Positions 1 through 64,000 of a DNA stretch of 64,000 nucleotides are shown here, piece by piece. This stretch comes from Tetramitus jugosus. Its lineage: Eukaryota > Protista > Heterolobosea. A program made the translations under genes and the position numbers. Numbering within the stretch: position 1 is the first letter of the stretch; every line of letters starts with the position of its first letter. The notes beneath the pieces were generated by a model. The model did no database searches, was not told the origin of the DNA, and was given only the letters and a program-made list of their open reading frames with translations. The stretch lies in the NCBI GenBank assembly GCA_937625935.1, contig OW569360.1, positions 1-64,000 on the forward strand. Direction: 5' to 3'.

Positions 1-778
1 CCAAACCCAAACCCCAAACCCAAACCAACCCAAACCCAAAACCAAACCCAAACCCAAACCCAAACCCAAACCCAAACCCAAACCCAAACCCAAACCCAAA
101 CCCAAACCCAAACCCAAACCCAAACCCAAACCCAAACCCAAACCCAAACCCAAACCCAAACCCAAACCCAAACCCAAACCCAAACCCAAACCCAAACCCA
201 AACCCAAACCCAAACCCAAACCCAAACCCAAACCCAAACCCAAACCCAAACCCAAACCCAAACCCAAACCCAAACCCAAACCCAAACCCAAACCCAAACC
301 CAAACCCAAACCCAAACCCAAACCCAAACCCAAACCCAAACCCAAACCCAAACCCAAACCCAAACCCAAACCCAAACCCAAACCCAAACCCAAACCCAAA
401 CCCAAACCCAAACCCAAACCCAAACCCAAACCCAAACCCAAACCCAAACCCAAACCCAAACCCAAACCCAAACCCAAACCCAAACCCAAACCCAAACCCA
501 AACCCAAACCCAAACCCAAACCCAAACCCAAACCCAAACCCAAACCCAAACCCAAACCCAAACCCAAACCCAAACCCAAACCCAAACCCAAACCCAAACC
601 CAAACCCAAACCCAAACCCAAACCCAAACCCAAACCCAAACCCAAACCCAAACCCAAACCCAAACCCAAACCCAAACCCAAACCCAAACCCAAACCCAAA
701 CCCAAACCCAAACCCAAACCCAAACCCAAACCCAAACCCAAACCCAAACCCAAACCCAAACCCAAACCCAAACCCAAA
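1..778. repeat. Telomeric repeat array (CCCAAA)n, i.e. TTTGGG on the minus (G-rich) strand; chromosome end is at the left
   Basis: About 129 tandem CCCAAA units from position 1, slightly irregular in the first ~50 nt; ends at ...CCCAAA|TCAATT. Confidence 0.97.
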
Positions 779-1782
779 TCAATTCCTTTCTCATAAATCA
801 AAAATTTCATTCAAATTCAAAACAGAATCGATCTATCATCTAAAGTCTGATCAAACAGGATCAATGAAAGCTCAAATCACTAAGTCCATTTCTATTTTCA
901 TCTCTTGACCTTCTCTCCTTAGTTTTTGTCGCAAACATCAAGATTCTCATTTGTGCTCAACATCTGGAAGAATTTGAGGCAAGCTAGGGAGTCAATATAC
1001 GTTTTATGAGTAATCATTTCTCCTTCTCTTCAGTTATGTTGGGTTGGGTCTGGGTATTCAACTCTGCATTCAAGAAAACCATAAAATTTGAGTTCTCATT
1101 CGATCAGAGCCGATCTATCTCAGAAGAAGAATTTTTCCCAAGACTCTCAGTCTATCACATTCATAAATCTGAATTGTCATTCAGAAAAAGCTAGTACTCT
1201 GGATTTCTGACGGGTTGAGTTTGGCGTTTCAACTATAAACTCGATTCAAATTTGAAACTTCACTATTTCACTGTCTTACAGGATTTTACGTAGAAAAGTC
1301 TCATTACTAGATAAAATATCTGATTCTACAGTGATTATTTAATAAAATCTGTCTATTCTATCCAGAAAAACACTAAATCAAGTCTGTCAAAAATTCTGAA
1401 AAATCGGGTACTCAGACACTGAGTCAAAAAATACATTTAGCAGGAAATCATGTTATAAATGATCAAATACTGTCTCAATATCCTGATCCAAACTAAAGAA
1501 ATCAAGTCTCAATCGAATGTCTTAACTCCAGTACAGGATCAAAATCGACTGAAATCTGTTGCAGTTTTAACACTGTTGCCGATAAAAATCTGTTAAATAC
1601 AGCATAGATATATCGGCTCTACGAGCCGATAAAGCTCAAATCGAGTTGAAAACCTCGCCAATCTCTTCATCTCAACCAGCTGAAGCTCCTAGAGCAATAA
1701 AAAATCTCAAAAAAAAATTACCATATAAGGAAATCGTTTCCTTAGGTTGGGGAATCCAGGATGTAGTCCCAAACCCAAACCC
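779..1782 (+). other. Non-coding distal subtelomeric block, possibly the 3' end of a second telomere-capped retroelement copy
   Basis: No credible ORF; ends with AATAAA (1696), TCA9TT (1707-1719) and CCCAAACCCAAACCC (1768-1782); these motifs recur in the same order at 4372-4532. Confidence 0.4.
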
Positions 1783-1792
1783 CAACCCCCCC
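1768..1792 (+). repeat. Interstitial telomeric tract CCCAAACCCAAACCCCAACCCCCCC at the 5' edge of the RT reading frame
   Basis: 2.5 perfect repeats plus a degenerate tail; the RT frame is open from 1767, right after TAG 1764-1766. Confidence 0.85.
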
Positions 1793-1844
1793 AGTCTCAA
1801 CAATCAAGATTCTCACACACTGGTGCATTGATAAGATCTCAAAT

Positions 1845-3662
1845 TTGCACCCATCTATGGGTGAACACCTACGGAAAACAAGACAAATTGAGGATATCAA
1901 TGAATTGTCCATTCCCAAGTTTTATTTGTTGCCAAAAGTGCACAAAGACAAACTCCAAGGTCGACCAATTGTTGCCAGCCATAGTTGGGTCAACACTGAA
2001 GCATCCAAACTGCTCAGCATTAGACTCCGTCTAATGATCACTCAACTACAGCAAAGACGAGACCAGGGTTTACTACCAGTAATGCCCATTGTTTCATCTT
2101 CATATGAAGCGAAACTGGTTCTCAACAAATGGTGCTTGCAGAATGGAGCAACGTGGGAATTCACAGTACATCCAAAGCTGCAAACCTACAGCTATGATTT
2201 CACTGCATTGTACACCAATTTGAGACATGACGTCATCAAAACAAATATGGAGTACATCTTTGAAATGATGCAACAACTTGAACCAAACACTTGGACAAGT
2301 CAAGAAATTGGTGCAATGAAATTGTTGTTGCATTTTGTGTTAACCTGCACATACATTAGATGTGAGGAACTCAACAATAGCATTTTTAAACAAGTAATTG
2401 GCCTTCCAATGGGCACAAATTGTGCGCCTGAATTAGCCAACCTTGTGCTACTTGCTTATGAGTTGCAACACTTGACCAAAGTCAACAGATCCCACTGCAT
2501 TGCAGTGAGGTACATTGACGATTTGTTCATTGCTTGCACAAAAGAGTGCATACCTACCATTGTCAACATGTACAATGGTTCGGATTTGAAACTCTGCAAA
2601 GCAGACAATAATGTTTTCCTGGATTTGCACATCCAATTGGAAAAGTATTATGAGAACTTTGCAGTTCCATTATGGCGCTTTCACTTCAATGTCTACCAGA
2701 AGCCATTGAACAAGTACATGTACTCCATGTACAAGTCAGCGTCTTCATTTGCAGCAAGGAAAGGTCTGATCACAGGTGAGTTGGTAAGATACGCTCGCCT
2801 TGTTGATCACTTCAAACAATTCGATTCAATTCGAACATTGTTTGCCTCTCGGTTAATCCGAAGAGGTTATGACCACCATTTCGTTCAACGAATGTTCAAA
2901 AAGAACAATTACTTTGCACTCATTGAACGATACTGCAAATCAATTGACTGGCAAGCCAGAGTGATCAAGTACCAACAAAAATTGGACTTGCAACACAAAC
3001 CAAAAATTCCACCAATTTGGAAAGTGTTACACTCTGGCAGTGGCATCAATTATCGACAATTGATAAATGCCATTTCTCTCTTCAATGAGATTGACTTGCC
3101 AAAGGAATTGGTCATTTGCAATGTCAGACTTCCCAACATTAGGGAAGTTCTGCACGCATGCAAAACCAAATTCAACACTTGGGTGCAACAATGTGATCAA
3201 ATGCCAAACGAAGAAGAAAAGAAGAAAATGGCAAGAAAATTGATGGACGTTGTTGTTGGTAACCACAAACGACGTTGGCAGCGTACTTCATTTGCTGCAC
3301 AACGACTGATCCGATCCTTTTCGGAAAGGGGAAGTGGTTATTCAACAATTAGACGCCAGTTGCAATTGCGACTTCGCAAAACATCACGCGGGTGCGTGAT
3401 GCTGACGAAGTCAGCAACGCACCTGCGCCCAAACCCACCCAAGACCCAAAATAAGAGGTACTTGAGGGAAAAGGAGGCTGTCGAAGCGGCAATGGCCAAA
3501 CGACACAAAACAACTCCTTCACAGTCCACATGGGACTCTTGCAACGTGAATACAACCGTTGTATCTAAGAGAGTGAGAGATACAAAGGGTTGTACGTTAA
3601 TGCAGAGTGCACCTCGCATCAAGAAACGCAAACTTGATAGCATGGACTACAAGTGGTACTGA
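1845..3662 (+). CDS. Penelope-like reverse transcriptase lacking an endonuclease; first ATG at 1857, probably N-terminally truncated; basic C-terminal tail with NLS-like PRIKKRKL
   Basis: PLE-type motifs PKFYLLPKVHK..GRPIVAS, SYDFTALYTN, QVIGLPMGTNCAPELANL, RYIDD, FLDL, VYQKP, thumb KGLITGELVRYARL..RLIRRGY; no GIY-YIG motif. Confidence 0.92.
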   Translation: MHPSMGEHLRKTRQIEDINELSIPKFYLLPKVHKDKLQGRPIVASHSWVNTEASKLLSIRLRLMITQLQQRRDQGLLPVMPIVSSSYEAKLVLNKWCLQNGATWEFTVHPKLQTYSYDFTALYTNLRHDVIKTNMEYIFEMMQQLEPNTWTSQEIGAMKLLLHFVLTCTYIRCEELNNSIFKQVIGLPMGTNCAPELANLVLLAYELQHLTKVNRSHCIAVRYIDDLFIACTKECIPTIVNMYNGSDLKLCKADNNVFLDLHIQLEKYYENFAVPLWRFHFNVYQKPLNKYMYSMYKSASSFAARKGLITGELVRYARLVDHFKQFDSIRTLFASRLIRRGYDHHFVQRMFKKNNYFALIERYCKSIDWQARVIKYQQKLDLQHKPKIPPIWKVLHSGSGINYRQLINAISLFNEIDLPKELVICNVRLPNIREVLHACKTKFNTWVQQCDQMPNEEEKKKMARKLMDVVVGNHKRRWQRTSFAAQRLIRSFSERGSGYSTIRRQLQLRLRKTSRGCVMLTKSATHLRPNPPKTQNKRYLREKEAVEAAMAKRHKTTPSQSTWDSCNVNTTVVSKRVRDTKGCTLMQSAPRIKKRKLDSMDYKWY

Positions 3663-3828
3663 ACCACAAGATTCGTAGTCAGGATAAACCGTACGGGGTA
3701 CGGCTCCGACTACAGTGCAAATCGCCAACGGCCAATTAAAATGGTCCTACGGACCATTTTTATCGGCCCAATGGGCAATTGCAATCTTCCAAGGTTCAAG
3801 ACTTTTGTGCAGCCAAGTTGACCTGCAC
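3247..3828 (+). ncRNA. Candidate highly structured RNA domain overlapping the RT C-terminal tail and 3' UTR, containing CCCAAACCCA
   Basis: At least 10 stems found by eye, e.g. 3387-3397/3417-3427 plus 3400-3406/3410-3416, 3551-3566/3578-3594, 3675-3713, 3738-3747/3751-3760. Confidence 0.55.
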
Positions 3829-4124
3829 TTTTAGTATAAATAATAAAGTTGTGGTGTAGAGTGCTCATGTTTAGGCACCGCACTAGATTTGCGTCCAGCC
3901 CGAATACCTGTGTTGCACGTAAATATACCACAACTAACAAACAACAACAACATCTCACTCGCCACTCTCGCGCCCCATAGTGGAGTGTTTGAACCCAACC
4001 CTCATGTCAGAAGGTTAAGTCCACCGATAAGAAACAAAAGGAATCATGTCGAGCTAAGGAACATAGAGGAAGCTTATTCAGCAACTCAACTGGTGATGAA
4101 ATTTTATGAAGAAATATTGACAGA

Positions 4125-4376
4125 ATGCTGGCTCCTTTGGAGAGAAAAAGCATAAATAAGGTTACTAATGACACAACCAATATGTCGTACGGAAATTTCA
4201 AGTTGATGATGAACAACCTGAAGAGAAAAAGAGAAATTGATATGAAGAAAGTGGATGAAAAATACAACACTGAAAAGGAGAAACTCAAAGCGAAGTTTTC
4301 CCATCTCCAAAGAGAGTCAGACCCTGACAGTGAAGATTCACTAATTATAGAACTTTCTGGTGAAGAAGATGAATAA
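4125..4376 (+). CDS. Small coiled-coil/acidic-tail protein, possibly an accessory ORF of the retroelement (ATG 4125 or 4182)
   Basis: K/E-rich helical stretch LKRKREIDMKKVDEKYNTEKEKLK; stop overlaps AATAAA (4372-4377), like the stop-adjacent AATAAA of several host genes here. Confidence 0.45.
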   Translation: MLAPLERKSINKVTNDTTNMSYGNFKLMMNNLKRKREIDMKKVDEKYNTEKEKLKAKFSHLQRESDPDSEDSLIIELSGEEDE

Positions 4377-5018
4377 AGGAGCAAAGTTCAAAAAAAATTT
4401 TCTTTTTTTTTTCAGGGTTTTTCAGGGATGAAAAATTCCCTGAAATTCAGGGGAAAAATCGCTGCCAGCGCAATGACAGCTTGGAGACCACAACAACCGT
4501 GGGTTGAGCTAGGTTTATGTATCCCCAACCCAGCGATCCCTTTTCCCATTTTCTACTGCCTGCAGAGCAGATGGGTTCTCAATGGCCACATTCCAGTTAT
4601 GTGGATCAGAACGCTGTTTTGTTCAACAACTAAAATACAATTTTCCTTTATTTCTTCTCGTATGGATATCGAACAAAAGTTCATGTACACCGGTTTGTTT
4701 TGTTTGTTTGTGAAAAAAAAATTTTTTATGTCATTTGGACGGCCATAAAACATTTTCATGTCAAGTCTCCTACACAAAAAGTTTATTTTTTTATGTCAAA
4801 CTCAGGTCACTCATACATATGTGACAAGCATCGGAAAAGATTGGAAGCACAACGAAACGACGAAAGAACCGTTATTTTATTTGTTGAAGGGATTTAGGAT
4901 CAAGGCCATCTTTTCGCGGAACACTATCAATATATGATGTTGTGATGATGTCGGAGATTTTCGCTTTATAATTTTCCGTCCCGAAACAGAAGATGATTTT
5001 CTCCGATTATTTAGCGCT

Positions 5019-5870
5019 TCACAATTTTGTCTTCGTTAGGCCCACCGCAACTGTGGTCAAGAATTCTTTTTTGATGTAGCCATCGACATTGGCTGGTTTA
5101 AACTTGGACATGATCCAAAAGGGCATTGCTTCCAATTCCTTCAGATCTTCGACCAAAGAAGTACCGCCGCCCAAAATGGAAATCAAATCCAAAATTGAAC
5201 TGTCCTTGTTATAGGCAACAGTGAGATTAACAAGAAATTCCCCCACTCGAATCTCGCGAGCGAAGGAATTGAGCTCCGATCCCACTGGCTCTCTTGATTT
5301 GAGAGTTACAAATAGTTTTTGTCCTTCTTTGGTTTGTCTTTTTCGTACTGCGTATCTCATGCAAGCCACTGTTGAAACTGTCTTGCTCAACGTTTCGAAC
5401 TTCTTGTCATCAAGACTTACCAAGTCTTTTACTTGTGTGCTGTCTTCCGTGATGATCTTGTTGGGGTCAAGACGAAAAAGAGTCTTCTTGAGCCAAGAAA
5501 CATTTTTTTGTGTTTATCTAACCCCACTTTGGCGCTCAACTTTTCATACTCTTCTTGGAGTGCCGAAATTTCGTGATTTTTCTTCATCACAGTCTCCTTG
5601 GCCTCTAGTAACTTATTCTGCAGTTGACCGTTGTCAAAGACTTCTCGGTCCAACTTTGTTTGGAGTGTCTTGATAGGGTCTTCATTACTGTCATGGAGGT
5701 GGAGGCCATCTCCATCTCTAGTGATGATCACAAAGGTTTTTAAAGTGCCGTTGGTGGTTGGCAGCACTGCCTCCAGAGAAGGAGAAAGAGTGAAAGGGAT
5801 AGGATTTGTGAGAATTGTTGGTTGGTTGGGTCGTTGGGATTGTTTCCATGACTATTGGGTGCTTGTTCAT
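5019..5870 (-). pseudogene. Frameshifted coiled-coil protein gene (ORFs 5429-5767 and 5019-5423)
   Basis: The 5019-5423 frame stays open upstream to the A7 run at 5503-5509; one extra A would fuse the two ORFs; the upstream ORF has no in-frame ATG near its start. Confidence 0.4.
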
Positions 5871-6403
5871 GACATGTTAGTATATTGATGTACTTTATTG
5901 GAGTACTTACTTACTTTTGTTGGTTCGTTTTTTGATTGATAAATGCGTCACTTAGAATTTTAGTGTGTGACCTGAGGAGAACAATTATGGTCACACGTTC
6001 ACGTGTTCCCCCCTAAGCATTGGTCCAGGCCGAAACGTGCACGTGTGAGGGTAAAATCATTTTTGTTGACAGTTCATGTTATGTACAGTGTTGGAAACAT
6101 AAACAAGGTTAAATTGAATTTGTTCTTTATTATGAGCTTCAATAATGATTGTTTTTCCTACAATGGCAATTATGAAATCACAAGGGCTATTACTTACCTA
6201 ATAACCCAAACATGAACCCAAATCCTCCAGTCGATGTTGTATTCATCAGGTTATTGTATTCACTTCTAAGTATTACGAACAAGTTATGAAGGATTTCAAT
6301 CTTGCAGTTCAACTGGCTGTGTCACAATAGAAGTTCGAACCTTCCGATATCAGTCCCAAATCTTCACATGCGGAACTATCTGGGCCTTCTAAGACATATG
6401 TGA

Positions 6404-6510
6404 ATTTAGGCAACCTGCTGGTTCCACTGAAGAAGTCATATTACAGGCGTAACCAGATAGTTCCACTGACAAAGTCAAGTTTTAGGCGGAACCGGCTGGT
6501 TCCTCTGTAA
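6404..6510. repeat. Degenerate 39-bp tandem repeat, about 2.5 copies
   Basis: CTGGTTCCACTGA..AAGTCA..AGGCG.AACC units starting at 6418, 6457 and 6496. Confidence 0.65.
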
Positions 6511-6644
6511 AAAAGCTTTTATAGCTGGTTCTACCTATTATTTCTCGCAGTGAGAACACTCCTACCTTGCAGGTAATATTGAAGCGTTGCAATACAGTTC
6601 GTAATTCATTGAGCAACTGAATAAATAGTATTGCTTTATTGGCT

Positions 6645-7068
6645 TCAACGATGGCAAATAACAGCTGTGTCTTGTAGTTGCCACGAGTTCTTCACTCCAA
6701 TTTTAAACAGGTCTAAAAGCTGTTTGCAGCTTGGTCTCTCCTCTGGACACTTTTTAGTGCACCAATGGTACACGTATTTCAAAACAATATTCGCCTTCGA
6801 AACATCGTGAGACGTCTCTCCTCCTGTGACGAGCATCAAGTCTTGCGATTTTCCTAAGTGGCTATAAGGTGCTTCCCCTTAAATACGGGGATATGATGAG
6901 ATTATGTCCGATGGGTAGTGCTTTGAACACAACTTTCTCTTGATTGTACAGACGAGTTGCTTCATACGTGTGCAAACCCAGCTGTTTTTCCAATGAAACA
7001 CAGTCCCTGCGATCTAGTGGCATTCCTGGCGGGTATGGCGGCAGTACTACCCACGATTTCATTATCAC
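6645..7068 (-). pseudogene. Possible decayed protein-kinase-like fragment
   Basis: YEATRLYNQEKVVFK resembles kinase subdomains I-II and CPEERPSCKQLL resembles subdomain XI; interrupted by a stop and frame change, catalytic motifs absent. Confidence 0.25.
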
Positions 7069-7173
7069 CGTTCTGTGTGTTTGTTTTTTTGAAATTTTGC
7101 TGGATTTTTGTTTCGCGCTGCAAACACAGATCGGTTTTGGTGCATGAATACCCGATAGCTGGAGAAGAATGTC

Positions 7174-7464
7174 TTAAACAAAGAGAACACCTGCGTACTT
7201 CGAACACATGCCTCTGTCGTAGTCACTCTCAACAGACAGTTTGGAGCATTTATACGAGGGACAAGTCCCTTCAGTACAAAAGCCTTGTTTGCACCAAACA
7301 CACCTCGACAAGTCACAATGTCGAAAGACGTCAGTGGAACAGGAGTCACCAGAGAGAGTTCGATTGATTCGATCAAGGCAGCTTGCTGCCTCAACGTTTG
7401 ATAGAGAGACGGTCAACAGAACAACGAGCAATAGAGCGAAATAACTCTTCGAGACAAGTACCAA
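7174..7464 (-). CDS. Small secreted-type cysteine-rich peptide; no ATG at the 5' end, so possibly a pseudogene
   Basis: Hydrophobic signal-like YFALLLVVLLTVSLSNVEA followed by 9 Cys in ~60 aa. Confidence 0.35.
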   Translation of the reverse strand: MVLVSKSYFALLLVVLLTVSLSNVEAASCLDRINRTLSGDSCSTDVFRHCDLSRCVWCKQGFCTEGTCPSYKCSKLSVESDYDRGMCSKYAGVLFV

Positions 7465-8128
7465 GATGGTGAAAGAGAGAAGGTAACATGGTTTCCAGAA
7501 ATTGTTCGTTCAAAGAGTGACGATACATACACTTTGTTGATTTTACTTCCCGATGGATAAGTAGAAAGATCTACATTCACAAGTGTTCATCTTCGATTGA
7601 TAAGGAATATTGAAGTCATCGAACGTGATTTGAAATCTATATGTCATTCCTCTCAGATGTTACCACCAATATTGAACAGAGAAATAGATACCACCAGAGT
7701 TCAACGTTCGTCACTTTGAACCAACTCTACAATTAGACAAAATTCTTGCTACATCATCCCAGAATGAAGTTTAAAACTGAATATCTGGTTGAACACTTGC
7801 AGTGAGTATCCACTACTCGATTCATTAATCGGACTTATTTACATACCTCCAACAGGTGCTGGAATTCCTCTCGCATATATAGTATTGAACACGATAGTCA
7901 ATTATGAACAAACTCGATTTCGTAAAACAACTTCCTCTGTAGGTATAACTCAAGGTAGAGTTCAGATTTCTAAGAACTCCCAGACGCAACAAAAATTGAT
8001 CAACAGTGGATACATGACGCGTGTTCGTTACTGCTTTGATTGTAGACATTGTCATGGTGGTTGGGGAATAGGTCCATGCAGTATACGTCGCCAATATGAA
8101 CGAAAAAAGAGACTAGAAGCTCAAAACA

Positions 8129-8773
8129 ATGAAGAGAAAGTGGTGGAACATTTTGAAAACAGCAAGGATCATGATGAGAAATATCATGTTCATTGCAAAG
8201 GAAACCGATTTTGGTATGTTATTGTTGATTGTGAACTCGGATATGTTTCAAGTACTGGCTATTGACACAATTTGTTCTTCTGGAATGAAAAGCTATTCGA
8301 GAGAGGTTGTGGTACAAGCTGGAGACAATGTCATTCTGAATTGCCACTACAGTTCCTATGGGTATGCTATTGTTGGAAATACAGATCATAAGGTGTACAA
8401 TGGCACACTCTCATCCTATTTTGATCGTTGGAAAGATGTGAAGCTTGTGGCCGATGAATTTGTGTGTGTTGACTGTTACGAGGATCTTGAGAGCAACTTA
8501 TGTTTGAAGAATGAGATTGATCCCACAGTGCCAGATGACAGCGAATATAAGCAAAAGCATGCTGCCTACGTGTTGAACTCAAAGTTCAACATTCCTCTGC
8601 CAGTGATTGAGCATCACATCATGCCCTATTTGAACAATTGTTTGGAAAACAAGGACAGATATGATTGTTTGTTGTGCTCCGCCATTCTAACATCTCACTA
8701 CTTCTTGCCCAGAGAGGAGCTTACATTCGAGAGAGAAGAAACTAACGAGGAGAATACGAGTCAACACCTTTGA
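8129..8773 (+). CDS. Hypothetical protein; overlaps ORF 7789-8265, possibly one disrupted gene
   Basis: 214-aa ORF with CxxC pairs and an F-box-like IPLPVIEHHIMPYL segment. Confidence 0.4.
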   Translation: MKRKWWNILKTARIMMRNIMFIAKETDFGMLLLIVNSDMFQVLAIDTICSSGMKSYSREVVVQAGDNVILNCHYSSYGYAIVGNTDHKVYNGTLSSYFDRWKDVKLVADEFVCVDCYEDLESNLCLKNEIDPTVPDDSEYKQKHAAYVLNSKFNIPLPVIEHHIMPYLNNCLENKDRYDCLLCSAILTSHYFLPREELTFEREETNEENTSQHL

Positions 8774-9141
8774 TGATTCAAGTGTCTTGAGATTGAGTGA
8801 CCAGAAGGAACCATGCGATGATCCACAACCTATTCTGTCTCTACTTGTAAGCGAACAATGGTACTAATCAATGACAAACTAGGGAGATCTGTGGTTGAGA
8901 TCAAGTTTTGTAATGCTGCTACAATCTGTTTCTTAGTATTGTAAACTAGAAGATTCGTCGTGTGCGCTTGCCTTTTTCGTTTTCTTGAAAGCGGAATGCT
9001 TTTACTCCGGAACGTCAAAAGAAATGCTCCATTGTAAATTAGGCATGAGCAGAGCGAAGACGCTATTCCATTTCATTCGTGTATTTTGGCTGGTCGGAAG
9101 AAATGCTTCGTTGTTCCGTTGTTGCTTTGAATATAAGGAGT

Positions 9142-10194
9142 TTAACTTCTTGCTTTTTGAGCTTGATCCAACAGAGAATAGATCACATAAAATGGTTGAT
9201 TAGGATCTTTCAAACTGCACTCATAGTAAGAAATGCCGTGTTTCGCGCAAAACTCTAGTGCTGTGTAACTCAACCTATTATCTCTCTTAAGGTCCTTGCC
9301 TGTTGCTATGACAAGCTTGAACGCAGAAGTATCATCGAAATTAGAATAAGAATCCATCAACCACTTCAGACTCTCTTCCTTATCAAGGCGGATCATCAAA
9401 ACAATCATGTTCGTCCCTCTAATATACATTGGCAATAAAGATCGATATCTTTCAAGACCTGCAGTATCCCAAAGCGCCAGCTTATAATCCTCTGTCTTAA
9501 AGCACCTTCGTACAGCAAGGAATGCAGCTCCAATTGTTGGATTATAAGTAAAACTATCAAAATCCACTGGCACAGAAGCCATTGATTGACATAGCAGTGA
9601 CTTGCCAGTCGCAACATCACCGAGCACCGTAACCTTGACGGGTGTAATGACTCCATGAGTCGTCGAAGAAACATTGCTCTTCAAATGTTCTATCTGCTCC
9701 ACAGTACAACAAAAGGGTATTGCTCGTTCATAAAGTGCTCTCTTGATGGCCAAATCTCCCCACGTGGGAAACAGGTGCTCAAATTGTTTGTTTTCAAAAT
9801 CAGAACAGGTGAACAATTCTTGTTCCCAGGTCGTAAAACTACTGCCATTGTTCTCCAATAGTTGCTTCTCTTTTTTTCGATCACAAGAACGAACATAATT
9901 CTCACACAGTTGTTCAATCATGACATAACAAGTGGAATTGAGATATCTGAGATGACACAACTCTACAACATCCAAAAAACTGAGGATATCTCTGAAAATA
10001 TCCATGGGCAAGACAACTTGATTATCCAGTATGGTGAATGTGGTCGTTGTTGTTGAGGACGAACGGGAAGGATCAATTTGAAGAGACACAGAACGAACAC
10101 TAAAAGAATTGGAAAAATTAGCGGGTTGTGGATTTTTTTTGCTGATTATTGCCGCACGCGGTTTTGCGGTGTTGGTAGAATGTCTGCCGCCCAT
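9142..10194 (-). CDS. F-box domain fused to a divergent Rab-like small GTPase
   Basis: F-box LPMDIFRDILSFLDVVELCHLRYLN; GDVATGKS, YNPTIGAAF, LWDTAGLERYRSLLPMYIRG, YYECS. Confidence 0.85.
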   Translation of the reverse strand: MGGRHSTNTAKPRAAIISKKNPQPANFSNSFSVRSVSLQIDPSRSSSTTTTTFTILDNQVVLPMDIFRDILSFLDVVELCHLRYLNSTCYVMIEQLCENYVRSCDRKKEKQLLENNGSSFTTWEQELFTCSDFENKQFEHLFPTWGDLAIKRALYERAIPFCCTVEQIEHLKSNVSSTTHGVITPVKVTVLGDVATGKSLLCQSMASVPVDFDSFTYNPTIGAAFLAVRRCFKTEDYKLALWDTAGLERYRSLLPMYIRGTNMIVLMIRLDKEESLKWLMDSYSNFDDTSAFKLVIATGKDLKRDNRLSYTALEFCAKHGISYYECSLKDPNQPFYVIYSLLDQAQKARS

Positions 10195-10455
10195 TGTTGT
10201 TGATTTTTGTTTGTTCTTTTTTTTCTATTCGGGACATGTTGTTCATGAAGCTCCCAGATTTTCACACGAAGCATTTTTTATTTTTCCTCAGTGATTCTCT
10301 GTTGCTTCATCTTGCTGCGAAACATTGATTACATATTCGTAGATAGCTTGCAATCTGCTGTAGATGTGAGATTCTCACCCTCACATCTGCCATGTTCGTA
10401 TCTCAAACCAAAGAAGGCTCTCGTTGTCGACTTCCCATTTCTATTTATCACCAAA

Positions 10456-11636
10456 ATGGGACGTGTTGAAGCGCAAATTTGGGGTGCTACAGATGGGGTT
10501 TGTTCAGCTGTTGATGATGTGATTTGACAATTATTGGTCGTGGATTGTTCGATACACACAAATCCATGCACGGCCCGCAAACAAAGGTATACTTCTCTTC
10601 AAAATGTCACAAACTGGTCGCACACTTTTTCGATGTCAAGGGACCCTGCGTATCATTTTTTATTGCCCGGCTGAAGTTGCTGCGATATTCCTGGACTGCG
10701 AACACCAAATGCAGCCAAACAGTTCACACACCGAAACGGTATTTTGACAAGAAGTCAAATAGGATTGTCCAACCCTTTGTCCACTTGTGCTCCTTCGCCT
10801 TATCCATCTTGCACCATAAATTTTTGTTGCTCGTCAAACAGCACATCCACCCTCTACAAAAAAACAAAACACGACGTTAGTCACAACTATCATTGCACGA
10901 TATCGTTCAAACAACCACACAAAGCTTTGTTAAAATCATGTCCTTCTACAAGTGCACTCAAGACGGCAGATTCGTTACTCTCACTGCCAAAATAACATCT
11001 GACATGGCACAGAAGCCATCCATCTCTATCGCACTCAAGAATCTGAGAAAGGTTGTTCAATATGGATTCATGGACTGGATACACTATGCCGTTCTAGGTT
11101 TGGCCGTTGCTATGAAACAACCACTTGATATGGTGTCTGAGCTATTGGACAGAGAACAAATTGGTCTTGCTATGATTGCCACCCCTTGCACTTCCAATGA
11201 TCCTAACGTTGATTTGACTGGAGCCATCTGTAGGCCTTGGATCGATGGAGACATTACTCCTCAACCCTATCAACTGACCATTGTTTGTATGGATCATATG
11301 AACTGTAGACATTTTATTGATATCAAGACTGGTAGCTATGATTTGAATATGATGAGATTGGAGGATTGTGGCATGTGGTTCGGCAAAGACAGCTTGTCTG
11401 ACATGGATCGATACAGAACAGATGCAGGTCCATTCAAAAAGAGCTGTGATAATAATAATAACAACAACAATAGCAGCAATAGCAACTATCGACACAGTCG
11501 ACACTCTAGTCTCGTAGCTTATGATGCTCTATCATTCCCAGTGATAGAAGTGGAGATTGCTACCATGACCAACACCAATGCAAGTGGTTCAATGACCATG
11601 AGCTCACCCAACATTCAAATGGGAACACTGGTCTAA
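10456..11636 (+). pseudogene. Hypothetical gene with a frameshift near 10520 and an in-frame stop at 10878-10880
   Basis: ORFs 10524-10880 and 10893-11636 share a frame across a single TAG; the ATG at 10456 is in another frame. Confidence 0.4.
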
Positions 11637-11933
11637 AAAACCAGCAACAACAACAACAAACTTACTCACTTTGTGAGTTGTAACGTGGTTCAATAATTGA
11701 TAATGTTTAATCAGTGTGTAAGCTGTGGAAGCTTAGACAGGGGTCTGATAATTTTTGCTTTTTTGATTTTTTGTATCAACGGCAAGCAACTGCTGATTTT
11801 GATTGTGGTGTGCTTGTTTAATGATAAGGCTTGGTCAAGTAACTGCCATAACATGAATTCAATCAAAGAATGTCCACTCATCTAATTTCATTGGATGTGG
11901 TCATGTTAGTCTACTTTTATGTCCAAGATATAA

Positions 11934-13070
11934 CTAAGAATAAATATAAGAATTGTAATGATTGTACGAACAATACCCTGGTGTGTTATCATGTAAGTTA
12001 CCATCGGTTTTCAAGTCGGGCACGTTTTCCTTTAGAAGCACAAGCGTCTCTTCAGAGATCGTGTCTTGGTTACAACCAGTCATGTTGAGGGAACGAATCG
12101 TTTCCAGCAGATACGAGAAGGCCTTGTCGGTTATTGTACGCTGAGAACATCCTCTCATATCTAGAGTACGTATCGTTCCTTGTAGTTGAGCAAACGTATC
12201 ATCAGTTATTTCTTCTTGGTCACAGTGACTGATATCGAGATGCTCTATTGTTCCTTTGAGAAATTGGAATATCCCATCAGTGATAATATCACGTTTACAA
12301 AAACTCAACTTGAGTGACCGTATTGTGCCTTGGAGGTTAGCAAAGGCAGCTTCAGTGATTTCATCTTGAAAACAATGACTCATATCTAGATCTGTGATCG
12401 TTCCCTTCAAGTAAGTGAATGCTCTGTCTGTGATTGTCTTCTGGTGACATCCACTCATGTTCAGAGTGTGTACCGTGTTCCCAATGTATGAGAATGCATC
12501 ATCAGTGATCGTTTCTTGATAGCAACTGTTCATATCCAGACACTCAATACTTCCTTGCAAGTGAGAAAAGCCGTCATCTGAAATTGAATTTTGATCACAG
12601 TGATCCATCACCAGATTTCTGATTGTTCCTCTCAAGTAGGAGAGGGCTCTGTCCGTAATTGTTTTCTGACTGCAATAACTCATTTTCAGAGTGTGGATCG
12701 TTCCTTCCAAATGCCGAAATGCATCGTCAGTGATTGATTTTTGATAGCAGTTGCCCATATCAAGCGTGTGAATCGTTCCACGAAAGAAAGAAAACGTATG
12801 GTCATTCACAATTTTCGATTGTTGAAGATTGAGGTTGAATAGTGTTCCTCTGGCAAGTTCAAATAACCTGTGCAACTCTTCTCTGTCGTTTATCGTTCTC
12901 TTGAGGCTTCTACACTTGGATATCATCAAATGATGATCATACTTCAAATTATTGATCATCTTGCACGTGTAACTGAGTTGAATCCAATCTGGCGTGTTCA
13001 GATATGAGAACACCACACCAAGGCAATCATACGGCATGATGAAGAGTATCGGAACTGAGAGTTCATTCAT
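11934..13070 (-). CDS. F-box/leucine-rich-repeat protein
   Basis: MPYDCLGVVFSYL F-box followed by about 10 repeats of ~26 aa of the form TIHTLxMSxCxQxTITDxAFxxL. Confidence 0.85.
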   Translation of the reverse strand: MNELSVPILFIMPYDCLGVVFSYLNTPDWIQLSYTCKMINNLKYDHHLMISKCRSLKRTINDREELHRLFELARGTLFNLNLQQSKIVNDHTFSFFRGTIHTLDMGNCYQKSITDDAFRHLEGTIHTLKMSYCSQKTITDRALSYLRGTIRNLVMDHCDQNSISDDGFSHLQGSIECLDMNSCYQETITDDAFSYIGNTVHTLNMSGCHQKTITDRAFTYLKGTITDLDMSHCFQDEITEAAFANLQGTIRSLKLSFCKRDIITDGIFQFLKGTIEHLDISHCDQEEITDDTFAQLQGTIRTLDMRGCSQRTITDKAFSYLLETIRSLNMTGCNQDTISEETLVLLKENVPDLKTDGNLHDNTPGYCSYNHYNSYIYS

Positions 13071-13224
13071 TTTTTTCACTTTGATGACTCATACGTGGAA
13101 ATATTTGAAGATGCGTTCTTGTTTTCGCGCTTGTTGTATTCTCCTGGAAAGCTCCGATTTTTGTCGGTAATGTAAATTTCCGACTGCTTTACAGCCGCCA
13201 ACAACAAACCAACGATATATCATA

Positions 13225-13758
13225 ATGAATCCCAAGACCATTATTCTTTTGTGTGTTATAGTTCTGTTCATTCCTGCCTGTATCTTAGCGGACAGTTCTA
13301 TCACCAGAGCAACGCTATCATTGGCTAAGCAGCAAAAAATCAAGAATGACTTGGATGAGTACAGACACTCACTCCAGGTCAAATTTGCGCAACTAGCTCT
13401 GCATAAGGAAAAGTTGGAACAAGAATTGATCAAAATTACCTCCATTGAAAACAAACTGTTTAATCCATTCAAGGCCATTGATCAACAAGAGGAAATGTCA
13501 GACAAGTTGAATATGTGTTCTGCATGTAATTCAGGTGTTGGGGCTATTGTGAGAACTTTTGGTTGTGGATCATTTTTGATCAGCTACAAGTCCTGCTTAC
13601 CACTCGTCTCAACTCTTGTTGGAGCAGCTGTCTGTGGAGCAACTGTTTACACAGCCAAGCAAACCATTGTCAAGGCTTGTGAGAGATATTCAGACATCAA
13701 CAAGGTTGTAAGTTCAGTCTCTAACTACATCTGCAGAGAGAAACTTGATTTTTGTTAG
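13225..13758 (+). CDS. Secreted protein: signal peptide, coiled coil, C-terminal saposin-like Cys domain
   Basis: MNPKTIILLCVIVLFIPACILA; CSAC ... ICREKLDFC terminal pattern; AATAAA after the stop. Confidence 0.6.
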   Translation: MNPKTIILLCVIVLFIPACILADSSITRATLSLAKQQKIKNDLDEYRHSLQVKFAQLALHKEKLEQELIKITSIENKLFNPFKAIDQQEEMSDKLNMCSACNSGVGAIVRTFGCGSFLISYKSCLPLVSTLVGAAVCGATVYTAKQTIVKACERYSDINKVVSSVSNYICREKLDFC

Positions 13759-13820
13759 AAAATAAAGAGCTGTTTCATTTGCATATTACATCCAGGTCAT
13801 GAAGTGTATTCTGAATGAGT

Positions 13821-16157
13821 TTACATATCAATTAGAAAATCAAACTGATCATGCTCCTCTTGCAATATCTCATAATGACATCGAATAAGAGCAATGAGAC
13901 GTCGCAAGTTCAATTCCCTCCCCGAATCAGTGGTATTTGTATTAAACAAAGCGTCATCGGTGCTGTTGTTGTCACAATACATAGCAAGACAATGTTCAAT
14001 CCTGAGTTGTGCTTCCTCTCGTTCAGCGGGTGTGAGGCCTTCAGACTTTTCGAAGGCAGATTTCGCGAGCTTCTCGATAATGAAGCGACATGCTACACCT
14101 ACTGGCGCGTTGTCACCATACTTAAGTTCAATATCATTGGCAAAAAAGTCGACCAGGAAACTGATCCTCTTGAAAAAATGAGCAATCTGCACAGATTCAA
14201 TCGAGGGGCAGTGAATGAGAGCCATTATGGTTTCAACTGCATTGAGCTCTATGTCCTCCTTATTTTGATAGTAAGTGTTTCCTGTGATTGTTAAGAACCT
14301 GAGTTGATTCATTGGATGGGGAAATTTCGTCAACGAATACGGAACTGATACACTCTTGAGATTTGGACAACAACGAAAGATCAACTCAATTGGAGGGGTT
14401 GAGAATGCACATTTGAATGTATGCAACTTTGGACAATGCTCAAGCATCATTTGGAGATATCGTCGCTCATATCCCTTATAGGTAAACTCTTCGAGATTGA
14501 TATGCTTATAAAACTGTTGATTGACTGAATTTGGTGTATCATGTATCCCTAGAAACCCAACTCCGAGTATTGACAGCTTCTTCAAGCACTCTGGTTGATT
14601 TCGTAGAATCGTTGGTATGATAATGGGGTCATTACAGTTGATGGAAAGCTCAACTAATCCCGGACAAGACACACATATATCACTAACATCTGTAGGATTA
14701 ATTCTGCTCTGAATCGTTAGCTGTTGAAGATGACTGCACGCACTTAGAACCTGATTCATTGTGAAATCTCCACTGAGCAATCTAAACGCTAAACACTGCA
14801 TCCTACTGAACAAGTGAAGTTCATGGCTTTTCACTGATATGTTACAGCCTCCCGCAGAGAGTGATCTCACACAACTATTACCACTCACATCACCAATCGA
14901 CACGAGAAGTGCCTCATTATTATGGTATTCGCTTGTATAGCTTATTTCTTCTAAAACAGAAGGGATGGTGTTTGAAGTAGGCGTATCCAAGGTTACATTC
15001 CCCTGTTTTACTTGTACCTTCAAACACTTCAAGGAACCTTTCAGTATTTCGATGATTTGAGGGACAAGCTCATTCATTTTCACAACCATGTAATGTTCAA
15101 GTACGAGAGTCGAGATTTTGGGACATCCCTTAATCAGCTCTAGTACACTATCATTGTCTATTCTGAGCACGACGAAAGAGTTGTTATACGGTCTCGGGTT
15201 CATAGTTACGAAGCTGAAGCTCTCCAGTTGTTTACAATGTTTTCCTACGACCGAAAAGAGTTCATTTGTTGCTGGGAGAGATCGAATCGACAACGATCGC
15301 ACATTTGATGCACTCCTACAAAGTTTCTGTAGGAATCCACAAGCTAGGTGTGCTTGATGTTGGGCTTCTTTTGAGCGATGGTACTCAATTATCTCCAAGC
15401 AAGGATATTCGGTCATCACAGAATCATTCAGTTTTGCACATAATTGTGTGTTCTCACTCGAGGAGATAAACTTGGGACCCATGTGCCTACCCACTCCAAA
15501 GAACAATCTAAACTCCCTGAGTTGTCCACACGATTGCAAAACCGCTCTCAAGCATTTAAAATCAACTACTGTACAATGAATCGACAGCGATTGCAAGTTG
15601 TTCAATATATGAGGGTCGCATACACATAATTTCTTCAGCAAATCATGAATAAAGATTGCATAATCTGTTGTGGTTAGACCAACGAACTGAATGCTTCTAA
15701 ATTGACAAACTTTGATGAGTTCGTAAAGGTACTTGAATTGAACATTACCCGAGAAATGATCTCCTTCACACTTTTCCTCCATCTTGAGCTCTTCTATCTC
15801 TCCTTCATTTCCTTTTGTGGTACCATCTACGTTTGTCTTTGTGCCACTCGTTGATTCTCCATCGTGAGTTGTTGGCTGCTCCATGAGAAGAACACTTCGG
15901 TTGAACATTTCCTTGTTGCGCAACACGATCTGAATCCTGTCATACTGCCAAAACTCGGATGCATGAACTCTGTCGTACATGTGACTGTTCAACAATGACA
16001 ACAAATAAAAGTAGAAATAAACAGCAGAGAGTGAAGACTGGGTGGGTTCAGCTGAAAATGAACTATCAAACAGAAAGGCTCCTACTTGATGGTATATCTC
16101 TGTAGGTAATCTGTCAAAGTTAGCACTTGGTAAAACATGATCATGTTGTTCGGTCAT
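13821..16157 (-). CDS. F-box/RNI-like LRR protein
   Basis: FDRLPTEIYHQVGAFL F-box-like start; repeated CPxLxxLxL units. Confidence 0.8.
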   Translation of the reverse strand: MTEQHDHVLPSANFDRLPTEIYHQVGAFLFDSSFSAEPTQSSLSAVYFYFYLLSLLNSHMYDRVHASEFWQYDRIQIVLRNKEMFNRSVLLMEQPTTHDGESTSGTKTNVDGTTKGNEGEIEELKMEEKCEGDHFSGNVQFKYLYELIKVCQFRSIQFVGLTTTDYAIFIHDLLKKLCVCDPHILNNLQSLSIHCTVVDFKCLRAVLQSCGQLREFRLFFGVGRHMGPKFISSSENTQLCAKLNDSVMTEYPCLEIIEYHRSKEAQHQAHLACGFLQKLCRSASNVRSLSIRSLPATNELFSVVGKHCKQLESFSFVTMNPRPYNNSFVVLRIDNDSVLELIKGCPKISTLVLEHYMVVKMNELVPQIIEILKGSLKCLKVQVKQGNVTLDTPTSNTIPSVLEEISYTSEYHNNEALLVSIGDVSGNSCVRSLSAGGCNISVKSHELHLFSRMQCLAFRLLSGDFTMNQVLSACSHLQQLTIQSRINPTDVSDICVSCPGLVELSINCNDPIIIPTILRNQPECLKKLSILGVGFLGIHDTPNSVNQQFYKHINLEEFTYKGYERRYLQMMLEHCPKLHTFKCAFSTPPIELIFRCCPNLKSVSVPYSLTKFPHPMNQLRFLTITGNTYYQNKEDIELNAVETIMALIHCPSIESVQIAHFFKRISFLVDFFANDIELKYGDNAPVGVACRFIIEKLAKSAFEKSEGLTPAEREEAQLRIEHCLAMYCDNNSTDDALFNTNTTDSGRELNLRRLIALIRCHYEILQEEHDQFDFLIDM

Positions 16158-16600
16158 ATTAATTTTTTCTTGTTTGCTTCAGTTGCCAAGTTACTCTTCC
16201 TGCAGAACTACCGGACAAATTAATAGCTCGCCTTTGGTTGGTCCTGACGAGGTAGCCAAAGGAATAGCTCTCGTGTACAATCTCAATCTGCTTGTTTGGA
16301 GAAAACCAAATCAGGTGGAGATAACAATAACACCCTGACTCGATCTCTGCATTTTCCCTGCCTGAATTGGTCCGGTCGAAACATGAATCCTGTGCATCCT
16401 GAAAAAATTTTCCGAATCGATTTTGTAAGGGAAAATTCATCCGATCAAACAAAATTGGGGAAAAAGCCCATAGACGGACCAAAAGGCACTAAAAGCACAA
16501 AACAACAAGAAGTCACACACAATATTTCAACTGACGCGACAGCAAACAATAGAGAATCCAAAGCTATCCACACAGACTGTACTCGTTTATTCATAAGGAA

Positions 16601-19186
16601 ATGGAAGCTTTGCTATCAAAAACGACTGATTCACCATCATCGACAACAACAATGAACAACAATAATGAGGAAGAGAACCATGCAACCACCAACAACATCA
16701 TTCATGATGATATTGTGATTGATGATAACGATCAAGATGTGGATCAAAACATTAAAATTTTGGTCGTTGATGACGATCACGTCACGCGCACTGTTCTCAA
16801 AAAATTGTTGAAAAATTTGGGATATGAAGGTTCGTATTACTACTCGTAATAGCTCTCCTGATTTTTTTTTGAAGAATTAATCATGTTGACTAATCATGTG
16901 CGTGTCTATTTGTGATATTTAGCGCATACTGCTTCGGGTGGACGGAAAGCCCTCGAACAATTGCTGAGATTGGAGTTTGATTTGATGTTGGTAGATGTGA
17001 TGATGCCAGAAATGGATGGCTTTAGCTTGATTCGAGTGTTCAAACAAGCATCATCCAAGGAAATTCCCTGCATTAGTATGTTTGTTGTTGTGTGTGATAG
17101 AACTATTGTTATTCAAGTATGTGTACTTTGACGCTAACCATTATTTTCTATAGTGATGTCTGGTAGTGAAGATCCAGAAACGTTGGCCAAGTGCTTCCAA
17201 TGTGGTGCCGAAGATTTCTTGCCCAAACCAATCAAGGAAGAAATCTTGAAGGCAAGAATTCAAAAATGTTTGGCATACAGAAAACGGAAACTTCGTGAAA
17301 AGTATTACAAGGAGCTATTGAACGAAGAAAAGAGGTTGAAGAAGGAATTGACGGAACAAAGAGACAGAAACAATGAACAATTGGAAGAGTTCAAAAAGAA
17401 GGTGTCCGACACAATTGAGACACCATTGCAAGTCGTGATGGAAACAATTTCTGATTTGATGAATGGAAAGTACGAGTCAGAGCAGTACAAGGTTGCTTTA
17501 ATTACCATTATGAAATCATTGAGTTCCTCTGCCCTGTATCGTCCTGCATTTGTTGACTATGTCCAGAACGCCAACATGGAGGACAGCATTCGTGATTGGC
17601 TAGTGAACCAATATTCAAAGGATGGAGAGGATGGTATCTTCCATGACTCTGGTGTCGCAAAGCGAAGGAAGAGCAAGAGCGAAACGAGAAAATCATCGAT
17701 ACCCACAACTCAGATTACAGAAGATATTTTACCATTTGACCTTGATACCTACGTACCAGAGCTTAAGAATGATTCTTCGATGAACTCTACCAACTACAGC
17801 TGTTTTGAATATCATGAGGATGATTTGAAGAAGCATGTCATGCACATGTTCAAACAGTTGGATCTCTATGAAAAATTCAACTTTAGACCGATCAAGTTAT
17901 GGAATCTGTTAGAAGCACTGAGGTCCAGGTACAAGAAGAATCATTATCACAATTTTATTCATGCCATAGATGTCACTCAATATGTGTTTATATTTATTTC
18001 GAGCGATAAAATTAAGGAGATGTTGACTCTAGAGGAGAAGTTTATGATTTTAACGGCTGCTCTGTGCCACGATGTGGATCATCCCGGTGTGAACAACAAT
18101 TTTTTGATTAACACCCAAGATGAACTTGCCCTCATATACAACGGTACGGCGTCACACATTTTCGTTCAAGTTTATTATATAATTATTCATCCATTCTAAC
18201 CAATCATTCACTATCTTGCCGCTCGTGTATGTTAAAATATAGACCGAAGTGTTTTGGAGAATCATCATGCCGCATATGCATTCAAATTGTTAAATGATCC
18301 TAGGTACAATATTCTAGAAGGTATTGATGACGAGTTTTATAAAGAGTTCCGAAGAACCGTTGTAAATATTATTTTGGCTACCGATATGGCGAGTCATTTC
18401 TCCATATGCTCTAAATTCCAAGCAAGAATCTCGACTGGACCTTTGCTAAATGATGCAATCGAAGATCGGATGCTTCTGTTGAAGATTATTATGAAATGTG
18501 CTGACATTAACAACATTTCGCGTCCATTCCCTATTGCAAAGGAGTGGGCAGAGTTGTGTATCAAAGAGTTTTTGCAACAAGGTGACAAGGAGAAGGAGAG
18601 AAACATTCCTGTCAGTCCATTGATGGACAGAGACACTCTTAATTTCCCAAAATCGCAAATAGGGTTTGCTGATTTTGTTGCTGCTCCATTGTTTAAACAT
18701 GTTGCGACTGCTTTTTCAAATTTAACGTACATGCATAACTCTATCATGTATAATAGAGATCAATGGCAGATTATTTATGATGATGCCGAGAAACGAAGTC
18801 GAGCTACATCAGAAACAGCAGATACGGCAGTCGTTTCTGGAGATTCAACAACGAGTGATTCAATTGCTCCTATGAGTCAATTGACATCTCAAACTAGTAC
18901 TTCAACAGAAAAAGACGAGGAAGCTGATGATCTCATTAGCCCCTCCACGCCATCTACCATGCGGGATCAGGAAACTGAACTCAATCCAACAGAAACTGGA
19001 GTGGGATCCACCGGGGAACACTCGGAGGAGGCCTCAAACCTCTCTGGAACAGTCAACAACATCAGACCGCCAAAAGTGAAGCAAGTGGCATCTCCCCAAA
19101 TACCAATGCTCTTCATAGTGTCTTTGGCCTTCCTTATTGCTGCAATATGTGCTTTGTACTTCCAGGGACGGTATGCAAGTGCTTAA
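16601..19186 (+). CDS. Receiver-domain class I cyclic-nucleotide phosphodiesterase (RegA-like) with a C-terminal TM helix; exons 16601-16829, 16923-17075, 17154-18143, 18243-19186
   Basis: ILVVDDD, LVDVMMPEMDG, FLPKP receiver motifs; YHNFIHAIDV, CHDVDHPGVNN, LENHH, LATDM, KCADI PDE motifs; three GT-AG introns keep the frame. Confidence 0.9.
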
Positions 19187-19343
19187 ACTCAGGTACTTTT
19201 TTCTCTGGCAACAATCTGGCTTTGAGCGCAACGAAAACGGAAGGTGTATCGGTTGTTCAGAACAACTCTCAAAAATCTCAAAATAAAAGGTCACCAATAA
19301 CCACGGCTCGCTTTTGGATCCTTTTGGGCAGATAAATTCAGGG

Positions 19344-19865
19344 ATGTGTGGTTTCATTAACGTGGACTTGCCCCAAACAAACAAGTCACACAAAGTTCAT
19401 ACCCTTAGCATGCCAGAAGAAAAGTTCGACACTAAACCCTCCCAGCAGCCTGATCCCGAGTTGATGGGTGCTTCTTTCTCACATCGTCCACCCAATGTTG
19501 CTCCTGTTCCTCTTGTTTTCCCTGTTTCGAACCTGTCCGGCCAACCCCAACCTCTTCTGATTCAGATTCAACAGTCAACTCAAGATCGTCTCCAGCAAGA
19601 GTATGACAATAGAAGAAAGGAAAAGCAAGATAATCAGTTTAATGTGATTCTGTTGTTCGCACTAGGATTCTTATTTCCGCCATTGTGGATTGTGTCTTGT
19701 GTTTCAGCCTTTCGTCCAAGGAGGAGCAACCATGCCTCGAGAGCAGTTGGAGTTTCAGGCTTCGTACTGTTTGTTCTGCTCGCTATAGTGGTATTCTGTG
19801 CCATTGTAGTCGCAATAGTTGTACCTGTATCCATTTCCCAAGCTTACAATCATTACTATGATTGA
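19344..19865 (+). CDS. Small two-TM membrane protein
   Basis: P/Q-rich N-terminus, LFALGFLFPPLWIV helix and a second hydrophobic helix. Confidence 0.65.
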   Translation: MCGFINVDLPQTNKSHKVHTLSMPEEKFDTKPSQQPDPELMGASFSHRPPNVAPVPLVFPVSNLSGQPQPLLIQIQQSTQDRLQQEYDNRRKEKQDNQFNVILLFALGFLFPPLWIVSCVSAFRPRRSNHASRAVGVSGFVLFVLLAIVVFCAIVVAIVVPVSISQAYNHYYD

Positions 19866-20106
19866 ACACAACCAACTGTAAAGAATCAACTGGGCGCCAT
19901 GTCCTTTCAAGAACTCGCAAGGGCCGACGCGGATGGCCTTTATCAGGAAAAATACTCTTTGTTCGAGTTCCGTACTCAACCCGAGATGACAGGAGATAAC
20001 AAGAAAGCCCACATGACGGACGATGGAAGTGCCATTGAAAGACCATCGCACACCAAACAACCCACAAACCAAACAAGAGCTTCTCCCTTTTCCAATAAAA
20101 ATAAGC

Positions 20107-20586
20107 ATGTATCCTGACCCAGTTGACCCACCTCCCTACACACTAGCAGAGGAGAATATTCCACAACCACAAACACAATACTATTATCCACCACAACAAG
20201 CTCCTCAACCTCAACAACAGCAGACATACTACCCACAACAGCAACAAGCCTATCAACCACCACAATCTCAACAGCCTTATCAACCACAGACTACGCAGAG
20301 TCCTCCACCTGTAGTTCAAGTTGTTCAGACATCTGATGATGACACGGCAATCATCTTTTTGGTTGGTGGATTCTTCTTCCCTATTCTATGGTTGATTGGA
20401 TTCTTCTTGACAAGAGGAAGTCCAGATGGTTCAAAAGCTAAAATGTACGGAAACATTGGATGTGCCATTTGGTCCATCATGCTTGGTTTGTCGCTCGTTT
20501 CTGCTTGTCTGGCTATTGTCGGTGCGATTGTTTGGGCCATTATCAATGCTATCATCATTGCGAACAGAGCAAAGGCATCCAAGTGA
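20107..20586 (+). CDS. Small P/Q/Y-rich two-TM membrane protein with a PPxY motif; probable paralog of the upstream gene
   Basis: MYPDPVDPPPY; FLVGGFFFPILWLIG helix resembles the neighbour. Confidence 0.7.
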   Translation: MYPDPVDPPPYTLAEENIPQPQTQYYYPPQQAPQPQQQQTYYPQQQQAYQPPQSQQPYQPQTTQSPPPVVQVVQTSDDDTAIIFLVGGFFFPILWLIGFFLTRGSPDGSKAKMYGNIGCAIWSIMLGLSLVSACLAIVGAIVWAIINAIIIANRAKASK

Positions 20587-20800
20587 TGACCTCTCTCAAC
20601 AAAAACAGTGCACTCCCCATTTGTACAATAAATTCGGCAAAAAAAATCGCGCCAAAAAATTATCCTCCAATCCACTATCTTCTGGAACGATTTTTGTTCT
20701 TGTTCGAACAAGCACAAAAAAGACTCATCATTTCCAATACAACAAACAAACAACATTTGATAAAGCTTGCCAGAGCCGATAGTAAGCTTACTCACACATC

Positions 20801-23800
20801 ATGGTCGTTCACCGATTAAACATTCGAGGCATAGAAGTCCTGTTTCCATTCAAACCATATCAATGTCAACTCAACTACATGGACAAGGTCATTCAATGTC
20901 TGAATGAAAGCTTAGAGGACAGAGAAACAAACGGTCGTGAACACTGTGTACGTACTCACATCATCATATCACAAAATCAACATTTCTCTCACTTACACAC
21001 AAGACTTGATTTTTTTCAATTTTTTCAACGACTTTTTAGAGAAGAAATGCCTTGTTAGAGTCACCTACTGGTACTGGTAAGACCATGTGTCTCTTGTGTG
21101 CATCATATGCCTGGTTATTGCACTATCAACAAAAGTACGCTGGTGTTTGCTCCTTTCCCAAAATTATTTTTGCTTCGAGAACTCATAGTCAATTGGCTCA
21201 GGCGATACGTGAACTCAAACAATCTCCCTATTCACCAGAGATTTGTATACTAGGCAGTAGAGAACAAATGTGTATTCATTCGCATGTAGGAAAGATGAGT
21301 GGAATGCAACAGAATAGAGAGTGCATGTCACGTGTGACGACACACACTTGTGAATATTATGAGAATTATCAATCGATGAAGAAGAATGATGCTTTCAATA
21401 GTCATTTAATGTTTCAAAAGAATACGAGTGGTAGTGGAGGTGAAAGTGGTGATGAACAGTGTGGTGGTAGTGCGAGTAGTGCCACGAATCATGTGCCTGA
21501 TATCGAAGATTTGATACTGGAGGGAACAAAGAAGCAATTTTGTCCATTTTATTACAGTAGAGAGGTGATGCAAGCAAAGGCTGAAATTGTGTTCATGCCA
21601 TACAATTATCTGATTGATCCACGAGTTCGAAAACAAGTGGGTATTGACATATCGGATTCGATTCTCATATTTGATGAAGCGCACAATTTGGAGAAGTGGT
21701 GCTCTGATGCTGCTGGATTCGACTTTCCGACACTGTGTATCTCGCAATCTGTGGCTGAGCTTCAACGAATACTGCGCTGCATGAGTGAGAATGGATCATT
21801 GCTGACTTTTCCATCTAGTGCAATGAATGGTGGTGATAAAATGAATCCACAGACGATGCAGAATGATTTTGAAAAATTGAAGGATGATCTGCTGGATCTC
21901 GATCTATTTATTGATGACATCAAGTTAAATAATATTACAAAAAGTGGAGAATATTTGTTTGATGTGCTATCTGAGATTAATTTGAAGCCTTCGACTTATG
22001 TTGAATTTAGGTCAAAGATGCGAGCTGCAATCGACTATTTGGAGAATAATGAACAAGGAAAAAAATTGTACCTTCGTCCAACTGGATTGCGAAATTTAAG
22101 TGATGTACTAGCAAAGATATTCGATTGTGGTTTAACCGAGGAAGAATTCAAGCTCTATTTCAAAATTCATATTGAAGTCAAATTTGACTCTCGAAAGTCA
22201 ATGGCGCAAGACAGTCTCGACGCCTTGAATTCAGAACTAGAAGCCAGACAAAGACCTCCAAAAAATTTGAGGCAATGCAAGACATTGAGTTTGTGGTGTT
22301 TCAATCCAGCACTATCAATGCAATCCATTAAGACCCACAAGCCACAATGTTTTATATTAACGTCTGGTACTTTATCCCCGATGGACTCCTTTGCGCAAGA
22401 ACTGGGACTTCCATTTCCTATTCGACTCGAAAATCCTCATGTCATTAAGCAAGATCAGATCACTATAATGACAGCGAGTGTAGGGCCAACAAACATTCGT
22501 TTGAATGGTTCATTCACACAACAAAATAATGAATACTGCTTGGAGATTGGTCGGATGCTTGTAAATATGGCTAGGATTGTGCCAGATGGATTGCTTGTAT
22601 TTTTCCCCTCTTCTTCTATGCTCCATAGATGTACAGAGTTATGGAGAAAGCCCATAGAAGATGCTCCCTGTCTATATGACTCAATATCCAAGTATAAGAA
22701 GATCTTTATTGAACCTTCAGATGGATCACAACTCCAAACAATTATGACGGGCTACACTAGCACTATCCACGAATCTGAAGGCACAGCAGGTGCAATGTTT
22801 CTAGCTGTCTGTCGAGGGCGAGTTAGTGAGGGTTTGGACTTCTCTGCTCGTAATGGTCGCTGTGTCGTGATTGTTGGTATGCCCTTTCCTCCATTGAAAG
22901 ATCCAAAGGTTGTTCTGAAACGACAATATCTTGATTTGGCTGCTGAACAACGAAAGCAGGAACAAGCAGAAAAGGGACTAAATGTCGCAAGCAAAGTATA
23001 TAATGGTAATGAGTGGTACCAACAAGAGAGCTCTCGAGCTGTCAACCAGGCAGTAGGTAGAGTCATTCGTAACAAATTCGATTATGGTGTAGTAATACTG
23101 TGTGATGAGAGGTACTCTGCTCGTCAAAGTAGAGAACAATTGAGTAGATGGCTCCAGAAGCATGTCATGGTAACTAGAAATTTCGGAGAAGTAGTACAAA
23201 ACACCTCTCAATTCTTCAAGAAATCAATCAACGAGTTTGGCATAAGTTCAGAAAAGTTGAAGGCAAAGTTCATTGAACAGATGAAACGTGAACAGGAGGA
23301 GCAAGAAAAGATTAACGCACTACTACCGCCACCTACTACATCTCGTATTAATTCTACAAGCTTGACATCAAAGATCAATGTAAATTCTAGTTATCAATCT
23401 CAAGAGGAGGAGCTTGTGGGAGTTGTAATACATGAGAGAGAGCCTAGAGTGTCGGCCTCTATCTCGTCCAGTGTACCTGTCCAACAGTATCACTACAACT
23501 CGAGTGGAGGTAAACAGTTGTCACGATCAAGTCCGCTATTAGTATCACACCAAGTGGGTAATTCAACCCCAGAAGAGCATGCAACTCCTGTTTTGTTGAA
23601 TAGTGCTCCCGTGAGTACCTTGGATCGTAGCAACGAAGTACAGCTCAACAAACAGACGAATAGCCCTCCGCCGTTTAGTATGGTCAGACCATCTGCGACA
23701 AGTTCATCTCCTGCGTCATCACATGCACCAAAACATACCCCATCCACCAGTGCAAAGCCATCTACCAAGAAAAAGTCGTCCGCGAGTGTATTCCTGGAAC

Positions 23801-24525
23801 AGGTCAAGAACAAGCTTACAGGTCAAGAATACAATGACTTTAAGCAAACACTCCGTAATTTACAGGTCATGCTCACCTCAAAGACCTCGAATCCTTCTAA
23901 TTTTGCAAACATTGTCAACAAGATTATCCACTTGTTTAGTGGGGACAAAAAGGATTTGTTAGGAGGTTTCAGGGAGTTCATCCCTGCGAATGCTCGTTCG
24001 ACATATGATGACCTTATCAAATCTACGAATCAAGTACGAGAAGCATCTCGCACTGCTTCAACAACTCCAATCAAAGATGCTCCGGTGAGTCAAAAGCGAA
24101 TCAGAGAGGAATACGATTTATTATCTGGGAAACGCATCAAGAAATCTCATCCTATCATAGAAAAAGGAAAGCAGCCCATGACTAACAATCGCGAACCTAT
24201 CACTATTGATGATGACGATGAGGTTGTTAATCTGACACTGGAATCGCGGACGACATTGCCACCAGTCACTTCTCCAGCATCTTCGAGCTCAAATCAGATA
24301 ATCAATCCAACTACGAGTCATGCACAAGAACACACAAGTCACGAACCAGAATCAGGCATTAAGTGCCGGGTCTGTCTCGAGATTAAGAATAATTTAGCCA
24401 ACAGCAGCAAGTGTGGTCACGTACTATGCATGGATTGCTGGGATCAATGTCTCCAAGTTAAACTCGAATGTCCAATATGCAGAGCACGAGTCAGAACGAA
24501 ACACTTGACTAAAATATTCATCTGA
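20801..24525 (+). CDS. RTEL1: RTEL1-like Fe-S DEAH helicase with a harmonin-homology domain and C-terminal C3HC4 RING; intron 20948-21039
   Basis: FPFKPY, ESPTGTGKT, SRTHSQL, DEAH, TSGTLSP, GRVSEGLDF, NQAVGRVIR; FLEQVKNKL..FREFIP domain; CRVC..CGH..C..C..CPIC. Confidence 0.85.
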
Positions 24526-24561
24526 ATAAAGCAGCCATAGATGATTCCGAGCTTCTGACAC

Positions 24562-26244
24562 TTATTCGCGCACATATCCACACTGAAGACACTTTTCGGG
24601 ACCACCTTCCACAGGTATCAATAAGCTCTTTCTGCAATTTGGACACATGTGATCTTGTAAGAACTCTCGATTACAATTCCTTACATCAGCACCTTCAGCA
24701 CACTCACAAGTAAATAAAAATGAACTTTGCAACGCCTTTTTTCTTCTCTCGTTTGTACTATCGAGGTTCACATAGGAAATTGTTAATTGCTCGTCTGGTT
24801 CAATGTCGCGCACAGCATACACATAAATCTTCATGTCCTTCTCAATGTTTTCACAATTCGGAGAACAACTGTGATTAAAGTATGACATGGTTGGAAATAC
24901 ACCATAACCGACTGGATCTTCAGGGTGTGTAAAGATGTAATCCTCTGATCTTTCCCACCGATCTCCCTTCAATCCCACGGAATTGGCTCTATCTTTGCAC
25001 AACATTTCAATAATCTCAGGATTGTCTAATCCCTTTTCAAACAATTGATGATACTCGGCCTTATCAACCTTTTTCATTTTCTTGCTCTTTCTCGATCTCT
25101 GCTTCAAAACATGATTCAACAAAACAAATGCCATCTCTCTCAACACCAATCTGTCCTGTGAATTCGTATGGAGAATTCTGTTTGATACCAATCTCTCATA
25201 ATCTTCATATATCAAATCATTCACTGCTTCTTCTTGTTGTTCAGTCATTGATGTTTCACCATTCTCCTGATCCTTATCACTTATCATTTCACCATGATGA
25301 TGTGAATGATGATGAGAACAACATGTGTCCTTTTTCTTCTCCTTCTTCTTATCACCACTCTCACTCAAACGTTCCTCTTTTGCTCCACTAGTAGAGTCCA
25401 ATGAGACATGTTCACTCAGTGTCTCGATTGACGTCAACGATCTTTGCTTTTTCATCAGTTCCAATGCTCTCCTTCCCAACACCTTGATCATCATATGAGT
25501 CGACGTAAACTTGTCTTCCTTGACATAGTGATTATCAACTGTTGACAAGTATTGCAACAAATTTTTCAAATGATCACACTCCATTGATTTCTTATGAAAC
25601 GGTTCATGATACTCTTGTCTGCACTGTGGTGAACAATACACGACATAACCGCAGTCTTCACACTCTGAATTCGACCCTTCCAACTCGTCTCTCACTTTTT
25701 GATCAATCGAATTGAAAATGGGTGAAAAACAATTATGACAATACAGGTGAGCATTCTCAAAATCCAACACATTTGCATACGACTGAGAAACCACTATTAA
25801 TTCACCTCGTTTGATGAACGTGTTGGCAAAAACACCTCGACCCATTTTTTCATTGACAAAACGAACTTCTACCCTACTACTACTACTACTACTACTCTTT
25901 ACATTCTCTCCTGTTTCTGATGCTTTTGCTTCAGCAGTTGTTGTTGTTGTTATTTCTTCATTTTGTTGTTGTTGAGTAGTGGTGGATGGTTGTTGGACAA
26001 AGTATCGATGAGCATGTTCCTTGTTGTAATAGGACAATTCGTGACTTTGATAATACTCTTGTTGATTGTTTAGCTCTCTATAGCGATCATCATCTGTTCG
26101 TATGTAGTTGTATATGCTTTCATAGCGATGATGGTGTATTGTGTTGTGATAGTGATGATGAGAGATGGAAATTGGTTGTTGATGAATGCGAGTCCTTGTT
26201 GTGGACACGCAAAAGCGATGAAATGGGCGAAGCTTTGATTGCAT
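24562..26244 (-). CDS. SMYD-type SET/MYND lysine methyltransferase
   Basis: GRGVFA, CHNC..CEDC..YCSPQC..H..C, FNHSCSPN, LTISY, FTCEC. Confidence 0.88.
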   Translation of the reverse strand: MQSKLRPFHRFCVSTTRTRIHQQPISISHHHYHNTIHHHRYESIYNYIRTDDDRYRELNNQQEYYQSHELSYYNKEHAHRYFVQQPSTTTQQQQNEEITTTTTAEAKASETGENVKSSSSSSSRVEVRFVNEKMGRGVFANTFIKRGELIVVSQSYANVLDFENAHLYCHNCFSPIFNSIDQKVRDELEGSNSECEDCGYVVYCSPQCRQEYHEPFHKKSMECDHLKNLLQYLSTVDNHYVKEDKFTSTHMMIKVLGRRALELMKKQRSLTSIETLSEHVSLDSTSGAKEERLSESGDKKKEKKKDTCCSHHHSHHHGEMISDKDQENGETSMTEQQEEAVNDLIYEDYERLVSNRILHTNSQDRLVLREMAFVLLNHVLKQRSRKSKKMKKVDKAEYHQLFEKGLDNPEIIEMLCKDRANSVGLKGDRWERSEDYIFTHPEDPVGYGVFPTMSYFNHSCSPNCENIEKDMKIYVYAVRDIEPDEQLTISYVNLDSTNERRKKALQSSFLFTCECAEGADVRNCNREFLQDHMCPNCRKSLLIPVEGGPEKCLQCGYVRE

Positions 26245-26540
26245 TTTTTGCTTTCAATTTCTTGGCGGGAAATAGTTTTCGCGGTGAAGGGGAAAAGTGT
26301 GGATAATCCAAGAGTGGTTCGTTATACCGTCAGAATGAATGCAAGTTTAGGACTGTAATGTTCAGAATTTGTTATGTTAAAGGACATATCTGATGGTTGG
26401 TATATCCTAAACTTCGTGAACGAACTACTGCTTGGCCCAACATTATCCCTAGCCAAGATCCAAAAAAACACCAAGAAATAAAAAATCACACACCTACAAC
26501 CGCACATTGCAACAACAAAAAAAAGAACGTAATCATCATC

Positions 26541-27281
26541 ATGTCCAGCACCACTGAACCAACATCCTCATTCGCACACAATGACAATCCATTCGTCCAA
26601 AACGATGGAAACGTTCCTTCCTCTGTCACTGATCTCACCACTAGCATTCAAAGAAGAAGTTCTACTGGTCACGAAAATCTTCCTATTCACATTGTCAGTG
26701 AGCTCTCAGAGTCCACCTCTATAACACAATCAGAAATGGTTGAGAGCTTGCACCACGATGATCAATTGCATCACATTGAGCAATCATCTGCAGCAGAAGA
26801 AGAACAAGTTGAAGCAGAAACATCAACAAACAACAAGGAAGAAGAAACAACAACTTCACAACAGGAAGAAGAAACAAGCACAACTGCAGTTGGTGCTGAA
26901 GAAACAAATTCCTCCGCGAGCGGAGAAATTGAAACAGCTGAAAAAGAAGAGAGTATCTCCGCTCCTGTTGCCGCCACCGTAGATAACGAGCAATTGTTGA
27001 AGACTGTGTTGACAAAGCACGCTGGAAAGAACAGTGAAGTGGCAAAGCAAATTGAAGCTTTGGCAAAGACACATGATACCAAGTTGCAAAAAGTAGCTGA
27101 AGAAGCAAAGCAAAAGCTATTGGAGAAGAGAAAAGCAGCTGAAGAGAAATTGGAAACTGAGAAGAAGACATCTGCTTCATGGAACAAGCTTTTCGGTTAT
27201 GGAATCGTTGTGAGTGCACTTGGTATCGTAGGTGTCATGGTTGCAAGAAAGTTCAAGTGGTTCTCCACAAGCAGTTTCTAG
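26541..27281 (+). CDS. Acidic coiled-coil tail-anchored protein
   Basis: E/T/S-rich body, terminal TM helix followed by RKFKW. Confidence 0.75.
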   Translation: MSSTTEPTSSFAHNDNPFVQNDGNVPSSVTDLTTSIQRRSSTGHENLPIHIVSELSESTSITQSEMVESLHHDDQLHHIEQSSAAEEEQVEAETSTNNKEEETTTSQQEEETSTTAVGAEETNSSASGEIETAEKEESISAPVAATVDNEQLLKTVLTKHAGKNSEVAKQIEALAKTHDTKLQKVAEEAKQKLLEKRKAAEEKLETEKKTSASWNKLFGYGIVVSALGIVGVMVARKFKWFSTSSF

Positions 27282-27465
27282 AGAGTGAGACTTTTGAGGG
27301 TTAACGCACAGTAATACAACCAATTAGAAACAATAATAAAAATTAAGTTATCTGAGTGCAGTTCGATGTGGAACTTTGGGCGGCAGAATATCAGATGTCA
27401 ACCAACCGTCAGAGAAAAAAGCTGAAGCTCAAAACAAACACGAAAAACAACGTTGATAGAGATAG

Positions 27466-29016
27466 ATGGGCAAAATGCCAGCCTTTGGTTCCCTGTTCAG
27501 TCAGCTGTCTTTTCTATCTCCACTCGATTCATTCTTCTCCCTGTTTGTCAGTGATGAATCCATGACCGAGTTCAACGACCACCATCGTCAACTTTACAAT
27601 GAACATAGCCATAACCATAATCATGCCTCTGACATGTCACCTGAGAAATCATTGAAAAAACTGGGTGAATACCTGACACCCAACCTGACTATTGCTCTCC
27701 TAGGTCCTGGAGAGGTAGGAAAATCGACCTTGTTCAAACAGTATCGATTCTGTTTCCCAGCAGGTGACAGAGCTACGCCAAAGCATCACTATGAACGGAG
27801 TTTGGCAATGGAACGTCTATTGAGGCAAAAAACAGACAATCGTGGTGCTTCCATGAGTGAAAATGAAGCTGAATCGTGGTGGCGTCAACAAACGACATTG
27901 TCCTTGTCGAATTTGAATCACACTGGCCCTTCGGTATCAAAATCGGAGCGATCTCAGTACACGTCGACCATTTATAACAATATATTGGTCAATTTGAGGT
28001 TCTTGGTGAATGAAATGAAGGCTACGGTTGCTACTAATCCACTGACATCTCAATTCTATCACGAGGAGAATGAGGGACACATGAACGAGATTTGTGACTT
28101 GTTAGACAACAATTATTCACTCATTATTGACAATGCGGATCATTACACTCACCATTACTATGAAATGGTGCATAGTATTGTGAATGATCCTCATTTTGCA
28201 CAATTTATAACGGAAAATGATTATGCTCATGAGGGTGTTCCAGATGGGTTTTGGTACTTTGTTCGTAGAGTGCATTCATTGAAAGAGCCACCTTATTTTG
28301 TGCCAGATTGGGACAGTATTATGCATTCGAGGCGGAAAACAACTGGTATCGTCAACATTGATCGCAATTACTTGGACAGAATTAATGTAACGATGGCATT
28401 GACCGGTGGCCAGAGATCAGAGCGCAAAAAATGGGTCAATTTGTATGATTCTTATCGTTATATTGTATATGTAGCTTCTTTGGTTGACTTCAATAGAGTG
28501 CTATATGAGGATGATGTAACGAATCGTATGGTTGATTCCCTGTCGCTGTTCTCAGAGCTAGTGCAAAGTGACCTATTATCTGATAAACCGATTCTACTTG
28601 TACAGAACAAGCGAGACATATTGTGCGAGAGATTTGAGAATTTGGAGCAAAGAAAAACTATAATTCAATGCATATCTCAGTTATTTCCAACTGAAACACT
28701 TGATGATGACGCATCAGTTGAAGATGTGATCCATTTAATAACTAAGCAGTACACAGATATCTACGAGAGATTCAGAGCTGGCAAGTTGATTATGCTAGAG
28801 ACCAGTGCTGTCAATACAAATGAATCAAAACAAACACTCGAACGCATTATTGAACACTTTGAGGAGATTGAGATTGAAAGAACGAAGCAAAAGTATGGCG
28901 ATGCTACTTGTGAGGAGCTGCTGGAGAGAGCAAGAGCAGAGTATCCTAAGCTTACGTTGGACAACTTGTTTCACTGCTATCAAAGCGATAATAGATTACA
29001 TTATATGACTTCATGA
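27466..29016 (+). CDS. Divergent heterotrimeric G-protein alpha subunit
   Basis: GPGEVGKST, RRKTTGI, LTGGQRSERKKW, NRMVDSLSLF, NKRD, TSAVN. Confidence 0.88.
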   Translation: MGKMPAFGSLFSQLSFLSPLDSFFSLFVSDESMTEFNDHHRQLYNEHSHNHNHASDMSPEKSLKKLGEYLTPNLTIALLGPGEVGKSTLFKQYRFCFPAGDRATPKHHYERSLAMERLLRQKTDNRGASMSENEAESWWRQQTTLSLSNLNHTGPSVSKSERSQYTSTIYNNILVNLRFLVNEMKATVATNPLTSQFYHEENEGHMNEICDLLDNNYSLIIDNADHYTHHYYEMVHSIVNDPHFAQFITENDYAHEGVPDGFWYFVRRVHSLKEPPYFVPDWDSIMHSRRKTTGIVNIDRNYLDRINVTMALTGGQRSERKKWVNLYDSYRYIVYVASLVDFNRVLYEDDVTNRMVDSLSLFSELVQSDLLSDKPILLVQNKRDILCERFENLEQRKTIIQCISQLFPTETLDDDASVEDVIHLITKQYTDIYERFRAGKLIMLETSAVNTNESKQTLERIIEHFEEIEIERTKQKYGDATCEELLERARAEYPKLTLDNLFHCYQSDNRLHYMTS

Positions 29017-29029
29017 TCACAAAGCGACT

Positions 29030-30097
29030 TTATTGAATGTCCAGAGCTCTTTTAATGCTCTCAGGCAATTGATACGTCGAGTTGGTATAGTCGAATAAAT
29101 AATCCGAGGTAATGGCTATGCCACCCAACTGTTCCAGAGCTCGCTTTTGAGTTGGCGAGTTCACTGTCCATACATTGACGACGTATCCTCGTTTTTGCAA
29201 GGACTGTACAAACGACAAGTTATTAGCGAGTTCATTATGAATTCCAATGACTCCTGCACCAATGAAATGTGGAACCCATGATATCATGGAACGATAGAGC
29301 AAGTAATCAATGGTTTGAATTTTGCTATTGCTGATCCATGATTGGATTCGCTGTTTCATAGTTGGTTTCTCTTCCTCTTTGGCTCCACTCGCTTTCGTGT
29401 ATTGATTCAGTGAGGCAAACATTCCTTTGCGCACCAACAAGTTTGTCACAATGTCAGGATTCATCTGTCGAACCATGTACAGAACAATAGGATTAAAGCT
29501 TGCAACAACAGATTGTTTGAACAAGAATGGATATTGCTCATAGACTTGAACCACTTTTCTTGCAATTTCTTTGCTTCTCTTTCCATACTCCTTCACCTCT
29601 ATCATTACAATTTTCTTTTTCATTTCTCCTACACTATTCTCCTGGAACATGACATCAAGGAATTGGCTCAACGTCGGAATAAAGTGCTCTTCAGTTCCCT
29701 TTCTGTACCTAAACGACTCCTGTATCTGTTTTCTTGTCATCTCCGCAATTCTGCTGCTCTTCAGACACAGTCTCTCACCACTGCCATCGGATTTCAGACG
29801 ATGATCGCACACACGTTCCATCGTGTGAGTATCATGGAATACCATGAGTTCTCCGTCCAATGACAGTATGACATCCAACTCCACACCATTGACCCCGTGA
29901 GTCAATGCATACCGTAAGCTATCCAACGAATTCTCCGCAATGTCCAAATCTTGGTGCATGCAGCCACGGTGAGCCAACAGTATGTTGGAGAAGAAGGAAG
30001 CATCGGGAGAAGTCCGCTTCACCTTGAAGAAAGAGTACAGAGCCATCAGGAGCAACAATGGAACCAAAGAAGAGAACAGGAACAACAGGACAAGCAT
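29030..30097 (-). CDS. Glycerophosphodiester phosphodiesterase, membrane-anchored (GDE1-like)
   Basis: AHRG, AENS, VELDV, VFHD, IEVK, ASFNP, VWTVN, ITSD; N-terminal hydrophobic helix. Confidence 0.9.
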   Translation of the reverse strand: MLVLLFLFSSLVPLLLLMALYSFFKVKRTSPDASFFSNILLAHRGCMHQDLDIAENSLDSLRYALTHGVNGVELDVILSLDGELMVFHDTHTMERVCDHRLKSDGSGERLCLKSSRIAEMTRKQIQESFRYRKGTEEHFIPTLSQFLDVMFQENSVGEMKKKIVMIEVKEYGKRSKEIARKVVQVYEQYPFLFKQSVVASFNPIVLYMVRQMNPDIVTNLLVRKGMFASLNQYTKASGAKEEEKPTMKQRIQSWISNSKIQTIDYLLYRSMISWVPHFIGAGVIGIHNELANNLSFVQSLQKRGYVVNVWTVNSPTQKRALEQLGGIAITSDYLFDYTNSTYQLPESIKRALDIQ

Positions 30098-30257
30098 GAC
30101 TCACACTTGAGAGCTTTTTTGATGTTTTTTTGTTTGTTTTGTTGTTGTTGGCTTGGGGTGGAAGGAAAATTTGACTTGTATTCCTTGGCGTATATTGGGG
30201 GATTCTCGCCATTGAATCTTGAGTATAAATATTTTGTTGTTATATTTTGTTATGGAT

Positions 30258-33200
30258 TTATGTTTCTTTTGGTTCAGCAAGGGTCTCGATGATGGATACT
30301 TCTTCAGTGTGCTCAACCCGTGATTCACACACAAGAGGCGTGGTTGGTCCCACTTGCTCCTCTTCTAGTTTCTCTTCGACAACCAGGTTGAGTTGCTCAG
30401 ATGACTCCGAGACTGCGCTCTGATTGAACTTGCATACAATAACAGAAATGTTGTCCATGGATCGGAGAGCATAGGCGAAATCTCGCAGTACGGCAGCACA
30501 CATGGCAGCCTTTGCTCCTTCATTATTTACATGAGAATGAATGATTCGAGTGTTGTCTTGTACCTCAGCTCGGATCTGACTTGCGTCACTGTCTAGTCTC
30601 ACAAATGTGTCATGAACGAGCTGAGAAGCCATCTGATCTGTAACCATGTCCCAAACACCATCGCAGGCGAGTATGAGGAATTGATGAACTGATGGATCAA
30701 TCTCAAATGTGTAAACATAAGGGTCGCAAGAGATGAGTGGTCGTTGGTCATGATCGCCCAATGCCCGACTTAAACTGTATCCGTTGATACGACCTTCATA
30801 TGTGCAACCTCCAAGATCCATCACTCTCCTTCTTTCTTCGTACTCGTTTGCTTTGTGATCGACTGTGACTCTCCGACCTACGACCGAACCGTCTTGCTGT
30901 TGGCTCACAAGTACACCTCGGGCATCACCAACGTTTGCACATATGCAGTACTTGTGGTTCAGCACGAGGGAAATGACGGCAGTGCAGCCATCTTGTATTC
31001 TTTGTTGACGAATGCTGTGATCCAAGTCTTTGATCAAACATCGAATAATCATTGAACCAAATTCAAGCATATTAATGTTGTTTTCCTTTGCCTTTTCTGA
31101 ATGCTTCTTAAAAACAGACGCAAGAACGGCAGCAATGTTGGCTGAGGAGTATTGGGCACAAACCTCTCCTCCATGGCCATCAAATACTGCAAAGAGCTGT
31201 ACATGTAAGTTGGGTACACAATCGAATCGCATATTATTATCAATGAACCAACTATCCTCATTGGTAGGACGATCTCCCAGCATATGCGAATGTCCATATG
31301 AAATAGATTCATTTGTTGATACATCACGATCAATATCCGACCGATTGTGCTGATTATCTACATCTATCCAATGATCTCTATGAACAGAGAATCCATTTGG
31401 ATTAAAATTGTTGTGTGATATGTCCACTATAGAACCTTCTCCAAATGATACAAGTTGATCTATACACGACTGATTATCTGCTATCGAATTACCAAAGAGA
31501 GATAGAACTTTGATTCTCTCGGATATGTTCCCCAGAAATTCGGGTGACAAACTTCGAATGCTATTATTTCCTATATACAAGTGAGTTAAACAAGGACATC
31601 TCGATAGTTGAATCGGGATACTTGTTAACTTGTTGCCTGATGCCAGAAGGCGAATCAATCGACTCATAGCATTTTTGGATGAGGCAAACAAATCATCTAC
31701 ATTTGTGAAGTAATTGTAACTAATGTTCAGCTTTTTCAACCGGAGCATATGCTTTCCAATCAAGGAGAGAGAACAAGTTTGATTATCGAGCTTGTTGAAT
31801 GCAAGATAGAGATCCATTAACCGGTCCATATTTCGCAGTATACCATCTTCAATTTTTGTAATTTGATTCCTAGTGAGATCCAAGTAGCGCATATTCTTCA
31901 ACCGAAGCATACTTAACGGTAGTTTCGTTAATAAGTTATTGTGACAGTCTAGACACTCTAATTGATTCAGAGCTCCAATGCTCTCGGGAAGTGCAGAGAT
32001 CATATTATTACCTAAATAAAGCCTCTTCAGTGTCTTAATTGTTCCAATCTCCTCAATCACGCCTCCCTGTAACCGATTGTCCATCAGCACTAATGTTTGA
32101 AGCGCTGGTAAGCACCGGCCATTGAACACCAATGGATTCAACTCTGAAATTCGATTGTCATTCAAAATGAGCTCTCTCAATTGAGACATTACAAATAGAT
32201 CATCTACCGATTTACAAAACGAAGTAATGTTGTTCTCGGGTGCAATCAAAATCTCCAGTGTTTCACAGTGTAGTCTCAACAGAGACTCTGGACAATCCAC
32301 CTGAATATTATCACTGTTATCATGATCGTCTTTCCATTCATCACCGCGTTCACTCTTCTTCAAATTCGATCGCAAAAAATTGAAACAGTTTGACACCTTG
32401 AGAAACCGAAGAGACTCGATGCGACACGTGGACTCATCTGCCACAAATGGCAAAAAGGGTTCATTCGATGCTATACACGGATTATCTCCAATATCAATCT
32501 CCCACAGTCTCTTACACCTGGACAAGTACGCATCAAATGATTGAATATGATTCCCAGGTGCCTTAAAACTTGTTAAAAGTGGAAAAATCGTTGCCCACTC
32601 TGCATTCAACAAATCCAAGTCGTCATCATCGGTCGAATCCACTGGCTTTGGTATATGAAACAAGTTATAGAGACCAGCACATGTCAAATCCATTTCAGAC
32701 ACAATCAAAATACCCATTTTTCTCAATTCAATCATTGCATCATAAGGAAACATGACCAACGCATTGAAAGCTAAGCTTACATGACTAATAAATAACCTGA
32801 CTTGATTGTCTGTTGGAGTTGTCGACTGTTTCTTTTGTTTCTTGTTCTTGGAAAGAGTGGGCAAACGTCGTTCATATTCCTGTCGAATCATGAGCAACAA
32901 TTCCATTGGAAAAACTTCGTATCCCTTGTTACTCAACTGTAAGCTATGGTTATGAATCAGGTGATCGACACAAATCTGGAAAAACTCCATTTCATTGTCT
33001 TCTTCCTCATCTTCTTCTTCTTCTTCTTGATAGTTATCATCAATCACATTTTCACTATTGTTGTTGTTGTTGTTGTTGACGTGATGGACATTGGTCAAGT
33101 GAAGTGTGCTTTGCTTCAGATCCAACCGAATCGATGAATCATCACTATTGTTGTTGTTGTTGTCATTGTTGCTATTTTGTTGATGATTATGATGGGGATG

Positions 33201-33278
33201 GTTATTGTCATGTCGAAGTGATTGAGCAGCACCACCGTCCTCATCTAACGATGATAAAGACTTTTGAACATTACCCAT
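30258..33278 (-). CDS. LRR plus PP2C-family phosphatase (PHLPP-like layout) with an N-myristoylation-like start
   Basis: MGNVQKS; many LxxLxLxxN repeats; GDRPTNED, VFDGHGG, ANVGDAR, SRALGD, LACDGVWD, SMDNIS. Confidence 0.9.
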   Translation of the reverse strand: MGNVQKSLSSLDEDGGAAQSLRHDNNHPHHNHQQNSNNDNNNNNSDDSSIRLDLKQSTLHLTNVHHVNNNNNNNSENVIDDNYQEEEEEDEEEDNEMEFFQICVDHLIHNHSLQLSNKGYEVFPMELLLMIRQEYERRLPTLSKNKKQKKQSTTPTDNQVRLFISHVSLAFNALVMFPYDAMIELRKMGILIVSEMDLTCAGLYNLFHIPKPVDSTDDDDLDLLNAEWATIFPLLTSFKAPGNHIQSFDAYLSRCKRLWEIDIGDNPCIASNEPFLPFVADESTCRIESLRFLKVSNCFNFLRSNLKKSERGDEWKDDHDNSDNIQVDCPESLLRLHCETLEILIAPENNITSFCKSVDDLFVMSQLRELILNDNRISELNPLVFNGRCLPALQTLVLMDNRLQGGVIEEIGTIKTLKRLYLGNNMISALPESIGALNQLECLDCHNNLLTKLPLSMLRLKNMRYLDLTRNQITKIEDGILRNMDRLMDLYLAFNKLDNQTCSLSLIGKHMLRLKKLNISYNYFTNVDDLFASSKNAMSRLIRLLASGNKLTSIPIQLSRCPCLTHLYIGNNSIRSLSPEFLGNISERIKVLSLFGNSIADNQSCIDQLVSFGEGSIVDISHNNFNPNGFSVHRDHWIDVDNQHNRSDIDRDVSTNESISYGHSHMLGDRPTNEDSWFIDNNMRFDCVPNLHVQLFAVFDGHGGEVCAQYSSANIAAVLASVFKKHSEKAKENNINMLEFGSMIIRCLIKDLDHSIRQQRIQDGCTAVISLVLNHKYCICANVGDARGVLVSQQQDGSVVGRRVTVDHKANEYEERRRVMDLGGCTYEGRINGYSLSRALGDHDQRPLISCDPYVYTFEIDPSVHQFLILACDGVWDMVTDQMASQLVHDTFVRLDSDASQIRAEVQDNTRIIHSHVNNEGAKAAMCAAVLRDFAYALRSMDNISVIVCKFNQSAVSESSEQLNLVVEEKLEEEQVGPTTPLVCESRVEHTEEVSIIETLAEPKET

Positions 33279-33540
33279 TTTTGGTTGTCTTTCTCTTTTT
33301 TTTTGCGGAAGAGTTTCTGCTCTCGAGCCGTCTGAAGGAATGAGAGAATATTGTTAGAGGGATGGAGATTTGGCCTATGGAGTTTTTGAGCGATGCCGCA
33401 TGTCGCCTGACAGATATTTACTGCCGCGAAGGGTTGGAAAGGTAATTGGAAGAAGTCGGGCATTGGAAGAACTTGTGAACACGTGCGAGAAGTGACAACA
33501 ATGATTGGTGGATTGTGTACGTGAGATGAATAAGCTTGGT

Positions 33541-35778
33541 TTACTTCTTTCCTTCCTTTCTTCTCTCTTGCTTTCTGTCACCAGAAGAGAGGAGGGCCTT
33601 CCGGATTCTCAAGTAGTTTGGAGTAACCTCAATCAACTCATCTTGCTGAATGTAAGCAAGCATTTCTTCCAAAGCAAAGGTCCTTATTGGATTCAATCTG
33701 ACTTGTTCTTCTGATCCCTTGGATCTCATGTTACTCAACGCCTTTTCCTTGCAAGGATTACATTCGATATCGGTTTCTCTGGCGCTTTCACCAACAATCA
33801 TACCCTCATAAATTTGAGTTTGTGGCTTAATGAACAAAACACCTCTCTCCTGAAGTGAATCCAATGCATATCCAGTGGCAGGACCGGTAGCAATAGAAAC
33901 CATGGCACCCTTTCTGTTTGTGTCAAAAGGTCCCTTGTATGGCTCATAGGAGTGGAACACGTGATTCATGATACCTTCACCGTGAGTAAATGTTCTGAAT
34001 TCAGAACTGAAACCGACCAAAGCTCTGGTTGGAACCAGGTAGACGAGCTTGGCTCTGTCTCCCTTGGTAGTGTAGCTTTGCATGTCACCCTTTCTCTTGG
34101 TCAAGTTATCAAGAACCCAACTGGCATCAGATAGGTCGACTTCACAGATAACCTCTTCAATAGGTTCAAGCTTCTGACCAGTCTCACTTTCCTTGAGCAG
34201 TGCCTTTGGTGGAGAGATTTGGAATTCGAAACCCTCACGTCTCAAATTTTCAATCAAGACAGCAATTTGCATCTCACCACGACCCATAACCTCAAAGGCC
34301 TCACCTTCCTCGGACTGCTTAATCTTGAGGGCGACATTGATTTCAGCCTCCTTCAACAATCTAGTTCTCAATTGAGTAGCAGAACTGGCCTTACCATCTT
34401 GACCTGCCAATGGTGAATCGTTGACTTTAAAGTAAACAGACAAAATTGGAGGATCAAGAGGCTTTGTGTCAATGAATCCTTGATGTTTTGGACTACAGAG
34501 TGTGTCAGTAACACCAGCCTTATTGAAACCGGCAATAGAAACAATGCTTCCTGCAAATGACTCCTTGACAGTCACGCGATTCAATCCTCTAGTCTCCATG
34601 AGCTGGAACACTTTTCCTTCTTCAACTGGTTCACCTATTCTCGAAACACTCTTAATCTTATCATTGACCTTGATGCTTCCAGCATAAATCTTACCAGTCA
34701 AAATTCTGCCAAACACTCTGTCATAGTCCAATGAACTGACCAACATTTGGAATGGCTGACCAACCTTGATCTTTGGGCATGGAACATGTTGCATAACAGC
34801 TTCGAACAATGGCGCCATATTCTCTCTTGGATCATTCTCCAAATCACGAACGCACCATCCATCTCTTGCAGAGGCATAGAGAATAGGGAAGTCCATTTGC
34901 TCATCAGTTGCATCCAAACTCATAAACAAGTCAAACACCTCATTTTCAACTTCACCGATACGTGCAGTGTCTCTGTCAACCTTGTTGAAGATGACAACTG
35001 GCTTCAATCCGTGCTGCAAAGCCTTGGAAAGCACAAACTTTGTCTGTGTCATTGGTCCATCAGTTGCATCAACCAACAGACACACACCATCCACCATACC
35101 CATAATTCTTTCAACTTCACCACCAAAATCAGCGTGACCTGGTGTATCCACAATGTTCAATGTGTTTTCCTTGTATTGGACAGTGGTCAATTTAGCCATA
35201 ATAGTGATACCACGCTCCTTTTCAATAGCCATAGAGTCCATGACTCTCTCTTCACTTTGATCCTTGAGAACAGTGTTTGTTTGTTTCAGCAGACAGTCAA
35301 CAATAGTCTATATTAACAATCAATCATCAATTCAATAGAAAAACGGTCATGTGCTCATGTTAGATTTCATCTCTCCATCTGTAAGCGCTGTGGCGGCAGC
35401 GGACAATTAAAGAAGCGGCAAAATCAAACCAAAAATTTTGTTCACACAACATACCGTCTTACCCACATCGACGTGAGCAATAATAGCCAAATTTCTAATG
35501 TTTGGTACTTCTCTAATCTCCTCTTGTTCATTGAGCATGTAACGATTGGTGTGATAACACTTGGCTCCATTCGAAGGAATCATGCGAGTATATCGATTGT
35601 TCAATGTTCTTGATGCTGAATGTGCACTAGTAGTGGTGTTGCTCATTGTTGTGGTGTGATTCTTTCTCTTGGTTGTTGAAATCATGTCATTCACAACGAT
35701 TGAGCCACTCTTGGAGAGACTACGTTGTTGTTGCAGAATTTGGTTCTTGCACGAGTGGGAAGCTCTCAGAAGCATCAT
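33541..35778 (-). CDS. typA: TypA/BipA translational GTPase, probably mitochondrial; intron 35308-35454
   Basis: IRNLAIIAHVDVGKT|TIVD, ERGITI, DTPGHADFGGEVER, GRGEMQ, RREGFE; S/T/R-rich N-terminal presequence. Confidence 0.92.
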
Positions 35779-36089
35779 GTTTGTTGTTGTTTAAAATGGT
35801 GTCCTGGTTGTTGGTTTTTTTGGTTGTTGTCAGAGAGAATTGTGAAGAAAAACTTTTTCACACAGTAATTCTCCCCAGTCCGTTCCGCGAAAACCTGCAA
35901 TTGTCCGAGTGGTCCTGAATCTTGGTGTTCAGGTTCAATTGTTGGGACATGTCTGGAGAGATGGTGAGTTCAGCAAGGATGGAATGCAAGTAACTTGTGA
36001 TCCAATTCTCTCTGTTTGCGTGATCTGCTTGCGTGAAATTGTGAAGAATAGATGTTTATGTTTGTTAACACGTGTTGGACCCGCTCAAA

Positions 36090-36849
36090 TCAAGAGCTCA
36101 GTGCCTTCGTTGGAAATTGCTGTTGCTGTGGAGGAGATAGCATGTGAGAATCAACAGAAAAAACAGAAGCATTATCCAACAGCTTCAAATCCGAGTGCAC
36201 GGGCAACAAGACACGATTCACATTCCGTGCACCAGTCCTTGGATGATACCAAGTAACAGTCAACTGCTTCACATACGGATCCAACGGATTACAATCAACC
36301 TTAATAAACGTTTTTAGCTCTCTCATGACTTGATCAATCGAATTCGATGGGATCACACTGTTTTGTCTTATACAGGCATTCGTAATCGCAGCAACGCGAT
36401 TCTCCAATATCAAATCCTGTTCCAAATGCTTCAAACGATTCATCAAATGAGTTTTCACTCGTTTGTAAGCAATTGAAAAGGCGGCCATCATTGCTGTTGC
36501 CATCACAGGCTCAACCAATGTCAAGTAATGACTCTTGCGCATCACCATTGTGGTTTTACTCACAACACTTGAGCTCTTACGAGTCACAAGAATCGTTAAC
36601 AGTCTTCCAATAGTACGAAACAAGAGAGGAACACGAGAATAGTTGTGTGAAGCATTGCTGTTGTAAACAACTGACAATTCAGCTTGTCTGTTACTCGCAG
36701 TGGGTGAAGAAATGACACTAGACAATTCGTTCATCTCACATTGAAGTTCTCTTGTCGTTGTTGTTGGTGATTTTCTCTGATCAACAATTCTTCCGCCGTT
36801 TTTCGATTGGAGAAAAACACCAAAAAAACGCACCAAAAAGCTTTTCATC
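36090..36849 (-). CDS. Hypothetical protein; start uncertain
   Basis: Long open frame between typA and SMG8; no recognised domain. Confidence 0.5.
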
Positions 36850-37075
36850 TTTACTACCAAAAGTTGTTGGTCACAGAAAAATTCGTGAGTTGATCTTAAG
36901 CACGTCAGTTGATCAACACGGTAGAGAGCAACAGCATCCTGTTCTACCACAAATCATCATTTTTTGCATGCTGATCATCTTTTTTTGAAAAGGGAAATTT
37001 GAAAGCTTTCAACAGCAACAACCGACAACAACAACAAAACGACTTATTTATCAACAAGACCCAGTACTATGAACC

Positions 37076-40000
37076 ATGTTACAACAACAACAACAACAAC
37101 AATATGCTTATCATCCGTCCAATAGCAATATCAGTGCAATGTCATCAAACAGTGGCATCATTGGTTCAATGGGTCATCATCATTCATCATCTACACTGAG
37201 TAATCCACCGATTGGTCGCAAAGGATATTATCTCTATTTTCAACCAACCATTCACATTTCATCTGGCAGTAGCAGTACTAGCATTAGTAGCTCTAGTACT
37301 CCTTTTTCTCCACAACAACAACAACAACAACATCAACAATCATCATTGTCATCATTTGAGCAACAACAACAACAGAGATTTCAGAGATCATCATCACTCG
37401 TTAGTCAATCCAAATATTCAAGGTATGAAAAAGAACGATTGAAATTGGGTAATAAAAAGGTGATTGCCGTAGGATTTGTCGGTTATCATGAACAGAGTAT
37501 GGACATTGTGAATGAAGTGTTGGGCAAGAAGATTTTTTCAGAGCAGCACAGGAATCAAGTTCAGAGGGAATTTGCAGAATTTTCTTCTCAATTTTCAACC
37601 TTTGGTACATCGTCATCATCGGCATCTTCGTCATTTTCGACATCGAGCTTTTGGTCATCACCCTATGCATTTCCCATTGATTCCTATCATGACAGTGATT
37701 CCAGTACGATTTACATGTATCTCGATGCTCATTTAGATGTGAATTCAGTGATATCTCAGGTGAAGAAACAGAGAATGAACAGGAAGCGTGACGATCCTAA
37801 ATGTCATATATCCATGGAGGTGTGTGTTGTAGTTTATTATGTTGTTTGTTATTATTTTTGTGACAAATTGGATTGCAGTCATGTTGTTGTTAGTGTGATT
37901 GGAGTTGTTCGAACTGACACTGTAAGAAATTTTAGAATGAAATTGATTTTGAGTTGGGTGAGAGAGAGTATAGTCTCGCCAAGGCACTATTATTTATGTT
38001 TCATACATGTCACATCATAATGGTACAGTGGATTAGTTGCGACGTTTTTTTGTTTTCTGTTCTTGTTGTTATTGTTCTATTGATTATTAGAAAGCATGTG
38101 AGAGACATTTTATATTCATTCATGAAATCTTCTTCCATTTGTGCCATAGTTTGTGCATCCTGACAAGCGATTTGATATGAAGAATCTGAGAATGTTTCGG
38201 ATCTTGCAGTTGGCAAAGCAGCACGCCAACTCTGCTTTGCTCTCTCATTTGGGCTCCTCCATTTTTACGAATGATTTGAAGTTCTCTCCACTGTATTCTC
38301 CAGGTCGAGTTCTGCCTGTTGTTGCTTTCTTATTTTTCCAAAAGAGAACGGAATGGAATGCAATCAAGAATCAAGTGAGTGATATGGACAATAGAGGAAT
38401 ATTGGATCAAATGCAAAAAGCCTTAGAATCACAGGTGAGAGCTATTTTGAAGAAGGGAAGATTTGCTGGTACCGATAATACACGAAATCCTCTATTAATG
38501 GTGGATCCATCAAAGTGCGCCTTTGTGGTTGTCGAACCTGAATCGCAATATGGCTCCAAGGAGTTCATGACCGATTTTACTTCCATGATGTTTAGTTTTA
38601 GTACGATCGAGGAGCAGCACACAGTGAGTAGTCATCCTCAAAAAGTGTTTTATGCACGAGCAATGAATTCATCCACAAAGAAGCCTACCTATCCGCAGAT
38701 AATGCAAGACACCATGTACAACATGGAAGATGTGCGAGATTTCTTGAAAAAGCAATATGACTATTTTAAAAAGCAGATGCACAGCGGTAAGCGATATGTG
38801 TTGCCTTCATCGTTTAATTGGTATCACGCAACCTTTGCATTCGAAGAATTTATGTGCATGAAAGCAAGTGGCATCAAGAGAGAAGAAATTTTGAGGATTG
38901 ATATGGAACTTGAGAAGGTTAAACCTTTCATCAATCCTGATTGGCAATTTTCTGAGAACAGATGTTCTCAGGCCTTGAATCTAGTGAAAGAGCAGTTTGG
39001 TACAGATGAGTGCGTGATGAGAATGATGACTCTTAGTGAGTACATTGATCAAGCGATTCACACATTTGACATTTATGCCAGTGGACCTTATCAAGAGAAG
39101 TTCAAGCAACAACTCATTAGCGAGCTTACAGCATTCCACACCCAAAAGAGATCGCAAGTATTGGATATCCCTGATGTGTCAGCAAATTTGGGATCTCAAG
39201 ATATCTTGATGATATATCGATTTATTTTCAGTGAAGAACAAACAGTATCGAGCATAACATCAAATTCAACACAACAGAAAGGGTTCAAACCTTCAAAACA
39301 AGCAGTTCCATCTCGATTCTCCAAGATTGTAGCCAATAGCCAAAATATTGATACGCATCCGAGCCCAGTTAGAACAATGTACATTACTTCCTTGGGTGCA
39401 TGCGCTGAGGTTTACAACAATGAGAGTGGGGTGAAGCTTGAAAGCACTGGAGCGCCCATATTTTTGTCACATTTTGACTTCACATCTCCCTACTTTGGGG
39501 TTTCCATGCCGCCCGTTGGGCCAAATGGTGTTTCGGTAGATAAGTTAATGAATTCACTTTATTCTGCAAAACACCAAAGACAACAACAAATGGAATCCAT
39601 TCGATCAGATACTAATGCAAGTAAGACTCCGAGAATGGCCAGAATTCTAAACAGTGACTACGACTACACGCGATCGAAGAGATACAAGGTACTCGTCGGG
39701 TTCGAATATCGAACTGCACAAGGTGTCAGTTTTGTTGTTCAGGTCGACACTCTTGTCTCCTATCTCACAAAGCAGAATCTCAAAGGAAAACAATCCAAAT
39801 CCAAAGAGAGATCGGAATTGAGTTACCAACAAGTCGAGCTGAAGATTAAGGAAGAAGTTTATTCGCTCAAGAATATTCCAATCGAGGTTCCTACACGACT
39901 GGGAGACAGTACTCACAAGTCGACTCCACCAAGACAGGCAACAGTTTCATTCGCTCGACTCAAGAGAATCATATTGGGCGTACCAGATTCCAATTCCAGT

Positions 40001-40303
40001 GTGACTCTGTCTCCAAAGTTTATCAAGGAGGTCGAGCAACAATCAACAACACCAGACTCAAGAAGTGGGTCGATCACCAATAACACAATCAAGTCGACCA
40101 CTGTTACGTCAGTGTACAACTTGGGGAGCATTCAACAGATTGTGTTACCCCGAGGGAAACTCATCTGTCTCAATTTTGAATATGTGGACACTTACTCTGG
40201 TGTTATGCTCTCAACGAACACTGCTTCAACAACAAGTTCAGACAAAGATTTAACGTCGAGCAAGACTTCTCAGCTCATCGATTTACATCTGAGCGTTGTC
40301 TAA
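37076..40303 (+). CDS. SMG8: SMG8-like nonsense-mediated decay factor; exons 37076-37819, 37936-38022, 38150-40303
   Basis: LLFMFHTCHIIMFVHP..FD, ALESQVRAILKK, FSENRC, VGFEY match recalled SMG8 motifs; two phase-0 GT-AG introns join the ORFs. Confidence 0.75.
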
Positions 40304-40673
40304 TTGCAACAAACTTGAAGTCCGCATGATGGCGGAATGTAAGGTTAAAAGCATAATTCAATGTTCAGTTCACAGGTGGTGATCTATCGGACTATTTAGG
40401 AAAAGTGTAATTGCACCAGTGGTGTTGTGGTTAACAAGTAGAGTCATGTACCGCAAGTCTATTACTCTCTGGCTTCATCGAATCTGTAAACAGAAGATGT
40501 ATAAAGAATATCCTATTTCATTAATTCGTCGTAGGTTCATCCAGGCATGTCTTGCCCGGGCACCTACACTGCTCCTCTCCAGTATGCTAGTCGTAGATAC
40601 AGCCTTTATCTCCTCGGAGAAAAAATCTTTTTGTTCAGGAAATTGAGTTCCAAGTCAAAACAGAGGAAACAAT

Positions 40674-41828
40674 ATGTCAAGACTTGTTTACTTTGCAGCT
40701 CGTCAAAGTTATCCCAGAAGAGTACCAGAAGAGTACACTGAGATTTATGAAACTTGTTTGAAGAAACCACTCAAAGGTCAATCCATCAAGCAAATGGAGT
40801 GCACAACTGATTCTTGCTTCTTCTTGACAACAGAGATGTCCCAAGTGTTCTACATGGATGAGATGAGTCAACGGGATCCTGAACATAACATGAGTACTAT
40901 TTCACCCCTTGCATCGACATGCATGACTTCTTCTGACTACGAGGCCATTGAAAGTGACATGCAGTACTTGGCTGCTCTGGATAGTTGTCGTATCAGTTTG
41001 ATTGGTACTGCAAAACAAAGCACATTCTATTACTCTTCCGCTTTGAATCAATTGTGGTTCACAGGTGTGAACCTGATTGATTCATCTCCCATGGTTCCAG
41101 AGTTGATTCAAGTCAAGCTTCCCATTGAATTGCACAACAAGGAAATTGTGAAGATGAATGGAAATGATCTCTCCATGTTCTTCTTGACAAATGATGGCCT
41201 GTTGTATGCTCTTGGAAGTTCATACAAAGGTGTATCCAGAGTTGAGATTCCTGCAATAGTGGATAATGTTAACTCTCCAGTGTTTGTCACTGATGTGCAA
41301 TCAGGTTGTGAGCACACTCTGATTCTGTTGAGCAATGGTCAGTGCTTTGGTATTGGGTCATCATCCCATGGGCAACTGACATCAAAAGGAACCAAAACTG
41401 AACCCACATTGTGCAATGTTCCTGGAAAAGTGACATGGATTCGACCTTGTTCTTATCACTCATTCTTTGGAACTGAGGAAGGAGTTGTTTATGCTTGTGG
41501 ATACAACTCTGATCATCGATTGGCTTTAAGCTCTGATGGAGACTCTGTGATTTCTCCTCAACCGATTGATTTTCCAACGGGACAAGTGAAGCATGTCCTG
41601 GGTTTTGAGGATACCATGATTGTGGATCAGAAGAACATGGTATACACAGCTGTCATATCTGCCTCCAGTAGTGAGAAATCGTCCGTCGATACATTATCAA
41701 GACCAATCGATATGATCCAACACATTCAAAGCGATAATTTCATAATTCATGCAGTTTCGGGCAGCATCAATTTCAAGTGTCTCTACCTGGAGCCAAATAC
41801 AGAAAGTAAGTGTCAGAGCAAATTATAG
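40674..41828 (+). CDS. RCC1-repeat beta-propeller protein
   Basis: VQSGCEHTLILLSNGQCFGIGSSSHGQL, HSFFGTEEGVVYACGYNSDHRL. Confidence 0.8.
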   Translation: MSRLVYFAARQSYPRRVPEEYTEIYETCLKKPLKGQSIKQMECTTDSCFFLTTEMSQVFYMDEMSQRDPEHNMSTISPLASTCMTSSDYEAIESDMQYLAALDSCRISLIGTAKQSTFYYSSALNQLWFTGVNLIDSSPMVPELIQVKLPIELHNKEIVKMNGNDLSMFFLTNDGLLYALGSSYKGVSRVEIPAIVDNVNSPVFVTDVQSGCEHTLILLSNGQCFGIGSSSHGQLTSKGTKTEPTLCNVPGKVTWIRPCSYHSFFGTEEGVVYACGYNSDHRLALSSDGDSVISPQPIDFPTGQVKHVLGFEDTMIVDQKNMVYTAVISASSSEKSSVDTLSRPIDMIQHIQSDNFIIHAVSGSINFKCLYLEPNTESKCQSKL

Positions 41829-41893
41829 GTTGCATCTATAAGATAATTCTGCAGTAAAGAAAATTTTTCTTTTATTCAGTTCTCATTTCGTCC

Positions 41894-43024
41894 TTATTGT
41901 GACAATGATTTGACTTGGGAGGCTGAAAGTTGAATCGATGAGTCATCTTGTTGGGAACTTGAATAGTTTTCTTTGTCTATTTGACTTACTGATTTGACTT
42001 GCCCCAAGATGTTGGATTGTTTGATGCTATTTTGGGGTGATTCGTTGTATATGTCGAACCATGGATAACCGTGGGATGAATAGGTTTGAGCTGTAATTGT
42101 AGTTGGAGGAGCTTTCTTTCCAGTGATTTGTTCGTACATTTCACTGTTCACAATACGAACATACACTCTTGCAAAGCATGTCTGATCCCAGAAATATAGG
42201 CCGTGTTCATCTTCTGTGATTTCCTGTTTCATGCTACCACCAGCAGACAGTGACATCTCTTTGGCTTCTTGTCGCTCACGTCTTTGTTCAGTTTGTTGAG
42301 AATGATGTGCAACAGACTTACCTCGATAAGCAGATAATTCCACAATGTCAGAGTCAATGCTCATTGAAGAGTGAGATGTTTGAGTAGAGCACAACACTGG
42401 ACATGCGAGATTATTTTTCAACTGGTCAATACCTCTGATCGATGACAAACGAATAGGGCGTGGTGGGAACTTGAGCAATCGTTCACTCTCTTTGCTCTCG
42501 AAAACCATGAGTTGAATCCCACCAAAGTTCTCTTCTCCTGTCACTTGAGCCTCGATGCTGTACCCAGAACCCAATGGCATAGCAACAAATTGCTTAATCG
42601 TACCTCTTCCTCCCGCATTGATTCCATCGAGCCACGGTTGTTTTGGAATTGTAACATAGTCCTTCTCTTCTAATTGATTGGTCCACGTGTTTCCAGTGAT
42701 TGCACTCACTTTGCCCACGGCAATCTTCATTGCCTTTGGATGTACATGACTGCAGCGAAATTGCATCCACATGGCCTCTCTCTGATGCATCGGGAAGAAG
42801 ACACCACCAGTTTTCTGCCAATCTTCCGGCACTCGATCCAGATAGTCATCAACTTTGCAAATGGGAAATCGGCCGAGTGAAGGTGGCAGAGGATACACCT
42901 TGCCATCATCAGGTATCCTCAGTGTTCGATGAAAGAGAATGGAACATGAGTTTTGCGGGTTGCCTTCTTCATGGATCTTCAAGTAGTTTCCTTCAACTTC
43001 AACTGTTAGTTTCTTGTCATTCAT
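41894..43024 (-). CDS. Conserved uncharacterised protein (RTLRIPDD family)
   Basis: FHRTLRIPDDGKVYPLPP, PMHQREAMW, QPWLDG, QFVAMPLGSGYSIEAQVTG, AGGSMKQEI, GYPWF. Confidence 0.8.
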   Translation of the reverse strand: MNDKKLTVEVEGNYLKIHEEGNPQNSCSILFHRTLRIPDDGKVYPLPPSLGRFPICKVDDYLDRVPEDWQKTGGVFFPMHQREAMWMQFRCSHVHPKAMKIAVGKVSAITGNTWTNQLEEKDYVTIPKQPWLDGINAGGRGTIKQFVAMPLGSGYSIEAQVTGEENFGGIQLMVFESKESERLLKFPPRPIRLSSIRGIDQLKNNLACPVLCSTQTSHSSMSIDSDIVELSAYRGKSVAHHSQQTEQRRERQEAKEMSLSAGGSMKQEITEDEHGLYFWDQTCFARVYVRIVNSEMYEQITGKKAPPTTITAQTYSSHGYPWFDIYNESPQNSIKQSNILGQVKSVSQIDKENYSSSQQDDSSIQLSASQVKSLSQ

Positions 43025-43714
43025 TTGTTAAAGACCAGATTATTTGTTTGCTTCTGTGGAGATACAAACCATTCAAAAAGCAAAATTTCTCCCTGGACAT
43101 GACAGGGGCAATGAAAGCAGTTCCAAGGAAATTAAGTTCAGTTATCAAGTTCCCCTTGTTCTGCGGATGATTGTAGCGAGTTTGGTATCAATTCTTTCGA
43201 CCAGCATCCTCCAAAAATTCCCAGATAGTCCTTGGAACAACCACCATTCAATAGATTTTGTTCGAATGTTGTGGTTGACCTACCGAAAAAGAGCAGGCTC
43301 ACAAAAGCCTACATTACTGAGGGTTCTCGAGTAGTCTCCTATCTCAATACTAACTCAGCCAGATGGTGCTTAACTTCTCTATTCGAAATGGGAAGAGGTG
43401 GTTCCACCATTGTATGAACGTAGACATCGAATAAGTTAATTGGAGCAACTTCCGCCCTTTCCTTAAGACTTGATTTTAAGTAAGCCCCTAGCCTCAAATC
43501 AACTGTGATATTTCTCTCGACAGACGCTGGAGCTAAAAAGGCAAGTCTAAAAGGATGAAACCACCAGATACTGCCACGTTGGCTCAGTGGAATATCAATT
43601 TTGTTGTGAAGAGATGAGACACTGAGCGGTGCTGAGTGGAATCATGTCTCCCTGTAGTATAGATTAAAGTACCATATCGATCGGTTGAGGAGTATGAAAG
43701 AAACCAAAATTTAT

Positions 43715-44791
43715 CTATGATGTCCCTTTTTCATCTATATTCGGAATTACTGCCTCGTTAGTAGTTCTGCATGTCTCAAATGATGGTGACTTAGGCGTTT
43801 TGGGGGTGAGGGGAGTCTTAAGTTGTCGGGTGATACTTCCTTGTCCTGTTGATTTTAGTTTCTCCACTGAGAGGGATAGCGTTTGAGATAGAGTTGGTGT
43901 TTCTGGATAATAAATCTCAATTGTCTGAACTCCTCGATTCTTCTTCTTCAACTCTGATTGAGCTATAATAGCTTGATCATTGCTCGCTTGGAGGCGACTT
44001 GTTTGTTTTTGGTACAACTCTAAAATTTCAATCTTTTTCATCAGTTTAGATATCCGATCTGTTTTAGCAGCAAGTTCGTTTCTTAAGTCAGCATCGTTGA
44101 CTTCAAGATCTTGAATTCGCTTCTTGTTCATTTGGACCTTACTCTTTAATTGTTGGGTTTCAGCCATTTGTTTCTTACCTGACTCAACCCACTTCCGTAT
44201 TTCATCTTCGAGTTGCGAAATGTGATCTTCATATTTCTATCGGGACTCATTGTTGATTAGTCTTCATCGATCAACGTCGATTGCACAAAACATACACTAC
44301 CTTAATTTGTTTCGAATGAAGTTTCTTAAAGTCATCGGCAAAGGCATGTTGCAACTTTTCATTCACATTCATCAGAAGTTCAATCTCCTTTTTAAGTTCT
44401 TCATTTTTCAACTTGGCCTAAACGAACAAATTTGTTACACACCATACGACATTATTGCAATTCTATAACTGATCAATAAACATACGTCAACTATTTTCGC
44501 GTTTTCTATCCGAGCAATTTGCAATTGATTATCTATCGCAATATTCTTTGATTTCTCAAGTTCAATCTCTTGCTTGTATGTCTCCAGTTGACCAATAATG
44601 ATCTTATGATTCTCTAGTATATGCTTGAAATTGTTTTCCAAGTGATCGTACTTGGCTTGAAGAGTCTTCAATTTACTATTCTTCTGCCGAAGTTCACTCT
44701 GGAGTGACAACAACTCCATTTGTTCTCTTTGTTGTCTCTCATGAATTCTCTGTTGTAGTTGTTGTCCATGCACTTGATTTTGGTGAATCAT
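43715..44791 (-). CDS. Intron-containing coiled-coil protein; exon structure approximate
   Basis: ORFs 44435-44803 and 43715-44167 are Q/E/K heptad-rich and separated by intron-like segments. Confidence 0.55.
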
Positions 44792-44991
44792 GTTGGATAG
44801 CACTTGTTAGTTGCAGTTTTCTTCTAACGAATGATGAAACTATATTTATGATAGCAATTTCGCATCTCTTCCTCTCGAGTTGTACATCCGACTGGATGAA
44901 TTTGGCGGCAAAAGCATATTTGATTGGAAAAAGGTTCTAAGGAATATAAATTTACAATTGAACTGGGTTGGTAAAACACATGTGTGATCAA

Positions 44992-46323
44992 TTATGTCAA
45001 GTCTTCATCATCAAAGATATCTGCCTCTTGATACTGATTTTGGTTATTGTTGTTGGATGGCTCAGCTCCTGTTAAATCGTCATCTGCACCCGTCAAATCC
45101 ACTTCCTTTCTGATTGGAACACCATTCTCATCACAACCGTCATCATCTGATCCATGCTCAGCAACATCATCAAACAATAGTTTTTGCTTGCCCTGAGTAA
45201 GCTGTGTGCTCTTGCTGCTTGCTTGACTTGTTTGACGAGGTTTTCTCACTGTCGAATCACCAGACAGCTTCAAATTCTTTGCAATGCTGTGCACTTGAGG
45301 CTCCAAGAACTTGAGTTGAACGTGCTTCTTTGCCGATTCCAATGACTCTGCAGAAAAATTCTCAAACGCACTCAAAAAATCAGTAGCAATATCGCCTTCA
45401 TCGCTTCTATCATATGCTGGAGTGGTAGCACTGAATTCTCTGTTTGCCTCATCTGCGGCGGCATAATCATCATTTGCCAAGTGTAAAATCACAATGCTCA
45501 CATATGCCTTAAATCTGCACAAAAACAAAAAAAACAGTGTAAGTTTCCATTCATCCCTCTTCGATGTGTCGCTTCAATCGACACAGCAAAAAAAAAACAT
45601 ACATGTTATGAGTCTGCTTCAGTGCAGTGAACACTTCTACAGATAGCTTAAAGTTATCAATAGCCTCCTTAATGTAACCCTGCTTCAACAAGAATGAATT
45701 GTACGATCTCAACGGATCAGCCATCATGTGATACTTTTGTTCATTGTGGAAGATTTCAATCACCTTTTGATAGACACGAATGGCTTGTTGAATCGTTGGT
45801 TCATCCACAAATATGCTCTTATTGTCCTTCAAGTTACTCTCCAGAGCTTTTGCTGCTTTCAACAACACTTCAGAAGCTCTCTCTGGCTTTCCATCTTCCA
45901 AATAGAACCTTGCTGCTTGTTCATACAACTTTGTAGACTCTTCATATCGTTTCTAATATGATTCACACATGTCAATTTCATTCTTAGACAGTGCAGCTCG
46001 CAATTTCAATAATCGCGATCTGTAGCTGACAAACGAAGAAAAAAAAATCAAACACAAACCTCATCTCTTCTCACATTACCAGCACATTCATAGTTCTTTG
46101 CTGCCAAATAAGAAGAATTACTCTTATTGTAACAATCACCAGCAGAGCAATAACATGAAACACTGTCATTGAATTGTTTTCCATTCTTGTATAGAGTGGC
46201 AGCTTTTTCAAACTTTGTGGCTGCTGTGTCATACTCTGGAGACCATCTGAAAAGTGATCTCTTGCTCAGACTATTGGCCTCCTTTACGAGATTTCGTGCT
46301 TCGTCAATTTGCTTTGCGTTCAT
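44992..46323 (-). CDS. NAPG: Gamma-SNAP (NSF attachment protein gamma); exons 46323-46060, 45952-45603, 45514-44992
   Basis: SLFRWSPEYDTAATKFEKAATLYKN, TPR-like helices, acidic C-terminus DDEDLT; the introns restore the frame. Confidence 0.8.
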
Positions 46324-46796
46324 TTTTGTTTGATTGTTGTTTTTTGGGATTCCTTTGTCGGGAATGAATGAATTTCGAGTCTTCGAACTGCCATGTATTT
46401 ACAGTGTTCGGCTTCTGTTTGTACCAAATTTTCGAACTGGGAGAAGGAGAAGATTATAAGAACGGAAAACATTTTGTCAGGTGAAAGACATGTCTTGTAA
46501 AAAAATACTTGCAAAATATTCAAACCTACCCGCATTCTGTTCTTGCACACGACAAACCTGGTGCTGCATGTCTCCACTCAACAACCTGAAAAACAAAACT
46601 ATGAATGAACAGCAACAGTAAAAAACTCAGATCACCCCAAATCTCCACCCACAATATTCGAACCAAACACCAAATTCAAGCACCAATTTGAATCGGAGAT
46701 ACAAAAAAAAAACTACGCATACACACAAACGCAACACAAAAAAAAAGCTCTTCTCTCTCACACAAAAAAAATCAAATCAAAAAAATCAAATCAACA

Positions 46797-48272
46797 ATGA
46801 GCGAAACAACAAACGAATTTCCACCACTATACGAAGAGGGCCACGGTCTCTCTATTCAAGATCTATCGACTCTAGATGTCGACAAGCTTCATCCTCTCTC
46901 ACCAGAGGTCATTTCTCGTCAAGCAACCATCAACATTGGTACCATTGGTCACGTAGCTCACGGTAAGAGTACTGTTGTGAGAGCGATCTCTGGTGTCAAG
47001 ACTATTCGTTTCAAGACTGAGATGGTTCACAACATTACCATCAAACTTGGTTATGCTAATGCAAAGATTTACAAGTGCAATACGTTGCCTAGACCAGCAT
47101 GCTACACTGCCCGTGGTTCTTCCACACCTGACAAGTTTTATGTCGATTGGAAGGAAATGCTCGCTACAAAGGAATTGGCCAATGTAGACAAGAAGGAAAA
47201 GCACGTGTTTGAATTGGTTAGACACATTTCTTTTGTCGATTGCCCGGGACATGATATTCTTATGGCTACCATGTTGAACGGTGCTGCAGTCATGGATGCT
47301 GCACTCTTGTTGATTGCAGGAAATGAGTCGTGTCCACAGCCTCAAACAAGTGAGCATTTGGCTGCTGTTGAAATTATGAAACTCAAGGACATTATCATTT
47401 TGCAAAACAAGATTGATCTTGTCAAGCCAAGTGATGCCAAGAATCAACATGGTGAAATCAAGGCATTTATTAAGGGAACTGTTGCTGATGGATGCCCTAT
47501 TGTGCCCATCTCTGCTCAGTTAAAGTACAATATCGATGTTGTGTGCGAGTACATTTCCACAAAGGTTCCTATTCCTATTCGTGACTTCCACAGCTCTCCT
47601 AGACTCATTGTCATTCGTTCCTTTGATGTGAACAAGCCTGGTGAGACCGTAGATGACCTCAAGGGAGGTGTTGCCGGTGGTTCCATCATCAAGGGCGTGT
47701 TGAAGATTGGTCAAGAGATTGAAGTGAGGCCCGGTGTGGTCAGCAAGGACACTGATGGCAGTATCAAGTGCAATCCAATTCTCTCTGAAATTGTTTCATT
47801 GTTTGCTGAGGAGAATGAGTTGCAATATGCTGTTCCTGGAGGTTTGATTGGTGTCGGTACAAAGATTGATCCTACATTGACCCGTGCTGATCGTCTCGTT
47901 GGTCAAGTGTTGGGAGAAGTTGGTCACTTGCCAGGCATTTACACCGAATTGGAAATTTCATACTTTTTGTTGAGAAGATTGCTCGGTGTCAAGGAGGCAA
48001 AGGGCAAGGAAGGCAAGACTGTCGGTAAGGTCAGCAAGTTGACTCGTGGTGAAGTTCTCATGGTCAACATTGGTTCTACCAGCACTGGTGCCAAGATTGT
48101 TGCTGTGAAGGCTGATTTGGCCAAGTTGATCTTGACCAGTCCTGTCTGTACTGAAATTGGCGAGAAGCTTGCATTGAGCAGAAGAGTTGATAAGCATTGG
48201 CGTTTGATTGGCTGGGCTCAATTGAGAAAGGGAAAGACCTTGGAACCAAGCACCAGCTCGAAAGCAAACTAA
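46797..48272 (+). CDS. EIF2S3: Translation initiation factor eIF2 gamma subunit
   Basis: [64 protein letters not shown]. Confidence 0.97.
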
Positions 48273-48365
48273 ATTTTTAGGAGGATTGACTCAAACAACA
48301 AAGAACAAATACCAACAACAAAGAATAGGTTGAAAATACAATCAATAAATATGCACAACATTATT

Positions 48366-49934
48366 TTACAAGTTTGACTTTGCTTTCTGGACCAGATCCA
48401 GTATCTCATCCGCGTTCGGTCTTTCCTCTGGGTCCAATGCCAAGCACTTGACGACAATGTTATTCAATTGTTCCGAATAACCTCGATCTGTCAGTGTCTT
48501 GGCCAGGTCCTTGTAAAAGTTTTTGTTTCGATAGACTTCAAAATAGGGCACACCCTTCACATCGAGGCACAGAATCTCATAAAAGCACACACCAAGAGAC
48601 CAGATGTCAGTCTTGAGTGTGCATTGGCCGTTATCCATAAAGCATTCTGGACTCATATACTTTTGAGTGCCAGCAATGTTCGTTGAGAGATTCTCCAAAT
48701 TCCTGGCCAATCCAAAGTCACCAATCTTCAAAACAGCTCCTTGCACAAATATGTTCATTGGTTTCAAATCTCTGTGCACCAGATTCTGTTTGTGAATATG
48801 ACTCAGACCAGATGCCAATTGCTCAAAAATGTGCAATGCTTCCTGTTCCTTGTAGTACAGCATATTATTTGACTTTCGATGCTGTAAATGCTTGTACAAA
48901 TCACCATCAGTAAACAGCTCCAGCACAAAGCATATGGTAAACTGATCGCCAGTCTGCTCAAAGTACACATCATCCAGCAGTGCAATATTGGGATGACCAG
49001 AAAGACCTCTGATTGGACAAAGTTCCTTAATTGCAATATTCATGTCAGCAATGGACAGACATTGAACCTTCTTGATTGCAACGAGCTTATTATTGTGCTT
49101 TACATCTCTGGCCTTGTACACAACACCCATTCCTCCCTTGCCAATTTGCTCCAACAGAACAAATTGCTCCTTTTGAGTGCTTGTGGGTGAAGGCGGTGGA
49201 ACACCACCTGATGATAAAGCAGCCAATGAGGAGGACGAAGAGGACAAAGATGAGGAAAAGGAAGGGAACGAGTTCACTCCCGCACCAGGCGAGTTGGGGA
49301 AGGGAGAGAATGGCACTGGAGAAGCTTCACTCAATGAACTCATCGATGAAGATGAATTACTATCCACGAGGAATGTATCTAGAGCTGAGATATTGGTTAA
49401 TTCGTCATTCTTCGCACTGAGAGTGGCAGGAACATTATTATTCGTCGTGGGAATAATATTGTTATTCTGTTGAGGAGCTTGATGCTGCACTTGGTGAGTC
49501 GCTGCCGCAACAAAGCTCCTCGACGACAGTAGTGAAGCTTCATCCCCTCCGTCTTGCTGCTGTGTTGGCGCGAGAACATTATCGGGTTGAGGTGTTGGCG
49601 CTCTTTCGGTCGTAGTGAACTGGGAATAAATGGACGGTTGGCGCGAACTCAATAAATGCATCTTCTCTCTCCGATTCCACTTTGCGAGTTGTCGAATCGT
49701 GGGCTCAAAGAACACTGTGAGATCAGCAAATCCCTTGATATTGACATAAAAGATGGAAATGTCGGCAGTATGAGGATTGTTATCAAAAAACCAAATGGCA
49801 TCCTGATTTGCTGCATGTGGTTGAGGCAGATGAAAGTTCTCAACATAAACAACAATGTCAGCAAAAGAGCGTATGGGTTCTCGAAATACCTTGACGCAGT
49901 TGTGTGTCTGGAAGTTTGAGATGTATACTCTCAT
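48366..49934 (-). CDS. NEK-like Ser/Thr kinase with an N-terminal DUF6150-like repeat domain
   Basis: GKGGMG, VAIKK, HRDLKPMN, KIGDFG, GTQKYMSPE, DIWSLG; N-terminus ADIVVYV..WFF..ADISIFYV..ADLTVFF..W..EKMHLL. Confidence 0.85.
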   Translation of the reverse strand: MRVYISNFQTHNCVKVFREPIRSFADIVVYVENFHLPQPHAANQDAIWFFDNNPHTADISIFYVNIKGFADLTVFFEPTIRQLAKWNRREKMHLLSSRQPSIYSQFTTTERAPTPQPDNVLAPTQQQDGGDEASLLSSRSFVAAATHQVQHQAPQQNNNIIPTTNNNVPATLSAKNDELTNISALDTFLVDSNSSSSMSSLSEASPVPFSPFPNSPGAGVNSFPSFSSSLSSSSSSLAALSSGGVPPPSPTSTQKEQFVLLEQIGKGGMGVVYKARDVKHNNKLVAIKKVQCLSIADMNIAIKELCPIRGLSGHPNIALLDDVYFEQTGDQFTICFVLELFTDGDLYKHLQHRKSNNMLYYKEQEALHIFEQLASGLSHIHKQNLVHRDLKPMNIFVQGAVLKIGDFGLARNLENLSTNIAGTQKYMSPECFMDNGQCTLKTDIWSLGVCFYEILCLDVKGVPYFEVYRNKNFYKDLAKTLTDRGYSEQLNNIVVKCLALDPEERPNADEILDLVQKAKSNL

Positions 49935-50101
49935 GATTTTTGTTTTTTGTTGTTCTTGTGCGATATCTCTTGTGTGAGCAACTGTGTTGGTTTATTCAAG
50001 TAAAAAAGGGAGTTTGTTTGTTGTTGGTTTGACAGGTCAGAAAATGTTTGTGACATCAAATTGGATAAAGAACCCAAGATTCCATTGCTGCCGTGAAGCA
50101 C

Positions 50102-51163
50102 TCAGGCCGAGGAGGAAATTGGAGCGTCGGAATTAGGAAGAACAGTAGTTCCGTTGCTGCCGAACTGTAATACGGTGATATCGCTGGGTTCGAAATCTTT
50201 TGTTGAAAGGCTTATAGTCTTTGCCTCTGGGACAGCAGGGATACAGCAGAATGCAACAAAAGCTTCAACAAGGGCGATAGCGAGGCAGAGGATACCAGAG
50301 AAAACTCCAACCGAGAGTACCATGTACATGAAGTACGTGAGATCTGTCATTAAGGTCGATGCTACGGTGGCACAGTTGAACTTTGGAACATAGAGCATCA
50401 AGAGTGTCACTGCTAGAAAAATAACAACTAGACTTAGGAACACTGCTCGTAAGGCGAAAAATATTCTCGATATGGCAGTCAACGCCAGCTTTGTTGTGGA
50501 TCTCTTCAGATCTGCTGATGGTTGTTTCATGCTCGAAGAGAGTCCACAAGTGCAATACTTTCGGATGAGACTGATCGTTCTCGATACGACAAGAACTCCT
50601 CCAGTGATACTGGCCATTACTAAGCAAATAGAAGACGCAAGAGCAAGCCTAACGAGGGTTGATGGATGACAACCCAAGATTACACCTTTGGCATATCGTT
50701 CCCGATGATACACGAAGAGTCCAATCCCGACTATCGCTACCAATATTTCCAAAATACAGGATAAGATAGTAAGGGCAATATAACTGATTCCAATCAGTGC
50801 CTTAACAAGCCTAAAGAGCTTCCACTTTCTTCTGTACCATCTCACATCCCCGGGTTTGTATTCAGAGTAGGATATGACGGGAGAATCAGTAGTTTTATGG
50901 AGTTCTCTCGTGTCGTCCGACAAATCTGAAAGAGGAGATACTAGATGTTCTGCCCCTCCCTTTTCTGGAGTTAACCCATTTTCTTCCCTCGCATAATGAG
51001 AAGAGATGTTGGGATTGGGCAGATGAATGAGATCTTGGTAGTCCCTTGAGCGAGGCGAGTCAAGAGGGCAGTCAGGAGCAACTATAATAAGTGGATTGCC
51101 GTTGGGATTATCTATTGGAGAACTATCCGATGGATTGAAGCCTTCTTGTTGTTGATGGGTCAT
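50102..51163 (-). CDS. Four-TM membrane protein
   Basis: Four long hydrophobic segments after a disordered N-terminus. Confidence 0.75.
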   Translation of the reverse strand: MTHQQQEGFNPSDSSPIDNPNGNPLIIVAPDCPLDSPRSRDYQDLIHLPNPNISSHYAREENGLTPEKGGAEHLVSPLSDLSDDTRELHKTTDSPVISYSEYKPGDVRWYRRKWKLFRLVKALIGISYIALTILSCILEILVAIVGIGLFVYHRERYAKGVILGCHPSTLVRLALASSICLVMASITGGVLVVSRTISLIRKYCTCGLSSSMKQPSADLKRSTTKLALTAISRIFFALRAVFLSLVVIFLAVTLLMLYVPKFNCATVASTLMTDLTYFMYMVLSVGVFSGILCLAIALVEAFVAFCCIPAVPEAKTISLSTKDFEPSDITVLQFGSNGTTVLPNSDAPISSSA

Positions 51164-51544
51164 ATCTTGGTATGATTAGGTGATATCTATTTGTTTGAAT
51201 GTGATGGAGAAGGAATACCTCGGTCATAGTGATATTTGGTTTCTTATGAGAGCTCCGTGTTGCTGAAAAAGAAGCCTTTGGAAATGCTCAAAATATACAT
51301 GGCTCAGGTTCGTCGATACGTGTATACTTTTCCTCCCCAAAATTCACCTCCGTTTTTCGGATCTCCTTGAAAAAAATACCATCTCAGCAATCACAGGGGA
51401 TTTTTTTCGTCTTTCATTCCTACCGGGAGGTTCTATCTCACCAATTGTATGCGACGAATACAAAGGAAGGGAATACTGTAGATTAAAGTTTTTCCCTCGA
51501 CCAGTCGAGGAGTTTAGGTGTATGGAAAATCCCTGAGCCAATCT

Positions 51545-52501
51545 TTATTGAGGGGCTTGCAAGATTTGCGCCAAAAACATTTGAAAGTCTATGGGCAATG
51601 CGATCACTTGCTTGTTTGTCTTCAAATCAACACCAACATAGTATGATTTTTCAACATTAGCATTCCACATGGCCACATAATACATGTTATTGACAGTGTC
51701 AATCGCTGATGAGTACAGCTCTTCGATTCCAGGCTGCAATGGCACCAAAGCTCTCACCTTCTCAGTCTTTAGGTTCACTTCGAAAAGTGTGCTATTGTCC
51801 ACACCGAGAACACGATCCTGAATAGGATCATACACCAATTGATCAATCACATCAGGAAGATCCATGACACGAGATGCCTTTGTCAAAACATTGATCTCCA
51901 ACAGCTTGTACTTGTTGTTTTCAGCGCTCACAACAGCATAAATACGATGATTCGTCTCATCATATGTCGTCGCACCCAATATCACACCAAACGAGTCATC
52001 AAACTTTGTAATCATTTGAAATTCACCAGTCTTCATATTGAACTCACCAACCATGTTATCCACAGTTTGAACAATGGCAAACATTCTGTTCAAATTGTTA
52101 TCATAGGCAATCGATGTTGGATTGTACTGGATGGAAAAGGTCAACTTTGGCAAGAACGAGTCCGCATCAATCAACTGAAACGTATAACCATCGCACAAAA
52201 TGTACAATCTTTCCTTTGTGTTCAACGCTGAGGCAGCATAATTGAAAACACTCCAATTTCTCTTTTGAGTCACCTTTCCGGAAGCAGAATCCATGATGAT
52301 AATGGAATTGTTGTTTCCTTGGTCGAGATCATATGTCAAGAACACAATGTTCATTCGTTGTTGGGCATTCTCATCATCATGATGATTCAACGAGTTTAGA
52401 GTAAAAATCTTGTTGTTCAGTGCCTCTGACTTGGCATGGATTGAAAACAAGACGAATAGCAGTAGGAGGGCACAAAGAGGCAGTACAGTTGTGAATCTCA
52501 T
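51545..52501 (-). CDS. Secreted beta-propeller-like protein
   Basis: Signal peptide; repeated YD..NxRxYA / xDLKT blade-like motifs. Confidence 0.7.
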   Translation of the reverse strand: MRFTTVLPLCALLLLFVLFSIHAKSEALNNKIFTLNSLNHHDDENAQQRMNIVFLTYDLDQGNNNSIIIMDSASGKVTQKRNWSVFNYAASALNTKERLYILCDGYTFQLIDADSFLPKLTFSIQYNPTSIAYDNNLNRMFAIVQTVDNMVGEFNMKTGEFQMITKFDDSFGVILGATTYDETNHRIYAVVSAENNKYKLLEINVLTKASRVMDLPDVIDQLVYDPIQDRVLGVDNSTLFEVNLKTEKVRALVPLQPGIEELYSSAIDTVNNMYYVAMWNANVEKSYYVGVDLKTNKQVIALPIDFQMFLAQILQAPQ

Positions 52502-52850
52502 TTTTGTAAATGTTGTTTTGTGTGTGTAAGTTATTGGTGGTTAGAAGGCGAGAAAATTGAAGTTGACAACTTGTGCGTTATCGCCTGTTTCCCAAAAAGA
52601 GTTTTGGTTCACTCGCCATCCTCTACAGGAAAAAATCGCGATATTCTTGCATGGTTGGAATTTTGGTAAGAGTCACTAGGTCAGTGCACGAATACAATTG
52701 GTGATGAAATTCTATGATCGATTTTTGATTGTCCAATAATCTAATTCGACTTGATTAGCTAGGATAAAAGGTAAGTGGATTCTAAGGCATTGAATGCAAA
52801 CTCAAACCAATACAAACAAACTAATCTAGCCAATCCTATAGCACATCAAA

Positions 52851-53333
52851 ATGAAAGTCTTTACCCTAATTGCTAGTACCTTTTTCATCTGTCTCATATT
52901 GAATGCTTTGAGAGTTCAAGCCACACCAGTTGGTACTTGTCAGCAGAAAGTGGAAATCTGTGCGGCGCAACCTAACTCTCCCTTCTGTTGCCGATGGAAT
53001 CCACCTACAGTGAATGGAACTTCAACTACTGAAGAACAATGTTACAGTACTTCTCTGTATTCTTGCATTGCTGATATGTCAACTAGTGATGCATGCTTGT
53101 GTCCTGCTGGTCTTCTGTGCTGCAATAAGGGCTGCTACGATCCAACCATTCAAACTTGCACAGTCAATAGAGAACCATCCTTGGGAGCTCCTCCTCGTCA
53201 ACTCTGCCCTGTTATTGCTCCTTTGTCTTGTGATGGTGCTTGCTACTCATTCCCACAATTCCGCTGCTGCCCAGGTGCTCCAGGTCAAGGAGGTTTCTTA
53301 ACATCTGCATCCTCCTGTCCTGTTCAAGTCTAG
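52851..53333 (+). CDS. Secreted Cys-rich protein with CBM52-like repeats
   Basis: Signal peptide; CYSTSLYSC, CNKGCYDPTIQTC, CDGACYSFPQFRCC. Confidence 0.65.
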   Translation: MKVFTLIASTFFICLILNALRVQATPVGTCQQKVEICAAQPNSPFCCRWNPPTVNGTSTTEEQCYSTSLYSCIADMSTSDACLCPAGLLCCNKGCYDPTIQTCTVNREPSLGAPPRQLCPVIAPLSCDGACYSFPQFRCCPGAPGQGGFLTSASSCPVQV

Positions 53334-53713
53334 GGTGTAGGCATGAGTGAGGTGATGATGATAATTCTTACGAACAGTATTGTACATAGTTTCCAAGGGT
53401 TCGAATTTCAATCAAAGAATCATATTGAGAATTAGGATCGTATGATCATAATAAACAAACAAATATATAACACAAGTATTGATGTAAGTATCTCGCGACC
53501 ACGAATTGGAAGCAGTTCCTTTCGGACTTTCCGATAAAATGTATTCGTAACAATTATAAATCAATTATTTCCCTGAAATAGAATTTCCTTGACCGTGTGA
53601 ATCGTTTTATGTGATGGAAGGAGCAAACCCTTGGCAGAACCATTCCGAAAAGAATACAAAAAACTCGAGTCACCAACTCCATCATTAATAGTAACACAAC
53701 CTAAATTCAAACT

Positions 53714-54418
53714 ATGGTAATTGTCGCACTGGGAATCGCCACCGTAGCAGCCGCTAGTGCTTCAGCTGTCGTCGGCAGGAGAAGAAGAAAGAGAACTACA
53801 GTAATTTATCAACCAATAGAAGATGTAGCTCATCACACAAGTACCAAGACAACCACTTCGTCAACAAATGCTATCCAACCCAAACCCCAAAACTATGAAG
53901 AAACAACCACTACGACTACAACAACTTACTCTGACCAACATCCAACAGCACCTCCACTACATCACCCAGCATACGCAGGTTATGGACATCCACCTCCACC
54001 TCCACCTCATGCCTATCAATCACTGATGCCACCACCACCTCCTCATTCACAACAGTATGGTCATCCTGGTTACTATCAACACTCTCCGCACCCATCTCAT
54101 CAATACAACTCGCCTTATCCTCCTTCGCCTCATCATGGTGCTCCACCACCTCCTCCATTGTCTCAGTATCCTTACCCTCCGCCAAACGACCCTCACATGT
54201 ACAGTGGTCAGTATCCTTATCCACCTCCACAACAAAAGTCAATGTACCCTCAATTGCCACCACCTCCATTGACCTCTGGTTCATCCATCTCTAATCATCA
54301 TAAGCGACAAGACGCTCATCACGTTCATCATCATTACACCAAGCCAACTCAACAGCAGAGGCCATCTCAATCGTCCTCTGCTATTCCCTATCCAGAGTAT
54401 GATGAGGGTGATGAATAA
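53714..54418 (+). CDS. Pro/His/Tyr-rich low-complexity protein with an N-terminal hydrophobic anchor
   Basis: MVIVALGIATVAAASASAVVGRRRRKR followed by PPPP/YPYPPP repeats. Confidence 0.7.
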   Translation: MVIVALGIATVAAASASAVVGRRRRKRTTVIYQPIEDVAHHTSTKTTTSSTNAIQPKPQNYEETTTTTTTTYSDQHPTAPPLHHPAYAGYGHPPPPPPHAYQSLMPPPPPHSQQYGHPGYYQHSPHPSHQYNSPYPPSPHHGAPPPPPLSQYPYPPPNDPHMYSGQYPYPPPQQKSMYPQLPPPPLTSGSSISNHHKRQDAHHVHHHYTKPTQQQRPSQSSSAIPYPEYDEGDE

Positions 54419-54637
54419 TCGATGAGGAAGCTTTGGGGAAAATTGTATGATATCGAATAAACCATTTTCTTTGTAAACGCAAGAGTTCTTTGTTTTCACA
54501 TGCCACGAACTCGGTCAACTTGCTCCCTCCTATTTTTAGTTGACCAACACTCGAAAAAGAGATGTGGTAAGTATCACACTTGTTCACTAGTATTCTGACA
54601 AGAAACGCGCAAAGAACATTGATAGGAGAGCAACACA

Positions 54638-54829
54638 ATGGATCATAATATACCAACGATTGTCATTGACAAAGCTTCTAGGAAGAGAAGAAGATTCTCA
54701 CTTAAACGAGATCTGCCCAGCATAATTACAGCGTCCAACAACAACAACAACATAGAACCTGAACCGGAGGATAATCGTCGATTTTGGGATTCGGTTCGTC
54801 CAGTGGCTTCCCGAACAGAAAACATGTAA
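54638..54829 (+). CDS. 63-aa microprotein candidate
   Basis: CAACACA-ATG context, stop followed directly by AATAAA, poly-N tract typical of host proteins. Confidence 0.5.
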   Translation: MDHNIPTIVIDKASRKRRRFSLKRDLPSIITASNNNNNIEPEPEDNRRFWDSVRPVASRTENM

Positions 54830-55292
54830 ATAAAAGCAATATAATAGAGACAATTTGGTGTGGAAACTTCCCATGACATTCAAAACTGTTTATGGAGTAA
54901 CTACGACATGCGACTTTTTGGGTTAGCTAACCGACCCGAACACACGAAATTGAAACTCCGCGGTCTTATCATGGTCAGATTTTTTTATTCTACCTTTGTC
55001 GCCGATAGATAGATTGAACCCCACACACCAATAGCAACAACAAGAAACAAGGAAGGTCATTCTTTTCCACACTCTTCTTTATCTTGTCAGAAATCGATTC
55101 TTGAATTGATTGCTCGAGCAGAACGCCTTCCATTCTTCTCCACAATTCTTCACACCCACGATCTTTTGTGCAGAAAAAGCTAAAAAAGCACCCAAAAAAA
55201 CAAAATCGCGCATAGCATAACGAGAGACGTCGCAACAACAGTGACCCGCATACGCCATTCGTCGATATTGACTAAGCATAGAAAAAAAAATC

Positions 55293-58128
55293 ATGTTGCA
55301 ACTACAGATACAGCAACCTCAACAACCACTATCACCTTTTCAACAACAACAACAACAACCACCATCTCCTCTCTCACTAAAAACCAATCATCCAAAAGAA
55401 ACTATCGTCTTCATCTATGTGGTTGATGAAACAGTGAACACGCCCACTCCCACTCCAAGAGATGATTCTCCACAACAAAAATTTCAGGAAGAAGAAGAAG
55501 AACATGTGTTGGAGAAGAATCATCAATCATCTCATCATCAACAACAACAAGAGCAACAACAATCAATAGAGGAACAACCAAAATCAGTCTTTCACTTTAA
55601 ATCGTATGCTCGATGTCATATACAGAGCACTTTGCAATTGATGGGTGTGAAGCAACGTGATGCTGATTCAATTACTGGTATGAATGTTTTTTGAATCTGT
55701 GTGTGTGTGTTATTCTTCTTATTTTTTTGTTGTTGTTGTTTGGTTGTATGATGGTCCCAAAGCTATCAATCGAGTTGCTATCGTTTGTTGGTGGTGATGA
55801 GATCACAAGTGTTTTTTTTGTGTCATTAATCATCATGATATACTAACAACAACACGTATTTTTTATTTTTTGCCTCATGTCGTTGCTCATTACGTCAATG
55901 AATTTTTTGTCATGATCACTTCTCTCTCACCTACATATTCACACAAAACCACAACAGAAATTGTCTATGAGTGGTTGGGCAGAGCTTGTTTTATGAAGAA
56001 TCAAATTCAATCAGATGTAATGCTCATGAATGATGCTGATGACGATGATGATGACAATGAAACAGAATTCCTATCACACAGGAGAGCAGAACTCGAAGAA
56101 GACCAGGACAATTACGGTGGTGACAATGAAGAAGACGGAAACAATAAGCGGAGCACTATGTCAAGCACTCCAACTCCGACAATGGAGCATGAAGTTTCTG
56201 CGACGAATCGTGTGGTTGCTGCCGCTGCTGATGCGGCATTGTTGAAGAAGAATGAAGAAGAAGAATTATACAACAACAACAACAACAACGATAATAATAA
56301 TAATGACAAGAATAATGACACTCATTGGTTGACCAACAGCAGTGAAGAGAGTGATCAATTCTTCTATACCAATGGTCATGTGTACAGAAACAATGAAAAC
56401 CACTTCAGAGGAGTCCGTTACACCAATCGTGTCCGCAGTAGTCCTTGTAACAGGATCCCCAACAATTCAAGCAAGAGAGGTCACAGTAGCAGCAGCAGTG
56501 GTGATAGCGATTCCGAATTTAGTGGAACAGCGGTTACAGCACTAGGAGCAGTAGCGACGAATCTGACAGCACATCCAGTCTACACCAAGAAATCAAGACT
56601 TCAACTCATTTGTAACAAAATTTGTGACATCTTGGCTAATGAGAGAGATTTGAAACCTCATCGCTCTGCCATCAACAAATCCATGGTCAAGGTCCTAACA
56701 GCTTACTTGATCCGTAACGAGAGGAACAAACTGAACGAGAAGCGACACTACGGACAGACATCAAACTCTGCCTTGAGCAAGATTGATGTGTCTCATCGAA
56801 GGGACATTGTATTCTTGACGAGACAACAGTTTCAAGAGTTGTTGCGAGTGGGACTCGCTCTGTACGAATATTCGAAACCATCACGCAAGGACGACTTGAA
56901 AATTGCCTGTCAAATTCGAGAACGAAAAAGACCACTCATTGTTTTATTCGGAGGCACTTCAGGTTGCGGCAAATCGACCTTGGCTTCGCTTCTTGCGAGT
57001 CGACTCGGTATCACAAAGGTTCTATCGACAGACTCTGTGAGACACATGCTTCGCGGTTTTATTTCCAAGGAGCAAAACCCAATCTTGTTCGCATCCACCT
57101 ATCATGCAGGAGAATTCCTAAAGGATAGGCCACAATATGCAAACATGACAGCAGATGAACTAGTCATTGAAGGCTATAGGCATCAGTGCCGTATCGTCAT
57201 TGATCAGTTGGACAAGATCATTACCAACTGTATTCGGAATAATGAACCGTTGGTTGTAGAAGGTGTTCATCTTTTGCCTGACTTTATGATCGAACTGATG
57301 AAAAAGTATCCAAATGCCATTGTACCGTATGTGATTTATATTAGTAACGATTCGAAGCACAAGGAAAGATTTGCCTTTAGAGCAAAATACATGACCTTGG
57401 AGCCTCGAAACAACAAGTATGTTCAATATTTTGAACACATTCGGCAAATTCAGGGATATATATGCAAAAGAGCAGACCTTTATGATGTACCAAAGATTGA
57501 CAATACGAACATTGATAGAAGTTTGGCCACAATTCATGCTTCGGTCTTCAAATCAATTAAGAAAGTAGCACTTAACAATGAATGTCTCTATGACTTATCA
57601 ACCAACAAGGCCAAGATATCGCGGACATATACGAAACCTAAATGGACCAGTTCTAGCATGTTGTCAGCAATTCGAACAAAGAGATCGTCGCTCGAACTGA
57701 ACGTATCTCAGATTGGACTTGCCATTCAGAGTAGCAACAGACGATTGGCATTGCACACGAGATCTAATGTTGGTGATGAATCTGATACTGACTCTGATGA
57801 AAGCACGAGAACAGATGATGGAAGTATTATACATGTTGTCGATGAAGATGATGTCAGAGATGGATCAAAATCAGAGAGTCCTTTGTCCTTCTCGCCCAAA
57901 CTTTCACGATTCGACAGAAACCATAGGCGCACAGCACGAAATAGAAGGAGATCCCATTTCAGTAACCTTGCAGACAACGAGATGAGGGGGCCTGATGAAG
58001 GAGAGTCGTCAGGAAGTGATCAAGAAACACCACAACAGTTATCGGACACAGAAATTGTTGGATCTCTTTCAGAGTTCTCTGATAGTACCATTGATGTGCG
58101 ACATCTCGACCTCTTTGATGCCTCATAA
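55293..58128 (+). CDS. LPA1-like / 2-phosphoglycerate-kinase-like P-loop NTPase; intron 55678-55957
   Basis: YARCHIQSTLQLMG, LFGGTSGCGKSTLASLLASRLGI, STDSVRHMLR, VEGVHL, KHKERFAFRAKYMTL. Confidence 0.85.
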
Positions 58129-58444
58129 GTTCAGAGGAACTAACCATAAGCATAAGTAAATATTTATTGATGTTGAGTCAATCCTTCACATTCAGGAAGT
58201 GTATCTTCAACCCATCAAATTTGTCCGAATCGGAATTGAATCGAACAAATTTTTTTGTAAAGTGCTTCATTGAAACTTCCTTGTTTCCAGCTGTCTTTTT
58301 GCATAATTCCACGTGTTCCTCCACCAACATTGTATTTATCGAAACATAAAGTGGCCAAAATCCCCTAGATTGCAAAAACAAAATCACATCAACACCAACA
58401 CCAACAACAACCAACCCAATAACAACAACAACTACAACAACAAC

Positions 58445-60436
58445 ATGAAGATAAAGTCCTTCATAGTAATGATGGCTCTCATGGCCATTGTAGCTCTGAT
58501 CGCCAACGTTGCATCAGTAGCAGCAGACGAAAAGAAACCAGCAGACTCATCGCCCATTATCGGTATTGACTTGGGTACGACATACTCTTGTGTTGGTGTA
58601 TACAGAAATGGTCAAGTCGAAATCATTGCCAACGAGCAAGGTAACAGAATTACTCCATCTGTTGTCTCATTCACTGAAACTGAGAGACTAGTAGGTGACG
58701 CAGCAAAGAACATGGCTGCCATGAACCCAACAAACACTGTCTATGATGCCAAGAGATTGATTGGTAGAAGATTTAGTGACCCTGATGTCCAAAGAGATCA
58801 AAATCTCTTGTCCTACCAAATCGTGGACAAGAATGGTAAGCCAAACATTCAAGTCGAAGTCAAGGGTGAGAAAAAGTTGTTCACTCCAGAGGAAATCTCT
58901 GCCATGGTTCTTCAAAAGATGAAGAATATTGCTGAGACTTTCTTGGGTCAAAAGATTACGAGAGCAGTCGTGACTGTTCCAGCTTATTTTGACGATGCTC
59001 AAAGACAAGCCACCAAGGACGCTGGAACGATTGCTGGCCTCACTGTCGAAAGAATTATCAATGAGCCTACCGCTGCCGCTATCGCCTACGGTTTGGACAA
59101 GAACAAGAAGGACACTAATGTTCTTGTTTTCGATTTGGGTGGTGGTACATTTGATGTCTCCTTGTTGAACTTGGACGACGGCTTGTTTGAAGTTTTGGCC
59201 ACCAGTGGTGACACTCACTTGGGTGGTGAAGATTTTGATCACAGAGTCATGAGATTCTTGATTGACGAGTTCAAGAAGAAGCACGGTGATGATATCTCCA
59301 AGGACAAGAAGTCTACTCAAAAGCTCAAGAGAGAAGTTGAGAAGGCAAAGAGAATTTTGTCATCCCAGCACGAAGCTAGAGTTGAAATTGAGTCATTGTA
59401 CAATGGTATCGATTTCACATACAAGCTCACTAGAGCAAAGTTTGAACAATTGAACAATGACTTGTTCCAGAAGACTATCGAGCCAGTGAAGCAAGTCTTG
59501 AAGGACGCAAAGGTTGCCAAGCACGAAGTTCACGAAATTGTCTTGGTTGGTGGTTCAACCAGAATTCCAAAGGTTCAAAAGTTGATCAAGGACTTTTTCA
59601 ACGGTAAGGAGCCAAAGCAAAATGTCAACCCTGATGAAGCAGTTGCCTATGGTGCTGCTGTTCAAGGAGGTATCTTGAGAGGTGATGTTGATCAAGACAT
59701 TGTCTTGGCCGATGTTGCTTCCTTGTCCTTGGGTATTGAGACTGCTGGTGGTGTCATGACCAAGCTCATCCCTAGAAACTCCAAGATCCCTACTGAGAAG
59801 TCCCAAGTCTTCTCCACCTATCAAGACAACCAACCTGGTGTCTTGATTCAAGTCTTCCAAGGTGAAAGAGCCATGACCAAGGACAACAACTTGTTGGGCA
59901 AGTTCGAATTGGGAGGTATTGCACCTGCACCAAGAGGTGTTCCTCAGATTGAAGTCACCTTCACTGTTGATACTGATGGTATCTTGCACGTTTCTGCCAA
60001 GGACAAGAGCACTGGTAAGGAAAATAGCGTCACCATCACCAACGACAAGTTGAACATGGGTGCTGACGATATCGAGCGTATGGTGAATGAAGCCAAGCAA
60101 TTCGAAGAAGAAGACAGATTGTTGAAGGAGAAGATTGATGCCAGAAACGGACTTGAAGGCTACGCTTACACTTTGAAGAATCAATTGGAAGACAAGCAAT
60201 TCACTGACAAGTTGTCTGAAGAAGACAAGAAGGTTGTTGAAGAAGCTGTCAAGGAGACCACTGAATGGTTGGAGAAGAACCCATCTGCCGAAAAGGACGA
60301 ATACGAAGCACAAAAGAAGGTGATTGAAGATAAGGTCAAGCCTATCATGGTCAAGTTGCACGCAGGTTCTGCAGGCAGCGGTGGCGCTGCTCCAAATGGT
60401 GCCCCAGAAGACTTGGGTCAACACGACGAATTGTAA
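58445..60436 (+). CDS. HSPA5: ER Hsp70 chaperone BiP
   Basis: Signal peptide, [31 protein letters not shown]-terminal HDEL. Confidence 0.97.
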
Positions 60437-60658
60437 AGTACAAAATCCCAACATTTTCAAAAAGTAAATCAATTTATTCTCTGAATGACCATTCCAAGTT
60501 TCATTTGAGCCTGCATGACGCGTTTCTGTTGCTTGATTGCGCGAGAAACCAATTATGCGAATCTCTCTATCGCTTTAAAGAGCCACAAAAAAAGCTTGGT
60601 TTCTCCGTTGAAAGCACGCGAGAAAAACAACAAAATCCTCAACAATTAAAAATCAATA

Positions 60659-62143
60659 ATGACAAACAATGATCTGCATGACATTCAACTCGAAAATGAA
60701 ACACTGGATCGAGAACTCACCCACATCTTAGCCCGTGAATTGCCTCAAATGTGGGATCAACTCATTCAACAATTGTCCATTTGTGTCAAGCTATTTGATC
60801 CAAAAACACCACTGCCCCCACCACTACTGCACACATCATTATCATTATCATCACCCATCTCCACACCACCAGAGCTATCACCAGTTTCTTCACCATTGAC
60901 CCCTTCTCAATCACACCTCGATCATCAACACCTTACCATTCCATCATCATCTAGTAATACTAATAATAATAATAATAATGCTACGACAACAGTATCATTT
61001 CATGTATCTTCAGTGGCCAAGGGATTGATTCAAGTCGAAGGTTATCGCATCATTTCTGGAAAATTAAATTTTCGAATGAAACAGCACAAGCACACCATGG
61101 AGACAACGATACGGCGATCTGAACCCTATGTTCTTCATCAGATTCAACGTGCGCATCACTTGTTGAATGGTGCATTGGCTGATTTGAAAAAAACACGAGT
61201 GACGCATCATCAAATAGTTGGTGGTAGTAGTAGTAGTGGTGGTAGTGGTAGTAGTGGTCATGAAAGCTCTCATGGTTCTTCTTGTCGTGGTACCGGTGGA
61301 GGTGGTAGTGGTAGTAGTAGTCGAGGGGGACATGGTTCGGTTCATCAGCAGAGTCATGCTGTGAATACGTTGATTTTGATATTGGAGGATGTGATGGCTG
61401 CAGTTCAGCAGGCACGAGAGAATATTGTAGTGACGGATAATAGTGTCATGGAGGAGGCTACAGCAATCGTGATGCCAAGTGCAGCAAATGCTACTACAGC
61501 AATGAGTGCAAGTGTGGTCACCAGTTCAAGTAGTGATTCATTGTTGTCCCCGGTGACTTCGACAGCAAGTGGTGGAGAGTCGACTGTGAGTGGATTGCAG
61601 CAGATGCAGATGAATCGATCATCGAGTGGTGATTTGACTGGTAGTGCAACATTGAGCAGGAGTTCGAGTGGTCATGAGGGATTTGCTCGCTCGTTGACCG
61701 ACTCGATAGGCAGTGGAAGCTTTTTGACTTCGCCGTCCAACGTGGCGAAACAAGAGTCATCTTATGCAACAACCATGATGCTGGCGCACAATACGGCAAA
61801 TACGGAGATGATACCTGTACAACAGACTTTCTATCCTCCTCTGCCAAAGGACACTGTAGTGTTGTTCAAAATCTGTGAGGATGCAAGACTTCACATCTCT
61901 ATTTATCATGTTCATTTTGTGAATGCAACAGTTGCTTCCAACAGAGGAGATCTCCAGCAGCCAAATAAGCCTTGGTTCGTTAGTTCCAAATCGGGAGAGG
62001 TTGCTCTGGTGACAGAAGAGTTTACTACGACGTGTGTTTTGAGTCATGTGAATACAGCGCTCGTTCATATGACTGCAGTGTTCAAGCAATGCGTCAGATT
62101 GCGAGACAAGCTATCAGTTCACAGAGCCTACTGTACCATGTAA
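60659..62143 (+). CDS. Rogdi/Rav2-like protein with low-complexity insertions
   Basis: ELTHILARELP..L, KGLIQVEG, PYVLHQIQ, FYPPLPKD, C-terminal LRDKL. Confidence 0.65.
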   Translation: MTNNDLHDIQLENETLDRELTHILARELPQMWDQLIQQLSICVKLFDPKTPLPPPLLHTSLSLSSPISTPPELSPVSSPLTPSQSHLDHQHLTIPSSSSNTNNNNNNATTTVSFHVSSVAKGLIQVEGYRIISGKLNFRMKQHKHTMETTIRRSEPYVLHQIQRAHHLLNGALADLKKTRVTHHQIVGGSSSSGGSGSSGHESSHGSSCRGTGGGGSGSSSRGGHGSVHQQSHAVNTLILILEDVMAAVQQARENIVVTDNSVMEEATAIVMPSAANATTAMSASVVTSSSSDSLLSPVTSTASGGESTVSGLQQMQMNRSSSGDLTGSATLSRSSSGHEGFARSLTDSIGSGSFLTSPSNVAKQESSYATTMMLAHNTANTEMIPVQQTFYPPLPKDTVVLFKICEDARLHISIYHVHFVNATVASNRGDLQQPNKPWFVSSKSGEVALVTEEFTTTCVLSHVNTALVHMTAVFKQCVRLRDKLSVHRAYCTM

Positions 62144-62591
62144 CACCCATCCAGTAATGACTACGACTCCTCCGTGCATCGTTCGTTGAATCACAATAGG
62201 AGCTCACACGATCCGATTTTATTACTCCTGGATGCACCACTTGTTCTGGCACTGCCAGCTTTCTGTAACGCCTCTAAAGGAGAAAGTTCCATCATCCAAG
62301 GGTATACCTCCTATCAAAATAAGGCCACTCAACAGAGAGAAAGGACAAGAGAATCTCTGCTTCTGGCAATTCTAGACAAATGTAAATATTCGTTCCATTT
62401 TCGCTCGTTTGTCCGCCAATATTTCTCCTTGCACGTCAACTTGCATGATTGCGACCAAAAGTCAAATAAAACCGAACTCTTGGTTCAAAAAGATCCGCAA
62501 CTCCAACACGAGCTCTTCCCAACCCAACAACGCCAACCAACACTGCTTTTCCTGCCATTTCCCTTCAGGCAAAACAACTTTTCATTTATTT

Positions 62592-64000
62592 ATGACCCGA
62601 GTGCCCATTTCATGTCCAAACACAACAACAACAACGACAACTGCCTCGACGACAACAACAACTATACTCACGTGCACACAGGAGCAAACAGAGCAAAGTT
62701 CTCAACTGCAGACCAAGCACAAGTCTGATAACAACAATCATAAGAAAATGAAGAATCGTATAGATCACAACAACAACAATAATAACGATAATAACAATAA
62801 CAACAATAATAATAATAACAATAATAATATCAAGAGTAATCATCATCATCATTACAATAATCGTCATTACTACAAGATGAGTCCATTGTTCAGAGCACTT
62901 GTCATGATATTCTGTTTACTGGTCGCACTGTTCCAATCCTATGCACCTATGCGATACAAGATACTGTGTTCCATTTTCCACATGATTTACTTTTTCATTG
63001 ATGACAACATTGTTTCCATTGTACTGTTCTTGGTTACGCGCAAAACATTATTGGACGACAATCGGACTTCTAATCACACGAAGCAAAGCAATGAAGAAGA
63101 GGAAGACAATCAAAATAAGAGTAGTAAGAATGCTTTTTCATCTCGGAGTGGCAACATGACGATGAACAATCATCATGTTCATCATCAAAAGCAAAGTGAA
63201 AAACAAGAACAACGAACGAATGAGACAGTGTGGAAGCTGTATTGTCTTCCACCGAATTGTCCGATCAATATGCTGCACATTCATTTGATTCGGTCTCTTT
63301 ATTTGGCTCTGCTGCCTCTCTATTCATATGCCTTTTTAGGTATAGAAGCACCTGTTTGGTTGGCAAGCTTTGTTTTTCAGCAATCTCTCGCTGTTAATCT
63401 ATCGACTGTGACGGATGCTCATTGGTCTCTGATTTTGATTGTTGTTTCGAGTCATTTTGTGGCGACTGTAGTGGGCATGTTCTGTATTGCTCCTCGTTTC
63501 TCTGGACCAAGTTATTCACTGTGCAATGTCATTTCACCGATTGCTTGTCTCATTTGTTCAATGGTTATGATGATTCGCATCTGTGAATACATGAAGCAAA
63601 TTGCGACACGTGAAAGAGAGGACGAAAAGCACGCCACGTTTGTCCATTCGGAAATCATGTACCGTAAAATGTATCGGGACGCGCCTTGTTTGTTTATTAC
63701 GGTGAATCGGGCGGGAGTGATTCTCAATTGTAATACGGCAGTTCAAAAGCTAACGTGTCGATCAGAGGATGCGCTCATTGGCAGTGTATTTTATTCCTTG
63801 TTGACGCCAGAGAGCCAAGCAGCGCTGAGGAATGTGCTTGTGATTTGTGGAACGACCAATACAAAGAAGGATGTGGTCATCAACAACATTGAGCTCGAAA
63901 TGAAAGGTGGTTATGTAAATATGATTGTGGATTCTGATCGCTCCTTGTTGGGTAGTGGTGGTAGTGGTGGTGAGGATGAGGAAGAAACAACTGCAAGCTC
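62592..64000 (+). CDS. Multi-pass membrane PAS-domain sensor, possibly a hybrid histidine kinase or cyclase; truncated by the window end
   Basis: Frame open from ATG 62592 to the end (so absent from the ORF track); several TM helices, then SEIMYRKMYRDAPCLFITVNRAGVILNCN..LIGSVFYSLLTPES PAS signature. Confidence 0.7.
   Translation, partial: MTRVPISCPNTTTTTTTASTTTTTILTCTQEQTEQSSQLQTKHKSDNNNHKKMKNRIDHNNNNNNDNNNNNNNNNNNNNIKSNHHHHYNNRHYYKMSPLFRALVMIFCLLVALFQSYAPMRYKILCSIFHMIYFFIDDNIVSIVLFLVTRKTLLDDNRTSNHTKQSNEEEEDNQNKSSKNAFSSRSGNMTMNNHHVHHQKQSEKQEQRTNETVWKLYCLPPNCPINMLHIHLIRSLYLALLPLYSYAFLGIEAPVWLASFVFQQSLAVNLSTVTDAHWSLILIVVSSHFVATVVGMFCIAPRFSGPSYSLCNVISPIACLICSMVMMIRICEYMKQIATREREDEKHATFVHSEIMYRKMYRDAPCLFITVNRAGVILNCNTAVQKLTCRSEDALIGSVFYSLLTPESQAALRNVLVICGTTNTKKDVVINNIELEMKGGYVNMIVDSDRSLLGSGGSGGEDEEETTAS

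What the first reader, a model, noticed from the sequence alone, without database searches (positions are those of the whole stretch)
3382..3451. Telomerase-RNA-like boundary hairpin plus template embedded in the RT mRNA
Seen: CGCGGGTGCGT (3387-3397) pairs with ACGCACCTGCG (3417-3427), 11 bp with one G-U, and stacks on TGCTGAC-GAA-GTCAGCA (3400-3416). This 18-bp hairpin ends at 3427. The next bases are CCCAAACCCA (3428-3437), 1.67 copies of this chromosome's own telomere repeat, followed by CCCAAGACCCAAAA. A mutually exclusive 8-bp stem (3382-3401) suggests a switch. Known: telomerase RNAs carry about 1.5-2 C-strand repeats with a template-boundary helix immediately 5', and PLE RTs are close relatives of TERT. 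Inference: the element may encode both an RT and, in the same transcript, a template that anneals to or even synthesises TTTGGG. The more conservative reading is that this is the priming site for retrotransposition onto the G-overhang.
Basis: partly seen in the sequence, partly recalled or inferred. Interest (0 to 1): 0.9.

Follow-up and report, generated by a model that had tools for sequence, protein, structure and literature searches.

The report
Conserved hairpin and telomere seed in retroelement
A telomere-attached, endonuclease-free Penelope-like retroelement carries, inside its reverse-transcriptase gene, an evolutionarily conserved RNA hairpin followed by a 10-base telomere-like tract, and new telomeres have repeatedly been joined exactly at that tract; it is most likely a stop-and-cap site, not a telomerase-RNA-like template.

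Summary
The hairpin folds at -32.2 kcal/mol, z -5.6.

The hairpin recurs in five lineages, including relatives with 59% and 44% protein identity from another assembly. It shows compensatory changes that cost amino-acid replacements, so it is a selected nucleic-acid structure.

The tract is less conserved: 10 nt here, 9 nt in one relative and 7 nt in the other.

It is not the element's priming end. The 3' end lies 560 nt downstream (…GTGTTTGAA, 3996), and no copy ends at the tract.

Three 571-bp copies begin exactly at the tract, from at least two origins. Two are fused in register to (CCCAAA)n; in the third another element is joined directly. Five other 5' truncations lie at ordinary sequence.

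The genome has a canonical TERT.

Best reading (inferred, ~0.4): reverse transcription from the 3' end stalls at the hairpin. The nascent cDNA then ends in TGGGTTTGGG-3', a ready telomerase substrate or primer for the next element. Erosion with healing at this seed is an almost equal rival. Self-templated repeat synthesis is not excluded (~7%).

Earlier notes of this scan on this window (PLE at the tip, folded 3' tail) agree.

The parts
1..776 (+). Terminal telomere array (CCCAAA)n; the G-strand TTTGGG is on the - strand, so this is a left chromosome end
779..1767 (+). 'modA', a ~990-bp non-coding terminal element found just under the telomere at many ends (C10, C22, C48, C6, C8)
1768..1790 (+). 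Short irregular telomere tract (CCCAAACCCAAACCCCAACCCCCCC) between modA and the RT copy. Its CCCCAACC part is complementary to GGTTGGGG in the modA tail.
1791..3996 (+). 5'-truncated copy of an endonuclease-free Penelope-like retroelement. It corresponds to the last 2.2 kb of the 5,039-bp full-length copy on contig C10 and ends ...GTGGAGTGTTTGAA.
1791..3662 (+). RT open reading frame, open at its 5' end, stop TGA at 3660-3662. It has RVT_1 motifs (YIDD), and the DKN motif is present in the longer copies. The C-terminal tail has NLS-like KKRKLD and the conserved MDYKWY*.
3387..3427 (+). Two-tier hairpin: an 11-bp outer stem (one G-U) stacked on a 7-bp inner stem with a GAA loop. It is conserved with compensatory changes in five lineages.
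3428..3437 (+). CCCAAACCCA, 1.67 C-strand telomere repeats in frame (Pro-Asn-Pro). It is the 5' end of three 571-bp copies elsewhere in the genome.
3428..3451 (+). Extended C/A-rich tract CCCAAACCCACCCAAGACCCAAAA with four C3 runs. Its complement on the cDNA strand has the form of a G-quadruplex motif (inference from sequence only).
3438..3996 (+). 'Module C': the last 75 codons plus a 334-nt 3' UTR, a structured 3' domain. With the tract it makes up the 571-bp mini-copies.
3551..3594 (+). Second conserved hairpin inside the coding tail: 16 pairs, 5 with compensatory changes, with a conserved loop AAGAGUGAGAG
3997..4005 (+). Degenerate 9-nt telomere remnant (CCCAACCCT) onto which this copy was added

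Best explanation
Window 1791-3996 is a 5'-truncated copy of an endonuclease-free Penelope-like retroelement. Such elements extend chromosome ends by target-primed reverse transcription from the G-overhang. The element's RNA has the sense of the C-strand, and its 3' end (...GUGUUUGAA, 3996) is where cDNA synthesis starts. The hairpin at 3387-3427 is a selected nucleic-acid structure, read here as RNA. It marks the 5' edge of the element's structured ~570-nt 3' domain. It is the most stable stem the RT meets after copying that domain.

Inferred mechanism: a fraction of cDNAs stop at the base of the hairpin. Because the last 10 nt copied are CCCAAACCCA, the abortive cDNA, which is now the chromosome's G-strand end, finishes in TGGGTTTGGG-3'. 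Host telomerase can extend that end in register. Alternatively it can pair directly with the C-rich 3' tail of the next element RNA. The tract therefore acts as a built-in telomere seed that turns failed retrotransposition into a capped end, leaving 571-bp mini-copies.

Shown: the structure and its conservation, the element anatomy, the in-register junctions and the presence of TERT. Inferred: that the hairpin causes the stop, and that telomerase rather than the element's own RT adds the repeats.
For: 1. Anatomy. Chromosome ends carry arrays of elements, all with the 5' end distal, separated by 8-80-nt telomere tracts.

2. Hairpin. Every lineage folds it with z between -4.6 and -5.6. 93% of cells pair, against 22-48% when partners are slid. 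Three pairs change on both sides. One pair shows the series C-G / U-G / U-A, at the cost of Arg to Cys and Arg to His replacements. Nucleotide identity to the 44% relative is 74% in the hairpin, against 47% upstream and 42% downstream.

3. Hot spot. Of 10 copies containing the 5' edge of module C, 3 start exactly at the tract. C3:665 is fused to the terminal telomere. C10 is fused to an 80-nt tract and has a different downstream flank. C9:1719 is a 70%-diverged lineage with element X joined directly. The other five 5' truncations are at non-telomeric sequence. No other telomere match in the element exceeds 7 nt.

4. A canonical TERT with RBD, RVT_1 and TERT_C domains is present.

5. The published model for EN(-) PLEs is pairing of the RNA with unprotected telomeres, reverse transcription, then telomere addition by host telomerase (PMC13159263; PMC8557442).
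Against: There is no direct evidence that the RT stalls here. The public runs are kept only as contigs, so no RNA or cDNA ends could be seen. Erosion or breakage followed by healing at the best internal seed gives the same junctions without any role for the hairpin. One other truncation (C22) lies inside a different hairpin, not at its base. The tract is only 7 nt in the 44% relative although the hairpin is intact. The two features are therefore not an obligate pair, and the hairpin probably has a further function such as RT binding or translational pausing. Pro-Asn-Pro coding constraint could explain part of the tract's conservation. C3 and C10 mini-copies are 100% identical and could be copies of one mobile mini-element, which lowers the number of independent events to two.
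Confidence: 0.4

Rival explanations
1. Erosion or breakage plus healing. Resident longer copies at the tip lose their distal (5') part by telomere loss or by a break, perhaps at the palindrome. Telomerase re-seeds preferentially when the G-strand end reaches TGGGTTTGGG. The hairpin has an unrelated function: an RT-binding or cis-recognition signal at the edge of the 3' domain, or a ribosome pause before the NLS tail.
For: The in-register junctions are the same as in the best explanation. The tract is the only seed of 8 nt or more in the element. TERT is present. Hairpin conservation is decoupled from the tract in L030. Module C holds other covarying hairpins, as expected for an RT-recognition domain.
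Against: Ends at ordinary sequence are capped as well, so a seed is not required. Erosion from the 5' side would pass twelve 6-7-nt seeds before reaching this one, and none of them is used. The position of the tract flush against the strongest stem would be a coincidence.
Confidence: 0.3
2. Telomerase-RNA-like self-templating. The PLE RT copies CCCAAACCCA, is halted by the hairpin acting as a template boundary, realigns on the 3' CCCA and copies again. It thereby makes (TTTGGG)n itself and caps its own cDNA.
For: The geometry fits a telomerase template, with 4 nt for alignment plus 6 nt of template and a helix directly 5'. Three copies run from the tract straight into telomere repeats in register. 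The hairpin is under selection. PLE RTs are the sister group of TERT (PMC8557442).
Against: A canonical TERT exists. Truncations without any template nearby are capped too. The tract is 9 nt in L029 and only 7 nt (1.17 repeats) in L030. There is no Rfam telomerase-RNA match. The tract lies in a translated region. No Telomerase_RBD match was listed for the element's RT.
Confidence: 0.07
3. Internal priming site. The G-overhang anneals to the internal tract and cDNA synthesis starts there, so the tract is the functional 3' end. It is analogous to the fold-plus-reverse-complement-repeat 3' ends of Athena/Terminons.
For: The architecture, a stable fold immediately followed by C-strand repeats, matches the published 3' ends of telomeric PLEs (PMC6431247).
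Against: 0 of 7 genomic copies and 0 of 2 foreign relatives end at the tract. All continue into module C, and the element's junction with target telomere tracts is at ...GTGTTTGAA. The copies starting at the tract have the opposite polarity to what internal priming would give.
Confidence: 0.03
4. No nucleic-acid function. The hairpin is a by-product of an Arg/Gly/Pro-rich peptide, and the tract is chance Pro-Asn-Pro codons. The coincident truncations are then one inherited event plus chance.
For: The peptide SRGxVxLTKS...RP is conserved. The shuffle control for covariation is only 22/500 with five sequences. A 10-mer somewhere in a 5-kb element is expected about 0.09 times.
Against: Pairing is kept through non-synonymous changes on both arms. 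Hairpin nucleotides are far better conserved than flanking codons. The truncations occur in two lineages 70% apart, and with different flanks.
Confidence: 0.1

Closest known systems
Endonuclease-deficient Penelope-like elements (Athena/Terminons of bdelloid rotifers; Coprina of fungi, diatoms and Selaginella)
   Same: The RT has the DKN motif, RT motifs and a C-terminal NLS, and no endonuclease. The location is strictly terminal, with the 5' end distal. Copies are 5'-truncated and capped by short species-specific telomere tracts, in head-to-tail chains with non-autonomous partners. The full-length copy has an upstream ORF1 (PMC8557442, PMC6431247, PMC13159263).
   Different: No hammerhead ribozyme motif was found. 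The fold-plus-telomere-complement module sits 560 nt inside the element and within the ORF, not at the 3' terminus, and it marks 5' ends of copies, not 3' ends. The host is a protist with TTTGGG telomeres. That repeat is published for Naegleria gruberi (PMC3622300), but the host's identity was not verified here.
Telomerase RNA template with template-boundary helix
   Same: 1.67 C-strand repeats lie immediately 3' of a stable, conserved helix, and the associated RT is from the sister clade of TERT.
   Different: It is embedded in an mRNA coding region. There is no pseudoknot or TERT-binding domain evidence. The tract is not conserved across the family. A separate canonical TERT exists. Reiterative copying is untested.
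De novo telomere addition (chromosome healing) at internal telomere-like seeds
   Same: New telomere repeats start in register at a short internal G-strand match (general knowledge, from memory, of healing at internal seeds; it was not checked in a paper here).
   Different: Here the seed is carried by a mobile element, is flanked by a conserved hairpin, and has been used repeatedly within one element family.
3'-domain stem-loops recognised by retrotransposon RTs (for example R2 and stringent-type LINE 3' UTR structures)
   Same: There is a covarying set of hairpins in the last ~600 nt of the template RNA.
   Different: Two of the hairpins lie in coding sequence. Binding by the RT was not tested. 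The comparison to R2 and LINE structures is from memory and was not checked here.

Membership tests
EN(-) Penelope-like element (Athena/Coprina type) | RT with the DKN motif, RT motifs 1-7 and a thumb | tested here: met
   DTDKNLGTAVW, FYLLPKVHK, GLPMGTNCAPE and RYIDDLF are present in the 713-aa copy. There is a weak RVT_1 hit. Homologues down to 25% identity carry HTH_animal, DUF8422 and RVT_1, including Puccinia 'reverse transcriptase'. The nearest atlas clusters have the same Pfam set, with Rotifera the commonest taxon. No tree was built, so the clade (Athena versus Coprina) is undecided.
EN(-) Penelope-like element (Athena/Coprina type) | No GIY-YIG endonuclease | tested here: met
   Pfam finds only RVT_1. 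The ORF ends 75 codons after the hairpin in a basic NLS-like tail.
EN(-) Penelope-like element (Athena/Coprina type) | Terminal location, 5' end distal, 5' truncations capped by telomeric repeats | tested here: met
EN(-) Penelope-like element (Athena/Coprina type) | Hammerhead ribozyme fold near the 3' end | tested here: not met
   An Rfam scan of 700-4600 at E<=10 gives no hammerhead family. A divergent ribozyme cannot be excluded.
EN(-) Penelope-like element (Athena/Coprina type) | Short reverse-complement telomeric repeats at the RNA 3' terminus | tested here: inconclusive
   Every 3' end abuts a tract of 8-40 nt. Element-borne and target-borne repeats cannot be told apart. For the partner elements X and modA the tail looks element-borne.
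Telomerase RNA | Template of about 1.5-2 repeats complementary to the telomere | tested here: inconclusive
   10 nt in this genome's copies, 9 nt in L029 and 7 nt in L030
Telomerase RNA | Template-boundary helix 5' of the template | tested here: met
   A conserved hairpin ends 0-1 nt before the tract. This shows geometry only, not function.
Telomerase RNA | Match to a described TR family; pseudoknot or TERT-binding stem | tested here: not met
   There is no Rfam TR match. The pseudoknot was not searched for specifically.
Telomerase RNA | Reiterative copying of the template by its RT | not testable with these tools
   This needs a biochemical assay.
-1 programmed ribosomal frameshift signal | In-frame slippery heptamer X_XXY_YYZ with a downstream stimulatory structure, conserved | tested here: not met
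   C_CCA_AAC is in frame here, and the -1 frame stops after 8 codons. However, the structure lies upstream, and the heptamer is lost in L029 (T_CCA_AAC) and L030.

The most novel reading that the evidence does not exclude
The element is a self-capping retroelement. Its Penelope-like RT uses the hairpin as a template boundary and CCCAAACCCA in its own mRNA as a reiterative template, synthesising TTTGGG repeats on the nascent cDNA. It would be a living intermediate between a terminal retrotransposon and the telomerase RNP.
Probability: 0.07. Interest if true: 0.9.

Novelty: new variant of a known kind. Interest (0 to 1): 0.55.

Why it matters
Endonuclease-free Penelope-like elements are the closest mobile relatives of telomerase. 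How they attach to and are re-capped at chromosome ends is known only from sequence anatomy in rotifers and fungi. Three things are new here:
- They occur in a protist with TTTGGG telomeres.
- They lack the usual hammerhead fold.
- They carry a selected hairpin flush against an internal telomere seed, where new chromosome ends have repeatedly formed.

If the hairpin makes the RT stop there, the element has a fail-safe that turns abortive copies into capped ends. If the RT re-copies the tract, it would be a model for the origin of the telomerase template. Both ideas can be tested with one primer-extension experiment.

Tried and rejected
- Hammerhead, telomerase RNA or any other Rfam family in 700-4600: nothing above noise.
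- Solved-structure sequence search with the RT: no hit.
- Search for short ORFs containing only the C-terminal 199 aa: none. This says nothing about longer or shorter kin.
- Two metagenome pattern scans, one for the conserved MDYKWY codons and one for the hairpin core: none.
- Public runs: only Logan contigs were available, so no RNA ends, strand or expression could be read. One soil RNA-Seq run and soil WGS runs (filed as metatranscriptomic, probably DNA) hold near-identical pieces. One contig of the RNA-Seq run spans the 3' end, a short tract and what may be the start of another element, which is no proof of transcription.
The copy census therefore rests on BLAST-type searches of the whole genome plus 15 fetched ends.
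- -1 frameshift signal: rejected (see membership test).
- 'Switch' with the alternative 8-bp stem: rejected, because the long hairpin is the preferred fold where the stem was included and the stem is not conserved.
- Internal priming site: rejected, because no copy ends at the tract.
- A simple segmental duplication explaining both the C3 and C10 mini-copies: rejected. Their downstream flanks differ, with a 40-nt tract plus a truncated copy in one and an 8-nt tract plus a full-length copy in the other.

Full report
**What is in the window**

The window starts with 776 nt of (CCCAAA)n, so it is a left chromosome end with TTTGGG telomeres. Below the telomere lie three units:
- a ~990-bp non-coding element ('modA', 779-1767);
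- a 23-nt irregular telomere tract (1768-1790);
- a 2.2-kb reverse-transcriptase element (1791-3996), which ends ...GTGGAGTGTTTGAA and is followed by a 9-nt telomere remnant.

The RT frame is open from 1791 to a TGA at 3660-3662.

Whole-genome searches find the same element almost only at contig ends (C3, C9 both ends, C10, C48). Internal relics lie on C50 and C7. Most copies lie with the 5' end towards the telomere; one fragment on C29 is inverted. Copies are truncated at different 5' positions, and most are preceded by 8-80 nt of telomere repeats.

One copy on C10 is full length. It is 5,039 bp, with an upstream ORF and an RT frame open for 1,273 codons.

**What kind of element it is**

The protein has the DKN motif, FYLLPKVHK, GLPMGT and YIDD. 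Pfam gives only a weak RVT_1 match and no endonuclease. Its database relatives carry the HTH_animal, DUF8422 and RVT_1 combination and include rust-fungus 'reverse transcriptases'. The nearest atlas clusters have the same families, with rotifers the commonest taxon.

Together with the terminal anatomy, this fits the endonuclease-deficient Penelope-like elements (Athena/Coprina) described in PMC8557442, PMC6431247 and PMC13159263.

One expected feature was not found: an Rfam scan gives no hammerhead ribozyme.

TTTGGG telomeres are published for the heterolobosean Naegleria gruberi (PMC3622300). That the host is such an amoeba is an inference I did not verify.

**The observation**

The fold is -32.2 kcal/mol, z -5.6. 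The 10-mer is the only telomere match longer than 7 nt in the 5,039-bp element.

**Is the hairpin selected?**

Five lineages could be compared:
- the window copy;
- two copies about 92% identical (C9, C50);
- two relatives from another assembly (GCA_037189345.1), with 59% (L029) and 44% (L030) protein identity. Both lie behind CCCAAA-type tracts.

All five fold the same two-tier hairpin, with z between -4.6 and -5.6. On the alignment 93% of cells pair, against 22-48% when the partners are slid by 1-3 columns. Three pairs change on both sides; 22 of 500 shuffles reach these values, which is modest with five sequences.

The codon view is the more telling. One outer-stem pair runs C-G (L029, L030), U-G (C9) and U-A (window). 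These changes replace Arg by Cys on one arm and Arg by His on the other. An inner-stem pair goes C-G to U-A.

Against the most distant relative, nucleotide identity is 74% in the hairpin, 47% in the 83 codons upstream and 42% in the 11 codons downstream. The hairpin is therefore constrained as nucleic acid, not only as peptide.

A second hairpin further down the coding tail (3551-3594) has 5 of 16 pairs with compensatory changes. The last ~600 nt thus look like a structured 3' domain, with the hairpin in question at its 5' edge.

**Is the tract selected?**

Less clearly. The tract is:
- CCCAAACCCA in most copies of this genome (ACCAAACCCA in the degenerate C50 copy) and in a 70%-diverged lineage on C9;
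- TCCAAACCCA in L029;
- only CCAAACC in L030.

It encodes Pro-Asn-Pro in a basic, proline-rich linker. Protein constraint plus codon preference could therefore explain part of its conservation. The hairpin clearly survives without a full tract.

**Not the priming site**

All seven copies that extend 5' of the tract, and both foreign relatives, continue through it to the conserved C-terminus MDYKWY* and on to the conserved 3' end. That 3' end abuts telomere tracts of 8-40 nt. No copy ends at the tract.

**A hot spot for new ends**

Three copies begin exactly at the tract:
- On C3, the 670-nt terminal telomere runs in register into CCCAAACCCA-CCCAAG... and the 571-bp remainder of the element.
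- On C10, the same 571 bp follow an 80-nt tract. The downstream flank differs from C3: an 8-nt tract and the full-length copy, instead of a 40-nt tract and a truncated copy. The two are therefore not one duplicated segment.
- On C9, a 70-79% diverged version starts at the same tract and keeps an open, protein-like frame to the same stop. A different element (X) is joined directly to the tract. Elsewhere X ends in ...GACAGA + CCCAAACCCAAACCCAACCC.

So 3 of the 10 copies containing this region start at the tract, from at least two independent origins. The five other 5' truncations are at ordinary sequence, and none of the twelve 6-7-nt seeds upstream of the tract is used.

With about 10 nt out of ~2,500-5,000 as the target, two or three hits out of about eight truncations would be expected by chance well under once in a thousand. 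This is my estimate.

**Mechanism**

cDNA synthesis runs from 3996 towards 1791. The last bases copied before the hairpin are the tract, so a cDNA that stops at the stem ends in TGGGTTTGGG-3'. That end is a perfect telomerase substrate, and it is complementary to the C-rich tails of partner elements.

A canonical TERT (Telomerase_RBD 134 bits, RVT_1, TERT_C) is encoded on C31. The published model for such elements already assigns re-capping to host telomerase.

I therefore favour 'stall at the hairpin, cap at the seed' at about 0.4. Erosion or breakage of resident copies, with healing at the best seed, predicts the same junctions and leaves the hairpin another role; I put it at about 0.3.

Self-templated repeat synthesis by the element's RT fits the geometry and the junctions. 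However, it is unnecessary given TERT and the capping of seedless ends, and it is weakened by the 7-nt tract of L030; I put it at about 0.07.

The available data cannot separate these readings. The public runs are kept as contigs only and show no molecule ends.

**Limits**

- Only five lineages were available for covariation.
- The organism was not identified.
- No RT phylogeny was built.

Noticed in passing
window 1725-1790; L017 3205-3273; L029 85-148; L030 95-152: modA-type non-autonomous elements carry a G-strand-like segment (GGTTGGGG, or GGGTTGGGTATGGGTTT) 15-25 nt before their 3' junction. This segment is complementary to the irregular part of the following C-tract (CCCCAACC, or AAACCCAACCC). 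The result is a 3'-terminal hairpin (z -2.2 to -4.0), seen in this genome and in the source assembly of L029/L030. The matching irregularities suggest the tract is part of the element's own tail.
   Followed up: partly
L017 863-1718 and loci L033-L044: Element 'X' (~856 bp, non-coding) matches at about 45 places on some 25 contigs, mostly near contig ends. In 11 of the 12 copies whose 3' end was read, it ends ...AACAAGACAGA followed by a near-constant ~20-nt tail, CCCAAACCCAAACCCAACCC, then different unique-looking DNA at each place; the twelfth is the C9 copy joined at the 10-nt tract. It looks like the first element added to a healed or broken end.
   Followed up: partly
G000:C10, L026 reverse strand 2428-7466: A full-length 5,039-bp copy of the RT element. 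It starts TATTTGAGTGG after an 8-nt tract. It has an upstream ORF starting near 2473 and an RT frame open for 1,273 codons from 3309. This is the two-ORF layout that the literature gives as typical of Athena.
   Followed up: partly
G000:C50 ~168.6-169.8 kb (L019 4602-5756); G000:C7 ~597,964-598,120 (L021 4965-5121): Interstitial relics of the element, each still followed by an 8-10-nt telomere tract, lie far from contig ends. On C50 the tract is followed by what looks like another element's 5' end (TTTGAGTAG...). They may be former chromosome ends or repair insertions.
   Followed up: no
G000:C31:282628-286011 (L013 505-3384): Canonical TERT gene, open frame of at least 960 codons, with Telomerase_RBD, RVT_1 and TERT_C domains.
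   Followed up: yes
window 3551-3594: A second conserved hairpin inside the coding tail (5 of 16 pairs compensatory). Its invariant loop AAGAGUGAGAG encodes the conserved KRVRD.
   Followed up: yes
window 3806-3850: A hairpin GTGCAG...CTGCAC with a conserved AGTTGAC loop (GTGTAC...GTACAC in L030, apparently covarying). It is followed by the conserved TATAAATAATAAAG, which could be a TATA-like or poly(A)-like signal ~150 nt before the element's end. A promoter reading into the next element, as in HeT-A, is conceivable.
   Followed up: no
window 3428-3451, - strand: The complement of the tract, TTTTGGGTCTTGGGTGGGTTTGGG, has four G3 runs. It has the form of a G-quadruplex motif at the 3' end of a cDNA stalled at the hairpin. 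It is present only in this genome's lineage.
   Followed up: no
L018 reverse strand ~4240-4275 (G000:C9 ~602.7 kb): A degenerate copy lost 76 nt between two GAAGT direct repeats (window equivalents 3331 and 3407). The deletion removes the 5' arms of the hairpin and shifts the frame.
   Followed up: yes
window 1791-3996: One soil RNA-Seq run and soil WGS runs from a second study (filed as metatranscriptomic, probably DNA) hold pieces 95-100% identical to the element. This suggests the organism or a close relative lives in soil.
   Followed up: partly
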